From an uncultured bacterium (GTDB lineage: Bacteria; Bacteroidota; Bacteroidia; Bacteroidales; Bacteroidaceae): a stretch of DNA of 64,000 nucleotides. The notes below the pieces were generated by a model, which made no database searches, was not told the origin of the DNA, and was given only the letters and a program-made list of their open reading frames with translations. Location: NCBI GenBank assembly GCA_945829425.1, contig CALZUQ010000007.1, positions 2,077-66,076 on the forward strand, given 5' to 3'. Within the stretch, counting starts at the first letter, position 1. Each line of letters begins with the position of its first letter. This document shows positions 1-64,000 of the stretch, piece after piece. A program made the translations under genes and the position numbers.

Positions 1-9
1 AAAGCCTTA

Positions 10-390
10 TTACTTCTTAGCCTTTGGACGCTTAGCACCGTACTTTGAACGACGCTGTGTTCTGTTTGCCACACCTGCGGTATCAAGTGTTCCACGAACG
101 ATGTGATAACGTACACCTGGGAGGTCCTTGACACGACCGCCACGAACAAGCACGATAGAGTGCTCCTGAAGGTTGTGGCCCTCTCCTGGGATGTAAGAGT
201 TCACCTCTTTCTGGTTTGTCAAACGTACACGGGCAACTTTACGCATTGCCGAATTAGGCTTCTTAGGTGTTGTTGTGTAAACGCGGACGCAAACGCCACG
301 ACGCTGAGGACAAGCCTCCAGCGCAGGTGACTTGCTCTTGTCTGCGAGCACCTGTCTGCCTTTTCTAACTAACTGTTGAATTGTAGGCAT
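10..390 (-). CDS. rpsL: 30S ribosomal protein S12
   Basis: [11 protein letters not shown] start (ATG at 390, not the ORF-track 444); [22 protein letters not shown] and GVRYHIVRG motifs. Confidence 0.99.
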
Positions 391-471
391 AATTGTAATT
401 TTTTGATTTATATATTGTTTTTGCTTATATACACAACTATTCAAGGCTGTTTTTCAAGCCATTTCGGGTTG

Positions 472-479
472 CAAAGGTA
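472..479 (-). promoter_or_regulatory. Bacteroidetes -7 promoter element for rpsL
   Basis: TACCTTTG (TAnnTTTG consensus) on the minus strand ~80 nt upstream of the ATG; no clear -33 TTTG. Confidence 0.65.
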
Positions 480-727
480 CTATATTTTTTGAAATTAACC
501 TAATTATATAAGTTGCAACAAGTTGATAGAATATAACATTTAATAAAAAATAACTTATTACAATATATATTAGCAGTAATATTTTCGTTTCGCCTAAAAA
601 AATCACGACCTGCACGAAAAAAAACTAACGGAAGAAGGGGCACAAACACCATAGCCAAAGACTGAGTGGTTTTGGGATTTCAGCCTGATCGTGGAAAAAC
701 CGTACGGATCGGAAAAGACGGGAGGCG

Positions 728-1057
728 TCAAGCCTCACCGCCGTTGTTGTTGCCGAAAGGAGCTATCGTACGGCCACCGGCTCCCGGAAGCTGTATCTTG
801 CCGAACTGCTTCTCGTAGCGCATGATATTCTCCTGAAGGGCGTGGAGAAGGCGAACAGCGCTCTCAGGGGCTACAATGACGCGAGAATTGACGTTCGCCT
901 TCGGCATTCCGGGAAGAATAGTGGCGAAGTCAAGGGTAAACTCCGTACTTGAATGGCTTATGACTGCAAAGTTTGAGTATACGCCGTTTGCCACCTCTGG
1001 TTTTAGCTCAAGCTGCATCTGCTTGTTCATCGGGTTGTTGTTCTGGTTGTTGTCCAT
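728..1057 (-). CDS. DUF3467-like small protein
   Basis: GVYSNFAVISHSSTEFTLDF...PKANVNSRVIVAP pattern; 109 aa. Confidence 0.85.
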   Translation of the reverse strand: MDNNQNNNPMNKQMQLELKPEVANGVYSNFAVISHSSTEFTLDFATILPGMPKANVNSRVIVAPESAVRLLHALQENIMRYEKQFGKIQLPGAGGRTIAPFGNNNGGEA

Positions 1058-1244
1058 TTTTCTGTCTGTTTTTATTTTCCGGTTTCTGAATATACACCTA
1101 TTTAAATATATTACGCATGTCCTTTTAAACAGCCCTTCAGGTCATGAGTCAGGAGGACAAGTCTCCCTGCGTCAAGACAACACTGTTTTTGTGTTGACAC
1201 ACAATGACGCCACGCTATGGGCTGTTTTTCTGTCAATTGCTCTG

Positions 1245-1276
1245 CAAAGATAGTTATTTTTCTTTTCACACACAAG
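1245..1276 (-). promoter_or_regulatory. Promoter for the DUF3467-like gene
   Basis: CTTG-N20-TATCTTTG on the minus strand. Confidence 0.6.
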
Positions 1277-1312
1277 AAAAACGTCTCTCTTTTTTGCTTT
1301 TTTCAGCCGACG

Positions 1313-2932
1313 TCAGAACGGACAGGGTGAAGACAACGTCATCACCTCACTGGACTTCGGGTGGACGAACGTCATTCTCGCTGCATGAAGAAGCATGCGG
1401 CTGTCGGGAGTGCCATACAACTCATCGCCGACGATTGGTGCGTTGAGACCTTCTCTGTGCGCACAATGCACTCTGAGCTGGTGTGTCCTTCCTGTCTTAG
1501 GCTGAAGCTCCAGGCGTGCCTTTGTAATGTCTGCGTCAAGAACAGTGTAATGAGTAACAGCTTCTTTACCTGTTTCTTTGTCAACCTTTTGCCTGGGACG
1601 GTTGAGGTAGTCAGGAGAGAGGGGGAGGACGACATCTCCTTCATCACCCGTGCGGAGCATACTCGCCTCACACGGCTGCCTTACAACAGCATAATAAACC
1701 TTATGCACCTCTCGGAGAGCGAAGGCACGTTGCATCTCGCGTTGTGTCTCAACGTCTTTTGCGAACAACAGTATGCCGGAGGTCTGCATGTCCAGACGGT
1801 GGACACACAGCATGGCAGCTCCTCCCCGCTCCTCTGACAGTATCTCCTGAGCCGAGAGCCGTCGGCCTTTGCCTGGCACGGACAGCATTCCCGACGGTTT
1901 GTCGACAGCGACAAGCCACGGGTCTTCATAAACCATGGTTATCGTGCCACGTTCCTCTCCATCGAGTGGGTTCGCCTCAACGTCCATGCCCTGAAGCATG
2001 AAGTCGAGGATGGGGCGGCACTTGCCCTGGCAGGCAGGATAGCACTCACCGTGATGGCGTATCTCGCCAGCAGGAGAACGTCCCCACCAGAACTCTGCCA
2101 TGCAGAGGGGCTCATAGCCGTGAAGAAAGGCATACTGCAGGAGTTTCGGGGCGCAACACTCTCCTGCTCCTGAGGGAGGGATGACGAGAGGGGTGTCAGC
2201 GAAGATGTCGCAAAGGTCTTTCTCTTCTCCCTTTACGTTGCGCACAACGAAATGGCGGAAAAGCCATGTCTGCAGAGCGTCGGACTTCTCCTTACGTTCC
2301 TTGCGGAGCGATGCCAGCTTTGTGTTCCATTCCGCAACAGCATGACGAAGAGGAAGGAGGGTCTCCTCGTGACGACGCTTCAAACGTCTCATCTCGGCCT
2401 TCATAAACTGGCTCTCACGGATAAGGGAGGATGCGTCGTGGCACTGCTGACGAAGAGCATCACGGCGTTCTTTGGCTGCCTGCATCTGTTTGCGGTATTC
2501 CTCCTCCTCTCTTCGGCATGACTCTTCCGCTTCTGAAAGACGCAGACATGCTACGCGGCTCTGTGGCGATGTCTCCAAGGCAAGGATCGTACTGTTGATT
2601 TCCGATATCTCTCTTTCGTGGACGGCGAAATATCCGTCGGGCTGGAGGTAGTCGAAGACTGGGGGAACCCACCCCTCCCATTCCGACTGAGAGAGAATCT
2701 GTCCGGAGAAAGCCTTCAAATAGCCTATGGCTCCTGACACGTCTCTCACCACAAGCACTCCGAACATTTTACCCCGGCATATCTCGTCACGCCATTCGTC
2801 CTTGGAAGCTATCTCGTCCTTGACGTGCGCCATGGCAGACACAGCGAGAGGATGGGCGACATAATAGTATGGGCAGTTGAACCGCTCAGGAGGTAAAATG
2901 CCATTAGCAAGAGGAGTAAAACAAGTGTACAT
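1313..2932 (-). CDS. RluA-family pseudouridine synthase with long N-terminal/coiled-coil extension
   Basis: VDKPSG, catalytic HRLD, TGRTHQLRVH, GDELYG, LLHA motifs in the C-terminal ~210 aa. Confidence 0.93.
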   Translation of the reverse strand: MYTCFTPLANGILPPERFNCPYYYVAHPLAVSAMAHVKDEIASKDEWRDEICRGKMFGVLVVRDVSGAIGYLKAFSGQILSQSEWEGWVPPVFDYLQPDGYFAVHEREISEINSTILALETSPQSRVACLRLSEAEESCRREEEEYRKQMQAAKERRDALRQQCHDASSLIRESQFMKAEMRRLKRRHEETLLPLRHAVAEWNTKLASLRKERKEKSDALQTWLFRHFVVRNVKGEEKDLCDIFADTPLVIPPSGAGECCAPKLLQYAFLHGYEPLCMAEFWWGRSPAGEIRHHGECYPACQGKCRPILDFMLQGMDVEANPLDGEERGTITMVYEDPWLVAVDKPSGMLSVPGKGRRLSAQEILSEERGGAAMLCVHRLDMQTSGILLFAKDVETQREMQRAFALREVHKVYYAVVRQPCEASMLRTGDEGDVVLPLSPDYLNRPRQKVDKETGKEAVTHYTVLDADITKARLELQPKTGRTHQLRVHCAHREGLNAPIVGDELYGTPDSRMLLHAARMTFVHPKSSEVMTLSSPCPF

Positions 2933-2960
2933 AATACAAATATAACATTGGATTTCTATG

Positions 2961-2968
2961 CAAAGGTA
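2961..2968 (-). promoter_or_regulatory. -7 element for the RluA gene
   Basis: TACCTTTG on the minus strand ~30 nt upstream of the ATG. Confidence 0.6.
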
Positions 2969-3092
2969 ATAAATTCCTTAATAAAAACACAGTATTAAGT
3001 TAAAAAAAGAAATACAGATAGATTTAAATCAACAATATACTAAATAATCGAAAATATCTACGGATTTTCTTGCAAGTGTCTAATTTTGTGAG

Positions 3093-3100
3093 TAACTTTG
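3093..3100 (+). promoter_or_regulatory. -7 element driving the candidate sRNA
   Basis: TAACTTTG, with CTTG at 3069-3072 (20-nt spacer). Confidence 0.7.
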
Positions 3101-3105
3101 CATCG

Positions 3106-3170
3106 TGTTTTTCATAGTATTAGATTTAAGGTTAACAAAGATTGGGACAGAGCGCTGTCCCATTTTTATT
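3106..3170 (+). ncRNA. Candidate ~65-nt sRNA (5' end approximate)
   Basis: Promoter immediately upstream. Terminator TGGGACAG-agcg-CTGTCCCA-TTTTT at 3143-3167. Core 3108-3135 is the reverse complement of TTAACCTTAAATCTAATACT-ATG-AAAAA. Confidence 0.7.
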
Positions 3171-3545
3171 TTAAATCGCCAGAAAAGACATTGTTGCCCA
3201 CAAAACTTGCCGTTTTCATGGTTATAATACTATTTTAACTTAAGTCGGGTTATTTTTCCACGGGTAAAAGGTCTGGAAATTACTGGTTGGCGTTATGTCA
3301 TTACTGAAGGCTGGCAGACAGACATAGCCTTTATGGCAAAAAAACATACGGGATAATGGAATACAACAACAAGTTTTTTTTGCAAAAATGGGGAATACGA
3401 CAACTTGTTTTTTAAAAAGGAAAGAAAGACTCAAGAAAACGGATACCAAGACGATTATATATATATTAAGGTATAAGAAAAAACATGCGCCAATCGACAA
3501 TTAAGTTTTATTAACGTGACACAATCTTTGAAAAATAACAAAAAG

Positions 3546-3577
3546 TTTGCAGGGAGCAATAAAAATGCGTACTTTTG
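3546..3577 (+). promoter_or_regulatory. susC promoter (-33/-7)
   Basis: TTTG-N20-TACTTTTG, full Bacteroidetes consensus, ~50 nt before the ATG. Confidence 0.8.
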
Positions 3578-3628
3578 TATTCGGAAAAACATATTTTAAT
3601 TTATTAACTAACCTAAATCAGTAACAAC

Positions 3629-6600
3629 ATGAGTTTTACTTTATCAGTAAAAAGGTTGTCCATGCTTGTGGTTTTCAGCATGTTCTACCTCTTGTCGTTC
3701 GCCCAGAGCGCTATCTCGGGAACAGTAGAAGATGGCAATGGCGAACCAATTGTTGGTGCCAGCGTACTTATTAAAGGAACGTCAGCAGGTACCGTTACTG
3801 ACATCAATGGTGCTTTCACTATACAGAAAGTTTCACCAAATGATGTTATAGTAGTTTCTTCTATAGGCTTTACTTCAAAGGATGTGAAGGTGGGCAGACA
3901 GTCTACGCTCAACATCGTGCTGAAGGAAGACATGGCAAACCTTGAGGAGGTTGTCGTTATCGGTTACGGCACCATGAAACGTAAAGACCTCACAGGATCC
4001 GTGGCTTCTGTAACGGGAGAGGCATTGCAGAAGAACCCGGTATCTACAATAGCTGAGGCGCTCCAGGGACAGCTGCCTGGCGTAAACGTGGTGTCACAGG
4101 ACGGACGCCCGGGGGCTACAATGTCTATACGTGTACGAGGAGGAGGGTCTATCACACAGTCCAACGACCCGCTCTACATCGTTGACGGAATGCCGGTGTC
4201 ACGTATCGACGATATCCCTGCCGACAACATCGAAAGCATCGACGTGCTGAAAGATGCTGCTTCAACAGCTATTTACGGTGCGCGAGGAGCTAACGGCGTT
4301 ATACTCATCACTACGAAAGGTGCAAAGGAGGGTAAGGCGCTCGTGAAGTATAACATGTACTACCAGATGCGTCCGGCACCTGAGCAGCTCGACGTGCAGA
4401 ATGCTTATGACCATGTGCTGCACAACTGGGGATATGCCACAGCATACGGTGCTACGTATGGCGAAGGTGTGGCAAAATACTATGGCCTCGGATCAAAGTA
4501 CGGCAACCACATAAACGAATACAAGAATGTGGGCGTACACAACTGGATGGACGACGTGCTCTCAAGCGGAAGCATGTGGAATAACGATCTGTCGGTAAGC
4601 GGTGGTACAAACCGTACGAAGTATTACGCTTCGGTAAACTACTCGAACATTGACGGAAGCCTCATCAACTCCGGATTCCGCCGTTGGAACATCAACTTCA
4701 AGCTCCAGCAGGAAATAACAAACAGCCTCACACTTGACCTCAACGCACGCTACACAGAAATGCGCTTCGAGGGAAACCGCTACGACTTCGCGACAGGAGC
4801 ATACCGTTACAAGCCTATCGACAAGCCGTTCGGTTCGGACGACCCTACAGACCTCGGAATGGGTTCGGCATCTGCAGAAGATGCTTACAACCCGGTAAAG
4901 AGTGTGGAGGACGTGAACAACATTCGTGACGTATACCGACTCAACCTCAACACGGGACTCACATGGAAGGTGATAAAAGGACTTACGGCAAAGACGGAAC
5001 TCCTCGCGGCACGCAACTGGTCGAAAACGCAGACATACGACGGAGGACACACAAACGGTGCAGGATACAGCACGGCTAAACTGACAAACGCTGACGGATA
5101 TAACCTTCGTTGGGACACAACACTCAGCTATGAGGTACAGGGACTCGGAGAGAACCACAGCCTCAACATCATGGCTGGTAACGAGGTGCTCTCAAGCAAG
5201 AGTAACAACGCCGTGATTTACGGCGTGGGATATCCTACAGAGTGGAACATGGAACAGGTATTCGGAAACATCAACTTCTCGGACAAGGACAAGGCGATGG
5301 ATTATGTTTCTACAAACATTGGAGTACCGTCACATACCGTATCATGGTTCGGACGAGTGAACTACACACTCCTTGGACGTTACCTCTTCACGGCTACAAT
5401 GCGTGCCGACGGTTCTTCTAAGTTCAGTAAGGGAAACCAGTGGGGATATTTCCCGGCTGCGGCAGTAGCATGGCGTCTCTCTGACGAACCGTTCATGGAG
5501 GGGACACGCTCTTGGCTCGACAACTTGAAGCTACGTCTCTCGTTCGGTACATCAGGTAACGATGGCATCGACGCTTCTTCGTTCTATACTACATGGACAT
5601 CAAGCACTGCGACAGTTAACGGACAGACCGTTACGACATACAAGCCAGGATCACTGCTCGGCAATCCCGACCTGACATGGGAGACAACAACGTCTCGCAA
5701 CATAGGTATAGACTACAGCTTCTTCAACGGAAAGCTCCACGGTGCTATCGACGCATACTGGAACTCAACCAAGGACTGTCTCATGCGTGTACCTATAGAC
5801 CCTACTGCCGGAGCAAGCTACTGGATGCAGAACGTGGCAAAGACATCTAACAAAGGTGTCGAGCTGACTCTCAACTACAACGCTGTACGAACAAAGGACT
5901 TCGACCTCAAAATCGGAGTGACATATAACTTCAACAAAAACAACGTCGACGACCTTACTGACGGAGTCCTCGCAAGCGCGCACACAGGTTGGGGTTCGAC
6001 ACTCAGCATTCCTTACTATGACTACATAGTAAAAGAAGGCGAGCCTGTAGGACTCATACAGGGCTTCAACAGCCTCGGATATTACACTGTCGATGACTTC
6101 AACGTTGTTGATGGCGTATGGACTCTGAAACCTGGAGTGCCTGACACAAAGGTTGGAAACTGGGCAGGAGGGTCGTACTACAACATACCTAAGGGACAGG
6201 TGGCATTCCCTGGTGTTGCGAAGTTTGAAAACACAGATGGCGACGGCACTGTGACAGCTGACGACGCTACAATAATCGGTCGTGCACAGGCTGAGCATAC
6301 TGGCGGATTCAACATCAACGCTCGTTACAAGAACATTGACTTCTCGGCAGGATTCACATACCAGATAGGCGGTAAGGTTTACAACGCTAACGTCATGCGA
6401 GACATGATGGGCGACAAGGACACATCGCTCGGCTACAACAGACTCGCAGAGGTCAGCGACTGCTGGCAGATGTTCAAGGTCGACGCTAACGGAGACCTCG
6501 CGGCAGTTACAGACCCTACAGAGCTCGCTGCTCTCAACACCGGTGCTAAATACGCACTCCCATACTCTGAGTATGGTATAGTAAGCTCGAAATTCGTGGA

Positions 6601-6868
6601 GGACGCTTCTTACCTCCGCCTGCAGACTCTCACCATAGGCTACACACTCCCAAAGTCTCTCATAAGAACAATTGGACTCTCTAACGTACGTGTGTACTTC
6701 ACTGGTGGTAACCTCTTCTGCCTAAAGGGATATTCTGGCATAGACCCAGACGTAAACGTCAGCCCTTCGGTAGACAGCAGCTATTCTGGCTTCCCAACAC
6801 CGAACTACGACTACCGCTCATATCCTAAGAGCCGTACATTCACCTTCGGTATCAATGTAGCATTCTAA
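3629..6868 (+). CDS. SusC/RagA TonB-dependent transporter
   Basis: Signal peptide, N-terminal CarboxypepD_reg-like domain, EEVVVIGYG, DAASTAIYGARGANGVILITTK, C-terminal ...FGINVAF. Confidence 0.98.
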   Translation: MSFTLSVKRLSMLVVFSMFYLLSFAQSAISGTVEDGNGEPIVGASVLIKGTSAGTVTDINGAFTIQKVSPNDVIVVSSIGFTSKDVKVGRQSTLNIVLKEDMANLEEVVVIGYGTMKRKDLTGSVASVTGEALQKNPVSTIAEALQGQLPGVNVVSQDGRPGATMSIRVRGGGSITQSNDPLYIVDGMPVSRIDDIPADNIESIDVLKDAASTAIYGARGANGVILITTKGAKEGKALVKYNMYYQMRPAPEQLDVQNAYDHVLHNWGYATAYGATYGEGVAKYYGLGSKYGNHINEYKNVGVHNWMDDVLSSGSMWNNDLSVSGGTNRTKYYASVNYSNIDGSLINSGFRRWNINFKLQQEITNSLTLDLNARYTEMRFEGNRYDFATGAYRYKPIDKPFGSDDPTDLGMGSASAEDAYNPVKSVEDVNNIRDVYRLNLNTGLTWKVIKGLTAKTELLAARNWSKTQTYDGGHTNGAGYSTAKLTNADGYNLRWDTTLSYEVQGLGENHSLNIMAGNEVLSSKSNNAVIYGVGYPTEWNMEQVFGNINFSDKDKAMDYVSTNIGVPSHTVSWFGRVNYTLLGRYLFTATMRADGSSKFSKGNQWGYFPAAAVAWRLSDEPFMEGTRSWLDNLKLRLSFGTSGNDGIDASSFYTTWTSSTATVNGQTVTTYKPGSLLGNPDLTWETTTSRNIGIDYSFFNGKLHGAIDAYWNSTKDCLMRVPIDPTAGASYWMQNVAKTSNKGVELTLNYNAVRTKDFDLKIGVTYNFNKNNVDDLTDGVLASAHTGWGSTLSIPYYDYIVKEGEPVGLIQGFNSLGYYTVDDFNVVDGVWTLKPGVPDTKVGNWAGGSYYNIPKGQVAFPGVAKFENTDGDGTVTADDATIIGRAQAEHTGGFNINARYKNIDFSAGFTYQIGGKVYNANVMRDMMGDKDTSLGYNRLAEVSDCWQMFKVDANGDLAAVTDPTELAALNTGAKYALPYSEYGIVSSKFVEDASYLRLQTLTIGYTLPKSLIRTIGLSNVRVYFTGGNLFCLKGYSGIDPDVNVSPSVDSSYSGFPTPNYDYRSYPKSRTFTFGINVAF

Positions 6869-6887
6869 ACAAAAAGGAGACAAAGAA

Positions 6888-8969
6888 ATGAAAAACAAGA
6901 TATTGAATATCGCACTCTACGGTGCGGCTATTATGGCCACAACATCATGTAGCGATTTCCTCGAGACAAAGTCGGTATCTACCGCCGACGGAGATTTCGT
7001 GTTCTCGAACATGGTAACCGCACGCGCTGCCATGGACGGCGCATACAGTGAGTGGCACGGGGCTGTCAGCGCACACATATACGGCGACGGACTCTTCTAC
7101 GCACTTGACATCGCCGGTTCAGACATAATGCGACATCCAGAGAAATACGCCAACCAGCTGCCACGACACCAACCCGAGACATTCTATGAGGGTGGAGCAG
7201 CAGCAGCGGCATATAACGCAGTGACTTACGGAAAAGAGGCTCCTAACAGTCCTTACGCAGTGCTGTTCTCTGTCGTGGGTAAGGCAAACGCCATAGCATC
7301 GGCTATAGAGAACATGGAAGGTTACGCTGAGATGATGGCTCAGGACAAACCGTCTAACCTCTCACAGCTCTACGGTGAGGCAATATGTCTACGAGCTACG
7401 GCTTACCGCGAACTGATAAAATACTACGGTGACGTGCCTTATCAGTCTGTCTTCGGTGTCGCTGCCGGAAATATTGTAGGACGTGACTCAATATATGATG
7501 TCCTCATTGACGACGTCAACAGAGTCGCTCCTCTTATGAACCCGGTAGGAAAAGACAACAAAAACTACTTCTCAAAGACATACGCATACGCTCTCGTAGG
7601 ACGTCTCGCTATAGAAGCGGCAGGATATCAGACACGACGTGGTGACATAAGCCGGACGGACGGAAAAGGAAACACACTGACCTTTGAGACGCTCGGAACA
7701 GAGAACAACGGTGCTTCCTATGGCCGACGTGCTGACTACCGCAGCCTATACGAAAAGGCAAAGACGGCATACAGCACATGTCTCGCAAACCTCGGAGCAT
7801 GTTCTTTCAGCGCAGATTACTGCACTCTCTTCGACGAGCTTCACGCAAGCGACAACGCATATACTACAGAGGCTATATATGAAGAGCCGTTCAGTCAGGG
7901 CGCATCAGGAAACGACCCACGATCTTACTCTCTCGGACGTCCTTCTTCAGGAGGTTCTTCAAAGGCATATCCTTGCAAGGCGTACGGACAGGGACGTATC
8001 AACCCGGCATTCTACTACGGTGTCTTCGACCCTAACGACGTACGTCGAGACATAAGCTGTGGAGTGACTGGCTCAACGGGAAAAGGCTTCGAGAAAGTGA
8101 TAAGCTTCACGCCGGGTTCAAAGGCTGACGCAGGTGGTATATCATGCAACAAGTTCGATGAGTGCCGACAGCCTACTGTATGGACTGCAAACCAGCGCCG
8201 ATCAGGTATCAACGCCGTGTACATGCGTCTCTCTGAGGTGTACCTCGGATATGCTGAGGCTTGTGCCATGACTGGCGACGAGGCTACTGCAAAGGAGTAT
8301 CTGGCGAAAATCAGAAACCGTGCATTCAACGGCAACGGAAATGTCGACGCATTCATAGCTGCCGAAGGCTCTCTCTTCAAGGCTATCATCGACGAGAGAG
8401 GATTTGAGTTTGCAGGAGAGGGTGACCGTCGCTGGACACTCATACGCTCAGGACTGCTCCCAGAGAAGATACGTGAGATAAAGGCTCTCACAGCAGACAT
8501 GATCAGCGGACTGAAAGCCAACGGATACTATACCTTCAAGAACGGCAACACCATCTCTAACGTCATATACACTAAAATGGTTGACCCGAAGAAGGAGTTC
8601 GGACTGAAGTCACGTCTCGTAGGAGCATGCACAGACAAGAGCAACCCTGTACTCTTCCCGGGATGGCGCGGACAGAAAGACTGGGAGGACGTAAGCGGAT
8701 TCACAGGATATGCTTCTAACAGCAAGTCAAACGTTGCTATCAAAGGGCTCTTCGAGAAGCTATCTGACGCAGAGATTGCTGCTCTGAAGGCTGACGGATA
8801 TGGCGAGCAGGCATGGGGCAGCGACATAGTAAAGAACGAGGCAGAGTATTCTGACTACCTCTTCTACGGTTATGACTATGTAAAAGCTCCTATCTATCTC
8901 TTCCCATTCTCTCCGAACGCTATAGCTACAGGTGGGTTCCTCAACGGATACGGCTTCGCCAACGAATAA
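6888..8969 (+). CDS. SusD/RagB lipoprotein
   Basis: Lipobox ATTSC-SDFL; GEAICLRATAYRELIKYYGDVP; IIDERGFEFAGEGDRRWTLIR; 19 nt after susC. Confidence 0.96.
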   Translation: MKNKILNIALYGAAIMATTSCSDFLETKSVSTADGDFVFSNMVTARAAMDGAYSEWHGAVSAHIYGDGLFYALDIAGSDIMRHPEKYANQLPRHQPETFYEGGAAAAAYNAVTYGKEAPNSPYAVLFSVVGKANAIASAIENMEGYAEMMAQDKPSNLSQLYGEAICLRATAYRELIKYYGDVPYQSVFGVAAGNIVGRDSIYDVLIDDVNRVAPLMNPVGKDNKNYFSKTYAYALVGRLAIEAAGYQTRRGDISRTDGKGNTLTFETLGTENNGASYGRRADYRSLYEKAKTAYSTCLANLGACSFSADYCTLFDELHASDNAYTTEAIYEEPFSQGASGNDPRSYSLGRPSSGGSSKAYPCKAYGQGRINPAFYYGVFDPNDVRRDISCGVTGSTGKGFEKVISFTPGSKADAGGISCNKFDECRQPTVWTANQRRSGINAVYMRLSEVYLGYAEACAMTGDEATAKEYLAKIRNRAFNGNGNVDAFIAAEGSLFKAIIDERGFEFAGEGDRRWTLIRSGLLPEKIREIKALTADMISGLKANGYYTFKNGNTISNVIYTKMVDPKKEFGLKSRLVGACTDKSNPVLFPGWRGQKDWEDVSGFTGYASNSKSNVAIKGLFEKLSDAEIAALKADGYGEQAWGSDIVKNEAEYSDYLFYGYDYVKAPIYLFPFSPNAIATGGFLNGYGFANE

Positions 8970-9061
8970 TATTCTTACAGAAACCAAAGCTTCACTGACG
9001 AAGAAATGGCTTCGTTGGCTGACGCTATGGGTAAAGAACAAACATTATAGCCTGGTAATTG

Positions 9062-9091
9062 CGGCGCATCCTTTTGGGTGCGCCGTTTTTC
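9062..9091 (+). terminator. Rho-independent terminator of susCD
   Basis: CGGCGCATCC-tttt-GGGTGCGCCG followed by a T-run. Confidence 0.85.
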
Positions 9092-9178
9092 ATGCAAGAA
9101 AAGAGACAGGCAGCAAAGGATATTACCGTCGCATATTCAATCAGAAAATGGCATAAGAATAAAAAAAACATAACAGGG

Positions 9179-9210
9179 TTTGGAGATATGGAGTAAAAAT
9201 AGTACCTTTG
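9179..9210 (+). promoter_or_regulatory. priA promoter
   Basis: TTTG-N20-TACCTTTG. Confidence 0.8.
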
Positions 9211-9256
9211 CCAAGTAAAAAAACAAAGGACGAGACATTAGTAAAGAAAAGAAGAG

Positions 9257-11641
9257 ATGCTCTACGTTGACGTGATACTGCCTTTAGGTGTGGAAGGATT
9301 GCTTACATACTCTGTTCCGGAAAGACTGGAAGGGAGCGTGAAGGAGTATGTACGTGCTGTAGTGCCTCTCGGAAAATCAAAGAAGTACACAGGACTGATA
9401 GTCAGCGTACATAGTAATCCGCCTGAGAAAAAACAGATAGACGGAAAAAATCAGGAGAGAAATATAGATGACAGCAGGTTTCAGGAGAGAACTACAGAAA
9501 ACGGAAAACGTCAGAATACAACCATAGAAGAGGACAAACCAGGAATAGAGGTAAAGGATATCATCGACGTTCTCGACGACACACCTGTCCTTCTCGAATA
9601 TCAATATCGTCTGTGGCAATGGATTGCCGACTACTACCTTTGCCCTATAGGCGATGTCTTCCGTGCGGCTTTCCCGGCTGGAATGAAGCAGGAGGATGGC
9701 TATACGGCAAAGACAGAGACCTATGTCAGACTTACGCCAGCCTACCGCAGCGAGGCTTCCATTCACTTGGCTCTGAACATGCTTCGTAAGGCGAGCAAGC
9801 AATTAGAGGCTTTCAATACGTATCTCTTCCTCTCGCATTACGACACAATAGAGGGTGAAGAGACTACGGAACGAGTGACGGAGATAACCCGTGAGGAGCT
9901 TACGAACAATGCCAAGTGTTCTAACGCTACGGTTAAAGCACTCGTGGAGCGCGGAATCCTTGAGACTTATGAGGTGACGGTAGGTCGGCTGAACCACAAC
10001 GGAAAGGTGGAGCAGGAAACATTAAGTCCGCTGACAGTGCCGCAGCAGAAAGCATATGATGATATAATGGAAAGTCCGGAGACGGTTCCGACACTTCTGC
10101 AGGGCGTGACGGGGTCAGGTAAGACAGAGATATACATTCACCTCATACAACAATATATTGACGAAGGGAGACAGGTGTTGTATCTGTTACCGGAAATAGC
10201 ACTTACGGTGCAGATGACGGAACGTCTGCAACGTGTCTTCGGCAACCGTATGGCGGTCTATCATTCACGTTATAGTGACGCAGAGCGTGTGGAGATATGG
10301 CAGAAACAGTTGTCCGACAAGCCTTATGACATAATTCTCGGAGCTCGCTCGGCTGTGTTCCTCCCTTTCCAGCGTCTTGGTATGATAATAATTGACGAAG
10401 AGCATGAGACTTCCTTCAAGCAGCAAGACCCTGCACCACGTTACCACACCCGCAGTATAGCACTCATGATGGGAGCAAAGATGGGAGGCGTGCGAATAGT
10501 ACTTGGAACGGCGACACCGTCAATGGAGTCATATCATAACGCCATGTCGGGAAAGTTCCGGTTGGTACAGCTGACAGAGCGTTACCAAGGCATGGAACTG
10601 CCGGAGACAGAGGTTGTGGACATTGCCGACCTTCAGCGCAGAAAGATGATGCAAGGTCCCTTTTCGCCTCGTCTGCTTCGTGCCATGCGTGAGGCTCTTG
10701 ACAACGGCAGACAGGTTATATTGTTCCAGAACCGTAGAGGCTTTGCACCTATGGTGGAATGCCACGAATGCGGTTGGGTACCCAAATGCAAGAACTGCGA
10801 TGTTACGCTCACCATGCACAAAATGGCAGGTTTCCTTACATGCCATTACTGCGGTTTTACATACTCTATACCTCAGAAATGTCCGTCGTGCTTCTGTAAG
10901 GACATTCGCGAGAAAGGCTATGGAACGGAGAAAATAGAGGAATACCTTGCCAATATGGGCTTTGAAGCCATTTCGCGTATGGACCTCGATACGACACGTA
11001 CAAAGAACGCTTACGAACGTATCATTAAAGACTTTGCGCAAGGCAAGACGAAAATCCTCATAGGCACGCAAATGGTTACGAAAGGCTTGGACTTTGCCAA
11101 TGTCGGCATAGTAGGAATACTCAACGCCGACTCCATGATGAACATTCCCGACTTCCGGGCTTACGAATATACGTTCCAGATGCTCTGTCAGGTGTCGGGG
11201 AGAGCCGGAAGACAAGGTGAGAGAGGTAAGGTGATACTACAGACGAAGAAACCTCAGGAACCGGTGATACGACAGGTGACAGCCAATGACTTCACGGCTT
11301 TCTACGCACAGCAATGCGAAGAGAGAAGTCTGTTCAGATATCCTCCCTATACAAGAGTGGTGTATATCTTCCTTCGACATAGCAAGGAACAGTACGTCGA
11401 GAATGCAGCAATAGAGATGGGGAGCAGGCTGCGGCAGCTCTTTGGCAGCAGAATCTTAGGTCCCGACCGTCCTGCTGTAGCAAGAATCAAGGCGATGTTC
11501 ATCCGTAAGATTGTCGTGAAGCTGGAAATCGGCATAGACCTCAAGAGAGTCAGGACTTATCTACAAACCATACGCCGTGACATCCTCAATGACAAACGGT
11601 ATGCCTCAATGCAGATATACTATGACGTCGACCCGCAGTAA
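9257..11641 (+). CDS. priA: Primosomal protein N' (replication restart helicase)
   Basis: GVTGSGKT Walker A, DEEH, Cys-rich cluster (CHEC..CKNC..CHYC..CPSC), GTQMVTKGLDF, QVSGRAGR. Confidence 0.98.
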   Translation: MLYVDVILPLGVEGLLTYSVPERLEGSVKEYVRAVVPLGKSKKYTGLIVSVHSNPPEKKQIDGKNQERNIDDSRFQERTTENGKRQNTTIEEDKPGIEVKDIIDVLDDTPVLLEYQYRLWQWIADYYLCPIGDVFRAAFPAGMKQEDGYTAKTETYVRLTPAYRSEASIHLALNMLRKASKQLEAFNTYLFLSHYDTIEGEETTERVTEITREELTNNAKCSNATVKALVERGILETYEVTVGRLNHNGKVEQETLSPLTVPQQKAYDDIMESPETVPTLLQGVTGSGKTEIYIHLIQQYIDEGRQVLYLLPEIALTVQMTERLQRVFGNRMAVYHSRYSDAERVEIWQKQLSDKPYDIILGARSAVFLPFQRLGMIIIDEEHETSFKQQDPAPRYHTRSIALMMGAKMGGVRIVLGTATPSMESYHNAMSGKFRLVQLTERYQGMELPETEVVDIADLQRRKMMQGPFSPRLLRAMREALDNGRQVILFQNRRGFAPMVECHECGWVPKCKNCDVTLTMHKMAGFLTCHYCGFTYSIPQKCPSCFCKDIREKGYGTEKIEEYLANMGFEAISRMDLDTTRTKNAYERIIKDFAQGKTKILIGTQMVTKGLDFANVGIVGILNADSMMNIPDFRAYEYTFQMLCQVSGRAGRQGERGKVILQTKKPQEPVIRQVTANDFTAFYAQQCEERSLFRYPPYTRVVYIFLRHSKEQYVENAAIEMGSRLRQLFGSRILGPDRPAVARIKAMFIRKIVVKLEIGIDLKRVRTYLQTIRRDILNDKRYASMQIYYDVDPQ
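9441..9530 (+). repeat. Three degenerate 30-bp in-frame tandem units within priA
   Basis: acggaaaaaatcaggagagaaatatagatg / acagcaggtttcaggagagaactacagaaa / acggaaaacgtcagaatacaaccatagaag. Confidence 0.75.
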
Positions 11642-11818
11642 AGGCAGGTATATTAAGGTGGGCAACATTAAAGACTGGCAACATTAAAGGTGCGTCCTGA
11701 GGACAAGTCTCCAGCCAAAAGCCAACACAGCTACTGACCGCCTCGCTAATGTGGACATTCAAGGAGTCAATGCAACGAGAAACGATACAACATACAACCC
11801 AATAACAAGAAATAAAAA

Positions 11819-12913
11819 ATGAAAAAGACATTAATGACATTGGCGCTTGCCTTCGCAACACTTGCCGGCAATGCGCAGAGTTCTATCACGATGAAATTCT
11901 CCGACATTACTGTCGACACTGTTTTCGTGGAGAACATTACGAAGAAGTCAGTAGACACCTTGCTGGTCAAGAATGGAGAAACGACCTATTCATGTGATGC
12001 CAAAGACGAGGTTCAGGCCGTGGAGGTCGCTTTTGTGGTTGACGGCGAAGTGCGACAGCTCATGACATACGCTGTACCAGAAGAGAATGGCATAATTACT
12101 GCCAGCAGGAAGCAACTTACTTACAGCGGCTCGAAGTTCTTTGACGAGTATGACAAATACAAGTCTATTGTTATTGACGACCAGACGAGAATTCAAGAAC
12201 TGCTATCTGAATTCAAGAAGAAAACTCTGGCGGGAGAGAACAGAGACTCTCTCGTAAAAGTAATAAGACCGCAGTTTTTTGAAGCTTCAAAGAGAATGGA
12301 GGACAAAAACATCGCATATATCAAGGCAAATCCTAACAGCAACGTCTCCGTTGTCCTCATTTCATACCTTCAAGAAAACCAAGAAGAGCTGCTGTCGCTC
12401 ATCTCCGACGAGGTTAAGAAAGGTCCTTTCAAGAACGTCGTGGCAGAGATAGAAGCCTCCATAGCCGAGAACAAGGCACTCGAAGAAGCCAAGAAAAACC
12501 TTGCAGAAGGTAAGCCGGCACCGGAATTTACGTTGAAGGACATCAACGGCAAGGACCTTGCACTCTCCTCGCTGAGAGGAAAATACGTCGTCCTTGACTT
12601 CTGGGGATCATGGTGCGGATGGTGTATAAAGGGTATACCGGAAATGAAGAAATACTACGAGAAATACTCCGGCAAAATGGAAATTCTCGGAATAGACTGC
12701 AACGATACGGAAGAGAAATGGCGTAATGCCGTGGCAAAGCATGCCATTCCATGGAAACACGTTTATTGTCCACGGAAGTCTGACGTGACAGCACGCTATG
12801 CCATAGAGGGCTATCCGACTAAGATTATCATTGACCCAGAGGGAAAAATCGTGAAGACTGTAGTGGGTGAAGACCCTGCCTTCTATACTTTCCTCGACGA
12901 ACTGTTCAAATGA
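11819..12913 (+). CDS. TlpA-family thiol-disulfide oxidoreductase (periplasmic)
   Basis: Signal peptide; PAPEFTLKD...LDFWGSWCGWC thioredoxin CxxC; YAIEGYPT. Confidence 0.93.
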   Translation: MKKTLMTLALAFATLAGNAQSSITMKFSDITVDTVFVENITKKSVDTLLVKNGETTYSCDAKDEVQAVEVAFVVDGEVRQLMTYAVPEENGIITASRKQLTYSGSKFFDEYDKYKSIVIDDQTRIQELLSEFKKKTLAGENRDSLVKVIRPQFFEASKRMEDKNIAYIKANPNSNVSVVLISYLQENQEELLSLISDEVKKGPFKNVVAEIEASIAENKALEEAKKNLAEGKPAPEFTLKDINGKDLALSSLRGKYVVLDFWGSWCGWCIKGIPEMKKYYEKYSGKMEILGIDCNDTEEKWRNAVAKHAIPWKHVYCPRKSDVTARYAIEGYPTKIIIDPEGKIVKTVVGEDPAFYTFLDELFK

Positions 12914-13024
12914 CATGCAGAATAACGTTGTCCCTCCCCACCCAAAACCGACAATGGGCGTCGGGGGGACTTTCTTAAGGAGGAGAAGCTCCATAGCCTC
13001 CTAAATATTAACCCTATACACACT

Positions 13025-15154
13025 ATGAGAAACAAGTCATTTTTTTTACTCTGTTTTTTTCTGTTGTTTCCAAGCATTCCCGCTTTGTCGCAGGGAAAGA
13101 AGAAGACCAATTATAAGGCTGTCCTTAAGAGACAGGACGAGGCGTTCTTCTCCACGCCAGAGGCAAGGAGGGTCGGCGACCAGCTGATACTCTTCCAAAG
13201 AGTTACAGGAGGATGGCCGAAGAACACCGACATGGTCACTCCGCTGACCTACGAGCAGCGCAAAGCGGTAGAAGCAGAAAAAGGTCGTACCGACGACTCC
13301 ACAGTAGACAACAACGCTACAACACGGCAGATGCTTTTCCTCGCCAACCTCTACCGTATCACGAAAGAGCCAAGATACCGTGAGGCAGTGAGAAAAGGCA
13401 TGGAATACCTGCTCTCCGGACAATATGACAACGGAGGATGGCCGCAGTTCTGGCCAGACCCTAAGGGCTATCAGATACACATAACGTACAACGATGGCAA
13501 CATGGCGAACATCATGAAACTCTTTATGGCAGCCACGTCTGGGAAGAAACCTTTCGACAACGACATTGCCGACGAAGCATTGCGCAGTAGGATGGAGAAA
13601 GCTGTTGAACGTGGCATAGAGTGCATTCTGAAGACTCAGATACGCGTAAAGGGAAAACCTACGGTATGGTGTCAGCAGCATGACCGGGAGACCTTCGAAC
13701 CTGCCGGTGCACGTGCCTTTGAACTCCCCTCATACTGCTCGGCAGAGAGTGAGGGACTCGTAGAGGTGCTCATGGATGTCGCAAATCCCGACAAACGTAT
13801 CATTGAGGCGGTAAACGGTGCCATGGCTTGGTTTGACAAGTACAAGATCACGGGATATAAGGTTGTGAGGACAGGAAGGTTTGACGACCTCGCAGGACGC
13901 GACACACGTTTAGTTGCGGACAAAGCCGCCAAGCCGTTATGGGGACGTTTCTACGATCTGGAATACTGTGAGCCGTTTCTTGTAGACCGCGACGGAATTC
14001 CACGCCGCCGTTTAGAGGATATCGGCTTTGAACGCCGCTCCGGCTACGCATGGTACTGCGACTCTCCTGCCATGCTTTATGAACGTTACGACAGCTGGGC
14101 AGACAAATTCTGTCCGAAGAAAAAGGTAAAGATAAGCCTTGAGAGCAAGGGCGGCAATGAGAACGGCACCATGCAGCTCTTCCGCCGTCCCGTGCATAAG
14201 GACAAAGACTATGACGCTGTGGTAAAGTCTGGCATGAGCATTCAGGAGGCTATAGAGAAAGCACCACGGCAATCCAAGCAGCCATATACCATATTCATAC
14301 ATAAAGGACTGTATGAGGAGAAGGTCGTCATAGACCGTAAGAACATTGTGCTCGTCGGCGAAGACCGCGACAGCACTATCATACGCATGGCTGAAACGGA
14401 GAAATACCGCAAGACAGCAGAATATAAAGGACGGAAGATACACCATGGAGTTGTGGTGCTGACACCCGAAGCCGACAGCTGTGTCATCAGCGGACTTACG
14501 ATATACAACAACTACGGCACGGCTGTGGAACCTGGCAATACCACCCACCAAATGGCGGTCTACGGCGAGGCTAACCACACCATAATAATAAACAGCCGGA
14601 TATGGGCTGACGGCAACGACGCACTGAGCCTTTGGTCGAAGGTCAGAGACGGCAATGAGATGTATTACCACGCCGACCTCGACCTGAGATGTAAGGGCGT
14701 AGACTTCCTCTGTCCGAGGGGTTGGTGCTATGCCACGCGATGCACGTTCTACGGCGATGGTCACGCTATGATATGGCATGACGGAAGAGGTGACAAGACA
14801 AAGAAGCTCGTCATTACAAACTCAACCTTCGACGCAGAGTCGCCGACAGCATTAGGACGATGGCATCACGACTCGATGTTCTATCTGATAAACTGTCGTT
14901 TGTCCAAGAACGTCCTTGACTCAAACATACACTACGCTTATTCTGACAAGGTACTCGACCCTTGTCCGTGGGGCGAGAGAGTGTATTACCTCTTATGTAC
15001 AAGGGAAGGTGGACACACGGGATGGCTTAACGACAACATAGACGAGAGTGCGGAACCGGGGTCTTACCACAGCACTACTGCAACATGGACATACGGCGGC
15101 AGGTGGGACCCGGAGAAACATATCCGCGACCTATGGAAATATCTTGCATATTGA
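13025..15154 (+). CDS. Pectate lyase (PL10) - pectin methylesterase (CE8-like) fusion
   Basis: PL10 motifs GGWPKN, STVDNNAT, NGGWPQFWP, HITYNDG, ARAFELP; C-terminal SIQEAIEKAP..IHKGLYEEKV, GNDAL, VDF, LGRW. Confidence 0.9.
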   Translation: MRNKSFFLLCFFLLFPSIPALSQGKKKTNYKAVLKRQDEAFFSTPEARRVGDQLILFQRVTGGWPKNTDMVTPLTYEQRKAVEAEKGRTDDSTVDNNATTRQMLFLANLYRITKEPRYREAVRKGMEYLLSGQYDNGGWPQFWPDPKGYQIHITYNDGNMANIMKLFMAATSGKKPFDNDIADEALRSRMEKAVERGIECILKTQIRVKGKPTVWCQQHDRETFEPAGARAFELPSYCSAESEGLVEVLMDVANPDKRIIEAVNGAMAWFDKYKITGYKVVRTGRFDDLAGRDTRLVADKAAKPLWGRFYDLEYCEPFLVDRDGIPRRRLEDIGFERRSGYAWYCDSPAMLYERYDSWADKFCPKKKVKISLESKGGNENGTMQLFRRPVHKDKDYDAVVKSGMSIQEAIEKAPRQSKQPYTIFIHKGLYEEKVVIDRKNIVLVGEDRDSTIIRMAETEKYRKTAEYKGRKIHHGVVVLTPEADSCVISGLTIYNNYGTAVEPGNTTHQMAVYGEANHTIIINSRIWADGNDALSLWSKVRDGNEMYYHADLDLRCKGVDFLCPRGWCYATRCTFYGDGHAMIWHDGRGDKTKKLVITNSTFDAESPTALGRWHHDSMFYLINCRLSKNVLDSNIHYAYSDKVLDPCPWGERVYYLLCTREGGHTGWLNDNIDESAEPGSYHSTTATWTYGGRWDPEKHIRDLWKYLAY

Positions 15155-15206
15155 CGGCAATGGAATATAATGGGACATGTTGTCTCCTACTAAAAGAACA
15201 AAAGAA

Positions 15207-17042
15207 ATGAAGATACAAAAACTACGTGAGATAATGCGCCGTGAGAAAATCGGCGCATTCATCTTCCCCAGCAGCGACCCTCATAACGGCGAATACGTTC
15301 CAGAGCATTGGCACGGCAGGGAGTGGATAAGCGGTTTCACCGGTTCGGCAGGTACAGCGGTGGTAACAATACGCTCAGCAGCTCTCTGGACCGACTCGCG
15401 TTACTTCCTGCAAGCAGCATAAGAACTCAAAGGCAGCGAGTTCCAACTTATGCGTGAAGGTCTGGCGGACACTCCCACCATAGCCGCATGGTTAGGGCGT
15501 GAACTGGCTGACGAGAGATATAAGGAGGTAGGCATCGACGGCATGTCGTTTACTGCCGCCGCAACAGAAAAACTTATTTATGACCTTAGAAACGAAGGAG
15601 GACTGACGCTTCGCACGAATATCGATCCTCTTGAAGAGATCTGGCTTGACAGGCCAGAGATACCGCTTGCCCCCATTTCCATACACCCGTTGGAATATTC
15701 CGGCGTGATGGCTCGCAAGAAAATTGCCGACATACGTAAGGCGTTACGTCTGCAGCATGCCGACGGTATGCTTGTGACCGCTCTCGACGAGATAGCCTGG
15801 ACGTTGAACATCAGGGGATGTGACGTACATTGCACCCCCGTTGCCGTAGCTTATCTCCTCATCTCGTCGTCGAAAGCAACGCTGTATACCGACCAGCGGA
15901 AAGTATCCTGCCGTTTGAAGGAATATCTTTTGGAAGAAGGCGTGGAGACAGAGGACTACGTCAAGATAACTGAAGGACTGAGGAAATACCCCGACTATAA
16001 TATCCTTTTGGACAAGAGTGCCGTAAACTATACTTTATATAATAAGGTGAAGACTAACGTCATTGACGGTGACTCGCCAATACCGGCCATGAAAGCTGTG
16101 AAGAACAGCACAGAGATTGACGGTTTCAGAAAAGCCATGCTCCGCGACGGTATTGCCATGACGCGCTTCATGTTATGGCTCAAGGAGGGTGTCGCAAAGC
16201 ATGAAGACAAGACAAAGCCGGTCATGATCGACGGCGAGGTGGTTACAGAAATGACGGTTTGCAGGAAACTTCGCAAACTGAGAGAAGAGCAGCAAAATTT
16301 CCGTGACATATCGTTCGAAACGATTGCCGGTTATGGTGCTCATGGAGCCATAGTACATTATGAGCCTACTGAGGATAGCAGCATACCGCTCATGCCGCGA
16401 GGCTTCCTGCTTCTCGACAGTGGCGCACAATATTCTGACGGCACGACAGACCTTACGCGCACAATACCTCTCGGAGCGCTGACAGACGAGGAAAAACTGG
16501 TATATACGTTAGTACTGAAAGGGCATATAGACCTTCAGTTGCTTAAATTCCCTGACGGCGCAAGCGGTACGCAGCTTGACGTGATAGCCCGTAAGGACCT
16601 TTGGAAATATGGATATAACTATCTTCATGGCACAGGTCATGGCGTAGGGTCATATCTCTCAGTACATGAGGGACCGCACCAGATACGTATGGAATACCGT
16701 CCTGCTCCGCTCCACGAAGGCATGACAGTGACCGACGAACCGGGGATATACATAGAAGGTCGATTCGGCGTCAGAATAGAGAACACCCTGCTAATACGCA
16801 GCTATGGCACGCCACGCGAAATGTCCGAAGGCTACCCTCCATCTCCTACGCCGCACTTCTTGGAGTTTGAGACACTGACGCTATGCCCCATAGACACCGA
16901 ACCTGTCATCTGGGACAAGCTGACACCAGAAGAGACGACATGGCTAAAAGACTACAACAGAAGGGTATGGAATATCATGAAAGAATACATTCCTGAACTT
17001 GACTCTTATACCCCAGAATGGGAAAAGAGTATAAAGAATTAA
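15207..17042 (+). pseudogene. Xaa-Pro aminopeptidase (M24B) interrupted by an in-frame TAA at 15420-15422
   Basis: N-terminal SSDPHNGEY..WISGFTGSAG..WTDSRYFLQAA* continues in the same frame as ELKGSEFQLM into the 15450 ORF. That ORF has DSGAQY, GTTD, HGTGHGVG, HEGP, EPG and RIEN. Confidence 0.85.
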
Positions 17043-17148
17043 AAACAGTAAGTGTGCAAGATGATTATATCGGATAGTGATGCAGTATCAGAAAGTGATA
17101 TAAAGAAGTGTAACAACTCCTAATTGACTGTTATCACATACTTATAGA

Positions 17149-17187
17149 CAGTGCAAGGATAATAAAAATATCTTTGCACTGCTTTTT
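17149..17187 (+). terminator. Terminator-like hairpin after the aminopeptidase
   Basis: CAGTGCAAGGATA..TATCTTTGCACTG (one G-U) followed by CTTTTT. Confidence 0.7.
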
Positions 17188-17261
17188 AGGCTCGCCACTG
17201 ATACAATTATATCATAAAAATAGAAAAAAATGTTAGTATTTCCTATATTATCAGTAAATCT

Positions 17262-17293
17262 CTTGGGGGTATAGTATATTTTTAGTAATTTTG
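17262..17293 (+). promoter_or_regulatory. mdh promoter
   Basis: CTTG-N20-TAATTTTG. Confidence 0.65.
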
Positions 17294-17327
17294 CGTCACA
17301 ATATCAACAACAAAAACTATTTATACA

Positions 17328-18326
17328 ATGGCATTTTTAACAGACGACAAACTCGTAATAGTAGGTGCTGGTGGCGCTATCGGCTCTACAATGGTTCAGA
17401 CAGCTTTGACAATGAAACTTACTCCCAACGTATGTCTCTACGATGTTTACGCCCCAGGCATGGAAGGCGTGATGGAGGAGATGTTCCATTGTGGTTATGA
17501 CGGAGTGAACCTCACAGCGACTACAGACGTAGCTGAGGCTTTCAAGGACGCGAAGTACATCATCTCTTCCGGCGGTGCACCACGTAAGGCAGGTATGACA
17601 CGTGAGGACCTTCTCGCAGGAAACTGTAAGATAGCAGAAGAGTTGGGCAAGAACATCAAGGCTTACTGTCCGGACGTCAAGCACGTTGTAGTTATCTTCA
17701 ACCCAGCAGACCTTACAGGTCTTGTAACACTTCTCTACTCAGGCTTGAAACCTTCACAGGTCACAACACTTGCAGCCCTTGACTCAACACGTCTTCAGAG
17801 CGCACTGGCAAAGAAGTTTGGCGTAAAGCAGTATGAGGTGACAGGCTGTGCAACGTACGGCGGCCACGGAGAGCAGATGGCTGTCTTCGGAAGTGCTGTC
17901 AAGGTAGCAGGCAAGCCTCTCACAGAACTCATCGGCACAGAAGCTTGCAGCGCAGAGGAGTGGGAGCAGCTCAAGGTTGACGTCACAAAGGGTGGCGCCA
18001 AGATCATCGAACTCCGCGGACGCAGCTCATGGCAGAGCCCGGCATACTGCTCTGTAGAGATGATACGTTCCGTAATGGGCGGCGAGACATTCCGCTGGCC
18101 GGCAGGTACATACGTAAAGAATGAGAAGTACCAGAACATCATGATGGCTATGGACACAACCCTTGACACCAACGGTTGTACATACAAGATGCCTGTCGGC
18201 ACACCTGAGGAGATGGCAAAGCTCGATGCCAGCTATGCTCACCTTTGCAAGATGCGTGATGAGCTTGTAACGCTCAATATCATACCTCCTGTAGCAGAGT
18301 GGAACGCTATAAACCCAAATCTTTAA
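17328..18326 (+). CDS. mdh: Malate dehydrogenase (LDH/MDH family)
   Basis: IVGAGGAIG Rossmann motif, GAPRKAGMTREDLL (MDH-type Arg), NPAD, LDSTR, GGHG. Confidence 0.92.
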   Translation: MAFLTDDKLVIVGAGGAIGSTMVQTALTMKLTPNVCLYDVYAPGMEGVMEEMFHCGYDGVNLTATTDVAEAFKDAKYIISSGGAPRKAGMTREDLLAGNCKIAEELGKNIKAYCPDVKHVVVIFNPADLTGLVTLLYSGLKPSQVTTLAALDSTRLQSALAKKFGVKQYEVTGCATYGGHGEQMAVFGSAVKVAGKPLTELIGTEACSAEEWEQLKVDVTKGGAKIIELRGRSSWQSPAYCSVEMIRSVMGGETFRWPAGTYVKNEKYQNIMMAMDTTLDTNGCTYKMPVGTPEEMAKLDASYAHLCKMRDELVTLNIIPPVAEWNAINPNL

Positions 18327-18432
18327 GCTACGTCAACATTATAAAGGCTATACTATAGCAACATAACTCTCTCAGACCGACTACTGTCGGTCAATGTCAA
18401 TTCTCCATAAAATCAAATTGATTTTATGCGTG

Positions 18433-18465
18433 GGGTAGCAAATTGTGAAACTTGCTACCCTTTTT
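18433..18465 (+). terminator. Terminator after mdh
   Basis: GGGTAGCAA-N10-TTGCTACCC-TTTTT; a second 7-bp hairpin GACCGAC-tact-GTCGGTC lies at 18375-18392. Confidence 0.75.
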
Positions 18466-18513
18466 CGTTTCTAAAGGTCGTGTTCTGCGTCCAAAATCAA
18501 AATATATTCTTTC

Positions 18514-19062
18514 ATGGCACTTATAAAGACTTATCGTGGCATAGCCCCACAGTGGGGCAAGGAATGCTATTTTTCAGAGAACGCTACAATCATTGGCGAT
18601 GTCCGCATGGGCGATGAATGCTCTGTCTGGTTCAACGCTGTGCTTCGCGGCGATGTGGCGCGAGTAATCTTAGGCAACCGCTGCAACGTTCAGGACGGCT
18701 CATGCCTTCACGTCACCAATTTCGGCGGCAAGGACCGTCCTTCAGAGGACTTCATTAACGGCAACGACATCATGCTTGAAGACGATGTCACCGTAGGACA
18801 TAACGCTACGCTCCATGCGTGTCTCGTGAAACGTGGAGCACTTATAGGCATGGGTGCAACCGTGCTTGACGGCGCTGTAATAGGCGAAGGCGCAGTTATT
18901 GCAGCCGGAGCTCTTGTACTCGGTGGCACTGTTGTCGGTGAACATGAGCTATGGGCTGGCGTTCCCGCAAAATTCATCAAGAAGACAGCCCCAAACCAAG
19001 CAGAGAGTTATGCGCAGCATTATGTAGAATACAGCAAGATATATCTTGCTGAGGGAGAATAA
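18514..19062 (+). CDS. Gamma carbonic anhydrase family protein (hexapeptide repeat)
   Basis: IIGDVRMG, VWFNAVLRGD, NVQDG..LH, VGHNATLHAC, LIGMGATVLDGAVIG, GVPAK. Confidence 0.95.
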   Translation: MALIKTYRGIAPQWGKECYFSENATIIGDVRMGDECSVWFNAVLRGDVARVILGNRCNVQDGSCLHVTNFGGKDRPSEDFINGNDIMLEDDVTVGHNATLHACLVKRGALIGMGATVLDGAVIGEGAVIAAGALVLGGTVVGEHELWAGVPAKFIKKTAPNQAESYAQHYVEYSKIYLAEGE

Positions 19063-19429
19063 TGTTTTTTCGGCTTTAACCTATATAGCAGTAGTCTTCA
19101 TAAACGCCCTACACTCTGCATCATTTAAAGTTAACACATTATTTATCATAAGTTTACAGAATGTAGGACAGATGGCGACCTGCATCTGTAACTCTTTGTG
19201 TGACAGCGAGGACGAAGCAAAAAGATGTAGAAATATCGGGGTACGGCGCATCTTCTACAATATGAAATGTAGAATGCGTAAATGTGGCAGCCTATTTTGC
19301 AACAACTGTCAGGGCATTGAAAGAAGACTGTCACGACTATGACAGAGACAATAAGTAAAGATGTCGTTCCTTTCCCAAACAATATCGTATGGTTTTATTA
19401 TTCCGTTTAGGTGGACCGACAATAAAGGA

Positions 19430-19467
19430 GGGTTCTATAAATCAGCTTTGCCAGATTTATAGAACCC
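19430..19467. terminator. Perfect 14-bp inverted repeat between convergent genes
   Basis: GGGTTCTATAAATC-N10-GATTTATAGAACCC; U-tracts are weak, so terminator function is uncertain. Confidence 0.55.
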
Positions 19468-19542
19468 ACTTTAATGGGATGCAACATGTGTAATACGTCC
19501 TTATTTTGCGACGATTGTCATTAGTCCGTTTTGATTGCCATG

Positions 19543-20985
19543 TTACAGCATTATGCCGAAGAACCTCAATACGTCGTTAAGGTTCGCAAAAATCATTAAG
19601 GCAAAGAGCAGTATCATGCCGACATACTGCGCATATAGGAGGAACTTGTCGCTTGGTTTCCTGCGCGTTACTATTTCATATAGCAGGAAGAGCACGTGTC
19701 CACCGTCGAGTGCTGGGATAGGAAGAAGGTTCATAAACGCCAGTATGATGGAGAGGAACGCCGTCATCTTCCAGAAAAGCATCCAGTCCCATGCCGGGGG
19801 GAAGAGAGAGCCTATGGCTCCGAATCCACCAAGCGATTTAGCGCCGTCGCTTGTAAAGACATATTTCAAGTCGCTGACATATCCTCCGAGAACATTCAAT
19901 CCATACTCTGTTCCGGCAGGTAAGCTCTCAAGCAGTGTATAGCTTTTATGTGTCGGCTTGTAATAGTTGTATATTGTTGTCTGCACCACGCCCAGCTTCA
20001 GCTCTGGTGAAAGAGTTACGTCAATCGTGTCCCTCTGCTTGTCTGCATGCTCTACGACGAGTGTTGTACGACGTATCTTCATGCTGTCCGCCGTAGTCTT
20101 CGCAGCAGTAAGACAGTCCTCCAACACTCCCAGTTGGTATGTCATCTCATTCCAAGAGTCTATGGCAATACCGTTGAGAGCCACTATGCGGTCACCCTTC
20201 ACCATACCCGCTTTCTCTGCTACGCTTCCCTTGCACACGCTGTCAAGCTCACAAGGCACGAGAGGTCGTGCGAAAACAGGAGTTTTCTGCAGCATGTCGA
20301 GGAGACTTATCTGCTCTGGCGGCATCTGTATGTCCCTCAATGACGTTCCGCGCAAGACATGCACGGTCTTAGCTGTAGAGATGTCGCGGAAGACATCGGC
20401 AGAGAATTCCCGGAAGTTGCCTTTGTCTGTCCCGAGGAGTATATCTCCGTCAGAGAAGCCGAGGCTCTTCGCCTGGTTGTTGAACTTCATGCCCATTGTC
20501 ATGTCTTTCATGGCGATATAGTCCTCTCCCCATGTGTATAATACCGCAGAGTACAGCAGCAAGGCAAGTACGAAATTGACCAGTACTCCTCCGAGCATGA
20601 TGAGCAGCCTCTGCCATGCCGGTTTTCCCCTGAATTCATACGGCTTCGGTTCTGCCTTGAGTTTCTCCACGTCGTGTTGCGTCTCGTCTATCATGCCTTC
20701 TATCTGGCAGTATCCTCCGAGCGGTATCCACCCTATGCCATATTCCGTTCCGTCATATTCATACTCTCCGTCTTCCTTTCTCTTTACAGGCTCTTTTCCT
20801 CTCAGCTTTCTCCACCAGTTAGAATACGTGGAGAACAGCCGGAACTTGAAATCAAAGAATACATAGAATTTGTTCACCCTTACTCCGAAAAGTTTGGAAA
20901 ACAAGAAATGTCCGCCCTCATGGAGAAAAACGAGTATTGACAACGCCAATACCAGTTGCAGGGTTCTGATAAGAAATATTTCCAT
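19543..20985 (-). CDS. rseP: RIP metalloprotease RseP
   Basis: LHEGGH (HExxH), PLGGY, PDZ-like region, NLLPIPALDGGH. Confidence 0.96.
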   Translation of the reverse strand: MEIFLIRTLQLVLALSILVFLHEGGHFLFSKLFGVRVNKFYVFFDFKFRLFSTYSNWWRKLRGKEPVKRKEDGEYEYDGTEYGIGWIPLGGYCQIEGMIDETQHDVEKLKAEPKPYEFRGKPAWQRLLIMLGGVLVNFVLALLLYSAVLYTWGEDYIAMKDMTMGMKFNNQAKSLGFSDGDILLGTDKGNFREFSADVFRDISTAKTVHVLRGTSLRDIQMPPEQISLLDMLQKTPVFARPLVPCELDSVCKGSVAEKAGMVKGDRIVALNGIAIDSWNEMTYQLGVLEDCLTAAKTTADSMKIRRTTLVVEHADKQRDTIDVTLSPELKLGVVQTTIYNYYKPTHKSYTLLESLPAGTEYGLNVLGGYVSDLKYVFTSDGAKSLGGFGAIGSLFPPAWDWMLFWKMTAFLSIILAFMNLLPIPALDGGHVLFLLYEIVTRRKPSDKFLLYAQYVGMILLFALMIFANLNDVLRFFGIML

Positions 20986-21134
20986 TTGTAAAACTGTTAT
21001 GGTGGTAGGATTGTCTTGTTCCTTGCCGTCGCGACAGCAGTCACGCCTACCATGAAAAAAAAGATTATTTTTGTTTTTGTGTCAGGCAACTTCACCCCAT
21101 GCCGTAAAGATTGTGCGGAGGCCGCCCACTATTG

Positions 21135-22295
21135 TTAATGTATGCGTTCCGCCGCTATTCTTCGCGCCTCAGCGTCAGTAGCGAGAAGGTCGTCGAGTGT
21201 AGGACAAGGCACGAAGGTGGCCTTCTGCATGGTCTCAGCAATAATGTCTCCCATCTCAAGGAATCGGCATCTGTCCTTTCTGAACGCCTCGTTGACTATT
21301 TCGTTTGCCGCATTTACTATACACGGCATGTTTCCTCCCTTTTTCAGCGACTCATACGCCATGGCGAGACATCTGAAACGTTCCAAGTCTGGTTCAAAGA
21401 ACTCCAGCTTCTGCTTGAAGAAGTCGAGGCGTTCGCCCGATAACGGTAGACGCTGAGGATAAGAGAAGGCATATTGTATGGGCAGGCGCATGTCCGGCAC
21501 TCCGAGCTGTGCCTTAACGGCACCGTCAACATACTGCACTGCGCTGTGAACTATAGACTGCGGGTGTACGAGCACCTGTATCCTGTCGGCATCTACTCCG
21601 AAGAGCCATCGTGCCTCGATGACTTCAAATCCTTTGTTCATCATGGATGCGGAGTCTATTGTTATCTTAGCCCCCATGTCCCACGTAGGATGCCGTAAGG
21701 CGTCCGCCGCCGTAACGCTCTCCATCTGCTGCAAAGAGAATGAGCGGAAAGGTCCTCCTGACGCGGTTAGCAGGATCTTCTCTATCTCGTTGTCATGGTC
21801 TCCCACAAGGCTCTGAAATATGGCAGAATGCTCGGAGTCTACCGGTAGTATAGGGCATTTGTTCTCCTGTGCCAGCTTCATTATCAGCTCTCCCGCCACG
21901 ACGAGCGTCTCTTTGTTTGCGAGACATATTTTCTTGTGCGCCTTTATGGCATGTATGGTAGGTGTCAGTCCTGCAAAGCCTACCATTGCTGTCAGCACCA
22001 TGTCAATAGGTTCCGCCTGCACAATCTCGTCGAGTGCGTCATGCCCGGCATAGACTTTTATGTCAGGACAGTCGTCGAGCAAATGACACAGACGCTCGTA
22101 GTGCGCCTCGTTGGCAATGACCACGGCAGCCGGCTTGAACCGATGGGCTTGCTCCGCAAGTTTCTCCACATGATTATATGCCGTGAGGCAATATACCTCA
22201 TACAGGTCCGCATGCTCCTCAATGACTTCCAAGGCCTGTGTTCCTATCGAGCCTGTTGAGCCGAGAATACATATCTGTTTTTTCATACTTTTCAA
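21135..22295 (-). CDS. dxr: 1-deoxy-D-xylulose-5-phosphate reductoisomerase
   Basis: LGSTGSIG, LANKE, PVDSEH, LTASGGPF, HPTWDMG, NKGFE (start may be 22286). Confidence 0.99.
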   Translation of the reverse strand: MKSMKKQICILGSTGSIGTQALEVIEEHADLYEVYCLTAYNHVEKLAEQAHRFKPAAVVIANEAHYERLCHLLDDCPDIKVYAGHDALDEIVQAEPIDMVLTAMVGFAGLTPTIHAIKAHKKICLANKETLVVAGELIMKLAQENKCPILPVDSEHSAIFQSLVGDHDNEIEKILLTASGGPFRSFSLQQMESVTAADALRHPTWDMGAKITIDSASMMNKGFEVIEARWLFGVDADRIQVLVHPQSIVHSAVQYVDGAVKAQLGVPDMRLPIQYAFSYPQRLPLSGERLDFFKQKLEFFEPDLERFRCLAMAYESLKKGGNMPCIVNAANEIVNEAFRKDRCRFLEMGDIIAETMQKATFVPCPTLDDLLATDAEARRIAAERIH

Positions 22296-22440
22296 TAAAT
22301 CTTCACGTAAATATCAAGGTGGTTTCTATTATCGCCATCAATATGGTAGTAATTATGAGTCTTCTGCAAATCACTTCCCCTTTTGTCTGGAGTGTCTTGA
22401 AGCAAAGCCTCCCGTCGGAACAGCCGTTTTTTTCCAGACA

Positions 22441-22950
22441 TCACAGTTCGAGAAGTCCTTCGGGTATGGTGAGTGTCAGCGTATGGTGTTCCTGATCGAC
22501 ATCTGTGATAAGCTCTTCAGACGCCGGCAGCAAAGTGCCGTCCTCGAGTTCGAAGAGCATGTTCTCCGTCATATCGTCTACGAAGGCTATTTTCCCCAGC
22601 AGCTTCCCTGTTGTGTCGTCATAAATTTCATATCCTACGAGTTCTGCGTATGTCAGTTCGTCGTCGCCGTCTTCCGCAAGCCGTCTTTCAAAGAACACCT
22701 CACACCCTGTGAGTTGCCTTGCCTTTTCAGCGGAATCTATGTCACAGAATTTCACAAGTGCTATATCATCGTTCTTGAAGCGGTACTCATCCATGAAGAA
22801 AGGCACAAGAATCCCGTCTACTCTCAGTATGACATATTCCGACTCGACCCTGTCGAAGACATCGTCGTCGACCTGCATCTGCAACTCCCCGTGTATGCCA
22901 TGCGTCTTTCCTATCCGCCCAATCTTGTAAACGTCTTTTTCTTGTATCAT
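22441..22950 (-). CDS. rimM: Ribosome maturation factor RimM
   Basis: IGRIGKTHGIHGE; PRC-barrel C-terminus (LLPASEELI..VD..IPEGLL). Confidence 0.95.
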   Translation of the reverse strand: MIQEKDVYKIGRIGKTHGIHGELQMQVDDDVFDRVESEYVILRVDGILVPFFMDEYRFKNDDIALVKFCDIDSAEKARQLTGCEVFFERRLAEDGDDELTYAELVGYEIYDDTTGKLLGKIAFVDDMTENMLFELEDGTLLPASEELITDVDQEHHTLTLTIPEGLLEL

Positions 22951-22960
22951 AACCTTACAG

Positions 22961-24265
22961 TTACTGTCTTGTAATATTCGCCCCGAGAGCGTTCAGTCTC
23001 TGTTCTATGTCCTCATACCCGCGGTCTATCTGTGCTATGTTGGCTATGCGTGAGACACCGTCAGCAGAAAGTGCCGCAATGAGCAGTGCTATGCCCGCCC
23101 TTATGTCCGGCGACGTCATGCGTCCTGCCCTCAGGCGGTGAGCATGGTTCAGTCCTACCACGACGGCGCGGTGTGGGTCACAGAGTATTATGTTCGCTCC
23201 CATGTCAATCAGTTTGTCTACGAAGAAAAGCCTTGACTCAAACATTTTCTGATGCAGCAACACCGAGCCGTTAGCCTGTGTTGCCACGACGAGGAGTACG
23301 CTGAGCAGGTCTGGTGTCAGTCCCGGCCATGGTGCGTCAGACAATGTCATTATCGTGCCGTCCATGAATGACTCTACGCTGTATGTCTCATGCCGTGGTA
23401 TGAAGAGGTCGTCGCCAATCTCTATCACCTCCACTCCGAGCCGGCGAAACACGTCAGGTATCATGCCGAGGTTTGGCAGCGAGACATCCTTTATCTGAAT
23501 GCCGTTGCCCACCATTGCTGCAAGCCCTATGAACGATCCCACCTCAATCATGTCCGGAAGCACCTTGTGGCAACATCCGTGCAGCTCCTTAACTCCGTCA
23601 ATGTTCAGCAGGTTGCTGCCTATTCCCGTAATCTTTGCCCCCATGTTGTTGAGCATACGGCAAAGCTGCTGGATATACGGCTCGCATGCCGCATTGTATA
23701 TCGTCGTAGAGCCTTCAGCAAGTACTGCCGCCATGATGACGTTCGCCGTTCCCGTCACTGACGCTTCGTCAAGGAGCATGTAACACCCTTTCAGCCTTGT
23801 CGCTTTAAGTTCATAGACATCACGCCCCATGACGTGGTCGAACTCTGCTCCGAGGCGTGTAAATCCATAGAAATGCGTGTCGAGTCTTCTCCTGCCTATC
23901 TTGTCTCCGCCCGGCTTTGCCACCACCGCCCTTCCGTATCGACCGAGGAGTGGTCCTATCATAAGCACCGAGCCTCTCAGCGACGAACATTTATTCACGA
24001 ATTCGTCGCTTCCGAGATACTCCAGGTTTAGGCTGTCCGCCTGGAATGTATAGTCATGGCGTGAGTGTCTCGTCACCCTCACCCCTATGTCAGTAAGCAG
24101 TGTTATGAGGTTGTTGACGTCGAGAATATCTGGTATGTTCTCTATCCTTACCGGTTCGTCGGTGAGCAGCGTAGCGCACAAGACCTGCAATGTCTCGTTT
24201 TTCGCACCCTGCGGCGTTATCGTTCCGCTAAGCTGCCGTCCTCCTTCAATGATGAAAGTATCCAT
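22961..24265 (-). CDS. murA: UDP-N-acetylglucosamine 1-carboxyvinyltransferase
   Basis: GAKN, PGGDKIGRR (Asp in place of the fosfomycin-target Cys), ASVTGT, PDMIE, SPDIRAG, IDRGYE. Confidence 0.98.
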   Translation of the reverse strand: MDTFIIEGGRQLSGTITPQGAKNETLQVLCATLLTDEPVRIENIPDILDVNNLITLLTDIGVRVTRHSRHDYTFQADSLNLEYLGSDEFVNKCSSLRGSVLMIGPLLGRYGRAVVAKPGGDKIGRRRLDTHFYGFTRLGAEFDHVMGRDVYELKATRLKGCYMLLDEASVTGTANVIMAAVLAEGSTTIYNAACEPYIQQLCRMLNNMGAKITGIGSNLLNIDGVKELHGCCHKVLPDMIEVGSFIGLAAMVGNGIQIKDVSLPNLGMIPDVFRRLGVEVIEIGDDLFIPRHETYSVESFMDGTIMTLSDAPWPGLTPDLLSVLLVVATQANGSVLLHQKMFESRLFFVDKLIDMGANIILCDPHRAVVVGLNHAHRLRAGRMTSPDIRAGIALLIAALSADGVSRIANIAQIDRGYEDIEQRLNALGANITRQ

Positions 24266-24266
24266 T

Positions 24267-24887
24267 CTACTGTTTCTGTTGATGGTTTACACTTCTTCCT
24301 TTTCCCTTTTTCGACGACCTGTTGTCGATGTTTATATATTCGAATACGAATTTCTCCGGGTCAATTATTACGTCTCCGTCAGAATAACGTGCTATGTCGC
24401 TTATGACCCTCTCGTTGTCCGGCGCAGAGTTTCCGTAGTTCACCACGTTACGCTTCATCTGGTTTGCCACGAGTCTTATCAGTTCGTTGCGTTCTTCTCC
24501 CGGCTTCATGGTTTTCAGATGTTCGAGCGAGCGGAATATGAGGCTTCCGTAATGCCGTACCGGAATGTTGTGCTTCGGATAAGGTAGCGAATCCGGCTTT
24601 ACGGCTATCTGTTCTGCCGTAGTAACCTGGCAGGGATAGTCGATGTCGAGCTTGAAGTCGCTCATGATGGCGAGGTGGTCCCAGAGTTTCTGCATGTAGT
24701 CCTGCTGGTGTTTTATCTCAGGCTTCATACGCGCCATGGCATTTATAATGGTCTCTGCACAGCGTTTCCTCTCCTCGCGGTCAGGTATCTGCACACAATG
24801 CTCTACCATGAGGTGTATGCTACGCCCGTATTCCGGCATCCTCATTTTCGGGCGTGAGGTGTTATAATCCAATCCTTCAAAGGTCAT
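24267..24887 (-). CDS. DUF4290-like protein
   Basis: LDYNT..MPEYGRSI..MV; KLWDHLAIMSDFKLDIDYP; YPKHNI.VRHYG. Confidence 0.88.
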   Translation of the reverse strand: MTFEGLDYNTSRPKMRMPEYGRSIHLMVEHCVQIPDREERKRCAETIINAMARMKPEIKHQQDYMQKLWDHLAIMSDFKLDIDYPCQVTTAEQIAVKPDSLPYPKHNIPVRHYGSLIFRSLEHLKTMKPGEERNELIRLVANQMKRNVVNYGNSAPDNERVISDIARYSDGDVIIDPEKFVFEYINIDNRSSKKGKGRSVNHQQKQ

Positions 24888-25576
24888 AAGAGTTTCTTTG
24901 GTTTTAATGCTATATAATCTTTCAGGTAGAGCGGCACGAAATATGCCACATCTTCCGTCATTCCGTTCATAAGCTTCCTCTCTGCGAGAGGGAACATGTT
25001 CTTTGCCAACGGCTCTATTCCGCTGATGAAATGTGCATTAGGGTGCTTGATGACCTCCCTGCATTTCTCTGCACCGTTTCCGAAGAAGAAGACGGGTCGC
25101 TCGTCAAGGTATTCCTTGTATGTTGCTTCTCCTACGATGTCGGCACGTATCTCGCGCACGGTTTTCAACGCCCTGTCGTATATTGCAGAATAGACCTCCA
25201 TGCGCCGTGCGTCGAGCATGGGACACAGCAATGCATCTTCAGGCATGTCGTCGTGACGTAACAGTACCGGCACCGCCATGACCTCCAGGGTTGGTACGGC
25301 GACAAGCGGTATTCCGAAGCCGTAGCATACTCCCTTTGCCATAGAAACGCCTATGCGCAGCCCGGTGTATGACCCCGGACCCATAGACACCGCCACGGCG
25401 TCAACAGGTATTGCGTGGCTGTCAGCAAAGCCCAACGCCTTGTCGACGTATGCTCCGAGGCTCTCGTTATGGCTTGGCCCCTGCCTGTTCTCTTCGCTGT
25501 ATATACACTTGCCGTCTTCGCTGATAGCCACCGAACAGACGTCTGTACTGGTTTCAATATTGAGTAAACAAGACAT
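24884..25576 (-). CDS. tsaB: tRNA threonylcarbamoyladenosine biosynthesis protein TsaB
   Basis: LNIETSTDVCSVA, GPGSYTGLRIG, DARRMEVY. Confidence 0.97.
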   Translation of the reverse strand: MSCLLNIETSTDVCSVAISEDGKCIYSEENRQGPSHNESLGAYVDKALGFADSHAIPVDAVAVSMGPGSYTGLRIGVSMAKGVCYGFGIPLVAVPTLEVMAVPVLLRHDDMPEDALLCPMLDARRMEVYSAIYDRALKTVREIRADIVGEATYKEYLDERPVFFFGNGAEKCREVIKHPNAHFISGIEPLAKNMFPLAERKLMNGMTEDVAYFVPLYLKDYIALKPKKLL

Positions 25577-25605
25577 ATTTTTCGGGTTAAATGATAATTT
25601 ATCTG

Positions 25606-25644
25606 CAAATTTACTACTTTTTCTCAGAATATTTTGTACTTTTG
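25606..25644. promoter_or_regulatory. Back-to-back divergent promoters (tsaB operon / yicC operon)
   Basis: TAAATTTG on minus (25606-25613) and TACTTTTG on plus (25637-25644) in a 94-bp gap. Confidence 0.7.
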
Positions 25645-25670
25645 CATAAATTTAACGTACAAGTGAGAAA

Positions 25671-26543
25671 ATGATACATTCAATGACCGGTTTCGGCAAG
25701 TCTGCCGTAAGTTTCGACAACAAAAAAATAAACGTTGAGATAAAGTCGCTCAACTCAAAAGCACTTGACATCTCAACACGTATAGCACCCTTATACCGCG
25801 AGAAGGAACTGGAGATAAGACAGCTTATCGCCGAGTACCTCATACGTGGCAAAGTGGACTTTTACATATGGATAGACAAGGGCGATGCGACAAACGCCAC
25901 CCCTGTCAACGCCGACCTTGTGGAGTATTACTACCATCAGATAAACGAGATTGCCTACCACAAGGACATATCTCTGCCACTCGACTGGAGCACCCTGCTA
26001 CGCATGCCGGAGGTTATGACACGCACAGAGGTTGAGGAGCTAACCGACGAGGAATGGGCTGTAGTGCGCAACGCTATAACGGAAGCTCTGTCACAGCTTG
26101 TGGAATACCGCCGTCAGGAAGGCTCTGCCCTGGAGAGGAAGTTCAGGGAGAAGATAGACAATATCGCCCTCTTGCAGAAAGAGCTGGAACAGCATGAGCC
26201 GTCACGCGTTGAGAAGATACGCCAGCGCATCACTGACCAGCTGACGCTCATTCCCGATGTGGAGTATGACCAGAACCGCCTGGAGCAAGAACTGATATAC
26301 TATATCGAGAAGCTCGACATTTCTGAGGAGAAGCAGCGCTTGACACAGCATCTGCAATATTTCCGTGACACCATGGCTCTCGACGAGCCTGTAGGCAAGA
26401 AACTAGGGTTCATAGCACAGGAGATGGGACGCGAGATAAACACGACAGGGTCGAAGAGCAACAACGCCGAGATGCAGAACATTGTGGTGAAGATGAAGGA
26501 CGAACTGGAGCAGATAAAGGAGCAGGTGCTCAACGCATTGTAA
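25671..26543 (+). CDS. YicC/YloC-family endoribonuclease
   Basis: MIHSMTGFG, EIKSLNSK, RGKV, EEKQRL..HL, GKKLGFIAQEMGREINTTGSK. Confidence 0.95.
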   Translation: MIHSMTGFGKSAVSFDNKKINVEIKSLNSKALDISTRIAPLYREKELEIRQLIAEYLIRGKVDFYIWIDKGDATNATPVNADLVEYYYHQINEIAYHKDISLPLDWSTLLRMPEVMTRTEVEELTDEEWAVVRNAITEALSQLVEYRRQEGSALERKFREKIDNIALLQKELEQHEPSRVEKIRQRITDQLTLIPDVEYDQNRLEQELIYYIEKLDISEEKQRLTQHLQYFRDTMALDEPVGKKLGFIAQEMGREINTTGSKSNNAEMQNIVVKMKDELEQIKEQVLNAL

Positions 26544-26584
26544 GAAACGTAATCAAGAACAACGTACCCCCAGCAAGAAAAAAC

Positions 26585-27160
26585 ATGAAGAAAGGAAAAC
26601 TTCTGATATTCTCCGCACCCAGCGGCAGCGGAAAGTCAACCATAGTACACTGGCTCATGGAGACACACCCGGAGCTGAACATGAAATTCTCCATATCCTG
26701 CACCACACGCGCCCCACGCGGTACGGAAAAGGACGGCGTGGACTATTTTTTCCTCACCCCCGAGGAGTTCAAGTCGAAGATTGCAGCCTCTGAGTTTGTG
26801 GAATATGAAGAGGTTTACACAGACAAGTATTACGGCACGCTGAAATCGCAGGTGACACGCCAGAGGGAGTCGGGAGAGAATGTCGTTTTTGACGTTGACG
26901 TGAAGGGTGGGTGTAACATAAAGAAAATCTACGGTGCCGACGCTTTGAGCATTTTCATCCAGCCGCCGTCCGTCGACGAGCTGCGCCGTCGTCTCGTAGG
27001 ACGTAACACCGACAGCCCCGAGGTTATAGAGCAACGTCTCTCAAAGGCGGAGTATGAGCTGACGTTCGCCCCCCTGTTTGATGTCGTGATAGTCAACGAC
27101 GACCTCCAAGAGGCTCAACGTCAGGCTTTTGAAATAATCAACCGATATCTTTCCAAATGA
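26585..27160 (+). CDS. gmk: Guanylate kinase
   Basis: APSGSGKST, SCTTRAPR, YYGT, DVDVKG. Confidence 0.98.
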   Translation: MKKGKLLIFSAPSGSGKSTIVHWLMETHPELNMKFSISCTTRAPRGTEKDGVDYFFLTPEEFKSKIAASEFVEYEEVYTDKYYGTLKSQVTRQRESGENVVFDVDVKGGCNIKKIYGADALSIFIQPPSVDELRRRLVGRNTDSPEVIEQRLSKAEYELTFAPLFDVVIVNDDLQEAQRQAFEIINRYLSK

Positions 27161-27765
27161 CCATAGGACTCTTCGGCGGCACATTCGACCCGCCCCATAT
27201 AGCTCACACCTCCTTAGCCGAGACATTCCGCCGTCAGCTCCTTCTCGACGAGGTGTGGCTTCTCGTCACTCCCCAGAACCCTTGGAAGAGAGACCAACGT
27301 CTCACTTCCGACGACCGGCGCATGGCGATGACGCGCCTTGCCGTGGACGGGCATGAGGGGCTTGTTGCCTCCGACTATGAGTTCCACCTTCCCAAGCCGA
27401 CCTACACGTTCCAGACGTTGCGCCACCTGCGTGACGACTTTCCGCAGCATGACTTCACCTTGCTTGTCGGCGGCGACAACTGGGAGGCGTTCGACCATTG
27501 GGCGGAATACCGTGAGATACTGAGCTGTCACGACATTGCGGTATATCCGCGTCCGGGATGTAAGGTGACGACCCCAGATGCTGTCAGCACGTTCCTCGCC
27601 TCGCCCGCCTCCGGAAGTCACGGCAGGATTACGATACTGAAGGCGGAGCAATACCCCGTAAGCAGCACTATGATACGCGAGAAGGTGGCGTCACATGAAG
27701 ACATAAGCCTCTACACCGCACCTCGTGTAAGAGAGTATATCCTGAAAAACGGCATATACCTGTAG
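27157..27765 (+). CDS. nadD: Nicotinate-nucleotide adenylyltransferase
   Basis: GGTFDPPHIAH, TYTFQTL, VGGDN, SSTMIR; ATGA overlap with gmk. Confidence 0.96.
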   Translation: MTIGLFGGTFDPPHIAHTSLAETFRRQLLLDEVWLLVTPQNPWKRDQRLTSDDRRMAMTRLAVDGHEGLVASDYEFHLPKPTYTFQTLRHLRDDFPQHDFTLLVGGDNWEAFDHWAEYREILSCHDIAVYPRPGCKVTTPDAVSTFLASPASGSHGRITILKAEQYPVSSTMIREKVASHEDISLYTAPRVREYILKNGIYL

Positions 27766-27828
27766 CGGCAATACGGGCACATCCACCTCTTTACGTGCCA
27801 AAGCCTGTAAGACATAAAGAAAGAAAAC

Positions 27829-29673
27829 ATGAAAAGACTAAAGAAATGGATGAACATATTCTCCTTGCCCATTTCATGCAACGGTGAGTTCTTCGTATTC
27901 ATGTACATCCTCGGCATGGTGTCCGCTGTATGTACCGTGTTCTTCCAATGGAAGCAGACGTTGTATGAAGGCTCATGGTGGGAGGTTGCGCTATGGCTCT
28001 ACGTCATAGCGGCACTGCTGACATGCCTGCCGAGGCGGCTGCGTGGAGTAGTGCGCGGCATACTCTACGTCGTGGCGTACACGGTGTCGTTAGCCGACGT
28101 ATATTGCTTTGTGAAGTTCGAGTCGCCACTGAACCCTTCCATGCTCATGCTTGTCGGCGAGACGGATGTCAGAGAGGCTGGAGAGTTTTTCAGCGCATAC
28201 CTCTCGCCGGACATTCTTCTGAGCAATGTCGGCTGGGTGTTGCTCGTCCTCACAGCTCACGTCCTTTGGACAATACACCGCAAGTGTCGCCGCCCTAAGC
28301 GTCTGATAATGTGTGAGGAGGGCATTACGGCTTTTTTGGCGAAACACACGACGGCGTGCAGCACAGTCATCGTGGCCTTACTGGCTGCAGCGGCAACGTT
28401 CAGCTCACGCAACCTCCGTGAGCTGCATACCCTCATGACCTTGGACACCCTCGGAGCGGTGGAGCATAAGCTGACGGAGAAAGACAGCGGAAAACAGTTC
28501 CTCCCACTCTACCGTCTGGGCTTCAGCATATATGCCAACAGCCTTGCTGCAAAGCAGATAGACATCCTGCGGCATGTCTCGGAAGAGATACGCGTAGACA
28601 GCTGCTCGTTCACCTCACCAGAGATTGTCCTCATCATTGGCGAGTCTTACAACAAATACCACTCACAGCTTTACGGCTACCAATACCCTACCACGCCACG
28701 CCAGCTTGCCCTGAAACGTGAAGGCTCGCTGGTTCCGTTTACTGACGTCGTGACCCCGTGGAACCTCACGAGCTTTGTATTCAAACACCTCCTGCCGACA
28801 TATGCCGCAGGCGATGAGGGTGAATGGTGTGATTACCCCATGTTCACGCAGATATTCCGAAAAGCCGGATATCACGTCACCTTCCTCACCAACGAGTTCC
28901 TGCCCAAGGCAAAGCAGGCTGTATATGACTTCAGCGGCGGCTTTTTCCTCAACGACCCTCAACTCTCAGCATCACAGTTTGACTCGCGCAACAGTGAGCT
29001 GCACGTCTTCGACGAAGGACTTCTTCACGACTACCGTCGCCTTCAGGACCGTGACCGCCAGAAGGGCGACACACTGCGGCGTGGCAACCTCACAATATTC
29101 CACCTCATAGGCCAGCACCAGGACTACCGCATACGCTGTCCGAAGTCAAAGAAGCATTTCACACCCGACGACTATTCTGACCGCACTGACCTGAAGCCGA
29201 AATGGAAGCGTAACCTCTGCAACTATGACAACGCGACCTTATACAACGACTCCATAGTAGAGAGAATAACGGACTTGTTCAAGGACAAGGAAGCGATAGT
29301 GATATATGTCCCCGACCACGGCGAGGAGGTTCACTCGCGCGAACTGCCGCATTTCTCCGGGCGCATGCACTCCGCCACCATCATAAAACGTCTGGCACGC
29401 GAGGAGTTTGAGATACCGTTCTGGATATGGACATCGCGACAGTACAGCACGAAGCATCCGGACATCTGCCGAAGCATAAGGCTCGCAGCAGGACAACCAT
29501 ATATGATTGACGCACTGGCAAACACCATGCTCTTTCTCGGCGGCATACACTGCCCGTACTACCGCAGCCGCCTGGACATCCTCTCGCCAGACTACGACAC
29601 CACACGTCCGCGCATACTGAAAAATCAGGTTGACTACGACAAGATAATGACTGGAGAGGAGAAAGTCCATTAA
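27829..29673 (+). CDS. Phosphoethanolamine-transferase-like membrane enzyme (EptA/CptA, alkaline-phosphatase superfamily)
   Basis: N-terminal TM helices; IIGES, catalytic-Thr region TPWNLT, HLIGQH, NYDN, PDHGE. Confidence 0.88.
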   Translation: MKRLKKWMNIFSLPISCNGEFFVFMYILGMVSAVCTVFFQWKQTLYEGSWWEVALWLYVIAALLTCLPRRLRGVVRGILYVVAYTVSLADVYCFVKFESPLNPSMLMLVGETDVREAGEFFSAYLSPDILLSNVGWVLLVLTAHVLWTIHRKCRRPKRLIMCEEGITAFLAKHTTACSTVIVALLAAAATFSSRNLRELHTLMTLDTLGAVEHKLTEKDSGKQFLPLYRLGFSIYANSLAAKQIDILRHVSEEIRVDSCSFTSPEIVLIIGESYNKYHSQLYGYQYPTTPRQLALKREGSLVPFTDVVTPWNLTSFVFKHLLPTYAAGDEGEWCDYPMFTQIFRKAGYHVTFLTNEFLPKAKQAVYDFSGGFFLNDPQLSASQFDSRNSELHVFDEGLLHDYRRLQDRDRQKGDTLRRGNLTIFHLIGQHQDYRIRCPKSKKHFTPDDYSDRTDLKPKWKRNLCNYDNATLYNDSIVERITDLFKDKEAIVIYVPDHGEEVHSRELPHFSGRMHSATIIKRLAREEFEIPFWIWTSRQYSTKHPDICRSIRLAAGQPYMIDALANTMLFLGGIHCPYYRSRLDILSPDYDTTRPRILKNQVDYDKIMTGEEKVH

Positions 29674-29807
29674 GCTCACTTGCAGTATATGAAAGCTACT
29701 CCTTAACAAAAATATAAGGTCAGTTACCTTTATCATATATGTCGGCTAAACCTTATTATATATATAGCAGCCATTACATTACACCAAGCAAAACAACGAC
29801 AAAGACC

Positions 29808-30881
29808 ATGACAATAACAAGGGAACAGTCCTCGGCAATGCGCGGCATAGCCATACTGAGCATCGTGCTCCATAACTTCACCCATTGGTTGCGCCCCATG
29901 GTAAAAGAGAACGAATATACCTTCAGCCAGCATAACGCTGACAGGATAATGTATGAGCTGGCACATCCTGCGTCAGACCTCTACGCCCATGTGCTCTCTT
30001 TCTTCGGCCATTACGGCGTGCCGGTGTTTCTCTTCCTCAGTGCCTACGGACTTGTCGTGAAGTATGAGCGCAGCGGCAACGGCGGCAGCCCGTGGCGGTT
30101 CATCACTTCACATTACCGCAAGCTCTTCCTGATGATGCTGACGGGCTACAGCGCCTTCGTACTTACAGACTATATGACGCCCCATCCGCGACATTACGAG
30201 TTCTGGAACGTCATAGGACAGTTAGGCATGTTCAGCAACCTTTATGCCGACCCCGACGGCTCGATATGGCCGGGACCATATTGGTATTTCGGACTTATGG
30301 TGCAGGTGTATGTCGTCTATCGCCTTGTGCTGCATGACGGACGCGGCTCGCTGTGCGGGAGACTGTCGCAGCGATGGCAGACGGCTGTGGCAGTGCTCCT
30401 CGCCTCCGTAACGCTCTTCGCCCAACTGCTTTTCGACCCTGTTGGCGAAGGACTTAACTGGTACAGGTATAACGTCTTCGGCGCATTGCCGGTATTCGTC
30501 TTCGGAATGCTCCTGGCACGTCGTGGGGGTAGCATGGCCCTTCCGACCTACGCCTATGCCGCCGGAGCCGTGGTGTTCTCTCTGCTGTGTGTCGTGGGCA
30601 GCACCTCGTTCGGTTCATGGCTTTTCGTGCCGTTCATGGTATGCCTCGCTGCATACTGCACGGTGAAATGCCTGCCGAGGTTCGCGCTGCAGGCATTGTC
30701 GTGGACAGGCTCTGTCTCTGCCGCAATGTTCGTCTGCCACCCCATCACGCGAAAGATCATCATACCCATAGCCCACCGTGGAGACATCGCCACCGGCGTG
30801 ACGCTCTATCTTGTGACGACAATAATGCTCTCCATCCTCTTCAACGCCTTGATATCAGGACTTACGAAGAAGAAATCCTGA
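29808..30881 (+). CDS. Acyltransferase family 3 (OafA-like) membrane protein
   Basis: MRGIAILSIVLHN, GVPVFLFLSAYGL, PYWY; ~10 TM; start moved to ATG 29808. Confidence 0.85.
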   Translation: MTITREQSSAMRGIAILSIVLHNFTHWLRPMVKENEYTFSQHNADRIMYELAHPASDLYAHVLSFFGHYGVPVFLFLSAYGLVVKYERSGNGGSPWRFITSHYRKLFLMMLTGYSAFVLTDYMTPHPRHYEFWNVIGQLGMFSNLYADPDGSIWPGPYWYFGLMVQVYVVYRLVLHDGRGSLCGRLSQRWQTAVAVLLASVTLFAQLLFDPVGEGLNWYRYNVFGALPVFVFGMLLARRGGSMALPTYAYAAGAVVFSLLCVVGSTSFGSWLFVPFMVCLAAYCTVKCLPRFALQALSWTGSVSAAMFVCHPITRKIIIPIAHRGDIATGVTLYLVTTIMLSILFNALISGLTKKKS

Positions 30882-30973
30882 CGACACGCACGCCACATGC
30901 CAAGCGTCACCTCCCCATAATTGCTGACTCTTTGACGTAATCCGCCTTAACCTCTGACACACGCTTCGACATT

Positions 30974-31990
30974 ATGAGTATAAAAGACATAGAACTGTTT
31001 GACATAAGCCGATACCGGCAACAGCTCATGGGACTTGCCATGATATTCATCATACTCTTCCACATAAGCCTTCCGAGGAGCGACATGTTCTTCGGGCTGC
31101 GGCGCATGGGAAATATCGGTGTGGACATCTTCCTCTTTCTCTCTGGCGTAGGTCTATGGTTCTCATGGACGAAGATGCGTCAGGAGGAGCAGCCGTTTCT
31201 GCGGAAATGGGCCGCCTTCTACTGGCGAAGGCTGAAACGGGTTTATCCGGCATGGGTTACAGTAGCCTCACTCTACTACATCCCGCGTTTCATAGATAAA
31301 CCCACCCACAGCCCGGAACAATGGCTTGACCTCTTCGGCGACATTGCCGTAAACTGGGGCTTCTGGCTTCACGACGAGCTGACGTTCTGGTATATCCCGG
31401 CCACGATGATGCTCTATATCTTCGCCGCGCCGTATATGGAGATGCTGTGCCGATGTCCCGTTTACCGTTGGATGGCTGTTGTGCCAGTAATATGGTGTGT
31501 CATGGTGCAGTACGTCACGCCGATACATCAGAGCGTAGGGCATATCGAGATATTCTGGAGCCGTGTGCCGATATTCTTCCTCGGCATAAACATTGCGGAA
31601 AGCGTCAGGCGGAGGGAGACCATCGACGGCAGGGCGTTATGGCTCATAGCCTTTCTCGCCGTAATGTGTCTCGGAGCGTGTATATGGTTGGAACAGATGC
31701 GCCATGGTAAGTTTCCGTTATTCATAGAACGCATGGTGTATATACCTCTGACGGTAAGCGGAGTATTGCTGCTCGCAAAGGCTCTGTGCCATGCGCCCAG
31801 GGCGTTCCATGCTGCTACGTCATGGGTCGGCGCGATATCCTTGGAGACATACCTCATACACAGCGAGTTCGTCCTGCGCCATATCACACCGCTACACCTC
31901 GGATACTGGCCGTCATTCCTCCTTACGGCAGGCATCTCGCTGCCTCTCGCCTTCCTCCTCCACCGCATCCTTGAGAAATGCGTGAGGTAA
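30974..31990 (+). CDS. Acyltransferase family 3 membrane protein
   Basis: LMGLAMIFIILFH, GVDIFLFLSGVGL, FWYIP, ISLETYLIH. Confidence 0.87.
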   Translation: MSIKDIELFDISRYRQQLMGLAMIFIILFHISLPRSDMFFGLRRMGNIGVDIFLFLSGVGLWFSWTKMRQEEQPFLRKWAAFYWRRLKRVYPAWVTVASLYYIPRFIDKPTHSPEQWLDLFGDIAVNWGFWLHDELTFWYIPATMMLYIFAAPYMEMLCRCPVYRWMAVVPVIWCVMVQYVTPIHQSVGHIEIFWSRVPIFFLGINIAESVRRRETIDGRALWLIAFLAVMCLGACIWLEQMRHGKFPLFIERMVYIPLTVSGVLLLAKALCHAPRAFHAATSWVGAISLETYLIHSEFVLRHITPLHLGYWPSFLLTAGISLPLAFLLHRILEKCVR

Positions 31991-32041
31991 GCATTATTTC
32001 CCAACCCACCCGGAAACGGGAGACTGTAACCATTTGAAATC

Positions 32042-32926
32042 ATGAAAAATATCATTCTTCTCACACGCCCCTCACATTGGGTGAAAAACGCCTTTGTGCT
32101 CATGCCTCTGTTCTTTGCCGGGGCATTGACAGACCTGACATTACTCGTAAAGGCTGTAACAGCGTTCTTCGCATACAGCTTCGCCGCGTCGGCGATATAC
32201 TGTTATAACGACATAATAGATGTGGAGGACGACAGGCGCCACTCGGTTAAAAGACATCGCCCCATAGCAAGCGGAGAGGTGTCGGTTGGCGTAGGTTACG
32301 TGATTATGCTGATTGCCGTTGCACTCTCGGCACTCTGTGTGGCGAGTGTCGGAGAGCGTGGCGTGAGGCTGGGAACCGTCGTGGCGGCGTATTTCATCAT
32401 GGACATAGCCTACTGCCGCGTGCTGAAACGTTATGCCATAGTCGACGTCGTGGTACTCTCAGTAGGCTTCGTGCTGCGCATCATGGCGGGCAGTGCGGCG
32501 ACGGGCATCGTGCCGTCGCAATGGCTGGTGCTCATGACATTCCTTCTGACGCTGCTCATGGGCTTCGCCAAGAGGCGCGACGATGTGTTGCGAATGATGA
32601 AGACAGGAGAGGCTCCGCGACATAACACCCACAGGTATAACCTCACGTTCATAAACCAGGCGGTGACTGTGACGGCGTCTATAACGCTCGTGTGTTATAT
32701 CATGTACACTATGTCGCCGGAGGTGACACAGCGCATACATTTCCCGTATCTGTACCTCACGACAATTTTCGTCATCGTGGGAATACTGAGATATATGCAG
32801 CTCACGGCTGTCGACGGGAAGAGCGGCGACCCTACGAAGATTCTTCTTACAGACCGTTTCCTGCAGACGGTGATAGCGCTGTGGGGACTGTCGTTCCTCC
32901 TGATACTGTATGTCTTCAGACAGTGA
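32042..32926 (+). CDS. UbiA-superfamily protein, decaprenyl-phosphate phosphoribosyltransferase-like
   Basis: RPSHWVKN, YCYNDIIDVEDDRRH..KRHRPIASG, AY..LK..AIVDV, GFVLR..AG, KRR; this pattern fits the DPPR-synthase/NoeC branch rather than quinone UbiA. Confidence 0.85.
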   Translation: MKNIILLTRPSHWVKNAFVLMPLFFAGALTDLTLLVKAVTAFFAYSFAASAIYCYNDIIDVEDDRRHSVKRHRPIASGEVSVGVGYVIMLIAVALSALCVASVGERGVRLGTVVAAYFIMDIAYCRVLKRYAIVDVVVLSVGFVLRIMAGSAATGIVPSQWLVLMTFLLTLLMGFAKRRDDVLRMMKTGEAPRHNTHRYNLTFINQAVTVTASITLVCYIMYTMSPEVTQRIHFPYLYLTTIFVIVGILRYMQLTAVDGKSGDPTKILLTDRFLQTVIALWGLSFLLILYVFRQ

Positions 32927-32998
32927 TGGAGCATGTCTTCAGACAGTGTGGAGCATGCCTTCAGACAGTGAGGAACATGCCTTCAGGCAGTGAGGAAA
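32910..32998 (+). repeat. Four ~22-bp tandem units spanning the UbiA-like stop codon
   Basis: atgtcttcagacagtgatggagc / atgtcttcagacagtgtggagc / atgccttcagacagtgaggaac / atgccttcaggcagtgaggaaa. Confidence 0.9.
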
Positions 32999-33002
32999 AA
33001 AA

Positions 33003-33635
33003 ATGGTTAAAATGGGAAAAACGATGAAAGTGAAACAAAAGATAATTGTCTCAGACTTCGACGGTACGCTGACAACATCCGACTCGATGTTGCGCATAAT
33101 AATCTGCCGTCGTGGATTGGCGGGGCTGATACTCGCCATGGTGCGCATATTGCCGTGGCTCCTGCTCATGGCTGTGCGCCTGTACTCAAACCAGCGCACG
33201 AAAGAGCGACTGCTGCATATCTGTTTCGGCGATATGGACGAAGAGAGGTTCAGGACGTTCTGCCGTTCCTTCGCCAAGGCTAACAGGGGAATATTGCGTG
33301 ACAGCCTGATGAGGGAGATAATGGAAGAGAAGGCGAAAGGCACGGAGGTGGTCGTCGTGACGGCAAGTCCTGCGATATGGGTGAGGGAGTTCATGCCTGA
33401 CGGAGTAACGGTACTGGGTAGCGAGCTGGACTTCACGGGAGGCATGATGTCAAAGAGGTTTAAGGGACGTAACTGTTACGGCATGGAGAAGGTTGAGAGG
33501 CTCTGCGCCTTCATGCCGCAACTGAGGACGGACCGTGAGGCATTCTACGTAACGGCTTACGGCGACTCAAGAGGCGACCGCGAGATGCTCTCTTTCGCCG
33601 ATGATCCACACTGGATAAACAGCAAGGCGCAATGA
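33003..33635 (+). CDS. HAD-IB family phosphatase
   Basis: DFDGTLT (motif I), VTASP (II), GMEK (III), YGDSRGD (IV); true start may be 33012 or 33024. Confidence 0.92.
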   Translation: MVKMGKTMKVKQKIIVSDFDGTLTTSDSMLRIIICRRGLAGLILAMVRILPWLLLMAVRLYSNQRTKERLLHICFGDMDEERFRTFCRSFAKANRGILRDSLMREIMEEKAKGTEVVVVTASPAIWVREFMPDGVTVLGSELDFTGGMMSKRFKGRNCYGMEKVERLCAFMPQLRTDREAFYVTAYGDSRGDREMLSFADDPHWINSKAQ

Positions 33636-35830
33636 CCACAGGGAGTTGGATGCGGGTCATGGCGCAGGGCAGCAGGGTGGTGGCAATGGCGGTAATGGTC
33701 GTGGCGTTGTCGGCGGCAACGGCAGCAACGGCGGCAACGGCAGCAACGGCAGCCTCAGGAATGGAGGGTGCGAGCGAGGAGGACGTCTGGCACGAGATCT
33801 ACACCTTGCTGTATGACGGCGACGACAGCGACGAGGAGGCGTGGAATGAGGCATACGACGTGCTGACGACCATGGCACTGACACCGCAGAACATCAATGA
33901 AGCGTCATACGACGACCTTAACGCAATACCGTTTGTCACGCACGAGCAGGCTCTCGCCGTCGTTGACTATATCACGCTCTACGGCAACATGGCGACTATG
34001 GCGGAGCTGTCGCTGATACCGGAGATTGATGTCCCGCGACAGATGATACTTCAGACGTTGTTCTTCGCAGCACCGACCCAGCGGCGCAGGTGGTCAGGCA
34101 TTGTTGCCGCCGACTCCGTGGTGCAGGCTTTGACGGCAGACTCCATACGCCGGAGACGGAACATTCCGCAATGGAGGCGTAACATGGACTACGGAAAGCA
34201 TACCTTACAGATGTCGCTGAGCATTCCGACATACCGCAGGAAGGGATATACCGACGGGAAATACCTCGGAGAGCCTTACAGCCATACCGTGCAGTATGCC
34301 TTCAGGTCGAGGAATGTAGAAGGGGCTCTGACAGCAGCGCAGGATGCGGGCGAAGAGTTCTTCTGCGGGTCGAACAGGAAAGGATGGGACTTCTACTCGG
34401 GGTATGTCAGGCTGAAGAACATGGGCGTGCTGAGGAATCTCGTCGTAGGGCATTACCAGATGTCCGTAGGCATGGGACTGCTTGTGAACAACACGTGGAG
34501 AATGTCGAAAAGTTCTGTCATGAGTTCTCCGCCTAAGGAGGCTCTGACACTTCGCGGACATGGCTCACGCCAGTCAGCGAACTACTTCCAGGGCGTTGCG
34601 GCAACGCTGCAGTTCCCGCTCGGTTCGAGGCGACATGTCTCCCTTACTCCGTTTGCAGCCTACCAGGCTGTCGACGCCACCATGACGGAACGGGGCACTA
34701 TACAGACTTTGCTCAAGACGGGCTATCACCGCACGGCGTCGGAGACAGAACGCCGCGGTACGGCACGCCAGACGGTAGCCGGGGCTTCTGTGTGTTATGA
34801 GGCGTTGCCGCTGCGCGTGTCGCTGAATGTTCTTCACGTGGCGTTCAGCGACTCGCTGACACCTCAGAAAAACGAGAGGTATAAGTATTATTCTCCTACG
34901 GGAAAGCAATTCACATCAGCTTCTACGGCATACTCGTTCAGGAACGGCAGGTGGGACATCTGTGGAGAGACGGCTCTGAGCCAACGCGCACCACGAGGCA
35001 TGGAAAAGCATTCAGGACTCTCGCTCGCCACGGCAAACAGCGTGAGGTATGTGTTCAACGACAACTGGCGCATGTTCCTCCTGCAAAGACATTACTCTTT
35101 CACATACCGCACGCTATTCGCAAACTCATTCGGCGACATGGCAAACGGACAGAACGAATCGGGAATCTACCTCGGAGCTACTACGACGACGCTGGCACAC
35201 CTCACCCTGTCCGCTTACGTCGATGCGGCATATCATCCTTGGGCAAGGTACGGATATAAACAGCAGTCACGCTCTTTCGACGCTTATGTCTCTGCGGCAT
35301 ACATAAGGGGGAACCTCTCGGCGACGGCGCGTTACCGCTACCGGGAGAAAGCCGCGACGGATGTAGCATCCTTCATTCCGACGTTCACAGCCGTCAACGG
35401 TACGTCACAACACTCGCTGAACACAACGGTGAGATATAAGGTAGGACGGTGGAACGTGACGGGCAATGCACAGGGGTGTATGCTGCCGGCTGCCGGCTCC
35501 TACGGCATGGCAGCTATGCTCGGAGGGGGATATAAAGCAGGTAATTGGACGTTATGGCTTTCCGAGGCGTATTTCAACACTACGGACTATGACTCCAGAT
35601 TGTATCTTACAGACAAGGCGCTGTCTTACGGACAGATGGCAACGATGGTTTACGGAAGAGGGCTACGTGGGGCTGCAATGGTGCAGTATGAGTTGGCGAA
35701 AAGGCTTAAAGCATCGCTGCGCTGCGTATCCTTGCGCTATCTCTCACGCGATAAAATATCGTCGGGAGAGCAGGAGATAGACTCTCCGAGACAGACGGAC
35801 ATTCAGGTGCAGGTGAGGTGGACGTTCTGA
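33632..35830 (+). CDS. Helix-hairpin-helix-containing secreted/outer-membrane protein (Bacteroidetes family, function unknown)
   Basis: PQNINEASYDDLNAIPF..QA..YITLYG (ComEA-like HhH); beta-strand-rich C-terminus ending VRWTF; (Ala-Ala-Thr)n repeat in the signal region. Confidence 0.75.
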   Translation: MTTGSWMRVMAQGSRVVAMAVMVVALSAATAATAATAATAASGMEGASEEDVWHEIYTLLYDGDDSDEEAWNEAYDVLTTMALTPQNINEASYDDLNAIPFVTHEQALAVVDYITLYGNMATMAELSLIPEIDVPRQMILQTLFFAAPTQRRRWSGIVAADSVVQALTADSIRRRRNIPQWRRNMDYGKHTLQMSLSIPTYRRKGYTDGKYLGEPYSHTVQYAFRSRNVEGALTAAQDAGEEFFCGSNRKGWDFYSGYVRLKNMGVLRNLVVGHYQMSVGMGLLVNNTWRMSKSSVMSSPPKEALTLRGHGSRQSANYFQGVAATLQFPLGSRRHVSLTPFAAYQAVDATMTERGTIQTLLKTGYHRTASETERRGTARQTVAGASVCYEALPLRVSLNVLHVAFSDSLTPQKNERYKYYSPTGKQFTSASTAYSFRNGRWDICGETALSQRAPRGMEKHSGLSLATANSVRYVFNDNWRMFLLQRHYSFTYRTLFANSFGDMANGQNESGIYLGATTTTLAHLTLSAYVDAAYHPWARYGYKQQSRSFDAYVSAAYIRGNLSATARYRYREKAATDVASFIPTFTAVNGTSQHSLNTTVRYKVGRWNVTGNAQGCMLPAAGSYGMAAMLGGGYKAGNWTLWLSEAYFNTTDYDSRLYLTDKALSYGQMATMVYGRGLRGAAMVQYELAKRLKASLRCVSLRYLSRDKISSGEQEIDSPRQTDIQVQVRWTF

Positions 35831-35899
35831 AAAAAGGCGTACGGCTTCCCGCGTACGGCAGGGACGATTAATTTGAGGATTATCATATACAAAAAAATC

Positions 35900-36907
35900 A
35901 TGAACACGGAATATATCAAGACATGGCCTGACCTTATGGCAGGCAAGAAAATACTCTACGTCCACGGCTTCGCGTCAAGCGGACAGTCAGGGACAGTGAC
36001 TTTGCTGCGCACATTGCTGCCACAGGCTGAGGTTATTGCTCCCGACCTTCCCCTGGCACCTTTCGAGGCTATACAGTTGCTTCATGATACATGTGCAGGA
36101 GAACAGCCGGACTTGATTGTCGGAAGTTCGATGGGGGGAATGATGACGGAACAGCTTCATGGCTTCTACCGCATTCTCGTCAACCCGGCTTTTCAGATGG
36201 GAGACACGATGGGAAGTCATGGCATGATAGGGAAACTGACTTTCCAGAACCCCCGAAGGGACGGAGTGCAGGAAATGATTGTGACAAAGGCTACGGTGAA
36301 GGAATACAGACAGCTTACAGAACTGTGTTTCAAATATGAAGGAGTGGAGGGCATTCCGCCGGAGGAAGACAAAAAGGTCTTTGCACTCTTTGGAGACAAA
36401 GATCCTTTAGTGCATACGCGTGACCTCTTCCTCGAACACTATTCACAGGGCATAGACTTCCACGGAGAGCACAGGTTGGTGGACTCCGTAGTACACCATT
36501 CGCTGATCCCGGTAATAAGGTGGATAGACGACCAGCAGCAGGAAAGGCAGAGGGAGGTAGTCTACATTGACGTGGAGACGCTGAAAAACAGGCAGGCAAA
36601 CCCGGCACCGTCGATGCTGAAAGCCATAGAGTCCCTCGCCGACCACTATGACCTGCGCTTTGTCTCGCCATCGCCTGCCAACAACGCCCAGACGTTTGCG
36701 ACAGTCCTTGACTGGCTGAAGGAGTATGTCGGGGTGCCGGCATTCAACCGCACCGTATTCACCAATTTCCCAGACATGCTCTACGGCGATTTCTTTATCT
36801 CCGCCAATCCTCCTGCCAACTCCATGGCTACGGCAATACTGTTCGGCTCTGAGCAGTTCAAGACGTGGGAGGAGGTGATAACATTCTTCAGCCGGCTGAA
36901 AGGATAG
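35900..36907 (+). CDS. YqiA/YcfP-like esterase fused to a degenerate 5'(3')-nucleotidase-like domain
   Basis: HGFASSG, GSSMGG nucleophile elbow, GDKD, GEHRL; C-terminal VYIDVE..LYGDFFISA; start moved to ATG 35900. Confidence 0.75.
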   Translation: MNTEYIKTWPDLMAGKKILYVHGFASSGQSGTVTLLRTLLPQAEVIAPDLPLAPFEAIQLLHDTCAGEQPDLIVGSSMGGMMTEQLHGFYRILVNPAFQMGDTMGSHGMIGKLTFQNPRRDGVQEMIVTKATVKEYRQLTELCFKYEGVEGIPPEEDKKVFALFGDKDPLVHTRDLFLEHYSQGIDFHGEHRLVDSVVHHSLIPVIRWIDDQQQERQREVVYIDVETLKNRQANPAPSMLKAIESLADHYDLRFVSPSPANNAQTFATVLDWLKEYVGVPAFNRTVFTNFPDMLYGDFFISANPPANSMATAILFGSEQFKTWEEVITFFSRLKG

Positions 36908-37014
36908 CCGTCAGCCTTTCACCCTCTCGTTCTTTTGATACATAGGGTATTTCCGGTATCTTCATGGCAAAGCAAAGCAAAGTAAAAATATAGATAGCAC
37001 AAAAACGGTTCGGT

Positions 37015-38274
37015 ATGGTTAGAACAGCATATATACTGTTGACATTATGGTTCGGCATTTTTCATGTCTCGGCAAAAGAGGTGGAAAATGCAGACAGCTT
37101 GCTGACGCTGAAAGGAACGGTAAAAGACGCAAGGTCGAAGAAACGGCTCGCCAACGTAAATGTCAGCGTCATTGGCAAGGAGGTCGGCACCATGACGAAT
37201 GACGACGGCGTCTTCGCCATAAAGATAAATAAGGAGGACATGGAGGGAAGGCTGCACTTTTCGTGTATTGGGTATGCCAATGGCAGCATGGCGTGCAAGG
37301 ATTTCTCTGCAGGAGGAGAAGGACCTGCTGTATTCCTTAATCCTGTGTCGCGAATGCTTGGAGAGGTTAATGTATATGGCGGAGACGCGCAAAGCATCGT
37401 AGAAGAAGCGTTGAGAAGGATAGACATAAACTATCCCCTGCAGCCTCACCTGCTCAATATGTTTTATCGTGAAACGATCAGTAAGGGCAGCCGCTTCGTA
37501 GGAATTTCGGAAGGTGTGATGGATGTATATAAAGACAGTTACAAAAGACGGTCGGTGTCAAGGGACAGGGTCAGGATGCTGCGCGGCAGGAGACTGCTGA
37601 GCCAAAGGTCAAGGGACACACTGGCGGTAAAAGTGCAGGGAGGCCCTACGCTGTCGGTTTATTTCGACTTGATGAAAAACGCTGATGCTGTCTTCGACGG
37701 CGAGACAATGCAGTATTACGCTTTCAGACATGAGCACGTGGAAACGCTTGACGACCGTTTGCATTATGTCGTAAGCTTCACGCCTATAGCCATTGTGGAT
37801 TACCCTCTCTTCTCCGGCCTGCTGTATATTGATGTCAACACTTTGTGCCTTTCGAGGGCAGAGATGTCGCTTGATGTCAGCGACAAGGAGAAAGCTAACA
37901 AGATGTTGTTGCAGAAGAAGCCTTCGGGACTACGGTTCAAGACCCGTGAGGCAAGAATGGTTGTGGCGTACAGGCAACATGGCGGGAAGGCATGTCTCGA
38001 CTACATAAAAAACACCATACGATTTAAATGCGACTGGAAGCGACGTCTCTTCTCGTCTGCATATACCGCCGTAGCAGAAATGGTTGTCGTAGATGCCGAT
38101 GCCGACGTACAGACAAACATACCATTATCTGAGGCGTTTAGCAACAAAAAACTCTTCAGCGACGAAGCAGAACAGAACTGGGACCATGATTTCTGGAAAG
38201 ACTACAACATCATTGAACCAACAGAGTCATTGGAAAAGGCTGTCACAAAACTGAGAAGACGTACAATGAGGTAA
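37015..38274 (+). CDS. Secreted protein with N-terminal carboxypeptidase-regulatory-like domain
   Basis: Signal peptide, LKGTVKD..LANVNV..GTMTNDDGVF, FSCIGY, FYRET, C-terminal FWKDYNIIEP. Confidence 0.8.
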   Translation: MVRTAYILLTLWFGIFHVSAKEVENADSLLTLKGTVKDARSKKRLANVNVSVIGKEVGTMTNDDGVFAIKINKEDMEGRLHFSCIGYANGSMACKDFSAGGEGPAVFLNPVSRMLGEVNVYGGDAQSIVEEALRRIDINYPLQPHLLNMFYRETISKGSRFVGISEGVMDVYKDSYKRRSVSRDRVRMLRGRRLLSQRSRDTLAVKVQGGPTLSVYFDLMKNADAVFDGETMQYYAFRHEHVETLDDRLHYVVSFTPIAIVDYPLFSGLLYIDVNTLCLSRAEMSLDVSDKEKANKMLLQKKPSGLRFKTREARMVVAYRQHGGKACLDYIKNTIRFKCDWKRRLFSSAYTAVAEMVVVDADADVQTNIPLSEAFSNKKLFSDEAEQNWDHDFWKDYNIIEPTESLEKAVTKLRRRTMR

Positions 38275-38483
38275 GGCAATTAACAGAACCCACCTTGAAC
38301 GAAGCATCGCCGACATAACGGTGGCATTATGCAGGTTTTCCTTTCTTTGTGATTTTTCAATCACCTCTGAGAATGCAAAAAAAACGACCAATGTCACCTT
38401 CCTGGGGAAATACGCAATTCTCAAGCACCCAAAATTGCGGTTGTTGGGCATAAAATCCCGTGTTTTCCGAGGAGTTTTTTCAT

Positions 38484-38598
38484 GGACGTACGTCCATAGG
38501 ATGCCTGGTCGTACGTTCAAAGGGTGTCAGGACGTACGGCGTTAGGGGGTAAGAACGTACGACCATAGGGTGCTTGGTCGTACGTCCATAGAATCTTT
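38484..38598. repeat. Five contiguous 23-bp degenerate units with a CGTACG core
   Basis: Units start at 38484, 38507, 38530, 38553 and 38576; the first unit overlaps the perfect palindrome ATGGACGTACGTCCAT (38482-38497). Confidence 0.88.
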
Positions 38599-38823
38599 GA
38601 ACGGAAATGAACGGATTGTTTAGTCGTAGATTGCACAAAATCGACATAATGTGTAATATATTGCATCAAATTCCATTTCCAAATTGCATTTTGGGGAGAG
38701 TGGTTTTCAGATGTCTTTATGTCACATAATATACATATTTGGGTGACGTTTTGCGTTTCGTATCAATCACACTTACCAATCAATAATAAAACAGCGAACT
38801 CAGGTTGCATTATATCACTAAAA

Positions 38824-38853
38824 AGGGTGTGTCAAAAGTACCTGACACACCCT
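38824..38853. terminator. 11-bp inverted repeat, probable terminator of the PUL's last genes
   Basis: AGGGTGTGTCA-aaagtacc-TGACACACCCT; reads into a T-run on the minus strand. Confidence 0.7.
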
Positions 38854-38898
38854 CACATATTTTATTTACTCATTACTTCCGTTGACAAAGGGAGAGCA

Positions 38899-39099
38899 TT
38901 ATTTCTCCTTATTTATCAATACCCTCTTCTTTCCATCTATAACGTATATTCCGTCAGGAAGCTCCGTTTTCTCTGTCGTTGTACCGACCTTCACGCCTTG
39001 GAGAGAGTAGATGTCGGAAGGACTGTCTTCCGCGTCTATCGTTACGCCCTCTATGCCCGTCGATGTCTTGATAATGACGGTAAGGGTATTGATGCAACA
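38899..39099 (-). pseudogene. Start-less remnant encoding a T9SS-type C-terminal domain
   Basis: Manual translation: *CCINTLTVIIKTSTGIEGVTIDAEDSPSDIYSLQGVKVGTTTEKTELPDGIYVIDGKKRVLINKEK*. No in-frame ATG; bounded upstream by TGA at 39100-39102. Not in the ORF track. Confidence 0.7.
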
Positions 39100-39155
39100 T
39101 CAGTTTGTGGTGTCAGCTCAAAACATACGACAGCTTTTTGTCAGAGCTCGGAATA

Positions 39156-40226
39156 CTACTTCTTTGCTTCCGTTTTCAGATACAGGCCGTTAAGGTCATG
39201 ATAGAAGAGCGTGCGCTTGTCGTTATATAACTTCATGAAGTCTGAGACATCAGGACTGCCGGGATAAGGACAAGCCGAAAGGATATTTCCTCCTGTGCCA
39301 CTGTTCTCACGGAACAAAGCGTAGCATAAGGGAGCGGAAGTTACGAAAGGAAGCACCTGCCCACTCCAATATGTAGAGTCTTTTGGAAAGTAATCACCCA
39401 TAGTAACCCCCACAGCAACATGCGTATTGTCGGAATATGCTGCAAAAGTCTTCAGGCTTTCAGTGAGATGACTCCAACGCTCTGCGGTATTCTCGTCAGA
39501 TGTAGCCTGCTGGACGGCAAAGTCTATCACTGCAACGTCGTCCGGGAGATATTCTGGCATCCTTGCCGTCTCGTTGTCAGAGAACGAACACCCCATAACA
39601 ATATTAACCACTCCAAGGTCATATAGCCTTTTCTCTACATCACTATACAAGGTACGATATTCTTCCGCAGACAGCGTCACATACCATTCTTCATCGCCAA
39701 GAGGCATGAGAATCAGTACGACAGGAGATTTCTTGCCATATCCGTCCTCCAAAGAGTTGAGGAAATCCGCCATTGATGCAATGACGTCATCACGGTCGGT
39801 ATCGTCTGTCGCCTCAGGCATTATCCAACGTAGCAGCACGAGACCTCCTCGCCGTGTCGTGGCAAGTATGTCACTACGCAACAGTTCCAACGGCATGCCC
39901 GAATTGTCCATGCCACTTCTAACGTCAGAGACTTCATAACCCGTACATGCCGTGAAGTCACCGCAGACACACTTTATGTCACTGCGAAGGGAGTCGCCCT
40001 CCCACCCCACTCCACATAGAGTGGTATACATCTGACCGAAGAGGACACCCTTGGTATGTAAGGTCTTCAGGTTCTCCTGCATATTCTCTGTCTGGACAGT
40101 CTTCCCCGACTCGCCTATCTCTTCGTATGATTTCTTTCCTTTTCCACCGCACGAGAGTAAAGCAAGAGACGTGAAGGCAGCAAGGCAAAGGACAGAGAAA
40201 GGGAAAAGATGATTTTTGGTTTTCAT
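39156..40226 (-). CDS. GH26-like lipoprotein lacking recognisable catalytic glutamates
   Basis: Lipobox LLSC; GVLFGQ..GVGW.GDS.RSDIK.VCGD and YPG..DF..YND..TLF..D..LY are GH26-like; the RPFHE position reads ILMPL and the ETG position reads TMG. Confidence 0.75.
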   Translation of the reverse strand: MKTKNHLFPFSVLCLAAFTSLALLSCGGKGKKSYEEIGESGKTVQTENMQENLKTLHTKGVLFGQMYTTLCGVGWEGDSLRSDIKCVCGDFTACTGYEVSDVRSGMDNSGMPLELLRSDILATTRRGGLVLLRWIMPEATDDTDRDDVIASMADFLNSLEDGYGKKSPVVLILMPLGDEEWYVTLSAEEYRTLYSDVEKRLYDLGVVNIVMGCSFSDNETARMPEYLPDDVAVIDFAVQQATSDENTAERWSHLTESLKTFAAYSDNTHVAVGVTMGDYFPKDSTYWSGQVLPFVTSAPLCYALFRENSGTGGNILSACPYPGSPDVSDFMKLYNDKRTLFYHDLNGLYLKTEAKK

Positions 40227-40248
40227 ATTTCAATAGAGTTTCTTATCA

Positions 40249-40299
40249 CGACAGCTTCCATACTACGATAGCTTTCATACTACGACTGCCGCCATATTT
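40249..40299. repeat. Three 17-bp tandem units upstream of the GH26-like lipoprotein
   Basis: cgacagcttccatacta / cgatagctttcatacta / cgactgccgccatattt. Confidence 0.7.
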
Positions 40300-40355
40300 T
40301 GGCTGTATCTCTTCCACGTAGCCAGAAAACGGTAATGCGGAAAATTCATTCAACT

Positions 40356-42704
40356 TTATTTCGAATAAGCAGCACGCATAGCCTCAACCGTTGAAGGAAG
40401 AGTCCACTGCGGAACCTTACGGTCGTTACCGTCGAATATGCTCATCCAATAGAATGTAGCTATTCCGAGTGCCTTTGCCCTTTTCACAATGTCAGCTGCC
40501 TGATCTGCTGCCGCCTGTTTCAACGTCTCAGACGAAGAGCCGTTTATCGTAACGTTGTTGCCATGAGGTCCATACTCGCCAATTATGCAAGGAATACCTT
40601 TTGAAACGAAGGTAGCATTCAGGCGGTCAAACATACGTCCTATCTCCGAGCTGCATGCCTCTGTCCACTTTCCGTAAGTATTCACCCAGTCATACGGGTC
40701 GTACGTATGCACCTGCACGGCGATATGTCCTTTCGTCTTGTCCTCCGGGATAGCGAGATTGTCGAGAACCTGCTGTCCGTGGGCTGCAGAATAAGTATTC
40801 ACGATGAGGTTGCGCGTAAGGTTATTGCCACCCGTGGCACGTACGGCATCGACAAAATCCTGTGCATAGCTGTTCAACGCTCCATAGCTTGCAGCAGACG
40901 CCGGCACCGACCACCTGTTCTGTGCGTCAAGCATCTCATTATAACCCTCAAAGAGAAGCTTGCTGCCATATCCCTGGAACCGTTGAGCTATCTGACGCCA
41001 CAGGTTTTTGAATCGTGAGCTGTTCTTCGCATGATTTGCTGCATCAGCCTTCACCCATTCCCATTCTTCCGTTCCGCTTCCAGTGTCATGATGAACATTC
41101 AGAATGCAATACATTCCTGTCGACATGACGTAATCGACCACCTCCTGCACACGTTTCATCCATGCCTCATCGACATTTCCTTCAGCGTCGATATGCTGCA
41201 CCCATGTCACAGGCACGCGGACAGCATTGAAGCCGCCGTCCTTCAAGAACTGCATCTGTTGCTGAGTAGCGAGAGGTTGTCCCCAGCACGTCTCGTATTT
41301 CGAGGTCTCCGGAAGGTTGTTTGGAATATAAGAGCCGAAGGCTTCAAGCGTATTGCCGAGATTGAAGCCAAGACCCATGTTACGTACGGCAGCTACCGCA
41401 CTCTCCTCAAAATATGTGGCGTTAAGGTCCACCTCATCACGTGTTATGACACAGTCCTGCGCCATAGCGTCCTTCCACCATTCCTCCGACGGCATGTTAC
41501 TGCCATACCACGGGCAGAACCACGCCCATGTCGCTCCGGCGTTCCATACGTCAGAGATCTTTGCGAAGCTGCCATCAGAAGAGTTTCCACATTCTGCCAG
41601 CGCAATGAGCTTATCGGGATAGCGTGCAGCAATCTCCTCATACTCCTGCCGGTTCTGTTCGGCAGACGAAGCATAGAGGTCGCGGCCTATGATGTCGACA
41701 TATTCGTTGCCAGGATACCACGCCGCATCGTTGTTATATTTCGTAGCGTCACCATTGTAGTTCTGTGTCGTCCATACCCATATAAGGTTATGCACGCCTT
41801 TCTGCTGGAAATATGAGAACATGGCTCTCCACAGCTGTTTGTAAGCCTCCGCGCCATCGTTTCCCCACCAGAACCAGCTCTTTGCCCAAGACTCGGCAGT
41901 CTTCAGCTCCGCGTTTCCCGCCGCCTCATGGAAGGGTCTCCATACAGCCGCAACGCCTTTCTCCTGCAGTTTCAACAGCACGTCAGCGACGAGGTCCATC
42001 TGTCCGTAGAACCATTTGTTCTCCCACGTGCCTTCCTTTACGGCATTGGCAGCACGGAACGTCGTCTTGTCCGGCGAGCATGTCACGCCGGAGCCGTCCT
42101 TGCCTATCACGGCACTCTCTGACGTCGGGACATTGAAATGCCACATAAGCTGCACAAGTCCACCGTCGTCCACCCAGCGAGTCACCGGCGAGATGTCGTT
42201 ATAGTCTATCCAGCCGTTGCCCTTCGGCACATAGACATGAATGAAGTCGAAGCAGTTGAAAGCCGGATATTTCCCCGTAGCCTTGAACACCTTCTCTGCC
42301 TCATTAGTGTTCCAGTTTACGTCAGCAAGGACAGAAGACAGGGTCTTCACGCCATAACACGACCTTACATACTTATACAGACGCTTGGCTGCTGTTGTTG
42401 CCATGGCGTCTGCAAGCGTGATGTCTGAGACATCGCTCTCCTTATATACGGAGAATGCCACGTTCTGAATATCATCGATTTGAAACGTCTCCCATGCACC
42501 GAAGTCCTCAAGACCTTTGATATACACCTCCATAGACGTTGGAGAGAACTTCAGAGAGCCCATAACGTCTGACGAGCCTGCAAGATTATATACGGAAGTC
42601 TTTCCGTTGCGCAAGGTTATGGTGACTTTGTCGCCTTCACGCTGTGCGAAAGCCGTCATTGTGACGAGGAGCGCGAAAAGAGTATAGATAATCTTCTTCA
42701 TCAT
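40356..42704 (-). CDS. Bifunctional GH26 beta-mannanase - GH5 (subfamily 4-like) endoglucanase
   Basis: SPI signal; GH26 WRPFHE, WFWWG, ALAECG; GH5 GFNLGNTL, HHD, FEGYNE, IGEYG; no C-terminal sorting domain. Confidence 0.93.
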   Translation of the reverse strand: MMKKIIYTLFALLVTMTAFAQREGDKVTITLRNGKTSVYNLAGSSDVMGSLKFSPTSMEVYIKGLEDFGAWETFQIDDIQNVAFSVYKESDVSDITLADAMATTAAKRLYKYVRSCYGVKTLSSVLADVNWNTNEAEKVFKATGKYPAFNCFDFIHVYVPKGNGWIDYNDISPVTRWVDDGGLVQLMWHFNVPTSESAVIGKDGSGVTCSPDKTTFRAANAVKEGTWENKWFYGQMDLVADVLLKLQEKGVAAVWRPFHEAAGNAELKTAESWAKSWFWWGNDGAEAYKQLWRAMFSYFQQKGVHNLIWVWTTQNYNGDATKYNNDAAWYPGNEYVDIIGRDLYASSAEQNRQEYEEIAARYPDKLIALAECGNSSDGSFAKISDVWNAGATWAWFCPWYGSNMPSEEWWKDAMAQDCVITRDEVDLNATYFEESAVAAVRNMGLGFNLGNTLEAFGSYIPNNLPETSKYETCWGQPLATQQQMQFLKDGGFNAVRVPVTWVQHIDAEGNVDEAWMKRVQEVVDYVMSTGMYCILNVHHDTGSGTEEWEWVKADAANHAKNSSRFKNLWRQIAQRFQGYGSKLLFEGYNEMLDAQNRWSVPASAASYGALNSYAQDFVDAVRATGGNNLTRNLIVNTYSAAHGQQVLDNLAIPEDKTKGHIAVQVHTYDPYDWVNTYGKWTEACSSEIGRMFDRLNATFVSKGIPCIIGEYGPHGNNVTINGSSSETLKQAAADQAADIVKRAKALGIATFYWMSIFDGNDRKVPQWTLPSTVEAMRAAYSK

Positions 42705-43153
42705 CTTATGATTTTAATGTTTCTTCCTGCCGCCTTGATAATGGTGACTCCGGAAGGTAGTGACTTCAGTGATACGGCAGTACCACTGCCAGACTTTGTA
42801 TATTGAATGCTGACAGCCTTGCCGTCAGCAGTAAACGCTTCTACATTGACAGGAGAAGAAAAGAGCAAGGTATCTCCATTACGTACGATGTCTGGATTGT
42901 TCATGACACCGTCTATTCCCGATGTCTCAGCGAAAGAGAATGACAAGACATCGGCAAGTGTGTACTGTGTCGTGGCTACGGAAGTCGTCACCACGAGTTT
43001 GTCGTCGGCTACGCTTACCTCCGGCTTTTCCGCCAGGAGGAAGGTCTGTGTCGTGCCGTTGTCAAAGAGTATGACAAGGCTCTTAACCTCTCCAGCCGCT
43101 GCCATGCGCAACGTGAAGCAGAGTGAGAGTAGTAGTAAGGAGAGTTTTTTCAT
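42701..43153 (-). CDS. Small secreted protein: ~60-aa beta-rich module plus T9SS type-A-like CTD
   Basis: Signal peptide; TSGIDGV linker; C-terminus SLKSLPSGVTIIKAAGRNIKIIR; ATGA overlap with the GH26-GH5 gene. Confidence 0.8.
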   Translation of the reverse strand: MKKLSLLLLSLCFTLRMAAAGEVKSLVILFDNGTTQTFLLAEKPEVSVADDKLVVTTSVATTQYTLADVLSFSFAETSGIDGVMNNPDIVRNGDTLLFSSPVNVEAFTADGKAVSIQYTKSGSGTAVSLKSLPSGVTIIKAAGRNIKIIR

Positions 43154-43180
43154 GTTTTATTATTGGGTGTTTTTTTGAAA

Positions 43181-43227
43181 AAGGGACAGGCTCTTGGTCC
43201 CGCAGAAGAGATTAGTGCCTGTCCCTT
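43181..43227 (-). terminator. Terminator/attenuator-like hairpin inside the PUL
   Basis: AAGGGACAGGC...GCCTGTCCCTT (11 bp) with an inner CTCTT/AAGAG stem; reads into a T-run on the minus strand. Confidence 0.7.
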
Positions 43228-43261
43228 AATTTTATGTGTATGAATATTTTGAGCCGACAGG

Positions 43262-45274
43262 TTATGGAAGAATAGTCATCTTCTTAACACCTGCAAGGTC
43301 GCCCTGAAGTATAAGCGCCGTGTCGCTCCATCCGTCAGCGATGTTATTGACAGCGTCCATGAAAGCGTCGTCAACAACCCATTCAATTCTCTCAACAGAG
43401 CCGTCCCAGTCAGCAATTGTATATATGCCGCCCCAGTTAGCATTGTTAATCTGTATCTGTCCTGTTATGCCGGCAGTCTTATATACTATGATCTTTGACT
43501 TGCCAGCCTGGAGGTTCATAGCCTTGAGGTCGGTCTTGAAGATACGCATCTTTCCGGAAGAATCGCTCCAAGAGAAATTGAACGGCCATGACACAAGACC
43601 TGTCTGCTGCTCGTCCTTCGCAAAGGTAGCAAAGTCTATCTCCGGCACGTCTACGACTGTCTTTCCTGACACTATCCTTGCGCCGTCAGGAGTAACAAAG
43701 GTTATTTCAACCTCTCCTGTAGCCATCTCAGGCACCTGGAATGTTATCTCGTCATTGGTCTTTGAGAGTATCTTCACGACTTTCACTGAGCCAAGGTATA
43801 TAGCCTCAACGTTGTAGAAGTTCTTTCCCTTGAGTGTAGCGTTCTCACCAATAATCATCTTCTGCGGAGCCTCAGAGATTGCCGGCTCTGTAGCAGCCTG
43901 TATGGTCAGACCAGAAGCCTCTACCGAAGTGCCGTTCTTGAGGTTGAGGACAAGTCCGGAGCCGGCACATGCTGTAGGCACGGTGAGGGCGATAGCCTTC
44001 TCGTTATGTGCTGCGAACTCTGTGACTGTCTGCGCCGGGTCTCCCGGAAGTGTCACGCTTGCCACGAGGTCGAGGTCACTACCTTTTATGATAACCTTAT
44101 TACCAGCCACGAGAGCATTAGGAGTACACTCTGTGACAACAGGCTTTACGAGCGTGTAAGCCACCGTAACCTGCTTGCCGTTGGCGAGAGAGAGAGTTAT
44201 GTCGCCTTCCTGAGCCGCCTCAGGCACTACAGCCACCACCTTTGCGGCAGCTACCGACTTCAACTCTCCGCCAGCGTTAGGGAATGCTATTGCTGTCACG
44301 AGGTCGAGGTCTTTACCAGATACTGTAACCTCTGCGCCGTTCTTGACAGGAGCAGGAGCTGCTACGAGTTCTGTAGGCACTACAGTCTCTATGCTTCCGG
44401 CAGGTATCTTTATTCCGGAGAAGGTCACGAGCGTCACCTCTCCGTCGGTTGCCGTTGCCGGGAGCGCGAAGATGAGCGTATTGCCGTCGGCAGAAGCCTT
44501 GATGCCGTCACCCTCTATTTCCGCTCCGCTGAGCAAAACCTTCTCAATGAGCTGAAGCGTAGTACCTGTCACTGTCACCGTCTCGCCAGCCTTCATCTTC
44601 GCCGGAGCGACACCCGTGGCTGTAGGAAGCGCAATGTTTATGGACTCGTCAGCATAGAGCAGGTTCTCGCCGTCAGGATTTGTATCGCTGAGCATAGGGC
44701 GTCCTGTCTTTGCCTCGCGAGGAATAGCTACAGAGATAGTGTAGCGGTCGTGAGCCACGAAGTCTGCCTCCGGCACACGTACGTCGTCAGCGAACACCAC
44801 TTCGTGCATGAGGTTGAGGTAGTCGCCCTTGAATGTCACGATGTCTCCGACCTTACCGTTGAGGTTACCCTCCGAACCAACATATACTTTCTCGAGCACT
44901 ACGTTCTCCTCGTATGTCACCGGAGTAATAGTCTTTATCTCACCGCCTTTGGCTGTTATGAGCGTCACGATGCCCGGCTCACACTTTTCTTTTGGCACCT
45001 GTATCCATATCTCGCTGACTCTTCCTGCCGCTTTTACATCGATTACGGTTATAGGGTCAGCTCCCGGAAGGTTCACCTGTGTTATCTGGTCGAGATTGCT
45101 GCCGAGGAATTTCAGTGTTCCGCCGCGCAGTACGGGGCATGGACCGAAAGAGTTGAGCTTAATCTCATTTCCATACTGGTCTGTCACAAGGTCGTCCTCG
45201 CTGCAGGCTGTGAATGTCAGCCCGGCAAGCAGCATGACGCAAAGAGACCAGAATAATGACTGATATTTTTTCAT
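43262..45274 (-). CDS. Surface lipoprotein with tandem IPT/TIG-like domains (SGBP-like)
   Basis: Lipobox FTAC-SEDD; repeated P..G..VTV.G.DLDLV units; located downstream of susCD. Confidence 0.82.
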   Translation of the reverse strand: MKKYQSLFWSLCVMLLAGLTFTACSEDDLVTDQYGNEIKLNSFGPCPVLRGGTLKFLGSNLDQITQVNLPGADPITVIDVKAAGRVSEIWIQVPKEKCEPGIVTLITAKGGEIKTITPVTYEENVVLEKVYVGSEGNLNGKVGDIVTFKGDYLNLMHEVVFADDVRVPEADFVAHDRYTISVAIPREAKTGRPMLSDTNPDGENLLYADESINIALPTATGVAPAKMKAGETVTVTGTTLQLIEKVLLSGAEIEGDGIKASADGNTLIFALPATATDGEVTLVTFSGIKIPAGSIETVVPTELVAAPAPVKNGAEVTVSGKDLDLVTAIAFPNAGGELKSVAAAKVVAVVPEAAQEGDITLSLANGKQVTVAYTLVKPVVTECTPNALVAGNKVIIKGSDLDLVASVTLPGDPAQTVTEFAAHNEKAIALTVPTACAGSGLVLNLKNGTSVEASGLTIQAATEPAISEAPQKMIIGENATLKGKNFYNVEAIYLGSVKVVKILSKTNDEITFQVPEMATGEVEITFVTPDGARIVSGKTVVDVPEIDFATFAKDEQQTGLVSWPFNFSWSDSSGKMRIFKTDLKAMNLQAGKSKIIVYKTAGITGQIQINNANWGGIYTIADWDGSVERIEWVVDDAFMDAVNNIADGWSDTALILQGDLAGVKKMTILP

Positions 45275-45363
45275 TGTGTTATGTCTTTATCAAAGGTTTG
45301 TTGTGTTTGGAGAATGCCGCGAATACACGTTGCGGTGTTTGCGGCATCCACCTTTTGTAATAC

Positions 45364-46680
45364 CTATTTGTTAGGCACGGCACGGATATTGTCTATCTTG
45401 ATGATTGGGTGACAATCCTCTCCTTCGTAACCACCGCCGTTGACGCAGAATATCGTCAGCGAAGCGAAGTCGTCCGGTTTGCTGGGCTTTACAGAAGCCG
45501 CCGTTCCGTCCCAATACTTATTGAAGACTCCATGTTCTCCGCCGAGCGGCAGAGTGACAGTAACCCATTTTCCGCTTGTATGATAAGCTCCGGCACCTTT
45601 CCAAGGAGCGTAGATGGCGCGTCCCCAGCCGTCATCAGCGTGGAAGAACGTGTTGTTGGCTGTAGAGATTGTCACCTTGTCAGGACCTGCGAAGATTACC
45701 TGCATAGGCGCTGCCGCCCAGGCACCGTTCTCAGGAATGCACATCTCAAACTTCAGCGACATGTTCTCGTAGTCGGTAAAGTCCACGATATCGTTGAGCT
45801 TAACACCGTCGCCACTGAAACCACCGTCCCAGTCGCCAGCCCAGTATTCAAACGAGAACGATCCGTCGTTCCAACCTCCGTCGGCACCCATATCCACGTC
45901 GCCGAGGAGTAGGTAGTTGCCGGAAAGCGATGTCTCGTCAGCCTGTATCTTCATCGCGTGCCATCCATGGTTTCCGAGGACAGCGTTTGTCACAGGGTTC
46001 GGTGTGTCGAAGTCAAAGAGAATGCCACGAGAGTCGTGGAACTGGAAGTTGCTTCGTGTCGTGCCATACTTGGTAGAAACCTTTATGAAACCCGCAGGAG
46101 CCTCTGCCGGCACGATGAAACGTATCTCATTCATCGTGATGCTTGTGATGTTCTCACGAGGCAGCACATAGTTGTTTGGGAACTCTATGCTGAGCGGATA
46201 GTCTGGATAGTCAAGGAAGTAGTTACCCTTTATGACGCCCTCCTCTCCTACACGTACCTGCTCGTTCTCCATAGCTATCACAGAAGGAGCATTTATAAGC
46301 ACCTTGAAGTCGTATGCCACGGTATCACGTGAGGTTGTAATCATATAGAGTTTGTCGGTCACCACCTCCGGAATGTCCTTAGGCACGGAGAGCAGTATGG
46401 TGTTGTCGGTCATATAGCTCGTATTGAGCGTTGCCGGACGGTCGTTGAAATTGATGGCAACGATGCTGCGCAGGTTGTTTCCGACAATACATATCGGGGT
46501 GTTCTGGAATGCTCCGGTAAGGAGGGAGTCCTTGCTCGCAGCGTCAGCAAGGCGTATGTACGAGATGGATGGCATTCCACCTGTTGACTCGTATGCATCA
46601 GGCTGGTCAGAGCATGATGTCATGCCAGCGACAGAAAGTAGCGTGATGCCGAGAGCCAGTTTTATATTCTTGATATTCAT
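45364..46680 (-). CDS. Surface glycan-binding lipoprotein (SGBP-B-like)
   Basis: Lipobox MTSC-SDQ; Ig-like N-terminal domains and an aromatic-rich C-terminal domain; directly after susD. Confidence 0.82.
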   Translation of the reverse strand: MNIKNIKLALGITLLSVAGMTSCSDQPDAYESTGGMPSISYIRLADAASKDSLLTGAFQNTPICIVGNNLRSIVAINFNDRPATLNTSYMTDNTILLSVPKDIPEVVTDKLYMITTSRDTVAYDFKVLINAPSVIAMENEQVRVGEEGVIKGNYFLDYPDYPLSIEFPNNYVLPRENITSITMNEIRFIVPAEAPAGFIKVSTKYGTTRSNFQFHDSRGILFDFDTPNPVTNAVLGNHGWHAMKIQADETSLSGNYLLLGDVDMGADGGWNDGSFSFEYWAGDWDGGFSGDGVKLNDIVDFTDYENMSLKFEMCIPENGAWAAAPMQVIFAGPDKVTISTANNTFFHADDGWGRAIYAPWKGAGAYHTSGKWVTVTLPLGGEHGVFNKYWDGTAASVKPSKPDDFASLTIFCVNGGGYEGEDCHPIIKIDNIRAVPNK

Positions 46681-46700
46681 AATATAATTCTTTTATATTC

Positions 46701-46723
46701 GGCGGGAGTCTTCTGTTCCCGCC
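46701..46723. other. GC-rich hairpin between susD and the SGBP gene
   Basis: GGCGGGA-N9-TCCCGCC; no U-tract on the coding (minus) strand. Confidence 0.6.
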
Positions 46724-46755
46724 TTGAAATTATTTCCTTGAACGTCAGTCACTGT

Positions 46756-48495
46756 TTAATAGCCGTATGTTGCGCGCACGTCAACATGCACTGGCTCTAC
46801 GTTGCTGCCGAGGTTAGGATTGACAGAAACATCCTCTGTCGGGAAAGGAATAGAGAATGTAGCCTTTGTCACCGCAGGTACCGGTGTCGAGGAGTCATAC
46901 TCTGCCCCAGAAGCATCCCATACGCCTGTCTCGAAGTACACCTTATATACCTCAGAGAGGTTCCACCATGCATTACGTTTCTGAGCCTTGATCTCTGCTA
47001 TGCAAGCATCGACATCGTAATATGAGCGGCGTACGAAGTCATACCAGCGGTCGCCCTCTCCGGCAAACTCCAGTCGGCGCTCCTTCCATACGTCGTCGAA
47101 CGTAATGGAGGTCTTCGGAGTATATCCGGAGACAGAACGTCCGCGCACGGCGTTGAACGCCTCGAGCGCCTTGGCGTTTGTGGTCTGTCCGCCGTCGAGG
47201 AGTGTCTGTGACTCTGCGAGCACGAGATATACGTCAGCAAGACGGAGGATATGCGTAGCCACGGCGTTTCTCATACGTGACGCTGGCACTCCCAGCTCTG
47301 CCACATGGTCGTTGTTGTTGCCGTAAGCATGCTTTACGTTCTGTGCTCCGCAAGGTCCCTGGAATGTTCCTGTTGCAGCAGGGTTATAGTCCTTGTCGAA
47401 GTAGAAATGCAGTATCTCAAATCCGTTCTGTCCGTTTCCGAGGCTGTGGTCGCGCCAGAAGTATGGATATACGTCGCCAGGGAGCATGATTGTAGCCTTA
47501 CGGCGTATGTCGACGTCTATGCGGTCAGTAGGAGAGTCGGTAGGCTTCACGCCGAAAGCCGCCATGATGTCGACTGAAGGTCCGCCCCAACCGCCCCAGC
47601 AGTCACCGTTCTCGTCGAAGCCCTCCGGCATGAGGTCGCTCTGCAGCGTGTTCTGTGATGTCCACTGTGCGCCGATTGTCCAGCGCCATGCTATGAGACT
47701 CTCGTCAGAGACGTTGTTTGAGCCTCGGAAGATATCCTCGAAGTTTGCCATGAGCTTGCGTCCGGAGTTGTCGACAACGTCCTTGGCATAGGTGACAGCC
47801 TTTTGGAGGTCGTCGTTGTTCAGCGAGCCAGAGACGCCCGCCTTGGTAAGATAGACCTTTGCGAGGAGAGCCTCAGCGCAGTAGTAGTCCATGTGGCCGT
47901 TGGTGAGTTTCTGCTTGGGCAGGAGTTCCATGGCCTTTTCGAGTGTCATGATGATGTATTCATATACGTCAGCCTTCTGCACCTTGCTGCAGTGCTTGTA
48001 TTCGCCGGAGGCGAGAACCTCTGAGGTGTTGTGGATGATAGGCACATCGCCGAATGAGCGTACGAGGTAGAAGTATGCCATGGCCTTCCATATAAGACAT
48101 TCGCCCTGGCACTGCTTAATGGTCGCCTCTGATGCCGATGCTTTTCCGAGAGCCTGATAAACGGTGTTGCAATGTCCTATCTCAGCCCAAAGCGAGTACG
48201 ACATGTTTACGAGGTCCTGGTCAGTGCCGTTTACGGAGAAGTTGAGGTATGGACAGTTGCCCATATACATATTGCCCGACATCACCTCACCCATCTTTAT
48301 GAATGCGCGCTGGAAGTCATACCAAGGTGAGTTGTACAGGTAGTTGACACCTGAAATGCAGGCAGCGTCTGACGCATAGTAGTTGTCGAGGTTGTAGTTA
48401 TCCTCAACAGGACGGTCAAGGAAGTCGTCGCACGAGGTCAGAGAGAAGCTTATTGCCGCTGCACATGCTAAATATTTTATATTCTTGAGTTTCAT
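46756..48495 (-). CDS. SusD/RagB lipoprotein
   Basis: Lipobox LTSC-DDFLDRP; YFYLVRSFGDVP; RLADVYL..AE; ERRLEFAGEGDRWYDFVR. Confidence 0.97.
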   Translation of the reverse strand: MKLKNIKYLACAAAISFSLTSCDDFLDRPVEDNYNLDNYYASDAACISGVNYLYNSPWYDFQRAFIKMGEVMSGNMYMGNCPYLNFSVNGTDQDLVNMSYSLWAEIGHCNTVYQALGKASASEATIKQCQGECLIWKAMAYFYLVRSFGDVPIIHNTSEVLASGEYKHCSKVQKADVYEYIIMTLEKAMELLPKQKLTNGHMDYYCAEALLAKVYLTKAGVSGSLNNDDLQKAVTYAKDVVDNSGRKLMANFEDIFRGSNNVSDESLIAWRWTIGAQWTSQNTLQSDLMPEGFDENGDCWGGWGGPSVDIMAAFGVKPTDSPTDRIDVDIRRKATIMLPGDVYPYFWRDHSLGNGQNGFEILHFYFDKDYNPAATGTFQGPCGAQNVKHAYGNNNDHVAELGVPASRMRNAVATHILRLADVYLVLAESQTLLDGGQTTNAKALEAFNAVRGRSVSGYTPKTSITFDDVWKERRLEFAGEGDRWYDFVRRSYYDVDACIAEIKAQKRNAWWNLSEVYKVYFETGVWDASGAEYDSSTPVPAVTKATFSIPFPTEDVSVNPNLGSNVEPVHVDVRATYGY

Positions 48496-48686
48496 TGTAA
48501 GTCAAGTTTTATATGTTATGTGTTTTCTTCGAATGCCTTACGTTCTGCGGAGGCTGGCGTTGTCTTCGGTAGGGTATATTGTGGGACTCCGTCATATCGG
48601 CATGCGCCGGGAGCAGCGATATACCTTTATATTTATACAGCCCTTTCGTCCGCCTTTTCTGGCATTCAATGTTTTCAGCCTTGCTT

Positions 48687-51600
48687 TTAGAACGAAACGT
48701 TAAGTCCGAAGGTGAATGATGTAGGAGCAGGATAACGTCCGTTGTCAAGTCCGTAAACATTCTTGCTTGCTGTAGAAGCACCGATTTCCGGGTCGTATCC
48801 GTCGTAGCCTGTTATGGTGAGCAGGTTTGTGGCGTTGAGCGTCAGACGGAGGTTTGTAAGACCGAGACGGCTGATGAGCTTCTTGTCGAAGGTATAGCCG
48901 AGGGTGATGCTCTTCAGACGTACGTAGCTGCCGTTCTCTATGAAGCGGTCGCTCCATGCGTCGTTGTCGTTAGGGTCGTTTATAGAAGCGCGCGGGTAGA
49001 GAGCGTCAGGGTTTGATACGATGACGTTAGAGATGTCGTAAACCCAGTTGTCGCTCTTGGTGCCGTTCTTCGGTGCGAGCAGTGCGTGTCCTCCACAGTC
49101 GGCGAGCTGGTTCTGCCATGCAGAGTTCATGTGTGTGAGCTTCATCTTCATATAGTTACCGATCTTGTTGCCTATCGAACCGTTTATGAAGAGAGTAAGG
49201 TCGAAGTTCTTGTAGCGGAAGGTGTTGTTCCAGCCGAATGTCCACTTCGGCATTGGCGAGCCGATCTTTGTCTTGTCGTTCTCGTCGATGATGCCGTCAC
49301 CGTTGACGTCGACGTACTTCACGTCACCAACGTATGTCGTGGTCTTAGGGTTATAGTCGCCAGGATTTGTGCTCCATGACTTTGTCCCGTCGGCGTTTGT
49401 CACTATCGGGTTGCTCTTTGTCAGGGTGTTCACCGGCGAGTTGAGTATGTCCTCGAAGCTTGTGTACACGCCGTCGGTCTTATATCCGTAGAATGAGTAC
49501 AGTTGCTCACCTTCTGCCGAACGTGTAACCACGTCGGTCCACTGTCCGTTGCCTACGAGAGCCACGCCTCCGGCAAGGCTCTTCACCTTGTTGCTGTTGT
49601 GGGAGAAGTTGATGTCTGTGTCCCAGGAGAAGTCCTTGGTATGTATCGGGTGGGCTGTTACGGTAAGCTCAATACCTGAGTTCTCAATGTCGCCGTAGTT
49701 ACCCCAAGGTGCTGCGAGAGCTGACGAGCCGTTGCCGCCGGTACCCATTATTGAAGGCAATGTTAGCGGCATGAGCATGTCCTTTGACATCTTCTTGTAC
49801 CAGTCGACAGTGAAGCCGAGGTCGCCGTTGAAGAATCCGAGGTCAAGACCGATGTTCCACTGCTCCTGTGTCTCCCACTGTATGTCGAGGTTTGCCATGT
49901 TCGCCGGACGGTAGGACATGCCGAGAGCGGTGTCCATGGTAGACATTGCCGAGCCCCACTTATAGCTGCCTATGCTGGCGTTGCCTGTCTGACCCCATCC
50001 TAAGCGGAGCTTGCCGTTTGAGAGCCATTCTACGTCCTTGAGGAACGCCTCGTTGTTGAAGCGCCATGCGAGGGCTACAGAGTGGAAAGGAGCCCAACGC
50101 TTGTTAGGACCGAAGTTGGAGCTGCCGTCGTAACGGAATGTATAGGTAGCGAGGTAACGGTCGTCGTAGTTGTATGTCTCACGTGTGAAGAACGAAGCCA
50201 TGGCAGAAGAGCCAAAGCCGGAACCGATCTCCGCCTTGCCCGAACCGAGTGAAGGATTGTGGACAGCGTCACTTGGAAGACCTGTGTTGGAGACGGATAC
50301 GTAGTCGTATTTGCTCTCCCAGCACTCCTGACCGAGCATGGCTGTTATGGAGTGCTTGCCAAACTTCTCGTTCCAGGTAAGGTAGTTCTTGAGGGTCCAG
50401 TATGTCGATGAGTTCTTCTGTATGCGTCCGTTGTTGTTGTCGCGAACCCATGTTCCGAGGTCTACCTTCGGCTCGTATGTAGAACCCTTCGACCATGAGA
50501 GGTCCCAACCAAGTTCTGCGTGCCATACGAGATTTTTCAGGAAGCTCACCTCGGCGAATATCGAGCCGTTGAGTTTCTGACGGTCGAGGAGTATCTCGTT
50601 GAGCATAGCCATGGCGATAGGGTTAGGATTGGTAAATCCTTCTTTCGAGACGCTTGAATATCCACCGTCGATATTGTATATCTGAATGTCCGGAGGAGTG
50701 ATGAGCGAGTAGTTTATGATACCCTCGTCAGAGTCTGCGAGCTTCAGGTCGTCTGAAGTAGAAGAGTAAGAAGCGTTGAGACCGAGCTTGAGCCATGACT
50801 TCAGCTGAGCGTCGAGGTTGGCACGCAATCCGTAGCGCTGGAAGTTGGAGCCTATGATGGTACCTTCCTGGTTCATGAAGTTTCCGGAAACATAGTACTG
50901 CACCTTGTCTGTGCCGCCCTGTGCTGAAACCTGATGGTTGTGCTGCCATGCCGTGCGGAAGATGGCGTCCTGCCAGTTTGTTCCTATGCCGAGTACGGAA
51001 GGGTCGGAATACATAGGGTCGGCGCTGTTCTGACTTATCTCATACTGGTCGACAAGAGTGTTGTAATATGTAGCGAACTCACGCAGGTTCATCATGTCGA
51101 GACGCTTCATCTGACGTGACATCGTGACGGAGCCGTCGTATGTGAACTTCGCCTCTCCGCTCTTACCACGCTTGGTGGTGATGAGGACAACGCCGTTGGC
51201 ACCCTGTGCGCCGTAGATTGCCGTAGCAGAAGCATCCTTGAGGATTTCCATGCTCACGATGTCGGCAGGGTTGATAGTAGCGAGAGGAGAAACGGTTGAC
51301 ACGGAGCCGTTGCCGAGACGGTCGCCGAGTCCGAGGTCTGCACCACTCTGTGCGCTGCCCTGGAAGATAACACCGTCGACAACATAGAGAGGCTCGGCGC
51401 CGGCATTGATAGTAGCCTGACCGCGTACACGTATCGACTGGCTGGCACCCGGCGCACCTGATGTGGCGAAAGATGTCACACCTGCCACACGTCCCTGGAA
51501 CGCCTGGTCGATGTTGGTGATATTGCCCTCTTTGAGAGCCTTGTCGTCAAGAGTCGTTGAAGCTCCGGCGAGGTCAGAACGTTTCATCTTACCGTATCCG

Positions 51601-51932
51601 ACAACGACAGTCTCTTCAAGCATCTGCGCATCAGCCTTGAGGACAACGTTAACCTGCGTGCGTCCTGCAAGTTTTACATCCTGAGGCTGATAGCCTACAA
51701 ACGAGATACTCAGCGTAGCATTGGCGTTCTTCACCTTCAGCTGGAACTTTCCGTCCATGTCTGTGGCGACACCGTTCTGAGTACCTTTTTCACGCACTGT
51801 AGCGCCGAGGACAGGCCCGAACTCATCACTGACAGTACCGGTAACCTGCACCTGTGCCATCATTGATGCCGAGACGAGCATGAACAGCGCGAGTAACGCA
51901 AACTTAATGCTGAAACATTTTTCAGTCTTCAT
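48687..51932 (-). CDS. SusC/RagA TonB-dependent transporter
   Basis: EETVVVGYG, KDASATAIYGAQGANGVVLITTK, C-terminal YP..SFTFGLNVSF. Confidence 0.98.
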   Translation of the reverse strand: MKTEKCFSIKFALLALFMLVSASMMAQVQVTGTVSDEFGPVLGATVREKGTQNGVATDMDGKFQLKVKNANATLSISFVGYQPQDVKLAGRTQVNVVLKADAQMLEETVVVGYGKMKRSDLAGASTTLDDKALKEGNITNIDQAFQGRVAGVTSFATSGAPGASQSIRVRGQATINAGAEPLYVVDGVIFQGSAQSGADLGLGDRLGNGSVSTVSPLATINPADIVSMEILKDASATAIYGAQGANGVVLITTKRGKSGEAKFTYDGSVTMSRQMKRLDMMNLREFATYYNTLVDQYEISQNSADPMYSDPSVLGIGTNWQDAIFRTAWQHNHQVSAQGGTDKVQYYVSGNFMNQEGTIIGSNFQRYGLRANLDAQLKSWLKLGLNASYSSTSDDLKLADSDEGIINYSLITPPDIQIYNIDGGYSSVSKEGFTNPNPIAMAMLNEILLDRQKLNGSIFAEVSFLKNLVWHAELGWDLSWSKGSTYEPKVDLGTWVRDNNNGRIQKNSSTYWTLKNYLTWNEKFGKHSITAMLGQECWESKYDYVSVSNTGLPSDAVHNPSLGSGKAEIGSGFGSSAMASFFTRETYNYDDRYLATYTFRYDGSSNFGPNKRWAPFHSVALAWRFNNEAFLKDVEWLSNGKLRLGWGQTGNASIGSYKWGSAMSTMDTALGMSYRPANMANLDIQWETQEQWNIGLDLGFFNGDLGFTVDWYKKMSKDMLMPLTLPSIMGTGGNGSSALAAPWGNYGDIENSGIELTVTAHPIHTKDFSWDTDINFSHNSNKVKSLAGGVALVGNGQWTDVVTRSAEGEQLYSFYGYKTDGVYTSFEDILNSPVNTLTKSNPIVTNADGTKSWSTNPGDYNPKTTTYVGDVKYVDVNGDGIIDENDKTKIGSPMPKWTFGWNNTFRYKNFDLTLFINGSIGNKIGNYMKMKLTHMNSAWQNQLADCGGHALLAPKNGTKSDNWVYDISNVIVSNPDALYPRASINDPNDNDAWSDRFIENGSYVRLKSITLGYTFDKKLISRLGLTNLRLTLNATNLLTITGYDGYDPEIGASTASKNVYGLDNGRYPAPTSFTFGLNVSF

Positions 51933-52294
51933 AGCGTAAAAAAGTTTTAGTTAGTGATTATTATTATTTGAAAATTAAATCTGGGGGGATTATTCATTTA
52001 GACAGAGACTATGTGCTGTGACAGGGACAGTGGCTTCTAAATGATAGTCTTTTGCAAACGAGTATTTTTCTTCTACACGCCAATTCCTCCGGAGATACTT
52101 TTTGTATCAACAACGGTCATAGGCGTATGGTTTTTTGCACGGCTCACGGGGGAGTGTCCATTTGTAAGTTTTAGTGCATATCTGGTTTTAGGGTTTGTTT
52201 TTAGGTCTCTATGTTATAATAATATGAAAGGTTAATGGCAAACGTTAGTAGTCGTTTTACTGTTGTTTTTCAGCCAACCATAATTTCTTGGGTG

Positions 52295-52302
52295 CAAAAT
52301 TA
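52295..52302 (-). promoter_or_regulatory. Candidate -7 element for the PUL susC (~360-nt leader)
   Basis: TAATTTTG on the minus strand; no consensus -33 at 19-21 nt. Confidence 0.55.
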
Positions 52303-52420
52303 CGGCAAAAAACGCAAACGCTAACATATTATCTTATCAGGGAATGATACTTTTTTGTATTTATTAAAAAACGTGTGTTAAATGTGATGTTTTTTACGAA
52401 AAGGATTGAATGAAAGAAGG

Positions 52421-52495
52421 TTCAAAGCCATTACTTTTCTCTTTCAAAGCATAAATTTTCTCTTTCAATGCCACTACTTTTTTCTTTCAAATCAG
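52421..52495. repeat. Three to four 21-22-bp units with a TTTCAA core
   Basis: ttcaaagccattacttttctct / ttcaaagcataaattttctct / ttcaatgccactacttttttct / ttcaaatcag. Confidence 0.75.
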
Positions 52496-52551
52496 CGGAA
52501 TTTTATTTTTTTGCGCTATATTTTTTTCTTTCAAAGCGGAAGAATTCTTCG

Positions 52552-52653
52552 TTCCAAGACTTGGGATGTAATTTCCAAGCTTTGGAACGAAGATTTAATG
52601 CCTGAAAAAAGAAATATCTATAGCGGGTAAAAGGAGTTTTCCAAGCTATGGAA
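52552..52653. repeat. Three imperfect palindromes TTCCAAGnn(T/A)TGG(A/G)A
   Basis: ttccaagacttggga (52552), ttccaagctttggaa (52573), ttccaagctatggaa (52639). Confidence 0.75.
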
Positions 52654-52681
52654 AAGAAGAACATTTTAGGAGATACGCCGG

Positions 52682-54403
52682 CTATTTCAACCATCCGAGC
52701 AACGCCACGAGATATGCGTTCCAGTTTATGGCTATCTCGTTTGAGGCATAGCTGCCCACATGGTCCTGATATGCCTCGTCGGGAGAGTCGGAAGGATATG
52801 GCGGCACATACTCCGCATCCTGCTTGCCGCTGTTCGCACCTCCGGCGAGGAAGCCCGGCAGCGGGTCTTTCACTCCGTCGGCGGCGGAGATACGCTGGTG
52901 GGGGTTCATGACCCTCTGCGTTCCGAAGCCGGTGACATAGCAATAGCCGGTGGCGTTACGCCCGAAGAGATGGTCGGCGGATGTCATGGCAGCCTTGCGG
53001 TATCTGTCGTCCTTTGAAAGGGCATACTGGTACATCAGGGTTATGCCACGCCCGGCACACATCTCGGAGTTGCTGCCCCAGACAAAGTCTTCTGCCTTGT
53101 TGCCGAACACCGAGCAGAAAGCCGAGGAGCGCAACGCCTCAAGGTCATTGTCGCAGAAGGCTTTCATCGACTCTTTCAATGCGCTGATGTCCATAGCCTT
53201 GGCATCGGCACTGCCAAGGAGCTCCTGATTCATCCATTGCATGATGCCGAGGGCTCCCACATCGCCCCACACGGGCAGGGTATATTTCTCCGGCATGAAC
53301 TGCCGTGCCTGCTGGAGATATGCGTTCTCGTGCGTTGCGAGAAACAGCTCCGTGGCAGCCCAGAAGAACTCGTCGGAAGGGTCGTTGTCATCATACATGC
53401 CTGTAAAAACGTCAGGGTCGTATTTCTCGTTGTTCCCCGGCTGGTCGTAAATCACAGAAGGATTTCTCACGGCCCACGCATAGGCTCTCTCCGCAGCCGG
53501 GAGAGCCTCTTTGCAGAACTCCGCATACTGTGGCAGTTCACCATAGACACGCACAGCGAGGGCGAGGGTAGCAGCGAAGTCAAGAGCCGCCTGAGTGCTC
53601 TTCTGTACGACATATCTCTGCTGACGACACTCCGTCGGCATCACGAAGCCCTCGAAGTTTGGTGTCGTGAGCTTATGATATACGCCGCCGTCGTAAGGGT
53701 CCTGCATGGTGAGCATCCATCTTATGTTATACATCACCTCGTCGAGAATGTCTGCCACGCCGTTGCCTGACTCCGGGATATTCACGTCCATAGCGTCGAA
53801 ATAGGCTTTGTTCATCTGGTACGACTGAAGCATTACGCCTATCGTGAAGGCGGAATTGACAATGTATTTGTTGTAGTCGCCGGCGTCATACCATCCAAGA
53901 GGTGAGGAGATAATCGTTCCGGCAGGACGGAGGGGAGAGGCTGCCGAGGGATGCACCATGACCTTGTCGTCAGGGTGTGCAGCACTTCGGGCATACGCTC
54001 CGGCATAACGTGCCTCAATGTCCATTGCCGTACGCTGGAGGTAGAAAGCCTTCAGCGCAGCCTTCGAAACGCCGGTATAAGGTGAGTCGCTTATGACAAC
54101 CTTCTGCTTCACACGCCCTCCCGACAGTGTATACACACCAGGGGCAGTGACCTGGGAGAAGTCTATGACACGGCGCACCTTGTCGTTGAACGGCGACTTC
54201 ACCGAGCGTGTGGCTGCTCCGCTCCACACCGTCTTGCCTTTCGCGTCTTTCAGTGTGAAGGTAGAGGCTTTAAGCGAAGGCTCTACGACGGCCACCTTGC
54301 TCTCGTTAGTATAATAACCTATCTGGTTTACCTTTATAGCGTTCTGCGCCGATGCAGAAAACGTCATGGCAGAGAACAGCGCAACGAAAAAACCTTTCTT
54401 CAT
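52682..54403 (-). CDS. GH9 endoglucanase with N-terminal Ig-like domain
   Basis: NQIGY, GWYDAGDY, HQRIS, PLPGFLAGG, YQDHVGSYASNEIAINWNA. Confidence 0.96.
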   Translation of the reverse strand: MKKGFFVALFSAMTFSASAQNAIKVNQIGYYTNESKVAVVEPSLKASTFTLKDAKGKTVWSGAATRSVKSPFNDKVRRVIDFSQVTAPGVYTLSGGRVKQKVVISDSPYTGVSKAALKAFYLQRTAMDIEARYAGAYARSAAHPDDKVMVHPSAASPLRPAGTIISSPLGWYDAGDYNKYIVNSAFTIGVMLQSYQMNKAYFDAMDVNIPESGNGVADILDEVMYNIRWMLTMQDPYDGGVYHKLTTPNFEGFVMPTECRQQRYVVQKSTQAALDFAATLALAVRVYGELPQYAEFCKEALPAAERAYAWAVRNPSVIYDQPGNNEKYDPDVFTGMYDDNDPSDEFFWAATELFLATHENAYLQQARQFMPEKYTLPVWGDVGALGIMQWMNQELLGSADAKAMDISALKESMKAFCDNDLEALRSSAFCSVFGNKAEDFVWGSNSEMCAGRGITLMYQYALSKDDRYRKAAMTSADHLFGRNATGYCYVTGFGTQRVMNPHQRISAADGVKDPLPGFLAGGANSGKQDAEYVPPYPSDSPDEAYQDHVGSYASNEIAINWNAYLVALLGWLK

Positions 54404-54422
54404 TTCTCTTTTTTTACACGTT

Positions 54423-56918
54423 TTACATCACAACCTCTACCTCATGCTCGCCATGAGCTGCCTTTATGGCATTGCCCTCTATGGCTTTTCCGTCCACGGT
54501 GACTCTGCTCACACCCCTTTCCTTTCCGTCTGGGTTCTTCACTGTGATGTTGAACACCGTGTCGCGGAGGACGCGTCTTACCTTATACTCTTTCAGCGAG
54601 GAAGGTATGCAAGGATCTATCTCCAGTCCGTCGTAGGTAGGCTTTATGCCGAGGATATACTGCGTAATGGTGTACCAGTTCCATGCCGCCGTGCCCGTAA
54701 GCCAAGAGTTCTTGCCCTCACCGGGCTTCGCAGCGTCTTTTCCTGCCACCATCTGACAGTATACATACGGCTCTACCTTATGCAGCTTCTGGTCTGTAAT
54801 CCAGGCAGGACAAATCTTGGTATAATGCTCCCAAGCGTCGTTGCCGCGTCCCGCCACGGTCTCTCCGATAATCACCCACGGGTTGTTATGGCAGAATATT
54901 CCGGCATTCTCTTTATATCCCGCCGGATAGGACGATATCTCACCCATCCCAACATGGTATGTGGTGTATGCGGGGTTGTTCAACACCATGCCATGCTCGC
55001 AGTCGAGGTATTTCTTGCATGCGTCAAGAGCCTTGTCTACCATGCCTTCCTCAAGGCCTATGCCTGCCATGGTGCAGAAGCCTTGCGACTCGATGAATAT
55101 CTTGCCTTCCTCGTTCTCCTGCGAGCCGATCTTATTACCGTAGAAGTCGTATGCCCTGAGATACCATTCGCCGTCCCAGCCATGACGTTTCACTGCCTCA
55201 ACCATTTTGTCTATGTAACGCTGTGCACGTGCCGCTTCTTCTCCGAAGCCTTCCACCTGGCGGCATAGCTCTACATACTGCTTTCCGCAGAACACGAAGA
55301 GTCCGGCAATCATAAGCGACTCTGCCTTAGAGCCTTCGGAGTTGTTCTCCGTCGTCTGGAACGACTCATTAGGGTCCCAGGAGAAGCAGTTGAGGTTCAG
55401 ACAGTCGTTCCAGTCGGCACGTCCTATGAGCGGCAGGGCGTGGGGTCCGAGGTTCTCCACGACGTGGTTGAAAGAGATGCGGAGGTGTTCCATGAGTGTC
55501 ACCTCTGTTCCCGGCTCGTTGTCCCACGGCACCATCTCGTCGAGGATGGAGAAGTCACCGGTCTCTTTGACGTATGCCACAGTGCCGAAGATGAGCCACA
55601 TAGGGTCGTCGTTAAATCCTCCGCCGATATCGTTGTTGCCGCGCTTTGTCAGAGGCTGATACTGGTGGTAACAGCCGCCGTCAGGGAATTGTGTCGAAGC
55701 GATGTCTATGATGCGCTGACGTGCTCGGCTCGGCACCTGGTGTACGAAGCCTACAAGGTCTTGGTTGGAGTCACGGAAGCCCATGCCACGGCCTACGCCA
55801 CTCTCGAAGAACGACGCAGAGCGTGAGAAGTTGAACGTAATCATACACTGGTACTGATTCCAGATATTCACCATACGGTCCAGACGCTCGTCGCCGGAAG
55901 TGAGGACGAACTTGTCGAGGAGGGCATCCCAAGAGGCGTGCAACTCGGCAAAGGCGTTGTCGACAGCCTCTACGGTAGAGAAGCGGGCTATCGTCTCACG
56001 CGCCTTGGATTTGTTGACAAGTGTAACGTCAGACGCCTGTGAGGTGATAAGCTCTCCACGGCGTTTGCGCTCTATGTCCTCCACAGAGAATTTCTCTTCT
56101 CTCTCATTCTCTGCATATCCCAGGAGGAAGATATAGTCTTTGCTCTCTCCGGCTTCGAGGGTCACCTCAAGGTAGTGGGAGGCTATGGGGCTCCAGCCGT
56201 GTGCCAAGGAGTTGGCGGCCTTGCCTTCCATGACACGCTGTGGGTCGGCAAACTCGTTATACAGTCCTATGAATGTCTCACGGTCAGTGTCATATCCGTC
56301 AATCGTGGCATTCGTGACAGCATAGTATGCGTAATGATTTCGGCGTTCCTTATATTCGGTCTTGTGATATATCGTTGAGCCGTCAATCTCCACCTCGCCG
56401 GTCGACCAGTTACGCTGGAAGTTCTCCATGTCTGTCGCTGCGTTCCATAGACACCATTCGGCGAGGGAGAAGAGCTTCAAGGTTTTCTTCCCGTCGGTGG
56501 TGTTCGTAAGCGTGACTTTCTGCACCTCTGCCCATGTCTTCAACGGGACGAAGAAGAGCACGCTGGCTTCTATGCCGTCCTTACGCCCGGTTATGCGGGT
56601 GTAGTTCATGCCGTGGCGGCACTCATAGAAGTCAAGAGGTGTCTTACACGGTTTCCACCCGGGGTTCCATACCGTGCCATGGTCGTTGATATAGAAATAC
56701 CTTCCGCCGTTATCCATAGGTACGCCGTTGTAGCGGTAGCGTGTTATGCGGCGGAACTTGGCGTCCTTATAGAAGTTATATCCTCCCGCCGTATTGCTTA
56801 TAAGGCCGAAGAAATCCTCGTTGCCGAGATAGTTAATCCACGGAAAGGGTGTTGCAGGATTGGTGATGACATACTCTCGTGCAGCATCGTCAAAATATCC
56901 GAAAGAGTTCTGTTCCAT
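54423..56918 (-). CDS. GH94 cellobiose/cellodextrin phosphorylase
   Basis: [11 protein letters not shown] start (56918); [43 protein letters not shown]. Confidence 0.95.
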
Positions 56919-57065
56919 TGTTCTTTTGTGTGTTAAAGTGGAGTTTGCTTGACTAATCCCTTTTTCCTTTGGGCATGTAGAACAAGGCTTCCACCGTAAT
57001 AATATAAAATGTGTTGTCAAGTAGGTGTAATCAACGTGTTTGGTTAGGAATTCATTGAACGCGCA

Positions 57066-58409
57066 TTATTCCTCTACGCCGAGTTTCCTAAGCAGGAAAG
57101 CCTGCCACTCGTCCCATTGTTCCTGATACCAGAAATGTGCCGTCTGCTGGTATGGCGAGAAGACTTTCTCTCCTCCCGCTACGTTGTATGTGGCGTAGGC
57201 CGTGGTCGGCGGCACGACATTGTCGTTATATCCGAAGCTGAAATAGCCGGGGACAGTGATGCGGCGGGCGAAATTCACGCCGTCGTAATATCTCGCCTGC
57301 TCAACGACAGACATATTGACATCCTTGCGTGGCTGCTGCTTCGCTTCGTCGTAGAAATAATGCGGCCAACCACAGGCTACGCCTTTCAGCGCAGCTTCAT
57401 AGTCGCACATGGCAGCATGTATCGGGGCATAACAGCTGACGCGCTTGTCAAGAGCTGTCGTGGCGAGTGTCAGGAAACCGCCCTGCGAACTGCCTGTCAC
57501 GGCGAGATTCTTGCCATCCCAGGTAGCAGGGAGGGCTGTAGGACTTGCAGCATTAGTATTCGCGCCGAGAGAGGCTATGAAGTCTATTGCTCTGACGCAT
57601 CCTGTCACCACGTGCTTATAGTAGTTGCACTCGCGGTTATACACTCCGTTGAGCCAATACTGTGCAAGGGCTGCCGACGAGAGGTTGTCGTAAAACTCCT
57701 GGGGCTTGGTGACGGGAACGCCATGAATGCCAATCTCTAATACTATGACACCTTTACGCGCTGTCCATGCGTCACCGCCGTAAGGCCTCACTCCTGCCCC
57801 TGGCACTCGCAGCATTGCGGGATATTTTCCCGGTTTCGTCGGCACGTTGAGTATGCCGTAGACTCTCCTGCCCCATCTGTCGTTCTGGAAAGAGACGTGA
57901 TAAGTGTTCACCTCTTGCGACGATCGCTCAGGAAGGAACTCGAACGTTGGCTCTAAGGAAGTATGTCGGGCTTCTTCAAGTGCCTTCGTCCAGAAAGCGT
58001 CGAAGTCTGCGGGACATTGTGTCGTAGGCTGGAGCTTCTCAGGAGACACGGCGGCTGAACACCATGCCTCATAGTCTTTGCCTCCGGCATGTGCCGTAAC
58101 CTTCAGCTTGTAGAAGCCGGGGGTCTTCATCTTGCCGGTGATTTTCGTCGTGCCGGTTTTCAGCGTCATGTCTTTCTTCACCTCCGGGTACATCTCTGGT
58201 CCCATTTCATAGCTGATCTCGGCGTTGTCGAGGAGGGTGCCGGACTTCAGCACACATACCGTAAATTCTATTTTTTCGCCGACGGAGTATTTCCAGTCCT
58301 TATGGTCCGGTGTGACCGTCACTGTGATGTTCTTGCCTCTGATTTGTGCAGTAACGCCCGCAGGGATTATCGCCATGGCTATGACGAGGAGCATTAATAT
58401 CTTTCTCAT
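57066..58409 (-). CDS. CE7-like acetyl esterase
   Basis: Signal peptide; VPGAG, GSSQGG nucleophile motif, DNVVPP, HW. Confidence 0.88.
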   Translation of the reverse strand: MRKILMLLVIAMAIIPAGVTAQIRGKNITVTVTPDHKDWKYSVGEKIEFTVCVLKSGTLLDNAEISYEMGPEMYPEVKKDMTLKTGTTKITGKMKTPGFYKLKVTAHAGGKDYEAWCSAAVSPEKLQPTTQCPADFDAFWTKALEEARHTSLEPTFEFLPERSSQEVNTYHVSFQNDRWGRRVYGILNVPTKPGKYPAMLRVPGAGVRPYGGDAWTARKGVIVLEIGIHGVPVTKPQEFYDNLSSAALAQYWLNGVYNRECNYYKHVVTGCVRAIDFIASLGANTNAASPTALPATWDGKNLAVTGSSQGGFLTLATTALDKRVSCYAPIHAAMCDYEAALKGVACGWPHYFYDEAKQQPRKDVNMSVVEQARYYDGVNFARRITVPGYFSFGYNDNVVPPTTAYATYNVAGGEKVFSPYQQTAHFWYQEQWDEWQAFLLRKLGVEE

Positions 58410-58466
58410 TGCTGTATATAAATATTAGGTGTAGTTATAAAAAAGTAATCTAAGTTACCGCTGTCA

Positions 58467-59873
58467 TTATCGTTTCAGTGTTTCCGCAAACTCGCGTATC
58501 ACGTTGAGTGTCGTGGTGTCAGAGGCGAAGACAGAGTTTAGCCCTTGCTCTTCCTGCGCCGGGTCGCAGACATAGTCGTCCCAACGCTGCCAGATGGTAT
58601 GGCGGACATTTGCCGAACCGCCCCAACCCCAGAAATTACATCCGGCAATCTTGCCTGTGTGGTATATTACAGAGAAGACATAACGGTAGTATTCGTCGCG
58701 TCCTGACGTTGGCGAGCCAGGGGTGAAGAGGAAGCGGTCACGGGGGTAGCCGAACTCTTCAAGGACAACAGGTCGGCGGCGGAAGGTCTTCTCACCAGCC
58801 CGAGGGGTGTTGAGCACGTCATACGCCTCTTCAATATACGCCTGTGTGGAGTCGCAGGCGGCACGAACGTTTTCTACTATAGGGTCGGGCATTCCTTCAG
58901 CTATTGTCTTGTCAGCATCGTAGTTCTGGTTGAACTGTCCTATCCATCCCCAGTTGTTTGGCCAGATATGTATGCAGGCATAGTCTATGCAGGGAAGGGT
59001 GTGTATCGCACGGAAAAGCTCTGTACTTTCCTCGCAGCCGTGCTTTCCCTCTGAGCCTGTCGTGACGAGATGGTTCGGGTCTAACCCTTTAATCATGCGC
59101 GACTGACTGTCTATCCATTCCACGAACTTCGCCCTGTGGAGACTGTCGTTTATGAAACAGCGCGGCTCGTTGGCTATCTCCCACGCCATAATAGCTTTCG
59201 ACGTGCTGTACGGCTGTTGCGTGATACTGTTTACGCGTGTCACGATATTCCTCACATGATTGGCAGCAAGTCGCTTGGCCTCGTCGTTTGTTATGAAGTT
59301 CGCCACATATTGCATATACTCCCACCAACCGTCTATTGTCGGCACGGGAGTCTTGTCGAAATGCTTCATTTTGCCGGAGCCGTCAGAACTCATCACGTCA
59401 CCGCTGAAGCCTACCCAGTCAAGATATGCGCCATAGCCGCCGGACCATTCCCAGGCATTGTTGAAATACAGTACGGCACGCATGTCGCGACGTTCCAGCT
59501 CTACAAGGAGACGGTCAAGACCTGTGAGGAGCTTCTCGTCATACACTCCGGGGGCTGTCTGCAGCTTCGGTGCGATATGGCTGGGAATACTGTCACGACC
59601 GTCGCCGCCGACAAGGACGCGGACGTTGTCTACGCCGAGAGCCTTGAGGTCGTCAAGTTCTTTGGCGAGGCGAACACGGTCGCCTCCATTTCCGTCACTG
59701 GCAAGTATGGCACCATACCAGAGGTTAGTACCAACGTAGCGGTACTCCTTGCCGTTGAGGAAGAAACGACCGTCGTCGACAGTAACAAAGGGAGTGCCTT
59801 CCCTTGCCACACTCGCAGAGACGATGAAGCAAAGGAAGGTAAGTAACGTATATCTAACTAACTTAACGTGCAT
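58467..59873 (-). CDS. GH5 beta-mannanase (subfamily 7-like)
   Basis: GTNLWYG, NAWEWSGG, WEIANEPR (acid/base), HIWP, LEEFG (nucleophile). Confidence 0.92.
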   Translation of the reverse strand: MHVKLVRYTLLTFLCFIVSASVAREGTPFVTVDDGRFFLNGKEYRYVGTNLWYGAILASDGNGGDRVRLAKELDDLKALGVDNVRVLVGGDGRDSIPSHIAPKLQTAPGVYDEKLLTGLDRLLVELERRDMRAVLYFNNAWEWSGGYGAYLDWVGFSGDVMSSDGSGKMKHFDKTPVPTIDGWWEYMQYVANFITNDEAKRLAANHVRNIVTRVNSITQQPYSTSKAIMAWEIANEPRCFINDSLHRAKFVEWIDSQSRMIKGLDPNHLVTTGSEGKHGCEESTELFRAIHTLPCIDYACIHIWPNNWGWIGQFNQNYDADKTIAEGMPDPIVENVRAACDSTQAYIEEAYDVLNTPRAGEKTFRRRPVVLEEFGYPRDRFLFTPGSPTSGRDEYYRYVFSVIYHTGKIAGCNFWGWGGSANVRHTIWQRWDDYVCDPAQEEQGLNSVFASDTTTLNVIREFAETLKR

Positions 59874-59931
59874 ACTATTATCTTATTCATATTAATTCGT
59901 GCAAGATTTATCAAGTCCAGCTTTACAAAGA

Positions 59932-60046
59932 TTTCAAACGCTGTATTACATGCCTTTTCAGTAAAGTATTACTTGCCTTTCAAGTAAAGCCTTACTTGCC
60001 TTTCAACTGAAATCTTACGTTTCTTTCAAACGCTGTCTTAATGTAC
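59932..60046. repeat. Five contiguous 23-bp units with a TTTCAA core
   Basis: Units start at 59932, 59955, 59978, 60001 and 60024, e.g. tttcaagtaaagccttacttgcc; units 1 and 5 share tttcaaacgctgt. Confidence 0.88.
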
Positions 60047-60087
60047 ATGAAAGGGAAATCTCTTTATCACCTCTCAAAGTCGCGATG

Positions 60088-61620
60088 TCACTTTTCTGTA
60101 GTAAACGGCACTACAGGAAGTCCGCGGAGGTTATGCAGACGACCTATCATGAAGTTACGGTAGCAGTAGCGTATGTTCTTTATCTCTGAAACCTCAGGAC
60201 AAATGAGGGTGAGGAAACAGCCTTGGCGTTTCACGTTCTGCCATGCCGATGACGACCATACTACAGCTTTATGCCATGTGCCGTCAGGACCCTGTGCCTC
60301 AAAGCCTTCTATACCGCTCATGCGGTCGAAGCCGTCGTTGCTGTTGGTGAAATACATCCTTACCACCTTGTCAGCCTTGCCGTGGTTGTTTTCCACCGCT
60401 GTTCCTGCAATGACAACCTTGTCGCCGTCATTAGCGTCCACAACTTCCATATACTCATACTCTGGCGCTTCGGCGGAGAGGCCCTGAACACCGTAGTCGC
60501 GGGTCAGGGCAAGGTATGCCAGTCGCTGACCTATCTCTTTCTTCTTGGCACCGTGTATCTGGTCTATCTCATGCTCATAGATAAGGTCGCTGGTACATAC
60601 ACAGCCACAGTGGTCGAGAGTGTTGGCTATGGTATGCTGTGCCGCACGAAGCTCTGCACCCCATGTGCCTTGCGCATCGCCATAGCGGTAAGGTGGCAGC
60701 TCGACGGTATATATTGGAAGGTTATCGCCTGGCTGGTTCCACATCTTTCGCCACAGCTTGGTCATTGTCGTGAAACGTTGTATATACTCTTCCGCCCTGC
60801 CTACGTTCGACTCCCCTTGGTTCCAGAGGAAGCCTTTTATGGTATATCCCGCCAAAGGAGCAAGCATACCGTTGAACATGACCATCTTACGGTGGTAGTC
60901 AGCGTCGGAGGTAGGTGTCAGACCGTCATGGTAAGTCAGGAGCGTGTCCTTCGGCAGCCAGCCTTCAACACACGAGCCTCCCCATGCGCAGCTTATAATA
61001 CCTACAGGGACATTCAACGCATCGACAAGCGTGGTGGCAAAGAAATATCCGCAGGCAGTGAAGCGTGCAGTGTTTGCTGGCTCTGCCTTCTCCCATTTTC
61101 CGCCTACCCTGTCCTGTACGGTCTCTGTCCCTACTTTCGGCACAGTCACCACGCGGACAGCATCAGTATAACGTGAGGAGGAGAAGATTGCTTCGTTAGC
61201 ACCCTCGGTAGGACAATTCCAGAAGCCGCCTATCGGCATCTCCATATTCGACTGTCCGGAGCAGAACCACACCTCGCCGACCAGCACGCCGTTGAGTGTT
61301 TTTTCTTCGATAACTTCGGAATTTTTCTTCGGTTTTCCTGCATACTCCCTGAGTGTTATGGTATGCTTCTCATAGCTTGCAGCAGGTGTTTCAACCTTTA
61401 CGTCCCAACGTCCAGTCTTCGGAGTTTCTACGGTATATACTTTTCCGTTCCAACTTGTGGTGACTTCTACATAATGTCCTTTAGCAGCCCAGCCCCAGAG
61501 TTTTGCCTCTGTCTGTTGCTGCAGCACCATATCGTCGCCGATAATCTCCGGCAGTTCAAAAGCTTGTGCAAAACTTGTCGCGAGAAGTGTCGCAACGAGT
61601 GAAAAAATCTTCTTTGTCAT
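60088..61620 (-). CDS. SGNH-type sialate O-acetylesterase-like carbohydrate esterase
   Basis: GDDMVLQQ, CSGQSNME, WNQGESN, DQIH. Confidence 0.9.
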   Translation of the reverse strand: MTKKIFSLVATLLATSFAQAFELPEIIGDDMVLQQQTEAKLWGWAAKGHYVEVTTSWNGKVYTVETPKTGRWDVKVETPAASYEKHTITLREYAGKPKKNSEVIEEKTLNGVLVGEVWFCSGQSNMEMPIGGFWNCPTEGANEAIFSSSRYTDAVRVVTVPKVGTETVQDRVGGKWEKAEPANTARFTACGYFFATTLVDALNVPVGIISCAWGGSCVEGWLPKDTLLTYHDGLTPTSDADYHRKMVMFNGMLAPLAGYTIKGFLWNQGESNVGRAEEYIQRFTTMTKLWRKMWNQPGDNLPIYTVELPPYRYGDAQGTWGAELRAAQHTIANTLDHCGCVCTSDLIYEHEIDQIHGAKKKEIGQRLAYLALTRDYGVQGLSAEAPEYEYMEVVDANDGDKVVIAGTAVENNHGKADKVVRMYFTNSNDGFDRMSGIEGFEAQGPDGTWHKAVVWSSSAWQNVKRQGCFLTLICPEVSEIKNIRYCYRNFMIGRLHNLRGLPVVPFTTEK

Positions 61621-61644
61621 GATTTAGTTAGTTTTTATTGAGTG

Positions 61645-61652
61645 CAAAGTTA
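61645..61652 (-). promoter_or_regulatory. -7 element for the SGNH esterase gene
   Basis: TAACTTTG on the minus strand ~25 nt upstream of the ATG. Confidence 0.65.
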
Positions 61653-61987
61653 TAACAATTCCACACATGGCAATTGTATTATTTTGCCATATCATAATAC
61701 TATCTTTTTCAGTTTCAAAATTCTCATAAAAAGTCTCTTTTACACCGTATTACATCAAAACCTAAAGTATATGGTTCAGATAAAAAAGTATTATCTGCAA
61801 CCGTCAGTATATGATGATTGCAGATAACGACAGGCTTATGCAAATCTTTTATAAGCATGTAAATATTATATGGTGGGGGCTATTATTTCCCACGATATGT
61901 ATAAGTAAGTGCGTATCGCTGCAATGAGACGAACAGACATATTCACATAGCCCCACTGATCCACATTACGGCATCATACGAGCTCAC

Positions 61988-62863
61988 CTATACTATAACA
62001 TGCTTCTTATGATAGTTATCGCGGAACTCCGTAGGTGTACATCCCCTTCTTTTCTTGAAGATGCGGTTGAAATTAGATATATTATTGAAACCGCAGCGGT
62101 AGCAGATTTCCACAACGGCCATGGTGCTGTCAGCAAGCATACGTGCGGCATGGCCTAAGCGCACGTCGATGATATACTCTGAGATGCTCTTCCCGGTGCG
62201 CAGCTTGAAGAAACGGCTGAAAGCCGTAGGTGTCATAGAGGCGAGCTCGGAGAGTTCCGGCAGCCTTATTTCCTCCTTATAGTTCTTATCAATATACTCC
62301 TTTACTTTCTGCACCCTTCGGCTGTCCACAGCCACAATGGTGTGTGAGAATGCGCTTGTCGATAGGAGGTGGTAGTCGTCAGTCAGCGACAACTCATACA
62401 TCAGCTCAAAAAATTTTACTACGCTATAAAAGCCCGGCTCCATATTTACCAGTTCGTTGATACGGTCATAGACGTGCATGATAGCTTTCATGCCGAAAGC
62501 TACTCCTACCTCAGAGCGTTTCATAAGTTCCGCAAGCGACTGCATGTGGGTTTTTCCGAGAAGTTGGGGCGAGAAGAGGTCTTTTGAGAAATGTATCGTA
62601 ATCTCTCGTATGTCGTCCGACGTACATTCATACTGTTCCCATGTATGCTCAAGGTTTCCGCCCATGAGTACAAGGTCATAATTACCGAGCACTTCGATGT
62701 TATCGCCGATAATCCTTCTGTTGCCATGGCAGTTCTCCACGAAGTTTATTTCCATCTCCGAATGTCTGTGAAGAGGATAGGTATGCTGTTTCTTGTGTCT
62801 TTCCACAAGGTGATAGCAGTCTCTTTCCGTGAGGCGTGTTATCTCAGATATCACATTATTCAT
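61988..62863 (-). CDS. AraC-family transcriptional regulator
   Basis: Cupin N-terminus (HRHSEMEINFV); C-terminal FSRFFK..GKS.SEYI..VRL..A..L, CGFNNISNFNRIFKK. Confidence 0.96.
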   Translation of the reverse strand: MNNVISEITRLTERDCYHLVERHKKQHTYPLHRHSEMEINFVENCHGNRRIIGDNIEVLGNYDLVLMGGNLEHTWEQYECTSDDIREITIHFSKDLFSPQLLGKTHMQSLAELMKRSEVGVAFGMKAIMHVYDRINELVNMEPGFYSVVKFFELMYELSLTDDYHLLSTSAFSHTIVAVDSRRVQKVKEYIDKNYKEEIRLPELSELASMTPTAFSRFFKLRTGKSISEYIIDVRLGHAARMLADSTMAVVEICYRCGFNNISNFNRIFKKRRGCTPTEFRDNYHKKHVIV

Positions 62864-62909
62864 ATTAGGTATTGTTTGTTAGTTTTTTCTTACTGTTAAA
62901 GAGTCACGA

Positions 62910-63003
62910 AAGTCACGCCCTTGTCCGTTACTGTTTTGAATGGTTATGGAATCACTCCCTTGCTCGTTAGTTCCTTGACAGGACAATGGAAGTCACGCCC
63001 TTG
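62910..63003. repeat. 40-bp-period direct repeats across the GH2 3' end and AraC upstream region
   Basis: aagtcacgcccttg (62910), aatcactcccttg (62950), aagtcacgcccttg (62990). Confidence 0.8.
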
Positions 63004-64000
63004 TTTTTCCTCTCTTTTTTCGATGAAAGCGCATTTTCATGCTCTCCTTCCTCGTTCTTCTGTGGAGCGAGCGAAGCCGAGAGCCTTACCACACCGTCCT
63101 TACCCGTTGAGGATATTATCACCTGTGCGCAACCGTTGAAAGCGGGTATTTTTACCTTTTTCGTCTCTCCGTCAATAGGCTGCTCATTTCCACGGAATGC
63201 CGGGTCGCCATTGCCGAAGCCTAGCACTTCTGCCGGTCCTTCTACTGTGAGGTATATGTCCTGACAAGCGTCCGGCACCAGAAGCCCTTTCTTGTCCGTC
63301 AGCATAAGGTCTACTACTGTAACATCACCTTTGCGGGCATTATGTGCGTTTTCATGCGCTTTCATCGCTATTTTCTCTGCTTCTCCCGTTGTCTTCACCT
63401 CTGCCGTCATGCGTTTTCCGTTGCGGTAGCCTACAGCCTTCAAGCTTCCGGGCATGTAGATTGTCTCCCATTCTATATGTCCGTAGCGTGGCATGGTTTT
63501 CCTACCTAATGTCTTGCCGTTATGATACAGCTCCACCTCGTCGCAGTTGGAGTACACCCATACCTTTACTTTCTCCCCCTCATGCCCCTTGAGATTCCAA
63601 TGCGGCAGGATATGCAACACAGGCTCTTCCGTCCACCAAGCCTTGAGATAGTACGCCTCGTCCTTCGGGAACCCGCAGTAGTCGAGTATTCCGAACTGCG
63701 AGCCGGTAGCAGGGAATGTCAGAGGGTTTGGCTCACCACGGTAGTCGAAGCCCGTCCAGAAGAAGCAACCGGCAGCCCACGGACGCTCGGCATAGAAACG
63801 CCAGCCACGCTCAATCCTGTTATATGTACCGTCTTTCTCGTCAGCTATACGGTTAAGGGCAGGCATCCAACGTCCCTCAGGGTCAGCGTAATACACGCCT
63901 CGTGTGCCGCAACCGGAAGTCTCCTCCGAGCCGTAGCATTTCCTCTCAGGGTATTTTTTCCTATGTTCATCAACTGGGTTCTGCATGATGTAGTTATACC
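62967..64000 (-). CDS. GH2 glycosidase (beta-galactosidase-like), 5'-truncated by the window edge
   Basis: GYNY, YGSEE, FFWTGFDYRGEP, GILDYCGFPKD, VYSNCDEVEL, GNGDP; frame open to position 64000. Confidence 0.93.
   Translation of the reverse strand, partial: YNYIMQNPVDEHRKKYPERKCYGSEETSGCGTRGVYYADPEGRWMPALNRIADEKDGTYNRIERGWRFYAERPWAAGCFFWTGFDYRGEPNPLTFPATGSQFGILDYCGFPKDEAYYLKAWWTEEPVLHILPHWNLKGHEGEKVKVWVYSNCDEVELYHNGKTLGRKTMPRYGHIEWETIYMPGSLKAVGYRNGKRMTAEVKTTGEAEKIAMKAHENAHNARKGDVTVVDLMLTDKKGLLVPDACQDIYLTVEGPAEVLGFGNGDPAFRGNEQPIDGETKKVKIPAFNGCAQVIISSTGKDGVVRLSASLAPQKNEEGEHENALSSKKERKNKGVTSIVLSRN

Follow-up and report, generated by a model that had tools for sequence, protein, structure and literature searches.

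The locus described here raises two questions: what is encoded in the short stretch of DNA between a pseudouridine synthase gene and a susC-like gene, and on what would its product act? The locus sits on contig C7 of an assembly of 2.83 Mb (85 contigs, 92.7% complete, 48.5% G+C), within the 64-kb stretch of DNA that was analysed as a whole and that we call the window. Identical proteins and DNA were found in pig-gut metagenomes. Because the nearest homologues of the synthase are at most 49% identical and mostly labelled Prevotella or Prevotellaceae, the host is named to group level only, as an uncultured pig-gut bacterium of the Prevotella group. We consider it highly likely that positions 3105-3173 of the plus strand are a functional sRNA gene of the FopS family, with a promoter and a terminator of its own, whose RNA would pair in trans at the starts of glycan genes and lower their translation. 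The locus and its neighbours are laid out as follows.

1313-2932, minus strand: pseudouridine synthase gene (RluA type), upstream of FopS
3069-3072 and 3093-3100, plus strand: promoter, read from the sequence, with a -33 element CTTG (consensus TTTG) and a -7 element TAACTTTG of the sigma-ABfr type TAnnTTTG (Bacteroidota)
3105-3173, plus strand: FopS sRNA gene, about 65-69 nt, from the Rfam RF04319 match and metatranscriptome contigs
3105-3135, plus strand: single-stranded 5' seed region, R1/R1' (nt 1-21) with a conserved extension to nt 31
3143-3172, plus strand: Rho-independent terminator (hairpin 3143-3162, U-tract 3163-3172), from a terminator scan and the fold
3629-8969, plus strand: susC-like gene (3629-6868) and susD-like gene (6888-8969), downstream of FopS, from Pfam

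Pfam places CarboxypepD_reg and Plug domains in 3629-6868 and a SusD_RagB domain in 6888-8969. Since the next gene encodes a PriA-like helicase, the susCD pair is isolated and stands without a CAZyme operon.

When all Rfam families were scanned against the 64-kb window, the match of 3105-3173 (plus strand) to RF04319 (BTncRNA_FopS) was the only one to pass the cut-off of its own family; it spans positions 1-71 of the 71 in the model and scores 75.4 bits (E 4.8e-11) where the gathering score is 56 bits. Two other models align to the locus, namely GibS (RF04182), with 41.2 bits against a cut-off of 115 and a good alignment limited to the common 5' part, and BTnc231, with 31.5 bits against a cut-off of 80.4 and over the common 5' part only. 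Membership of either was rejected as the scores are far under the cut-offs, and a whole-genome search for GibS returned nothing besides the FopS 5'-part match, so that no GibS gene was found. Five features by which RF04319 membership is judged are present at the locus, namely a full-length score, the seed, a single terminator hairpin, a sigma-ABfr-type promoter sequence and multiple copies. A relation to FopS had been suggested in the original prediction of this gene, and it is borne out by a full-length match that passes the curated Rfam threshold. The element is thus a regular member of a published family and nothing new in kind, and any Rfam-based annotation would give it the label FopS. 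In Bacteroides thetaiotaomicron the family numbers 14 genes, each ~65-70 nt long and with a canonical sigma-ABfr promoter (Rüttiger et al., Nat Commun 2025, PMC11697453), and Bacteroides species have 12-15 copies. The published layout is a single-stranded 5' seed (R1', nt 1-21) followed by one terminator hairpin, and expression in B. thetaiotaomicron is induced by bile salts (PMC11697453).

The anatomy of the gene agrees with this layout. A 20-nt gap separates CTTG from the -7 box TAACTTTG, which ends 4 nt before G3105; a T-rich TTG stands at equal spacing in most of the 15 FopS loci that we aligned. The seed, GUGUUUUUCAUAGUAUUAGAU, contains the anti-start CAU, and over its 31 nt it is identical to the Rfam consensus except for an A in place of G at nt 12. 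Its core (3108-3135, TTTTTCATAGTATTAGATTTAAGGTTAA) has TTAACCTTAAATCTAATACTATGAAAAA as its exact reverse complement, an AT-rich stretch that can also be read as TTAACCTTAAATCTAATACT-ATG-AAAAA; the reverse-complement relation given in the original prediction was confirmed in this way. The terminator hairpin, TGGGACAG-AGCG-CTGTCCCA, has 8 pairs (5 of them G-C) and runs into TTTTTATTTT. For the RNA from 3104 to 3172 the folding energy is -16.3 kcal/mol (z = -3.0 relative to shuffled sequences), with the terminator as the sole strong helix and the seed mostly unpaired. The predicted coordinates of the promoter, start, hairpin and U-tract were all confirmed on the sequence.

Could the locus encode a small protein instead? 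We regard this as barely conceivable. The protein would come either from the 11-aa minus-strand ORF MKNTMQSYSQN or from the plus-strand frames 3098-3238 and 3105-3227, which open at TTG or GTG. These two frames, mechanical as they are, contradict the original statement that there is no ORF on the plus strand; the statement holds for ATG starts, as no ATG-started ORF lies on the plus strand at the FopS locus. In favour of a protein, there are mechanical ORFs on both strands, and the minus-strand ATG and its Lys/Asn codons are invariant in homologues. However, both plus-strand frames cross the terminator and are disrupted by a 2-nt insertion and by indels among the paralogues, and the minus-strand frame enters the promoter box and ends differently in each of the three paralogues (as above, MKNTLQN and MKNTLQNYIFFN). 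Furthermore, the authors who described the family excluded sORFs in FopS (PMC11697453).

The genome (92.7% complete) holds three FopS copies above the Rfam cut-off, the one described above and two others:

C40:12640-12710, plus strand: FopS copy 2, Rfam FopS cut-off passed
C1:25970-26044, minus strand: FopS copy 3, Rfam FopS cut-off passed

In all three, TAnnTTTG is followed by 4 nt and a G start. The suggestion that the gene might be one of a family in this genome was therefore correct, each of the three copies having its own promoter. Copy 2 is antisense to the last ~60 nt of an ORF for a 460-aa membrane protein (minus strand, 12647-14029), which lies at one end of a glycosyltransferase cluster; among the FopS loci of B. 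thetaiotaomicron there is a similar 'antisense' class. Beyond this genome, 23 of the 24 genomes sampled from the genus carry FopS, with one to five copies each (2-4 in many complete genomes), as do 141 of 151 good-quality genomes of the family, which represent 26 of 27 genera; at least one genome of another family also carries it. The published BLAST-based conservation lay within the Bacteroidaceae, with one occurrence in a phage (PMC11697453). Some relatives carry FopS genes in tandem, up to three in a row, with a spacing of ~260-285 nt (G148:C128:18300-18905, G063:C1:1594537-1594880, G090:C51:240-562 and G188:C2:207728-208080).

Our conservation alignment comprises 15 FopS loci from 13 genomes. 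All 15 share TA..TTTG of the -7 box, and nt 1-31 do not vary except that nt 12 is A or G and that one type of paralogue has two extra nt (TA). The flanks of the 15 loci are unrelated, and the terminator stems vary with compensatory pairs in homologues, for example CG, GC, UA and AU at one pair. This pattern is the one expected for a trans-acting seed joined to a generic terminator, and since the seed is invariant across the genus while flanks and terminator have diverged, it indicates purifying selection on the seed.

These data bear on whether the gene is a passenger, moved about by phages or recombination and without a part of its own in regulation in the host. FopS-like DNA is held by three phage records, MT837453.1, PQ571285.1 (Bacteroides phage BX-TP2) and MT836368.1, at 84-93% identity over 54-79 nt that include the -7 box and the seed; none of the three records has an annotation at the match. 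These records and the phage noted in PMC11697453 would be expected for a passenger, as would the low copy number in the host (three) and the non-syntenic positions of the copies between species. On the other hand, no part of the gene (promoter, seed or terminator) is damaged, four independent gut samples show transcription of the locus (see below), the seed has been held constant in the genus, as noted above, and the family has been kept in the great majority of the 151 genomes. We therefore believe a passenger to be very unlikely.

Expression was assessed in four pig-gut metatranscriptomes, the records of which are Logan assembler contigs with no strand or size information. In all four runs the depth was 0 at 2800-3086, whereas it reached 84-750 at 3087-3127, 26-445 at 3128-3168 and 3-17 beyond; much of the signal over the conserved 5' part is contributed by FopS genes from other members of the community, and several contigs over this part extend upstream into unrelated sequence. 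Such libraries under-sample RNAs of 65 nt. Nevertheless, run X27 contains an exact contig for 3105-3138, and run X24 an exact contig for 3111-3167 that ends in the U-tract and has a depth of 31.5, against 6 for the susC contig. Contaminating DNA is an unlikely source of this pattern, since none of the runs shows coverage on the upstream side. From these strandless contigs we conclude that the FopS promoter is active in situ, with a start at or very near 3105. The RNA-seq check that accompanied the original prediction is answered in part by contigs that begin at the predicted start, one of them ending in the U-tract, although these carry neither strand nor size. The same prediction had named transcription of the minus strand alone as evidence against an sRNA; a minus-strand mRNA must continue upstream of 3087, where the depth is 0, which also counts against the minus-strand peptide discussed above.

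Some read-through of the terminator occurs. Contigs with zero mismatches pass it in three runs and end at ~3450-3454, just before a TATATATA stretch, and in X24 the sequence of a strain variant extends without a break from 3138 past 4000, inside susC. The contigs over 3173-3454 (plus strand) may represent a longer FopS isoform or read-through into susC. In three of the four runs the coverage is 0 at 3456-3619.

On what, then, would FopS act? Pairing was scored with duplexfold (ViennaRNA), the accessibility term being left out, between FopS and the region from -35 to +20 of each start; 1943 ORFs of at least 100 aa were called by a home-made procedure, accounting for 85% of the genome, and 1938 start regions were scored. 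The nearest candidate is the adjacent susC, which has these features:

3546-3577, plus strand: predicted promoter of susC itself, TTTG (3546-3549), N20 and TACTTTTG (3570-3577), read from the sequence
3608-3640, plus strand: putative site for pairing with FopS, across the susC leader and start, weak to moderate by duplexfold

FopS could act in cis on this neighbour, either as the front of a long susC leader, with attenuator-like read-through, or as a dedicated repressor of the adjacent gene. The two genes have the same orientation and lie 456 nt apart without overlap, contigs pass the terminator as described above, and the susC leader is predicted to pair with nt 1-31 of FopS at -14.5 kcal/mol, over a site that spans TAACCTAAATC and the AUG. 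With nt 12-33 the pairing amounts to -10.9 kcal/mol, rank 46 of 1938. However, susC has a predicted consensus promoter of its own, three of four runs have the coverage gap at 3456-3619, and with the published seed (nt 1-21) susC falls to rank 1761 of 1938. The original prediction had pointed to a match between the core and this leader, and TAACCTAAATC does lie at 3609-3619, 9 nt before the ATG at 3629; but 11 nt with a deletion is unremarkable, and susC is a mid-rank target (174 of 1938 with nt 1-33). It had also pointed to CTATGAA at a second susC start, which is present at 51932 (minus strand, gctATGAAg) but, at 7 nt, is trivial, and this start ranks 358 of 1938.

The position of FopS elsewhere also argues against action in cis. 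No susC lies beside FopS at any of 12 FopS loci in related genomes or at either of the other two copies in this genome, and no FopS was found within 5 kb of RluA-type synthase homologues at 80 loci in other species. It follows from the synthase loci that the position of FopS is not syntenic and that its adjacency to susC is lineage-specific. Given the low seed rank, the other copies and relatives that have no susC neighbour and the synthase loci that have no FopS, the adjacency is probably incidental. Action in cis as the main role is in our view improbable, though FopS may have a modest cis-proximal effect on susC.

The genome-wide scores favour action in trans. With nt 1-33 of FopS, 33 start regions were found at -18 kcal/mol or below and 14 at -20 kcal/mol or below, whereas 25 composition-preserving shuffles of FopS gave 7.1±3.6 (maximum 14) and 1.6 (maximum 6), respectively; reversed, complemented and reverse-complemented FopS sequences gave 0-3. 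Complementary sites at start codons are thus enriched in silico, as the original prediction had anticipated. A signal-peptide-like N-terminus is encoded by 20 of the 33 top targets, compared with 30% genome-wide (p 2.5e-4), and 16 of these 20 are carbohydrate-active, compared with four of 19 random signal-peptide proteins (Fisher p 3.6e-4); two of those four controls also score well with the FopS seed alone. As a group, the 14 susC-like genes pair slightly better than the rest (one-sided Mann-Whitney p 0.03 with nt 1-33, p 0.2 with nt 1-21). The following targets were predicted by duplexfold:

C10:55970, minus strand: GH106, top target
C17:27182, minus strand, and C23:5486, plus strand: pectate lyases, top targets
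C37:30310, minus strand: best-ranked susC, rank 8 of 1938
12990-13045, plus strand: start region of a pectate-lyase/pectinesterase gene (13025-15154), the best predicted FopS target in the window

The last of these genes (Pfam Pec_lyase and Pectinesterase) lies 4 kb past the susCD pair, and its start pairs at -19.5 kcal/mol with nt 1-33 and at -15.7 kcal/mol with seed nt 1-21, where it ranks 5 of 1938. By Pfam, the top 33 include two GH106 proteins, four pectate lyases (among them the 13025-15154 product, the one with a pectinesterase domain), a BT_1020-like protein, a DUF4861 protein, GH3, GH95, GH127, GH2 and GH28 enzymes and a Sde182-type protein, together with the altronate dehydratase UxaA, the mannonate dehydratase UxuA, a PfkB kinase, an aldo-keto reductase, an AraC regulator and an SSF symporter. 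They also include one susC with its neighbouring susD-like gene (C37) and a likely HTCS (BLASTP against the window susC, N-terminal sequence). Judged by the pectin PULs of B. thetaiotaomicron, we take this list to be a pectin, rhamnogalacturonan and hexuronate set. In silico, the best candidate targets are thus pectin and uronate genes, plus one susC/susD pair on another contig, and not mainly the neighbouring susC.

The k-mer ACCTTAAA is enriched 9.6-fold upstream of genes, but this was dropped as evidence of targeting because it is partly due to an unrelated repeat. This intergenic repeat occurs genome-wide in ~328 copies at two or fewer mismatches to AATAGAACCCACC and has ACCTTAAA in common with the complement of FopS nt 21-28. 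It often lies within AGATAAATCGGAAATCTGACAAAGCGAATTAATAGAACCCACC or the hairpin GGTGGGAATTAATAGAACCCACC, followed by TTAAA or TAAA, and for 76 copies the end lies 50 nt or less before a same-strand ORF start. Examples are C2:8578 (minus), C2:99093 (plus) and C1:82290 (plus), and copies lie upstream of the genes C4:45051 and C3:65771. The repeat may be a REP/MITE-like element, a leader element or a terminator.

Based on these observations, we propose the following mechanism. Transcription would begin at the sigma-ABfr-type promoter of the gene itself and stop at the intrinsic terminator, giving an RNA of ~65 nt with an unstructured 5' part of ~38 nt and then one hairpin. The 5' part would be an antisense image of a Bacteroidota start region (leader, AUG and Lys/Asn codons) and would pair in trans with the starts of mRNAs for glycan uptake and degradation. 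Pairing would hide the landing site of the ribosome and lower translation, as it does for FopS-10 on the susC BT_3983. The work on B. thetaiotaomicron showed that FopS-10 base-pairs at the translation starts of BT_3983 and other PUL-leading genes, glycoside hydrolase genes among them, and used compensatory mutations to demonstrate that it blocks in-vitro translation (PMC11697453). We observed family membership, anatomy, multiple copies, expression in situ and an excess of complementary starts in the host itself; repression in the host organism, and the identity of the mRNAs hit, would follow by analogy with this work. The trans-acting sRNA of the original prediction is supported by the Rfam match, the three copies, the excess at start regions and the published mechanism (PMC11697453).

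In B. thetaiotaomicron, the RRM-1 protein RbpB binds FopS and lifts repression (PMC11697453). Pfam RRM_1 was found neither in the host nor in 40 further genomes sampled from the genus; one of nine additional ones has it, and overall 49 of the 50 other genus members sampled lack it. Since the host has no RbpB-type RRM-1 protein, the B. thetaiotaomicron circuit, with RbpB as antagonist, is not transferable to it unchanged. In the family sample, 38 of the 151 genomes encode RRM_1; these belong to 12 of 27 genera and include one of the ten genus members in the sample. FopS is kept in 103 of the 113 genomes that lack RRM-1. Relief of FopS repression by RbpB is therefore not the general mode of control. 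The mean number of FopS copies is 6.3 with RRM-1 and 2.5 without it (Mann-Whitney p 6e-13, phylogeny ignored), and as copy number tracks RRM-1 in this way, there is a hint that FopS dosage and its protein antagonist evolve together. Nearly all genera with 7-9 FopS copies have RRM-1, those with 1-4 copies mostly lack it, and one genus (9 genomes) has neither FopS nor RRM-1. The absence of RRM-1 is already known for a related species, as the transcriptome paper on Segatella copri (S. copri) reported that it lacks the RNA-binding protein family of B. thetaiotaomicron (bioRxiv 10.1101/2024.04.05.588293). In the library searched, we found no paper on the combination of FopS present and RbpB absent.

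We suggest tentatively, and with more doubt than confidence, that FopS in the Prevotella group runs without the RbpB antagonist, which is missing in most, and has been retargeted, such that the host regulon is centred on pectin, rhamnogalacturonan and hexuronate and not on the PULs for host N-glycans. The candidates under this same tentative reading would be the pectate lyases, GH106, GH28, GH95, GH127, GH2, the BT_1020-like and DUF4861 proteins, UxaA, UxuA, a KdgK-like kinase and the susC/susD pair with the HTCS. The coherence of the predicted pectin and uronate set leads to the hypothesis that fibre degradation is under post-transcriptional control in Prevotella, which is important in the guts of pigs and humans and is genetically hard to manipulate. 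Three computational leads go beyond the literature: the presence of FopS throughout a family that mostly lacks RbpB, its low copy number and the possible pectin/uronate regulon.

The closest known system is FopS of B. thetaiotaomicron. The host gene shares its first 31 nt (one purine off the consensus), its architecture, its length of 65-70 nt, its promoter and its presence in multiple copies, and in the host, too, the predicted targets are the starts of genes for secreted proteins of glycan use, with susC and glycoside hydrolases among them. In contrast, the host has three copies rather than 12-15, is an uncultured member of the Prevotella group with a 2.8-Mb genome and no RbpB or other RRM-1 protein, and has a predicted regulon of mainly pectin and uronate genes where that of B. 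thetaiotaomicron comprises host N-glycan PULs. GibS (RF04182; Ryan et al. 2020) has the first ~31 nt (the R1 seed) in common with the locus, the first 30 nt of which align perfectly to the model, but neither the R2 seed nor the second half of GibS is present at the locus, whose promoter is canonical instead of the PM2 motif. The DonS-type PUL sRNAs of Bacteroides fragilis (Cao et al. 2016) are likewise small RNAs beside a susC-led locus and proposed repressors. However, DonS is divergent or antisense to its own PUL and specific to it, whereas FopS here lies upstream of susC on the same strand and belongs to a dispersed family that is non-syntenic with susC elsewhere. The multicopy sRNAs OmrA/OmrB and Qrr of Proteobacteria, which block outer-membrane protein mRNAs in trans, are similar in that the paralogues keep a common 5' seed for pairing at the starts of envelope-protein mRNAs; these sRNAs have no sequence relation to FopS and depend on Hfq, whereas Bacteroidota have no Hfq and the genus of the host is also without RbpB.

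Follow-up and report, generated by a model that had tools for sequence, protein, structure and literature searches.

A two-gene cassette in Bacteroidales pairs a small protein bearing a T9SS sorting domain with tagged proteins that lack one: a candidate adaptor system

Introduction

PorA of Porphyromonas gingivalis is a small, non-enzymatic T9SS cargo that acts as a ligand of the PorXY regulatory system (PMC12152298). In the C-terminal sorting domains (CTDs) of Prevotella, Ile has been reported at position +2 of the cleavage site (PMC11969387). In Tat 'hitchhiker' co-export, subunits without a signal travel bound to a signal-bearing partner (PMC9251779). Our literature search found no relevant description of T9SS export that is piggy-back, hitchhiking, CTD-less or partner-dependent. 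To our knowledge, the T9SS has never been shown to export a hetero-complex, and the location of T9SS cargo and PUL enzymes is now predicted from each protein's own CTD, lipobox or SPI.

The GH26|GH5_4 'sentinel' enzyme of Segatella copri, described in 2025, is argued to be extracellular; it carries an SPI signal without Cys, and its surface anchoring was left unexplained (PMC12704710). The same study presents activity data for this enzyme on the polymers glucomannan, xylan or mixed-linkage glucan, describes an inactive GH26B in the same PUL, and labels the N-terminal region of the enzyme 'DUF', which is read as a BACON-like spacer (PMC12704710). An upstream CTD gene and a family-wide pairing are absent from its discussion. 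Here, we describe a related locus in a window of 64,000 nucleotides from an uncultured Bacteroidaceae bacterium, in which a gene for a small CTD protein (S) directly precedes the gene for a GH26-GH5 enzyme (D).

Results

A small sorting-domain protein is coupled to a CTD-less enzyme

The two genes and their parts are as follows.

42701-43153, minus strand: S open reading frame, 150 aa, comprising signal peptide, beta module, linker and T9SS type-A CTD
43094-43153, minus strand: S signal peptide, approximately residues 1-20, MKKLSLLLLSLCFTLRMAAA, with a helix at residues 3-16 in the model
42923-43090, minus strand: S module, residues 22-77, about 55 aa, six beta strands
42890-42922, minus strand: flexible linker with the likely CTD cleavage region (ETS|GI), residues 78-88, pLDDT <70
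42704-42889, minus strand: T9SS type-A CTD of S (domain class of TIGR04183 / PF18962), residues 89-150, supported by the family CTD HMM and AF2
42701-42704, minus strand: ATGA stop/start overlap of S and D (translational coupling), visible in the sequence
40356-42704, minus strand: enzyme D, GH26-GH5, 782 aa, with an SPI signal, no lipobox and no CTD
42441-42644, minus strand: N-terminal module of D, residues 21-88, about 65 aa, two tag units, beginning at the mature N-terminus Q21
41436-42407, minus strand: GH26 catalytic domain, D residues 100-423 (Pfam PF02156, E 3e-43)
40443-41306, minus strand: GH5 catalytic domain, D residues 467-754 (Pfam PF00150, E 3e-58)

S has 28 orthologues of about 150 aa, and its AF2 model has a mean pLDDT of 85.9. 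The N-terminal Sec signal peptide is conserved across the S family, and conservation is highest in the module region. The module is an internal duplication of a unit of about 25 aa (LVILFDNGTTQTFLLAEKPEVSVA / LVVTTSVATTQYTLADVLSFSFA), with strands predicted by AF2 at residues 23-30, 35-40, 45-49, 52-56, 61-65 and 69-77. T-G-I is the conserved family consensus at the linker, and the CTD of S is probably cleaved at ETS|GI.

The TIGR04183 profile scored the S tail (residues 86-141) at 17 bits (E 0.004), below the curated cut-off of 23, and the S paralogues at 23.5-27.3 bits, above it. An HMM built from the paralogue tails matched the S tail at E 6e-10; it also recovered known CTD proteins of the same genome, at their C-termini. 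In the AF2 model, residues 89-149 form a seven-strand sandwich with pLDDT 94-96, and the Ig-like Foldseek matches of the S model were non-significant. By the paralogue scores, the paralogue-tail HMM and the predicted fold, the tail of S is a T9SS type-A CTD.

D joins GH26 and GH5 in one chain, as a bimodular endo-glycanase, and the extents of these domains leave no room for a C-terminal sorting domain; consistently, the paralogue-tail HMM did not match D. Its signal peptide, MMKKIIYTLFALLVTMTAFA|Q, contains no Cys. The cleavage context A|Q, without Cys in or after the signal peptide, is shared by nearly all downstream partners across the S family; a lipobox Cys at +1, which precedes the acidic LES motif of exported surface lipoproteins, is absent from D and nearly all of them. 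The N-terminal module of D was modelled by AF2 with pLDDT 89.2 and pTM 0.65; it has six strands, at mature positions 6-11, 16-20, 27-33, 37-42, 52-55 and 59-65. BACON profiles matched neither D at E <= 1 nor the module at E <= 10. In a GH5-only variant (L005), the GH26 part is lost and the N-terminal module is kept.

The pair lies next to a PUL shared with Segatella copri

The neighbouring features of the window are listed below.

48687-51932, minus strand: SusC, upstream PUL gene
46756-48495, minus strand: SusD, upstream PUL gene
45364-46680, minus strand: SGBP-B-like protein, upstream PUL gene
43262-45274, minus strand: TIG-domain lipoprotein, upstream PUL gene
43262-51932, minus strand: the upstream PUL genes together, in an order kept in L002 and L139
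43181-43227, minus strand: terminator-like hairpin separating S from the TIG lipoprotein gene, folding energy -24.3 kcal/mol (z -5.0), with UUUUU directly after it
39156-40226, minus strand: 356-aa lipoprotein downstream of D, no Pfam match

Hairpins occur at the equivalent intergenic position in three relatives (L139, L002 and L010). The 356-aa lipoprotein sits where the S. copri PUL has the inactive GH26B, and its homologue follows the enzyme in L139, the S. copri orthologue locus, which also carries an S gene. Metatranscriptome contigs gave thin, partial coverage of the PUL, and the S open reading frame lay outside the covered parts.

A preliminary description of this DNA, made from the letters alone, had read S as a signal peptide, a module of about 60 aa and a CTD-like tail, had placed the overlap of its stop with the start of D at 42701-42704, had seen in D an SPI signal with neither lipoprotein Cys nor CTD, and had pointed to the terminator-like hairpin. 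All four readings were borne out: the first by the open reading frame, the 55-aa module, the paralogue-tail HMM and the AF2 model, the second by the letters themselves, the third by the signal sequence, the Pfam extents and the failure of the CTD HMM to match, and the last by the folding energy, the U run and the three relatives.

The cassette recurs across Bacteroidales with diverse second proteins

The S-module profile gathered 2,658 clusters, mostly of 140-165 aa, in an unannotated family; the source names of ten members were all either 'hypothetical protein' or missing. The alignment search with the S subfamily returned loci from uncultured rumen MAGs only. Wherever the gene context of an S orthologue is available, S lies before the enzyme and overlaps it by ATGA, the GH5-only variant included, and pairs of the S/D type were also found in 13 further Bacteroidales families. 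In the S/D pair, as in the cassette generally, a module-plus-CTD gene lies directly upstream of a gene for an SPI, unit-bearing, CTD-less protein.

Among 65 complete S genes sampled, 43 overlapped the next gene by 4 nt (ATGA) and 55 lay within 100 nt of it (<=100 nt); the corresponding counts in a named rumen MAG set, which partly overlaps this sample, were 28 and 37 of 40. The remaining 10 of the 65 had no adjacent partner. A 25-aa unit directly after the A|Q signal-peptidase site was present in about 51 of 55 downstream proteins and absent from two (L011 and L020), and many second proteins carry one such unit rather than the full module. A CTD was absent from 37 of 38 complete downstream proteins, and the single CTD-bearing one has no tag. 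Beyond the tag, the downstream proteins are unrelated: they include Lcl_C (9), calycin-like (7) and Pur_ac_phosph_N (3) proteins as well as GH26, SusD-like, Big_2, EF-Tu D2/D3 and ~900-aa proteins.

Reciprocally, of the 32 scorable genes of one tag type, 24 had S directly upstream. With one genome set aside in which the family is expanded, the count was 20 of 20; within that genome, 8 of 17 tag-bearing genes had no S upstream. The source genome of the window holds exactly one S and one clear tag-bearing protein, and the two are adjacent. Weak matches on two of its contigs (C43 and C52) did not stand up to inspection.

The S module is also found outside minimal S proteins. In three larger proteins (P0043, P0050 and P0062) it stands just before the CTD, and in large CTD proteins it is often present twice, beside Big_2 or PPC-like domains. 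Multi-module (P0040, P0044 and P0050) and dockerin-bearing (P0070, L030 and L144) versions of S occur as well.

The preliminary description had proposed to ask whether module-plus-CTD genes systematically adjoin module-bearing, CTD-less proteins, and the counts above (43/65, ~51/55, 37/38 and 24/32) clearly show that they do. Its reading of the pair as a putative adaptor system is partly supported and needs widening: the cassette is general, its second proteins are very diverse, and some tag genes have no neighbouring S.

The S module and the D tag are probable relatives

The N-terminal modules of S and D had been aligned by eye. Pairwise, their similarity is weak. BLASTP of S against D gave E 8e-4, with half of the alignment falling in the signal peptide, and hhalign of narrow orthologue profiles of the two modules gave a probability of 5%. 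However, diverse family profiles aligned the N-terminal half of the S module to the enzyme-type unit with 79% probability (P 1.6e-5), and both modules are predicted to have six strands with equal spacing. When HMMs of the S module and the 26-aa tag were run on each other's proteins, no single match was significant (best E 0.09 and 0.02), and each was enriched in the other's list of weak matches. A relationship between the two modules is credible from the diverse profiles together with the matching predicted strands; pairwise comparison supports the proposed alignment weakly.

Neither the S module nor the tag had a Pfam match. In Foldseek searches of the PDB, the matches of the S and D-module models were all non-significant (E 0.01-0.2). 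The D module matched YgdR (TM 0.76, target-normalised) and Hfq (0.45-0.6) at E 0.04-0.2, and the S model matched Hfq (TM ~0.47, target-normalised) at E 0.1-0.2. The earlier guess of an Sm/SH3-like fold agrees with these Hfq/YgdR-type matches of both models, which are themselves weak and of non-significant E. The N-terminus of long-form PorU, considered as a relative after weak NCBIfam matches, was rejected, as the PorU N-terminus of this genome lacks the unit and the matches rest on signal peptides.

True pairs showed no greater similarity between the first half of the S module and the tag than mismatched pairs did (p 0.34), which makes recent local duplication or gene conversion less likely and lends no support to specificity. 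In a Mantel test, the distances of S modules and tags correlated with r 0.24, not above the control of S CTDs and tags (r 0.26). Taken with the within-pair result, this gives no signal of co-evolution beyond shared ancestry.

S occurs mainly in genomes with a T9SS

The source genome encodes SprA (SprA_N, E 1e-213, in a 2,604-aa open reading frame) and at least 12 CTD proteins above the cut-off. S is associated with T9SS-bearing genomes: SprA was found in 70 of 72 genomes with S and in 152 of 229 without it (Fisher p 9e-9).

Discussion

The best explanation of these observations, and one we hold with moderate confidence, is that the S module binds the D tag and that S carries D to the surface, anchors it there, or both. 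S would be exported by Sec to the periplasm and pass through the SprA translocon by means of its CTD; the PorU sortase would then cut off the CTD and join the remaining module of about 58 residues to surface lipopolysaccharide. D would reach the periplasm by its ordinary signal peptide, with neither a lipid anchor nor a sorting domain. Its first residues appear to be one or two copies of the ~25-residue beta unit that builds the S module, and the latter would bind them, probably through pairing of edge strands between small Sm/SH3-like barrels. In this way D would exit the periplasm along with S, be retained on the surface by S, or both, and an endo-acting GH26-GH5 mannanase/beta-glucanase would be placed outside the cell, beside its SusC/D importer.

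A shared N-terminal unit need not imply mutual binding. It could be a ligand- or envelope-binding domain (for LPS, an outer-membrane protein or a glycan, for example) or a spacer, used independently by S and D, with S having arisen from the 5' end of a tag gene plus a CTD and the two being co-expressed without contact. The construction of module and tag from one unit would fit this, as would the often doubled module beside Big_2 or PPC-like domains in large CTD proteins, like an ordinary stalk domain, the solitary S and tag genes, the failure to find pair-specific co-variation, and the BACON-like reading of the enzyme N-terminus in PMC12704710. We nevertheless consider it unlikely. It leaves unexplained how SPI-only, CTD-less proteins cross the outer membrane, why ATGA-coupled adjacency is retained in 14 or more families and with second proteins that are unrelated, and why the tag is missing from the very partner that has a CTD of its own; a spacer does not need the exact mature N-terminal position, and no BACON or other Pfam match was found. 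Mere chance resemblance and adjacency, with the small open reading frame functionally unlinked to the enzyme, could draw on the marginal pairwise and narrow-profile similarity, but is effectively refuted by the comparative data and has a negligible probability: pairing, overlap, tag presence and CTD complementarity are family-wide, and S is conserved at the protein level.

D might also stay in the periplasm, with S acting on its tag as a transiently bound chaperone, inhibitor or stoichiometric regulator before S alone is cleared by the T9SS, or with S serving an unrelated surface role. An SPI signal without any further signal does predict a periplasmic location, translational coupling suits a stoichiometric chaperone, and the mannan PULs of Bacteroides are known to include periplasmic GH26 enzymes. 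Against this, an endo-acting enzyme whose substrate is a polymer (glucomannan, xylan or mixed-linkage glucan) is needed extracellularly (PMC12704710), adhesin-like Lcl_C, Big_2 and SusD-like second proteins are typical of the cell surface, and a periplasmic chaperone has no obvious reason to bear a secretion and anchoring domain. We regard this as quite improbable.

Carriage or anchoring of D by S remains the reading that we prefer. The cassette is real and probably a new T9SS adaptor/tag system; its recurrence across Bacteroidales with varied second proteins probably marks an undescribed route to the surface for proteins without a sorting domain. More tentatively, with somewhat less than even confidence, we propose a modular docking system in which the ~55-residue module, on a minimal CTD protein or in tandem copies on larger CTD 'scaffolds', captures the 25-residue N-terminal tag of otherwise unrelated proteins, a cohesin-dockerin-like logic in Gram-negative Bacteroidales. 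A folded hetero-complex would pass the translocon and then be tethered non-covalently to LPS, and the users would include the Segatella/Prevotella GH26|GH5_4 'sentinel' glycanase.

If small CTD proteins do lend their signal to neighbours, present counts of T9SS cargo in Prevotella, Segatella and other Bacteroidales are too low, many 'periplasmic' calls for glycanases, adhesin-like and binding proteins are wrong, and hetero-complexes must be able to pass the T9SS translocon. Such lending would also account for the extracellular retention of the S. copri GH26|GH5_4 enzyme, which microbiota-directed foods target (PMC12704710). The tag and module, being short and modular, could serve for protein display on Bacteroidales surfaces.

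Among described systems, canonical type-A CTD cargo (RgpB; Prevotella intermedia, PMC11969387) likewise has a Sec signal, a seven-strand CTD and a conserved G-I after the likely cleavage site, and occurs in T9SS-bearing genomes. In S, however, the passenger is a module of ~55 aa without an enzymatic or adhesin domain, and the functional protein is encoded apart and lacks a CTD. S resembles PorA as a small CTD protein that would act by protein interaction rather than as an effector; PorA, in contrast, signals to a two-component system and shows no gene-by-gene pairing with diverse secreted proteins. As in Tat hitchhiking, one partner would hold the export signal for a folded complex, and the genes are often adjacent, whereas membrane, machinery and signal position differ.

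The S. copri GH26|GH5_4 enzyme is an orthologue of D and shares its N-terminal region, with an SPI signal, no Cys and a tag that opens with Q-(T/V)-D-G. Edge strands mediate the association of Sm barrels. The Sm/Hfq and YgdI/YgdR (DUF903) barrels are the best structural matches of both modules (Foldseek E 0.04-0.2), although the modules have no sequence similarity to them, no Sm motif and no lipoprotein signal. The likeness to cohesin and dockerin would be a functional analogy, with a short tag on diverse enzymes and a module on an anchored protein, and the multi-module and dockerin-bearing S versions echo scaffoldins. The S module is nevertheless a 55-aa, six-strand, barrel-like fold and not the ~150-aa cohesin jelly-roll. 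A dockerin is a duplicated Ca-binding 22-residue repeat, whereas the tag is N-terminal, lacks such repeats and has no D-x-D-x-D loop, and the anchor would follow the T9SS/LPS route; genuine dockerin-like repeats are confined to some S variants, which have them as an additional element.

Organization of the gene pair in the PUL

The mannan/beta-glucan PUL lies on the minus strand of the window, with seven genes running in order from SusC to a 356-aa lipoprotein. Its fifth and sixth genes encode S, a 150-aa protein, and D, a GH26-GH5 enzyme.

Genes of the PUL (window positions)
48687-51932, minus: SusC, first gene
46756-48495, minus: SusD, second
45364-46680, minus: SGBP-B-like protein, third
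43262-45274, minus: TIG-domain lipoprotein, fourth, before S
42701-43153, minus: S, 150-aa ORF, fifth
40356-42704, minus: D, GH26-GH5 enzyme, 782 aa, sixth
39156-40226, minus: 356-aa lipoprotein, after D

The anatomy of the pair given in the preliminary description was confirmed. The stop codon of S overlaps the start codon of D in the sequence ATGA. Pfam places GH26 at residues 100-423 and GH5 at residues 467-754 of D; there is no room for a sorting domain, and the SPI-type signal of D ends at A|Q without a cysteine. The terminator-like hairpin reported between the TIG gene and S was also borne out (-24.3 kcal/mol, z -5.0, with a U run after it). All four loci compared have a strong hairpin (z -4 to -6) in the gap between the TIG lipoprotein and S genes, with differing sequences.

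Hairpins between the TIG lipoprotein and S genes
Window: 43181-43227, minus
Locus L139: 8422-8551
Locus L002: 7902-8000
Locus L010: 1334-1443

A U run follows the hairpin in only some of the four loci. The element could terminate or attenuate transcription internally, or act on RNA stability, setting the ratio of transport to enzyme genes. The 356-aa lipoprotein had no match in Pfam and carries a lipobox (LLSC). It occupies the position of the catalytically dead GH26B of S. copri PUL 7, whereas the signal reported for GH26B is SPI (PMC12704710).

S carries a T9SS sorting domain

S had no Pfam match. It scored 17 bits against TIGR04183, below the curated cut-off of 23, whereas its paralogues scored above it. 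An HMM of the paralogues' tails matched the window S at 6e-10 and recovered, at their C-termini, the CTD (C-terminal sorting domain) proteins that TIGR04183 finds in this genome. AlphaFold2, run with a 31-sequence alignment, predicted a seven-strand domain at residues 89-149 (pLDDT 94-96). On these three grounds, the tail of S is a T9SS type-A CTD despite its sub-threshold TIGR04183 score.

In the same model, a disordered linker (residues 78-88) precedes the tail, and residues 23-77 form a six-strand module (pLDDT 81-94), in which a unit of ~25 residues is duplicated internally (LVILFDNGTTQTFLLAEKPEVSVA / LVVTTSVATTQYTLADVLSFSFA). T-G-I is conserved after the module, which fits the Ile reported at +2 of Prevotella CTD cleavage sites (PMC11969387); S may be cleaved there. 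The window genome encodes at least 12 CTD proteins as well as the translocon SprA. With its signal peptide, its fold and a genome possessing T9SS, S qualifies as T9SS type-A cargo on most features, the TIGR04183 cut-off being passed by its relatives rather than by S itself.

The S module and the N-terminus of D are built from the same unit

The two mature N-termini had previously been aligned by eye. Pairwise, this alignment is thin: BLASTP gave E 8e-4, with the signal peptide making up half of the alignment, and hhalign with eight orthologues per side gave a probability of 5%. Support came from diverse profiles and from the strand pattern. When 37 S modules were compared with 34 tag units (the tag being the ~25-aa beta unit at the mature N-terminus of D proteins, the partners encoded downstream of S genes), hhalign gave a probability of 79% (P 1.6e-5) and paired the unit with the first half of the S module. 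The weak-match lists of the S-module and tag HMMs were each strongly enriched in the opposite class. Among the weak matches of one HMM below the S gene itself, 8 of 17 were D proteins (55 D in a database of 18,035 sequences), and in the reverse list S proteins made up ~27 of the top ~45 (65 S among ~18,000).

For the first 95 mature residues of D, AlphaFold2 (pLDDT 89, pTM 0.65) predicted six strands spaced as in S, and as in S a short 3-10 turn precedes the final strand. Foldseek against PDB returned no significant match for either model; the non-significant matches of both point to one class of small barrels, YgdR/YgdI (TM 0.76 normalised to target) and Hfq. We conclude that the S module and the D N-module are built from the same unit. 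They very likely share a fold, and their homology is probable rather than proven.

S genes are systematically paired with tagged proteins

Orthologues of the window S form 28 clusters, all of ~150 aa, and each one with known context precedes an enzyme with the same ATGA overlap. This arrangement is seen on L139, a human-gut contig of S. copri type, and at L005, where the enzyme lacks GH26 and retains the N-module. Searching 1.84 billion representatives with an S-module profile yielded 2,658 clusters at E <= 1e-3; at E <= 1e-10 the number was 493. Most members are 140-165 aa long with the module at residues ~25-75; the family also includes two-module proteins with a CTD. Some large proteins bear one or two S modules directly ahead of their own CTD, and in P0070 (Big_2, module, Big_2, module) a C-terminal dockerin takes the place of the CTD. 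Neither the S module nor the tag is represented in Pfam or NCBIfam, and source annotations of family members read 'hypothetical protein'.

The S module was present in 72 of 301 genomes of the family, and the adjacency test suggested in the preliminary description was run on 71 loci (L009-L079) from this search. Module-plus-CTD genes did lie next to tagged, CTD-less proteins: of the 65 complete S genes, 43 share a 4-nt overlap with the co-directional gene that follows, and in 55 the distance to that gene is within 100 nt. In ~51 of these 55 downstream proteins, the unit (h-x-h-x(3-5)-[DN]-G-x(4-6)-[FY]-x(3-5)-[IV]-D-S-[IV]-x-F) occurs once or twice, at most a few residues from the A|Q signal-peptidase site, often trailed by a Pro/Thr/Ser-rich linker. 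A CTD was absent from 37 of the 38 complete downstream proteins, the sole exception being among the few without a tag. Beyond the tag, the partners are unrelated: Pfam identified Lcl_C (9), calycin-like (7) and Pur_ac_phosph_N (3) domains, and single cases such as SusD-like, Big_2 and EF-Tu domains 2-3; there is also one ~900-aa family. Among 40 loci from named rumen MAGs, which partly overlap the first sample, 28 were at -4 and 37 within 100 nt. The cassette also occurs in 13 other Bacteroidales families. In 400 genomes sampled from elsewhere in the phylum it is almost completely missing.

Reciprocally, S lies directly upstream of 24 of the 32 scorable genes whose tag is of the 'AFYIYRNDG' type (15 genomes), and of 20 of 20 outside one genome. 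That genome, the rumen MAG G279, carries 17 copies of the ~900-aa protein, at least 8 of them without S upstream (see also L145); several copies are contig-terminal, suggesting that these regions are repeats or have collapsed. The window genome has a single S and a single clear tag-bearing protein, which are adjacent.

SprA was found in 70 of 72 S-positive and 152 of 229 S-negative genomes (odds ratio 17.7; Fisher p 9e-9, a value that overstates independence because the genomes are related). The two S-positive genomes lacking SprA are one with a weak partial hit and one 87%-complete MAG. S and D very probably constitute a functionally linked, T9SS-associated cassette.

Unusual variants and partners

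S variants at L030, L043 and L144 have dockerin-like Ca-binding repeats (DVNGDGKVDISDIVAVIN, twice) between signal peptide and module, and at L013 a C10-type peptidase with a C-terminal dockerin (reverse complement, 2-1258) adjoins a module-bearing gene. In a 323-aa ORF at L144 (G207:C6, 2095-3066, minus strand), the S module runs in frame into the start of the mature ~900-aa partner (…GEHILF|DAFYIYRNDG…); the deletion takes out the CTD together with the signal peptide of the partner, and farther downstream the reading frame is broken. Three readings fit this ORF: a pseudogene, an error of assembly, or a natural fusion in cis. At L013 and L052 (G254), 580-611-aa proteins begin with a full S-type module and then a third unit (EFIRFADGQAYPLSRVKNI); no small gene lies upstream, and the next gene is again tag-first. 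Here module and tag seem to be arranged in cis.

An odd export cargo is encoded at L018 (1870-2850): a secreted 326-aa partner consisting of signal peptide, tag and EF-Tu domains 2 and 3 (Pfam 1e-15; NCBIfam EF-Tu 1e-46), the GTPase domain being absent. The SusD-like partner (PF12741, 1e-86) has an SPI-type signal and tag instead of a lipoprotein signal. In another family of the phylum (L081, G601), a 222-aa protein comprising one unit, Big_2 and a CTD-like tail is followed by a 451-aa protein beginning with three tag-like units; this pair may represent the cassette, in a distant form, beyond Bacteroidales.

S as a candidate adaptor

The best reading, in which we place moderate confidence, is that S is an adaptor for its tag-bearing partner. 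The CTD would take S through the translocon, and S would then be cleaved and joined to LPS; its module would bind the N-terminal tag of the co-translated partner, which would in this way be exported, retained at the surface, or both. Binding, co-translocation, CTD cleavage and LPS linkage are steps that we infer. The preliminary description had proposed that S carries or anchors D through the shared module; its genomic prediction of systematic pairing held, and binding of S to D is still a presumed step. We favor an adaptor because labor is divided, one protein bearing the signal and the other the function; because translational coupling persists across unrelated second proteins; because the tag sits at the extreme N-terminus, often with a Pro/Thr/Ser-rich linker after it; because the module is confined to CTD (or dockerin) contexts; and because a polymer-attacking endo-glycanase needs an outside location. 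A 2025 study of S. copri describes the orthologue of D as having an SPI signal, no Cys, and a 60-residue N-terminal 'DUF' with a Q-(T/V)-D-G motif, and gives the small S gene no discussion (PMC12704710).

Two sequence-based tests gave no signal of pair-specific co-variation between S and D. Orphan S genes and orphan tag-bearing genes both exist, which suggests either that S acts in trans on proteins of one tag class or that S and tag are more loosely connected. Alternatively, the unit might work on its own, as a spacer or as a domain that binds the envelope or a ligand, S being a copy of part of it joined to a CTD. We consider this unlikely; a periplasmic D with S as a transient chaperone or regulator seems to us slightly less likely again. 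Both accounts leave unexplained the CTD complementarity and the need for an outside location. Mere coincidence of the S and D genes is extremely improbable.

Comparison with known systems

Our literature search found no description of partner-dependent T9SS export. The S/tag system would work like cohesin-dockerin, but is not a member, as the cohesin/dockerin fold and sequence are absent; it would likewise resemble Tat hitchhiking, from which it differs in membrane and machinery. PorA of P. gingivalis is small, has a CTD and acts through protein interaction; it offers a precedent for S as a small CTD interaction protein (PMC12152298). We rate S/tag as a putative case in which a T9SS cargo protein has become an adaptor, its tag/module pair being unannotated. 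Should complexes prove to be co-exported, the system would deserve its own category.
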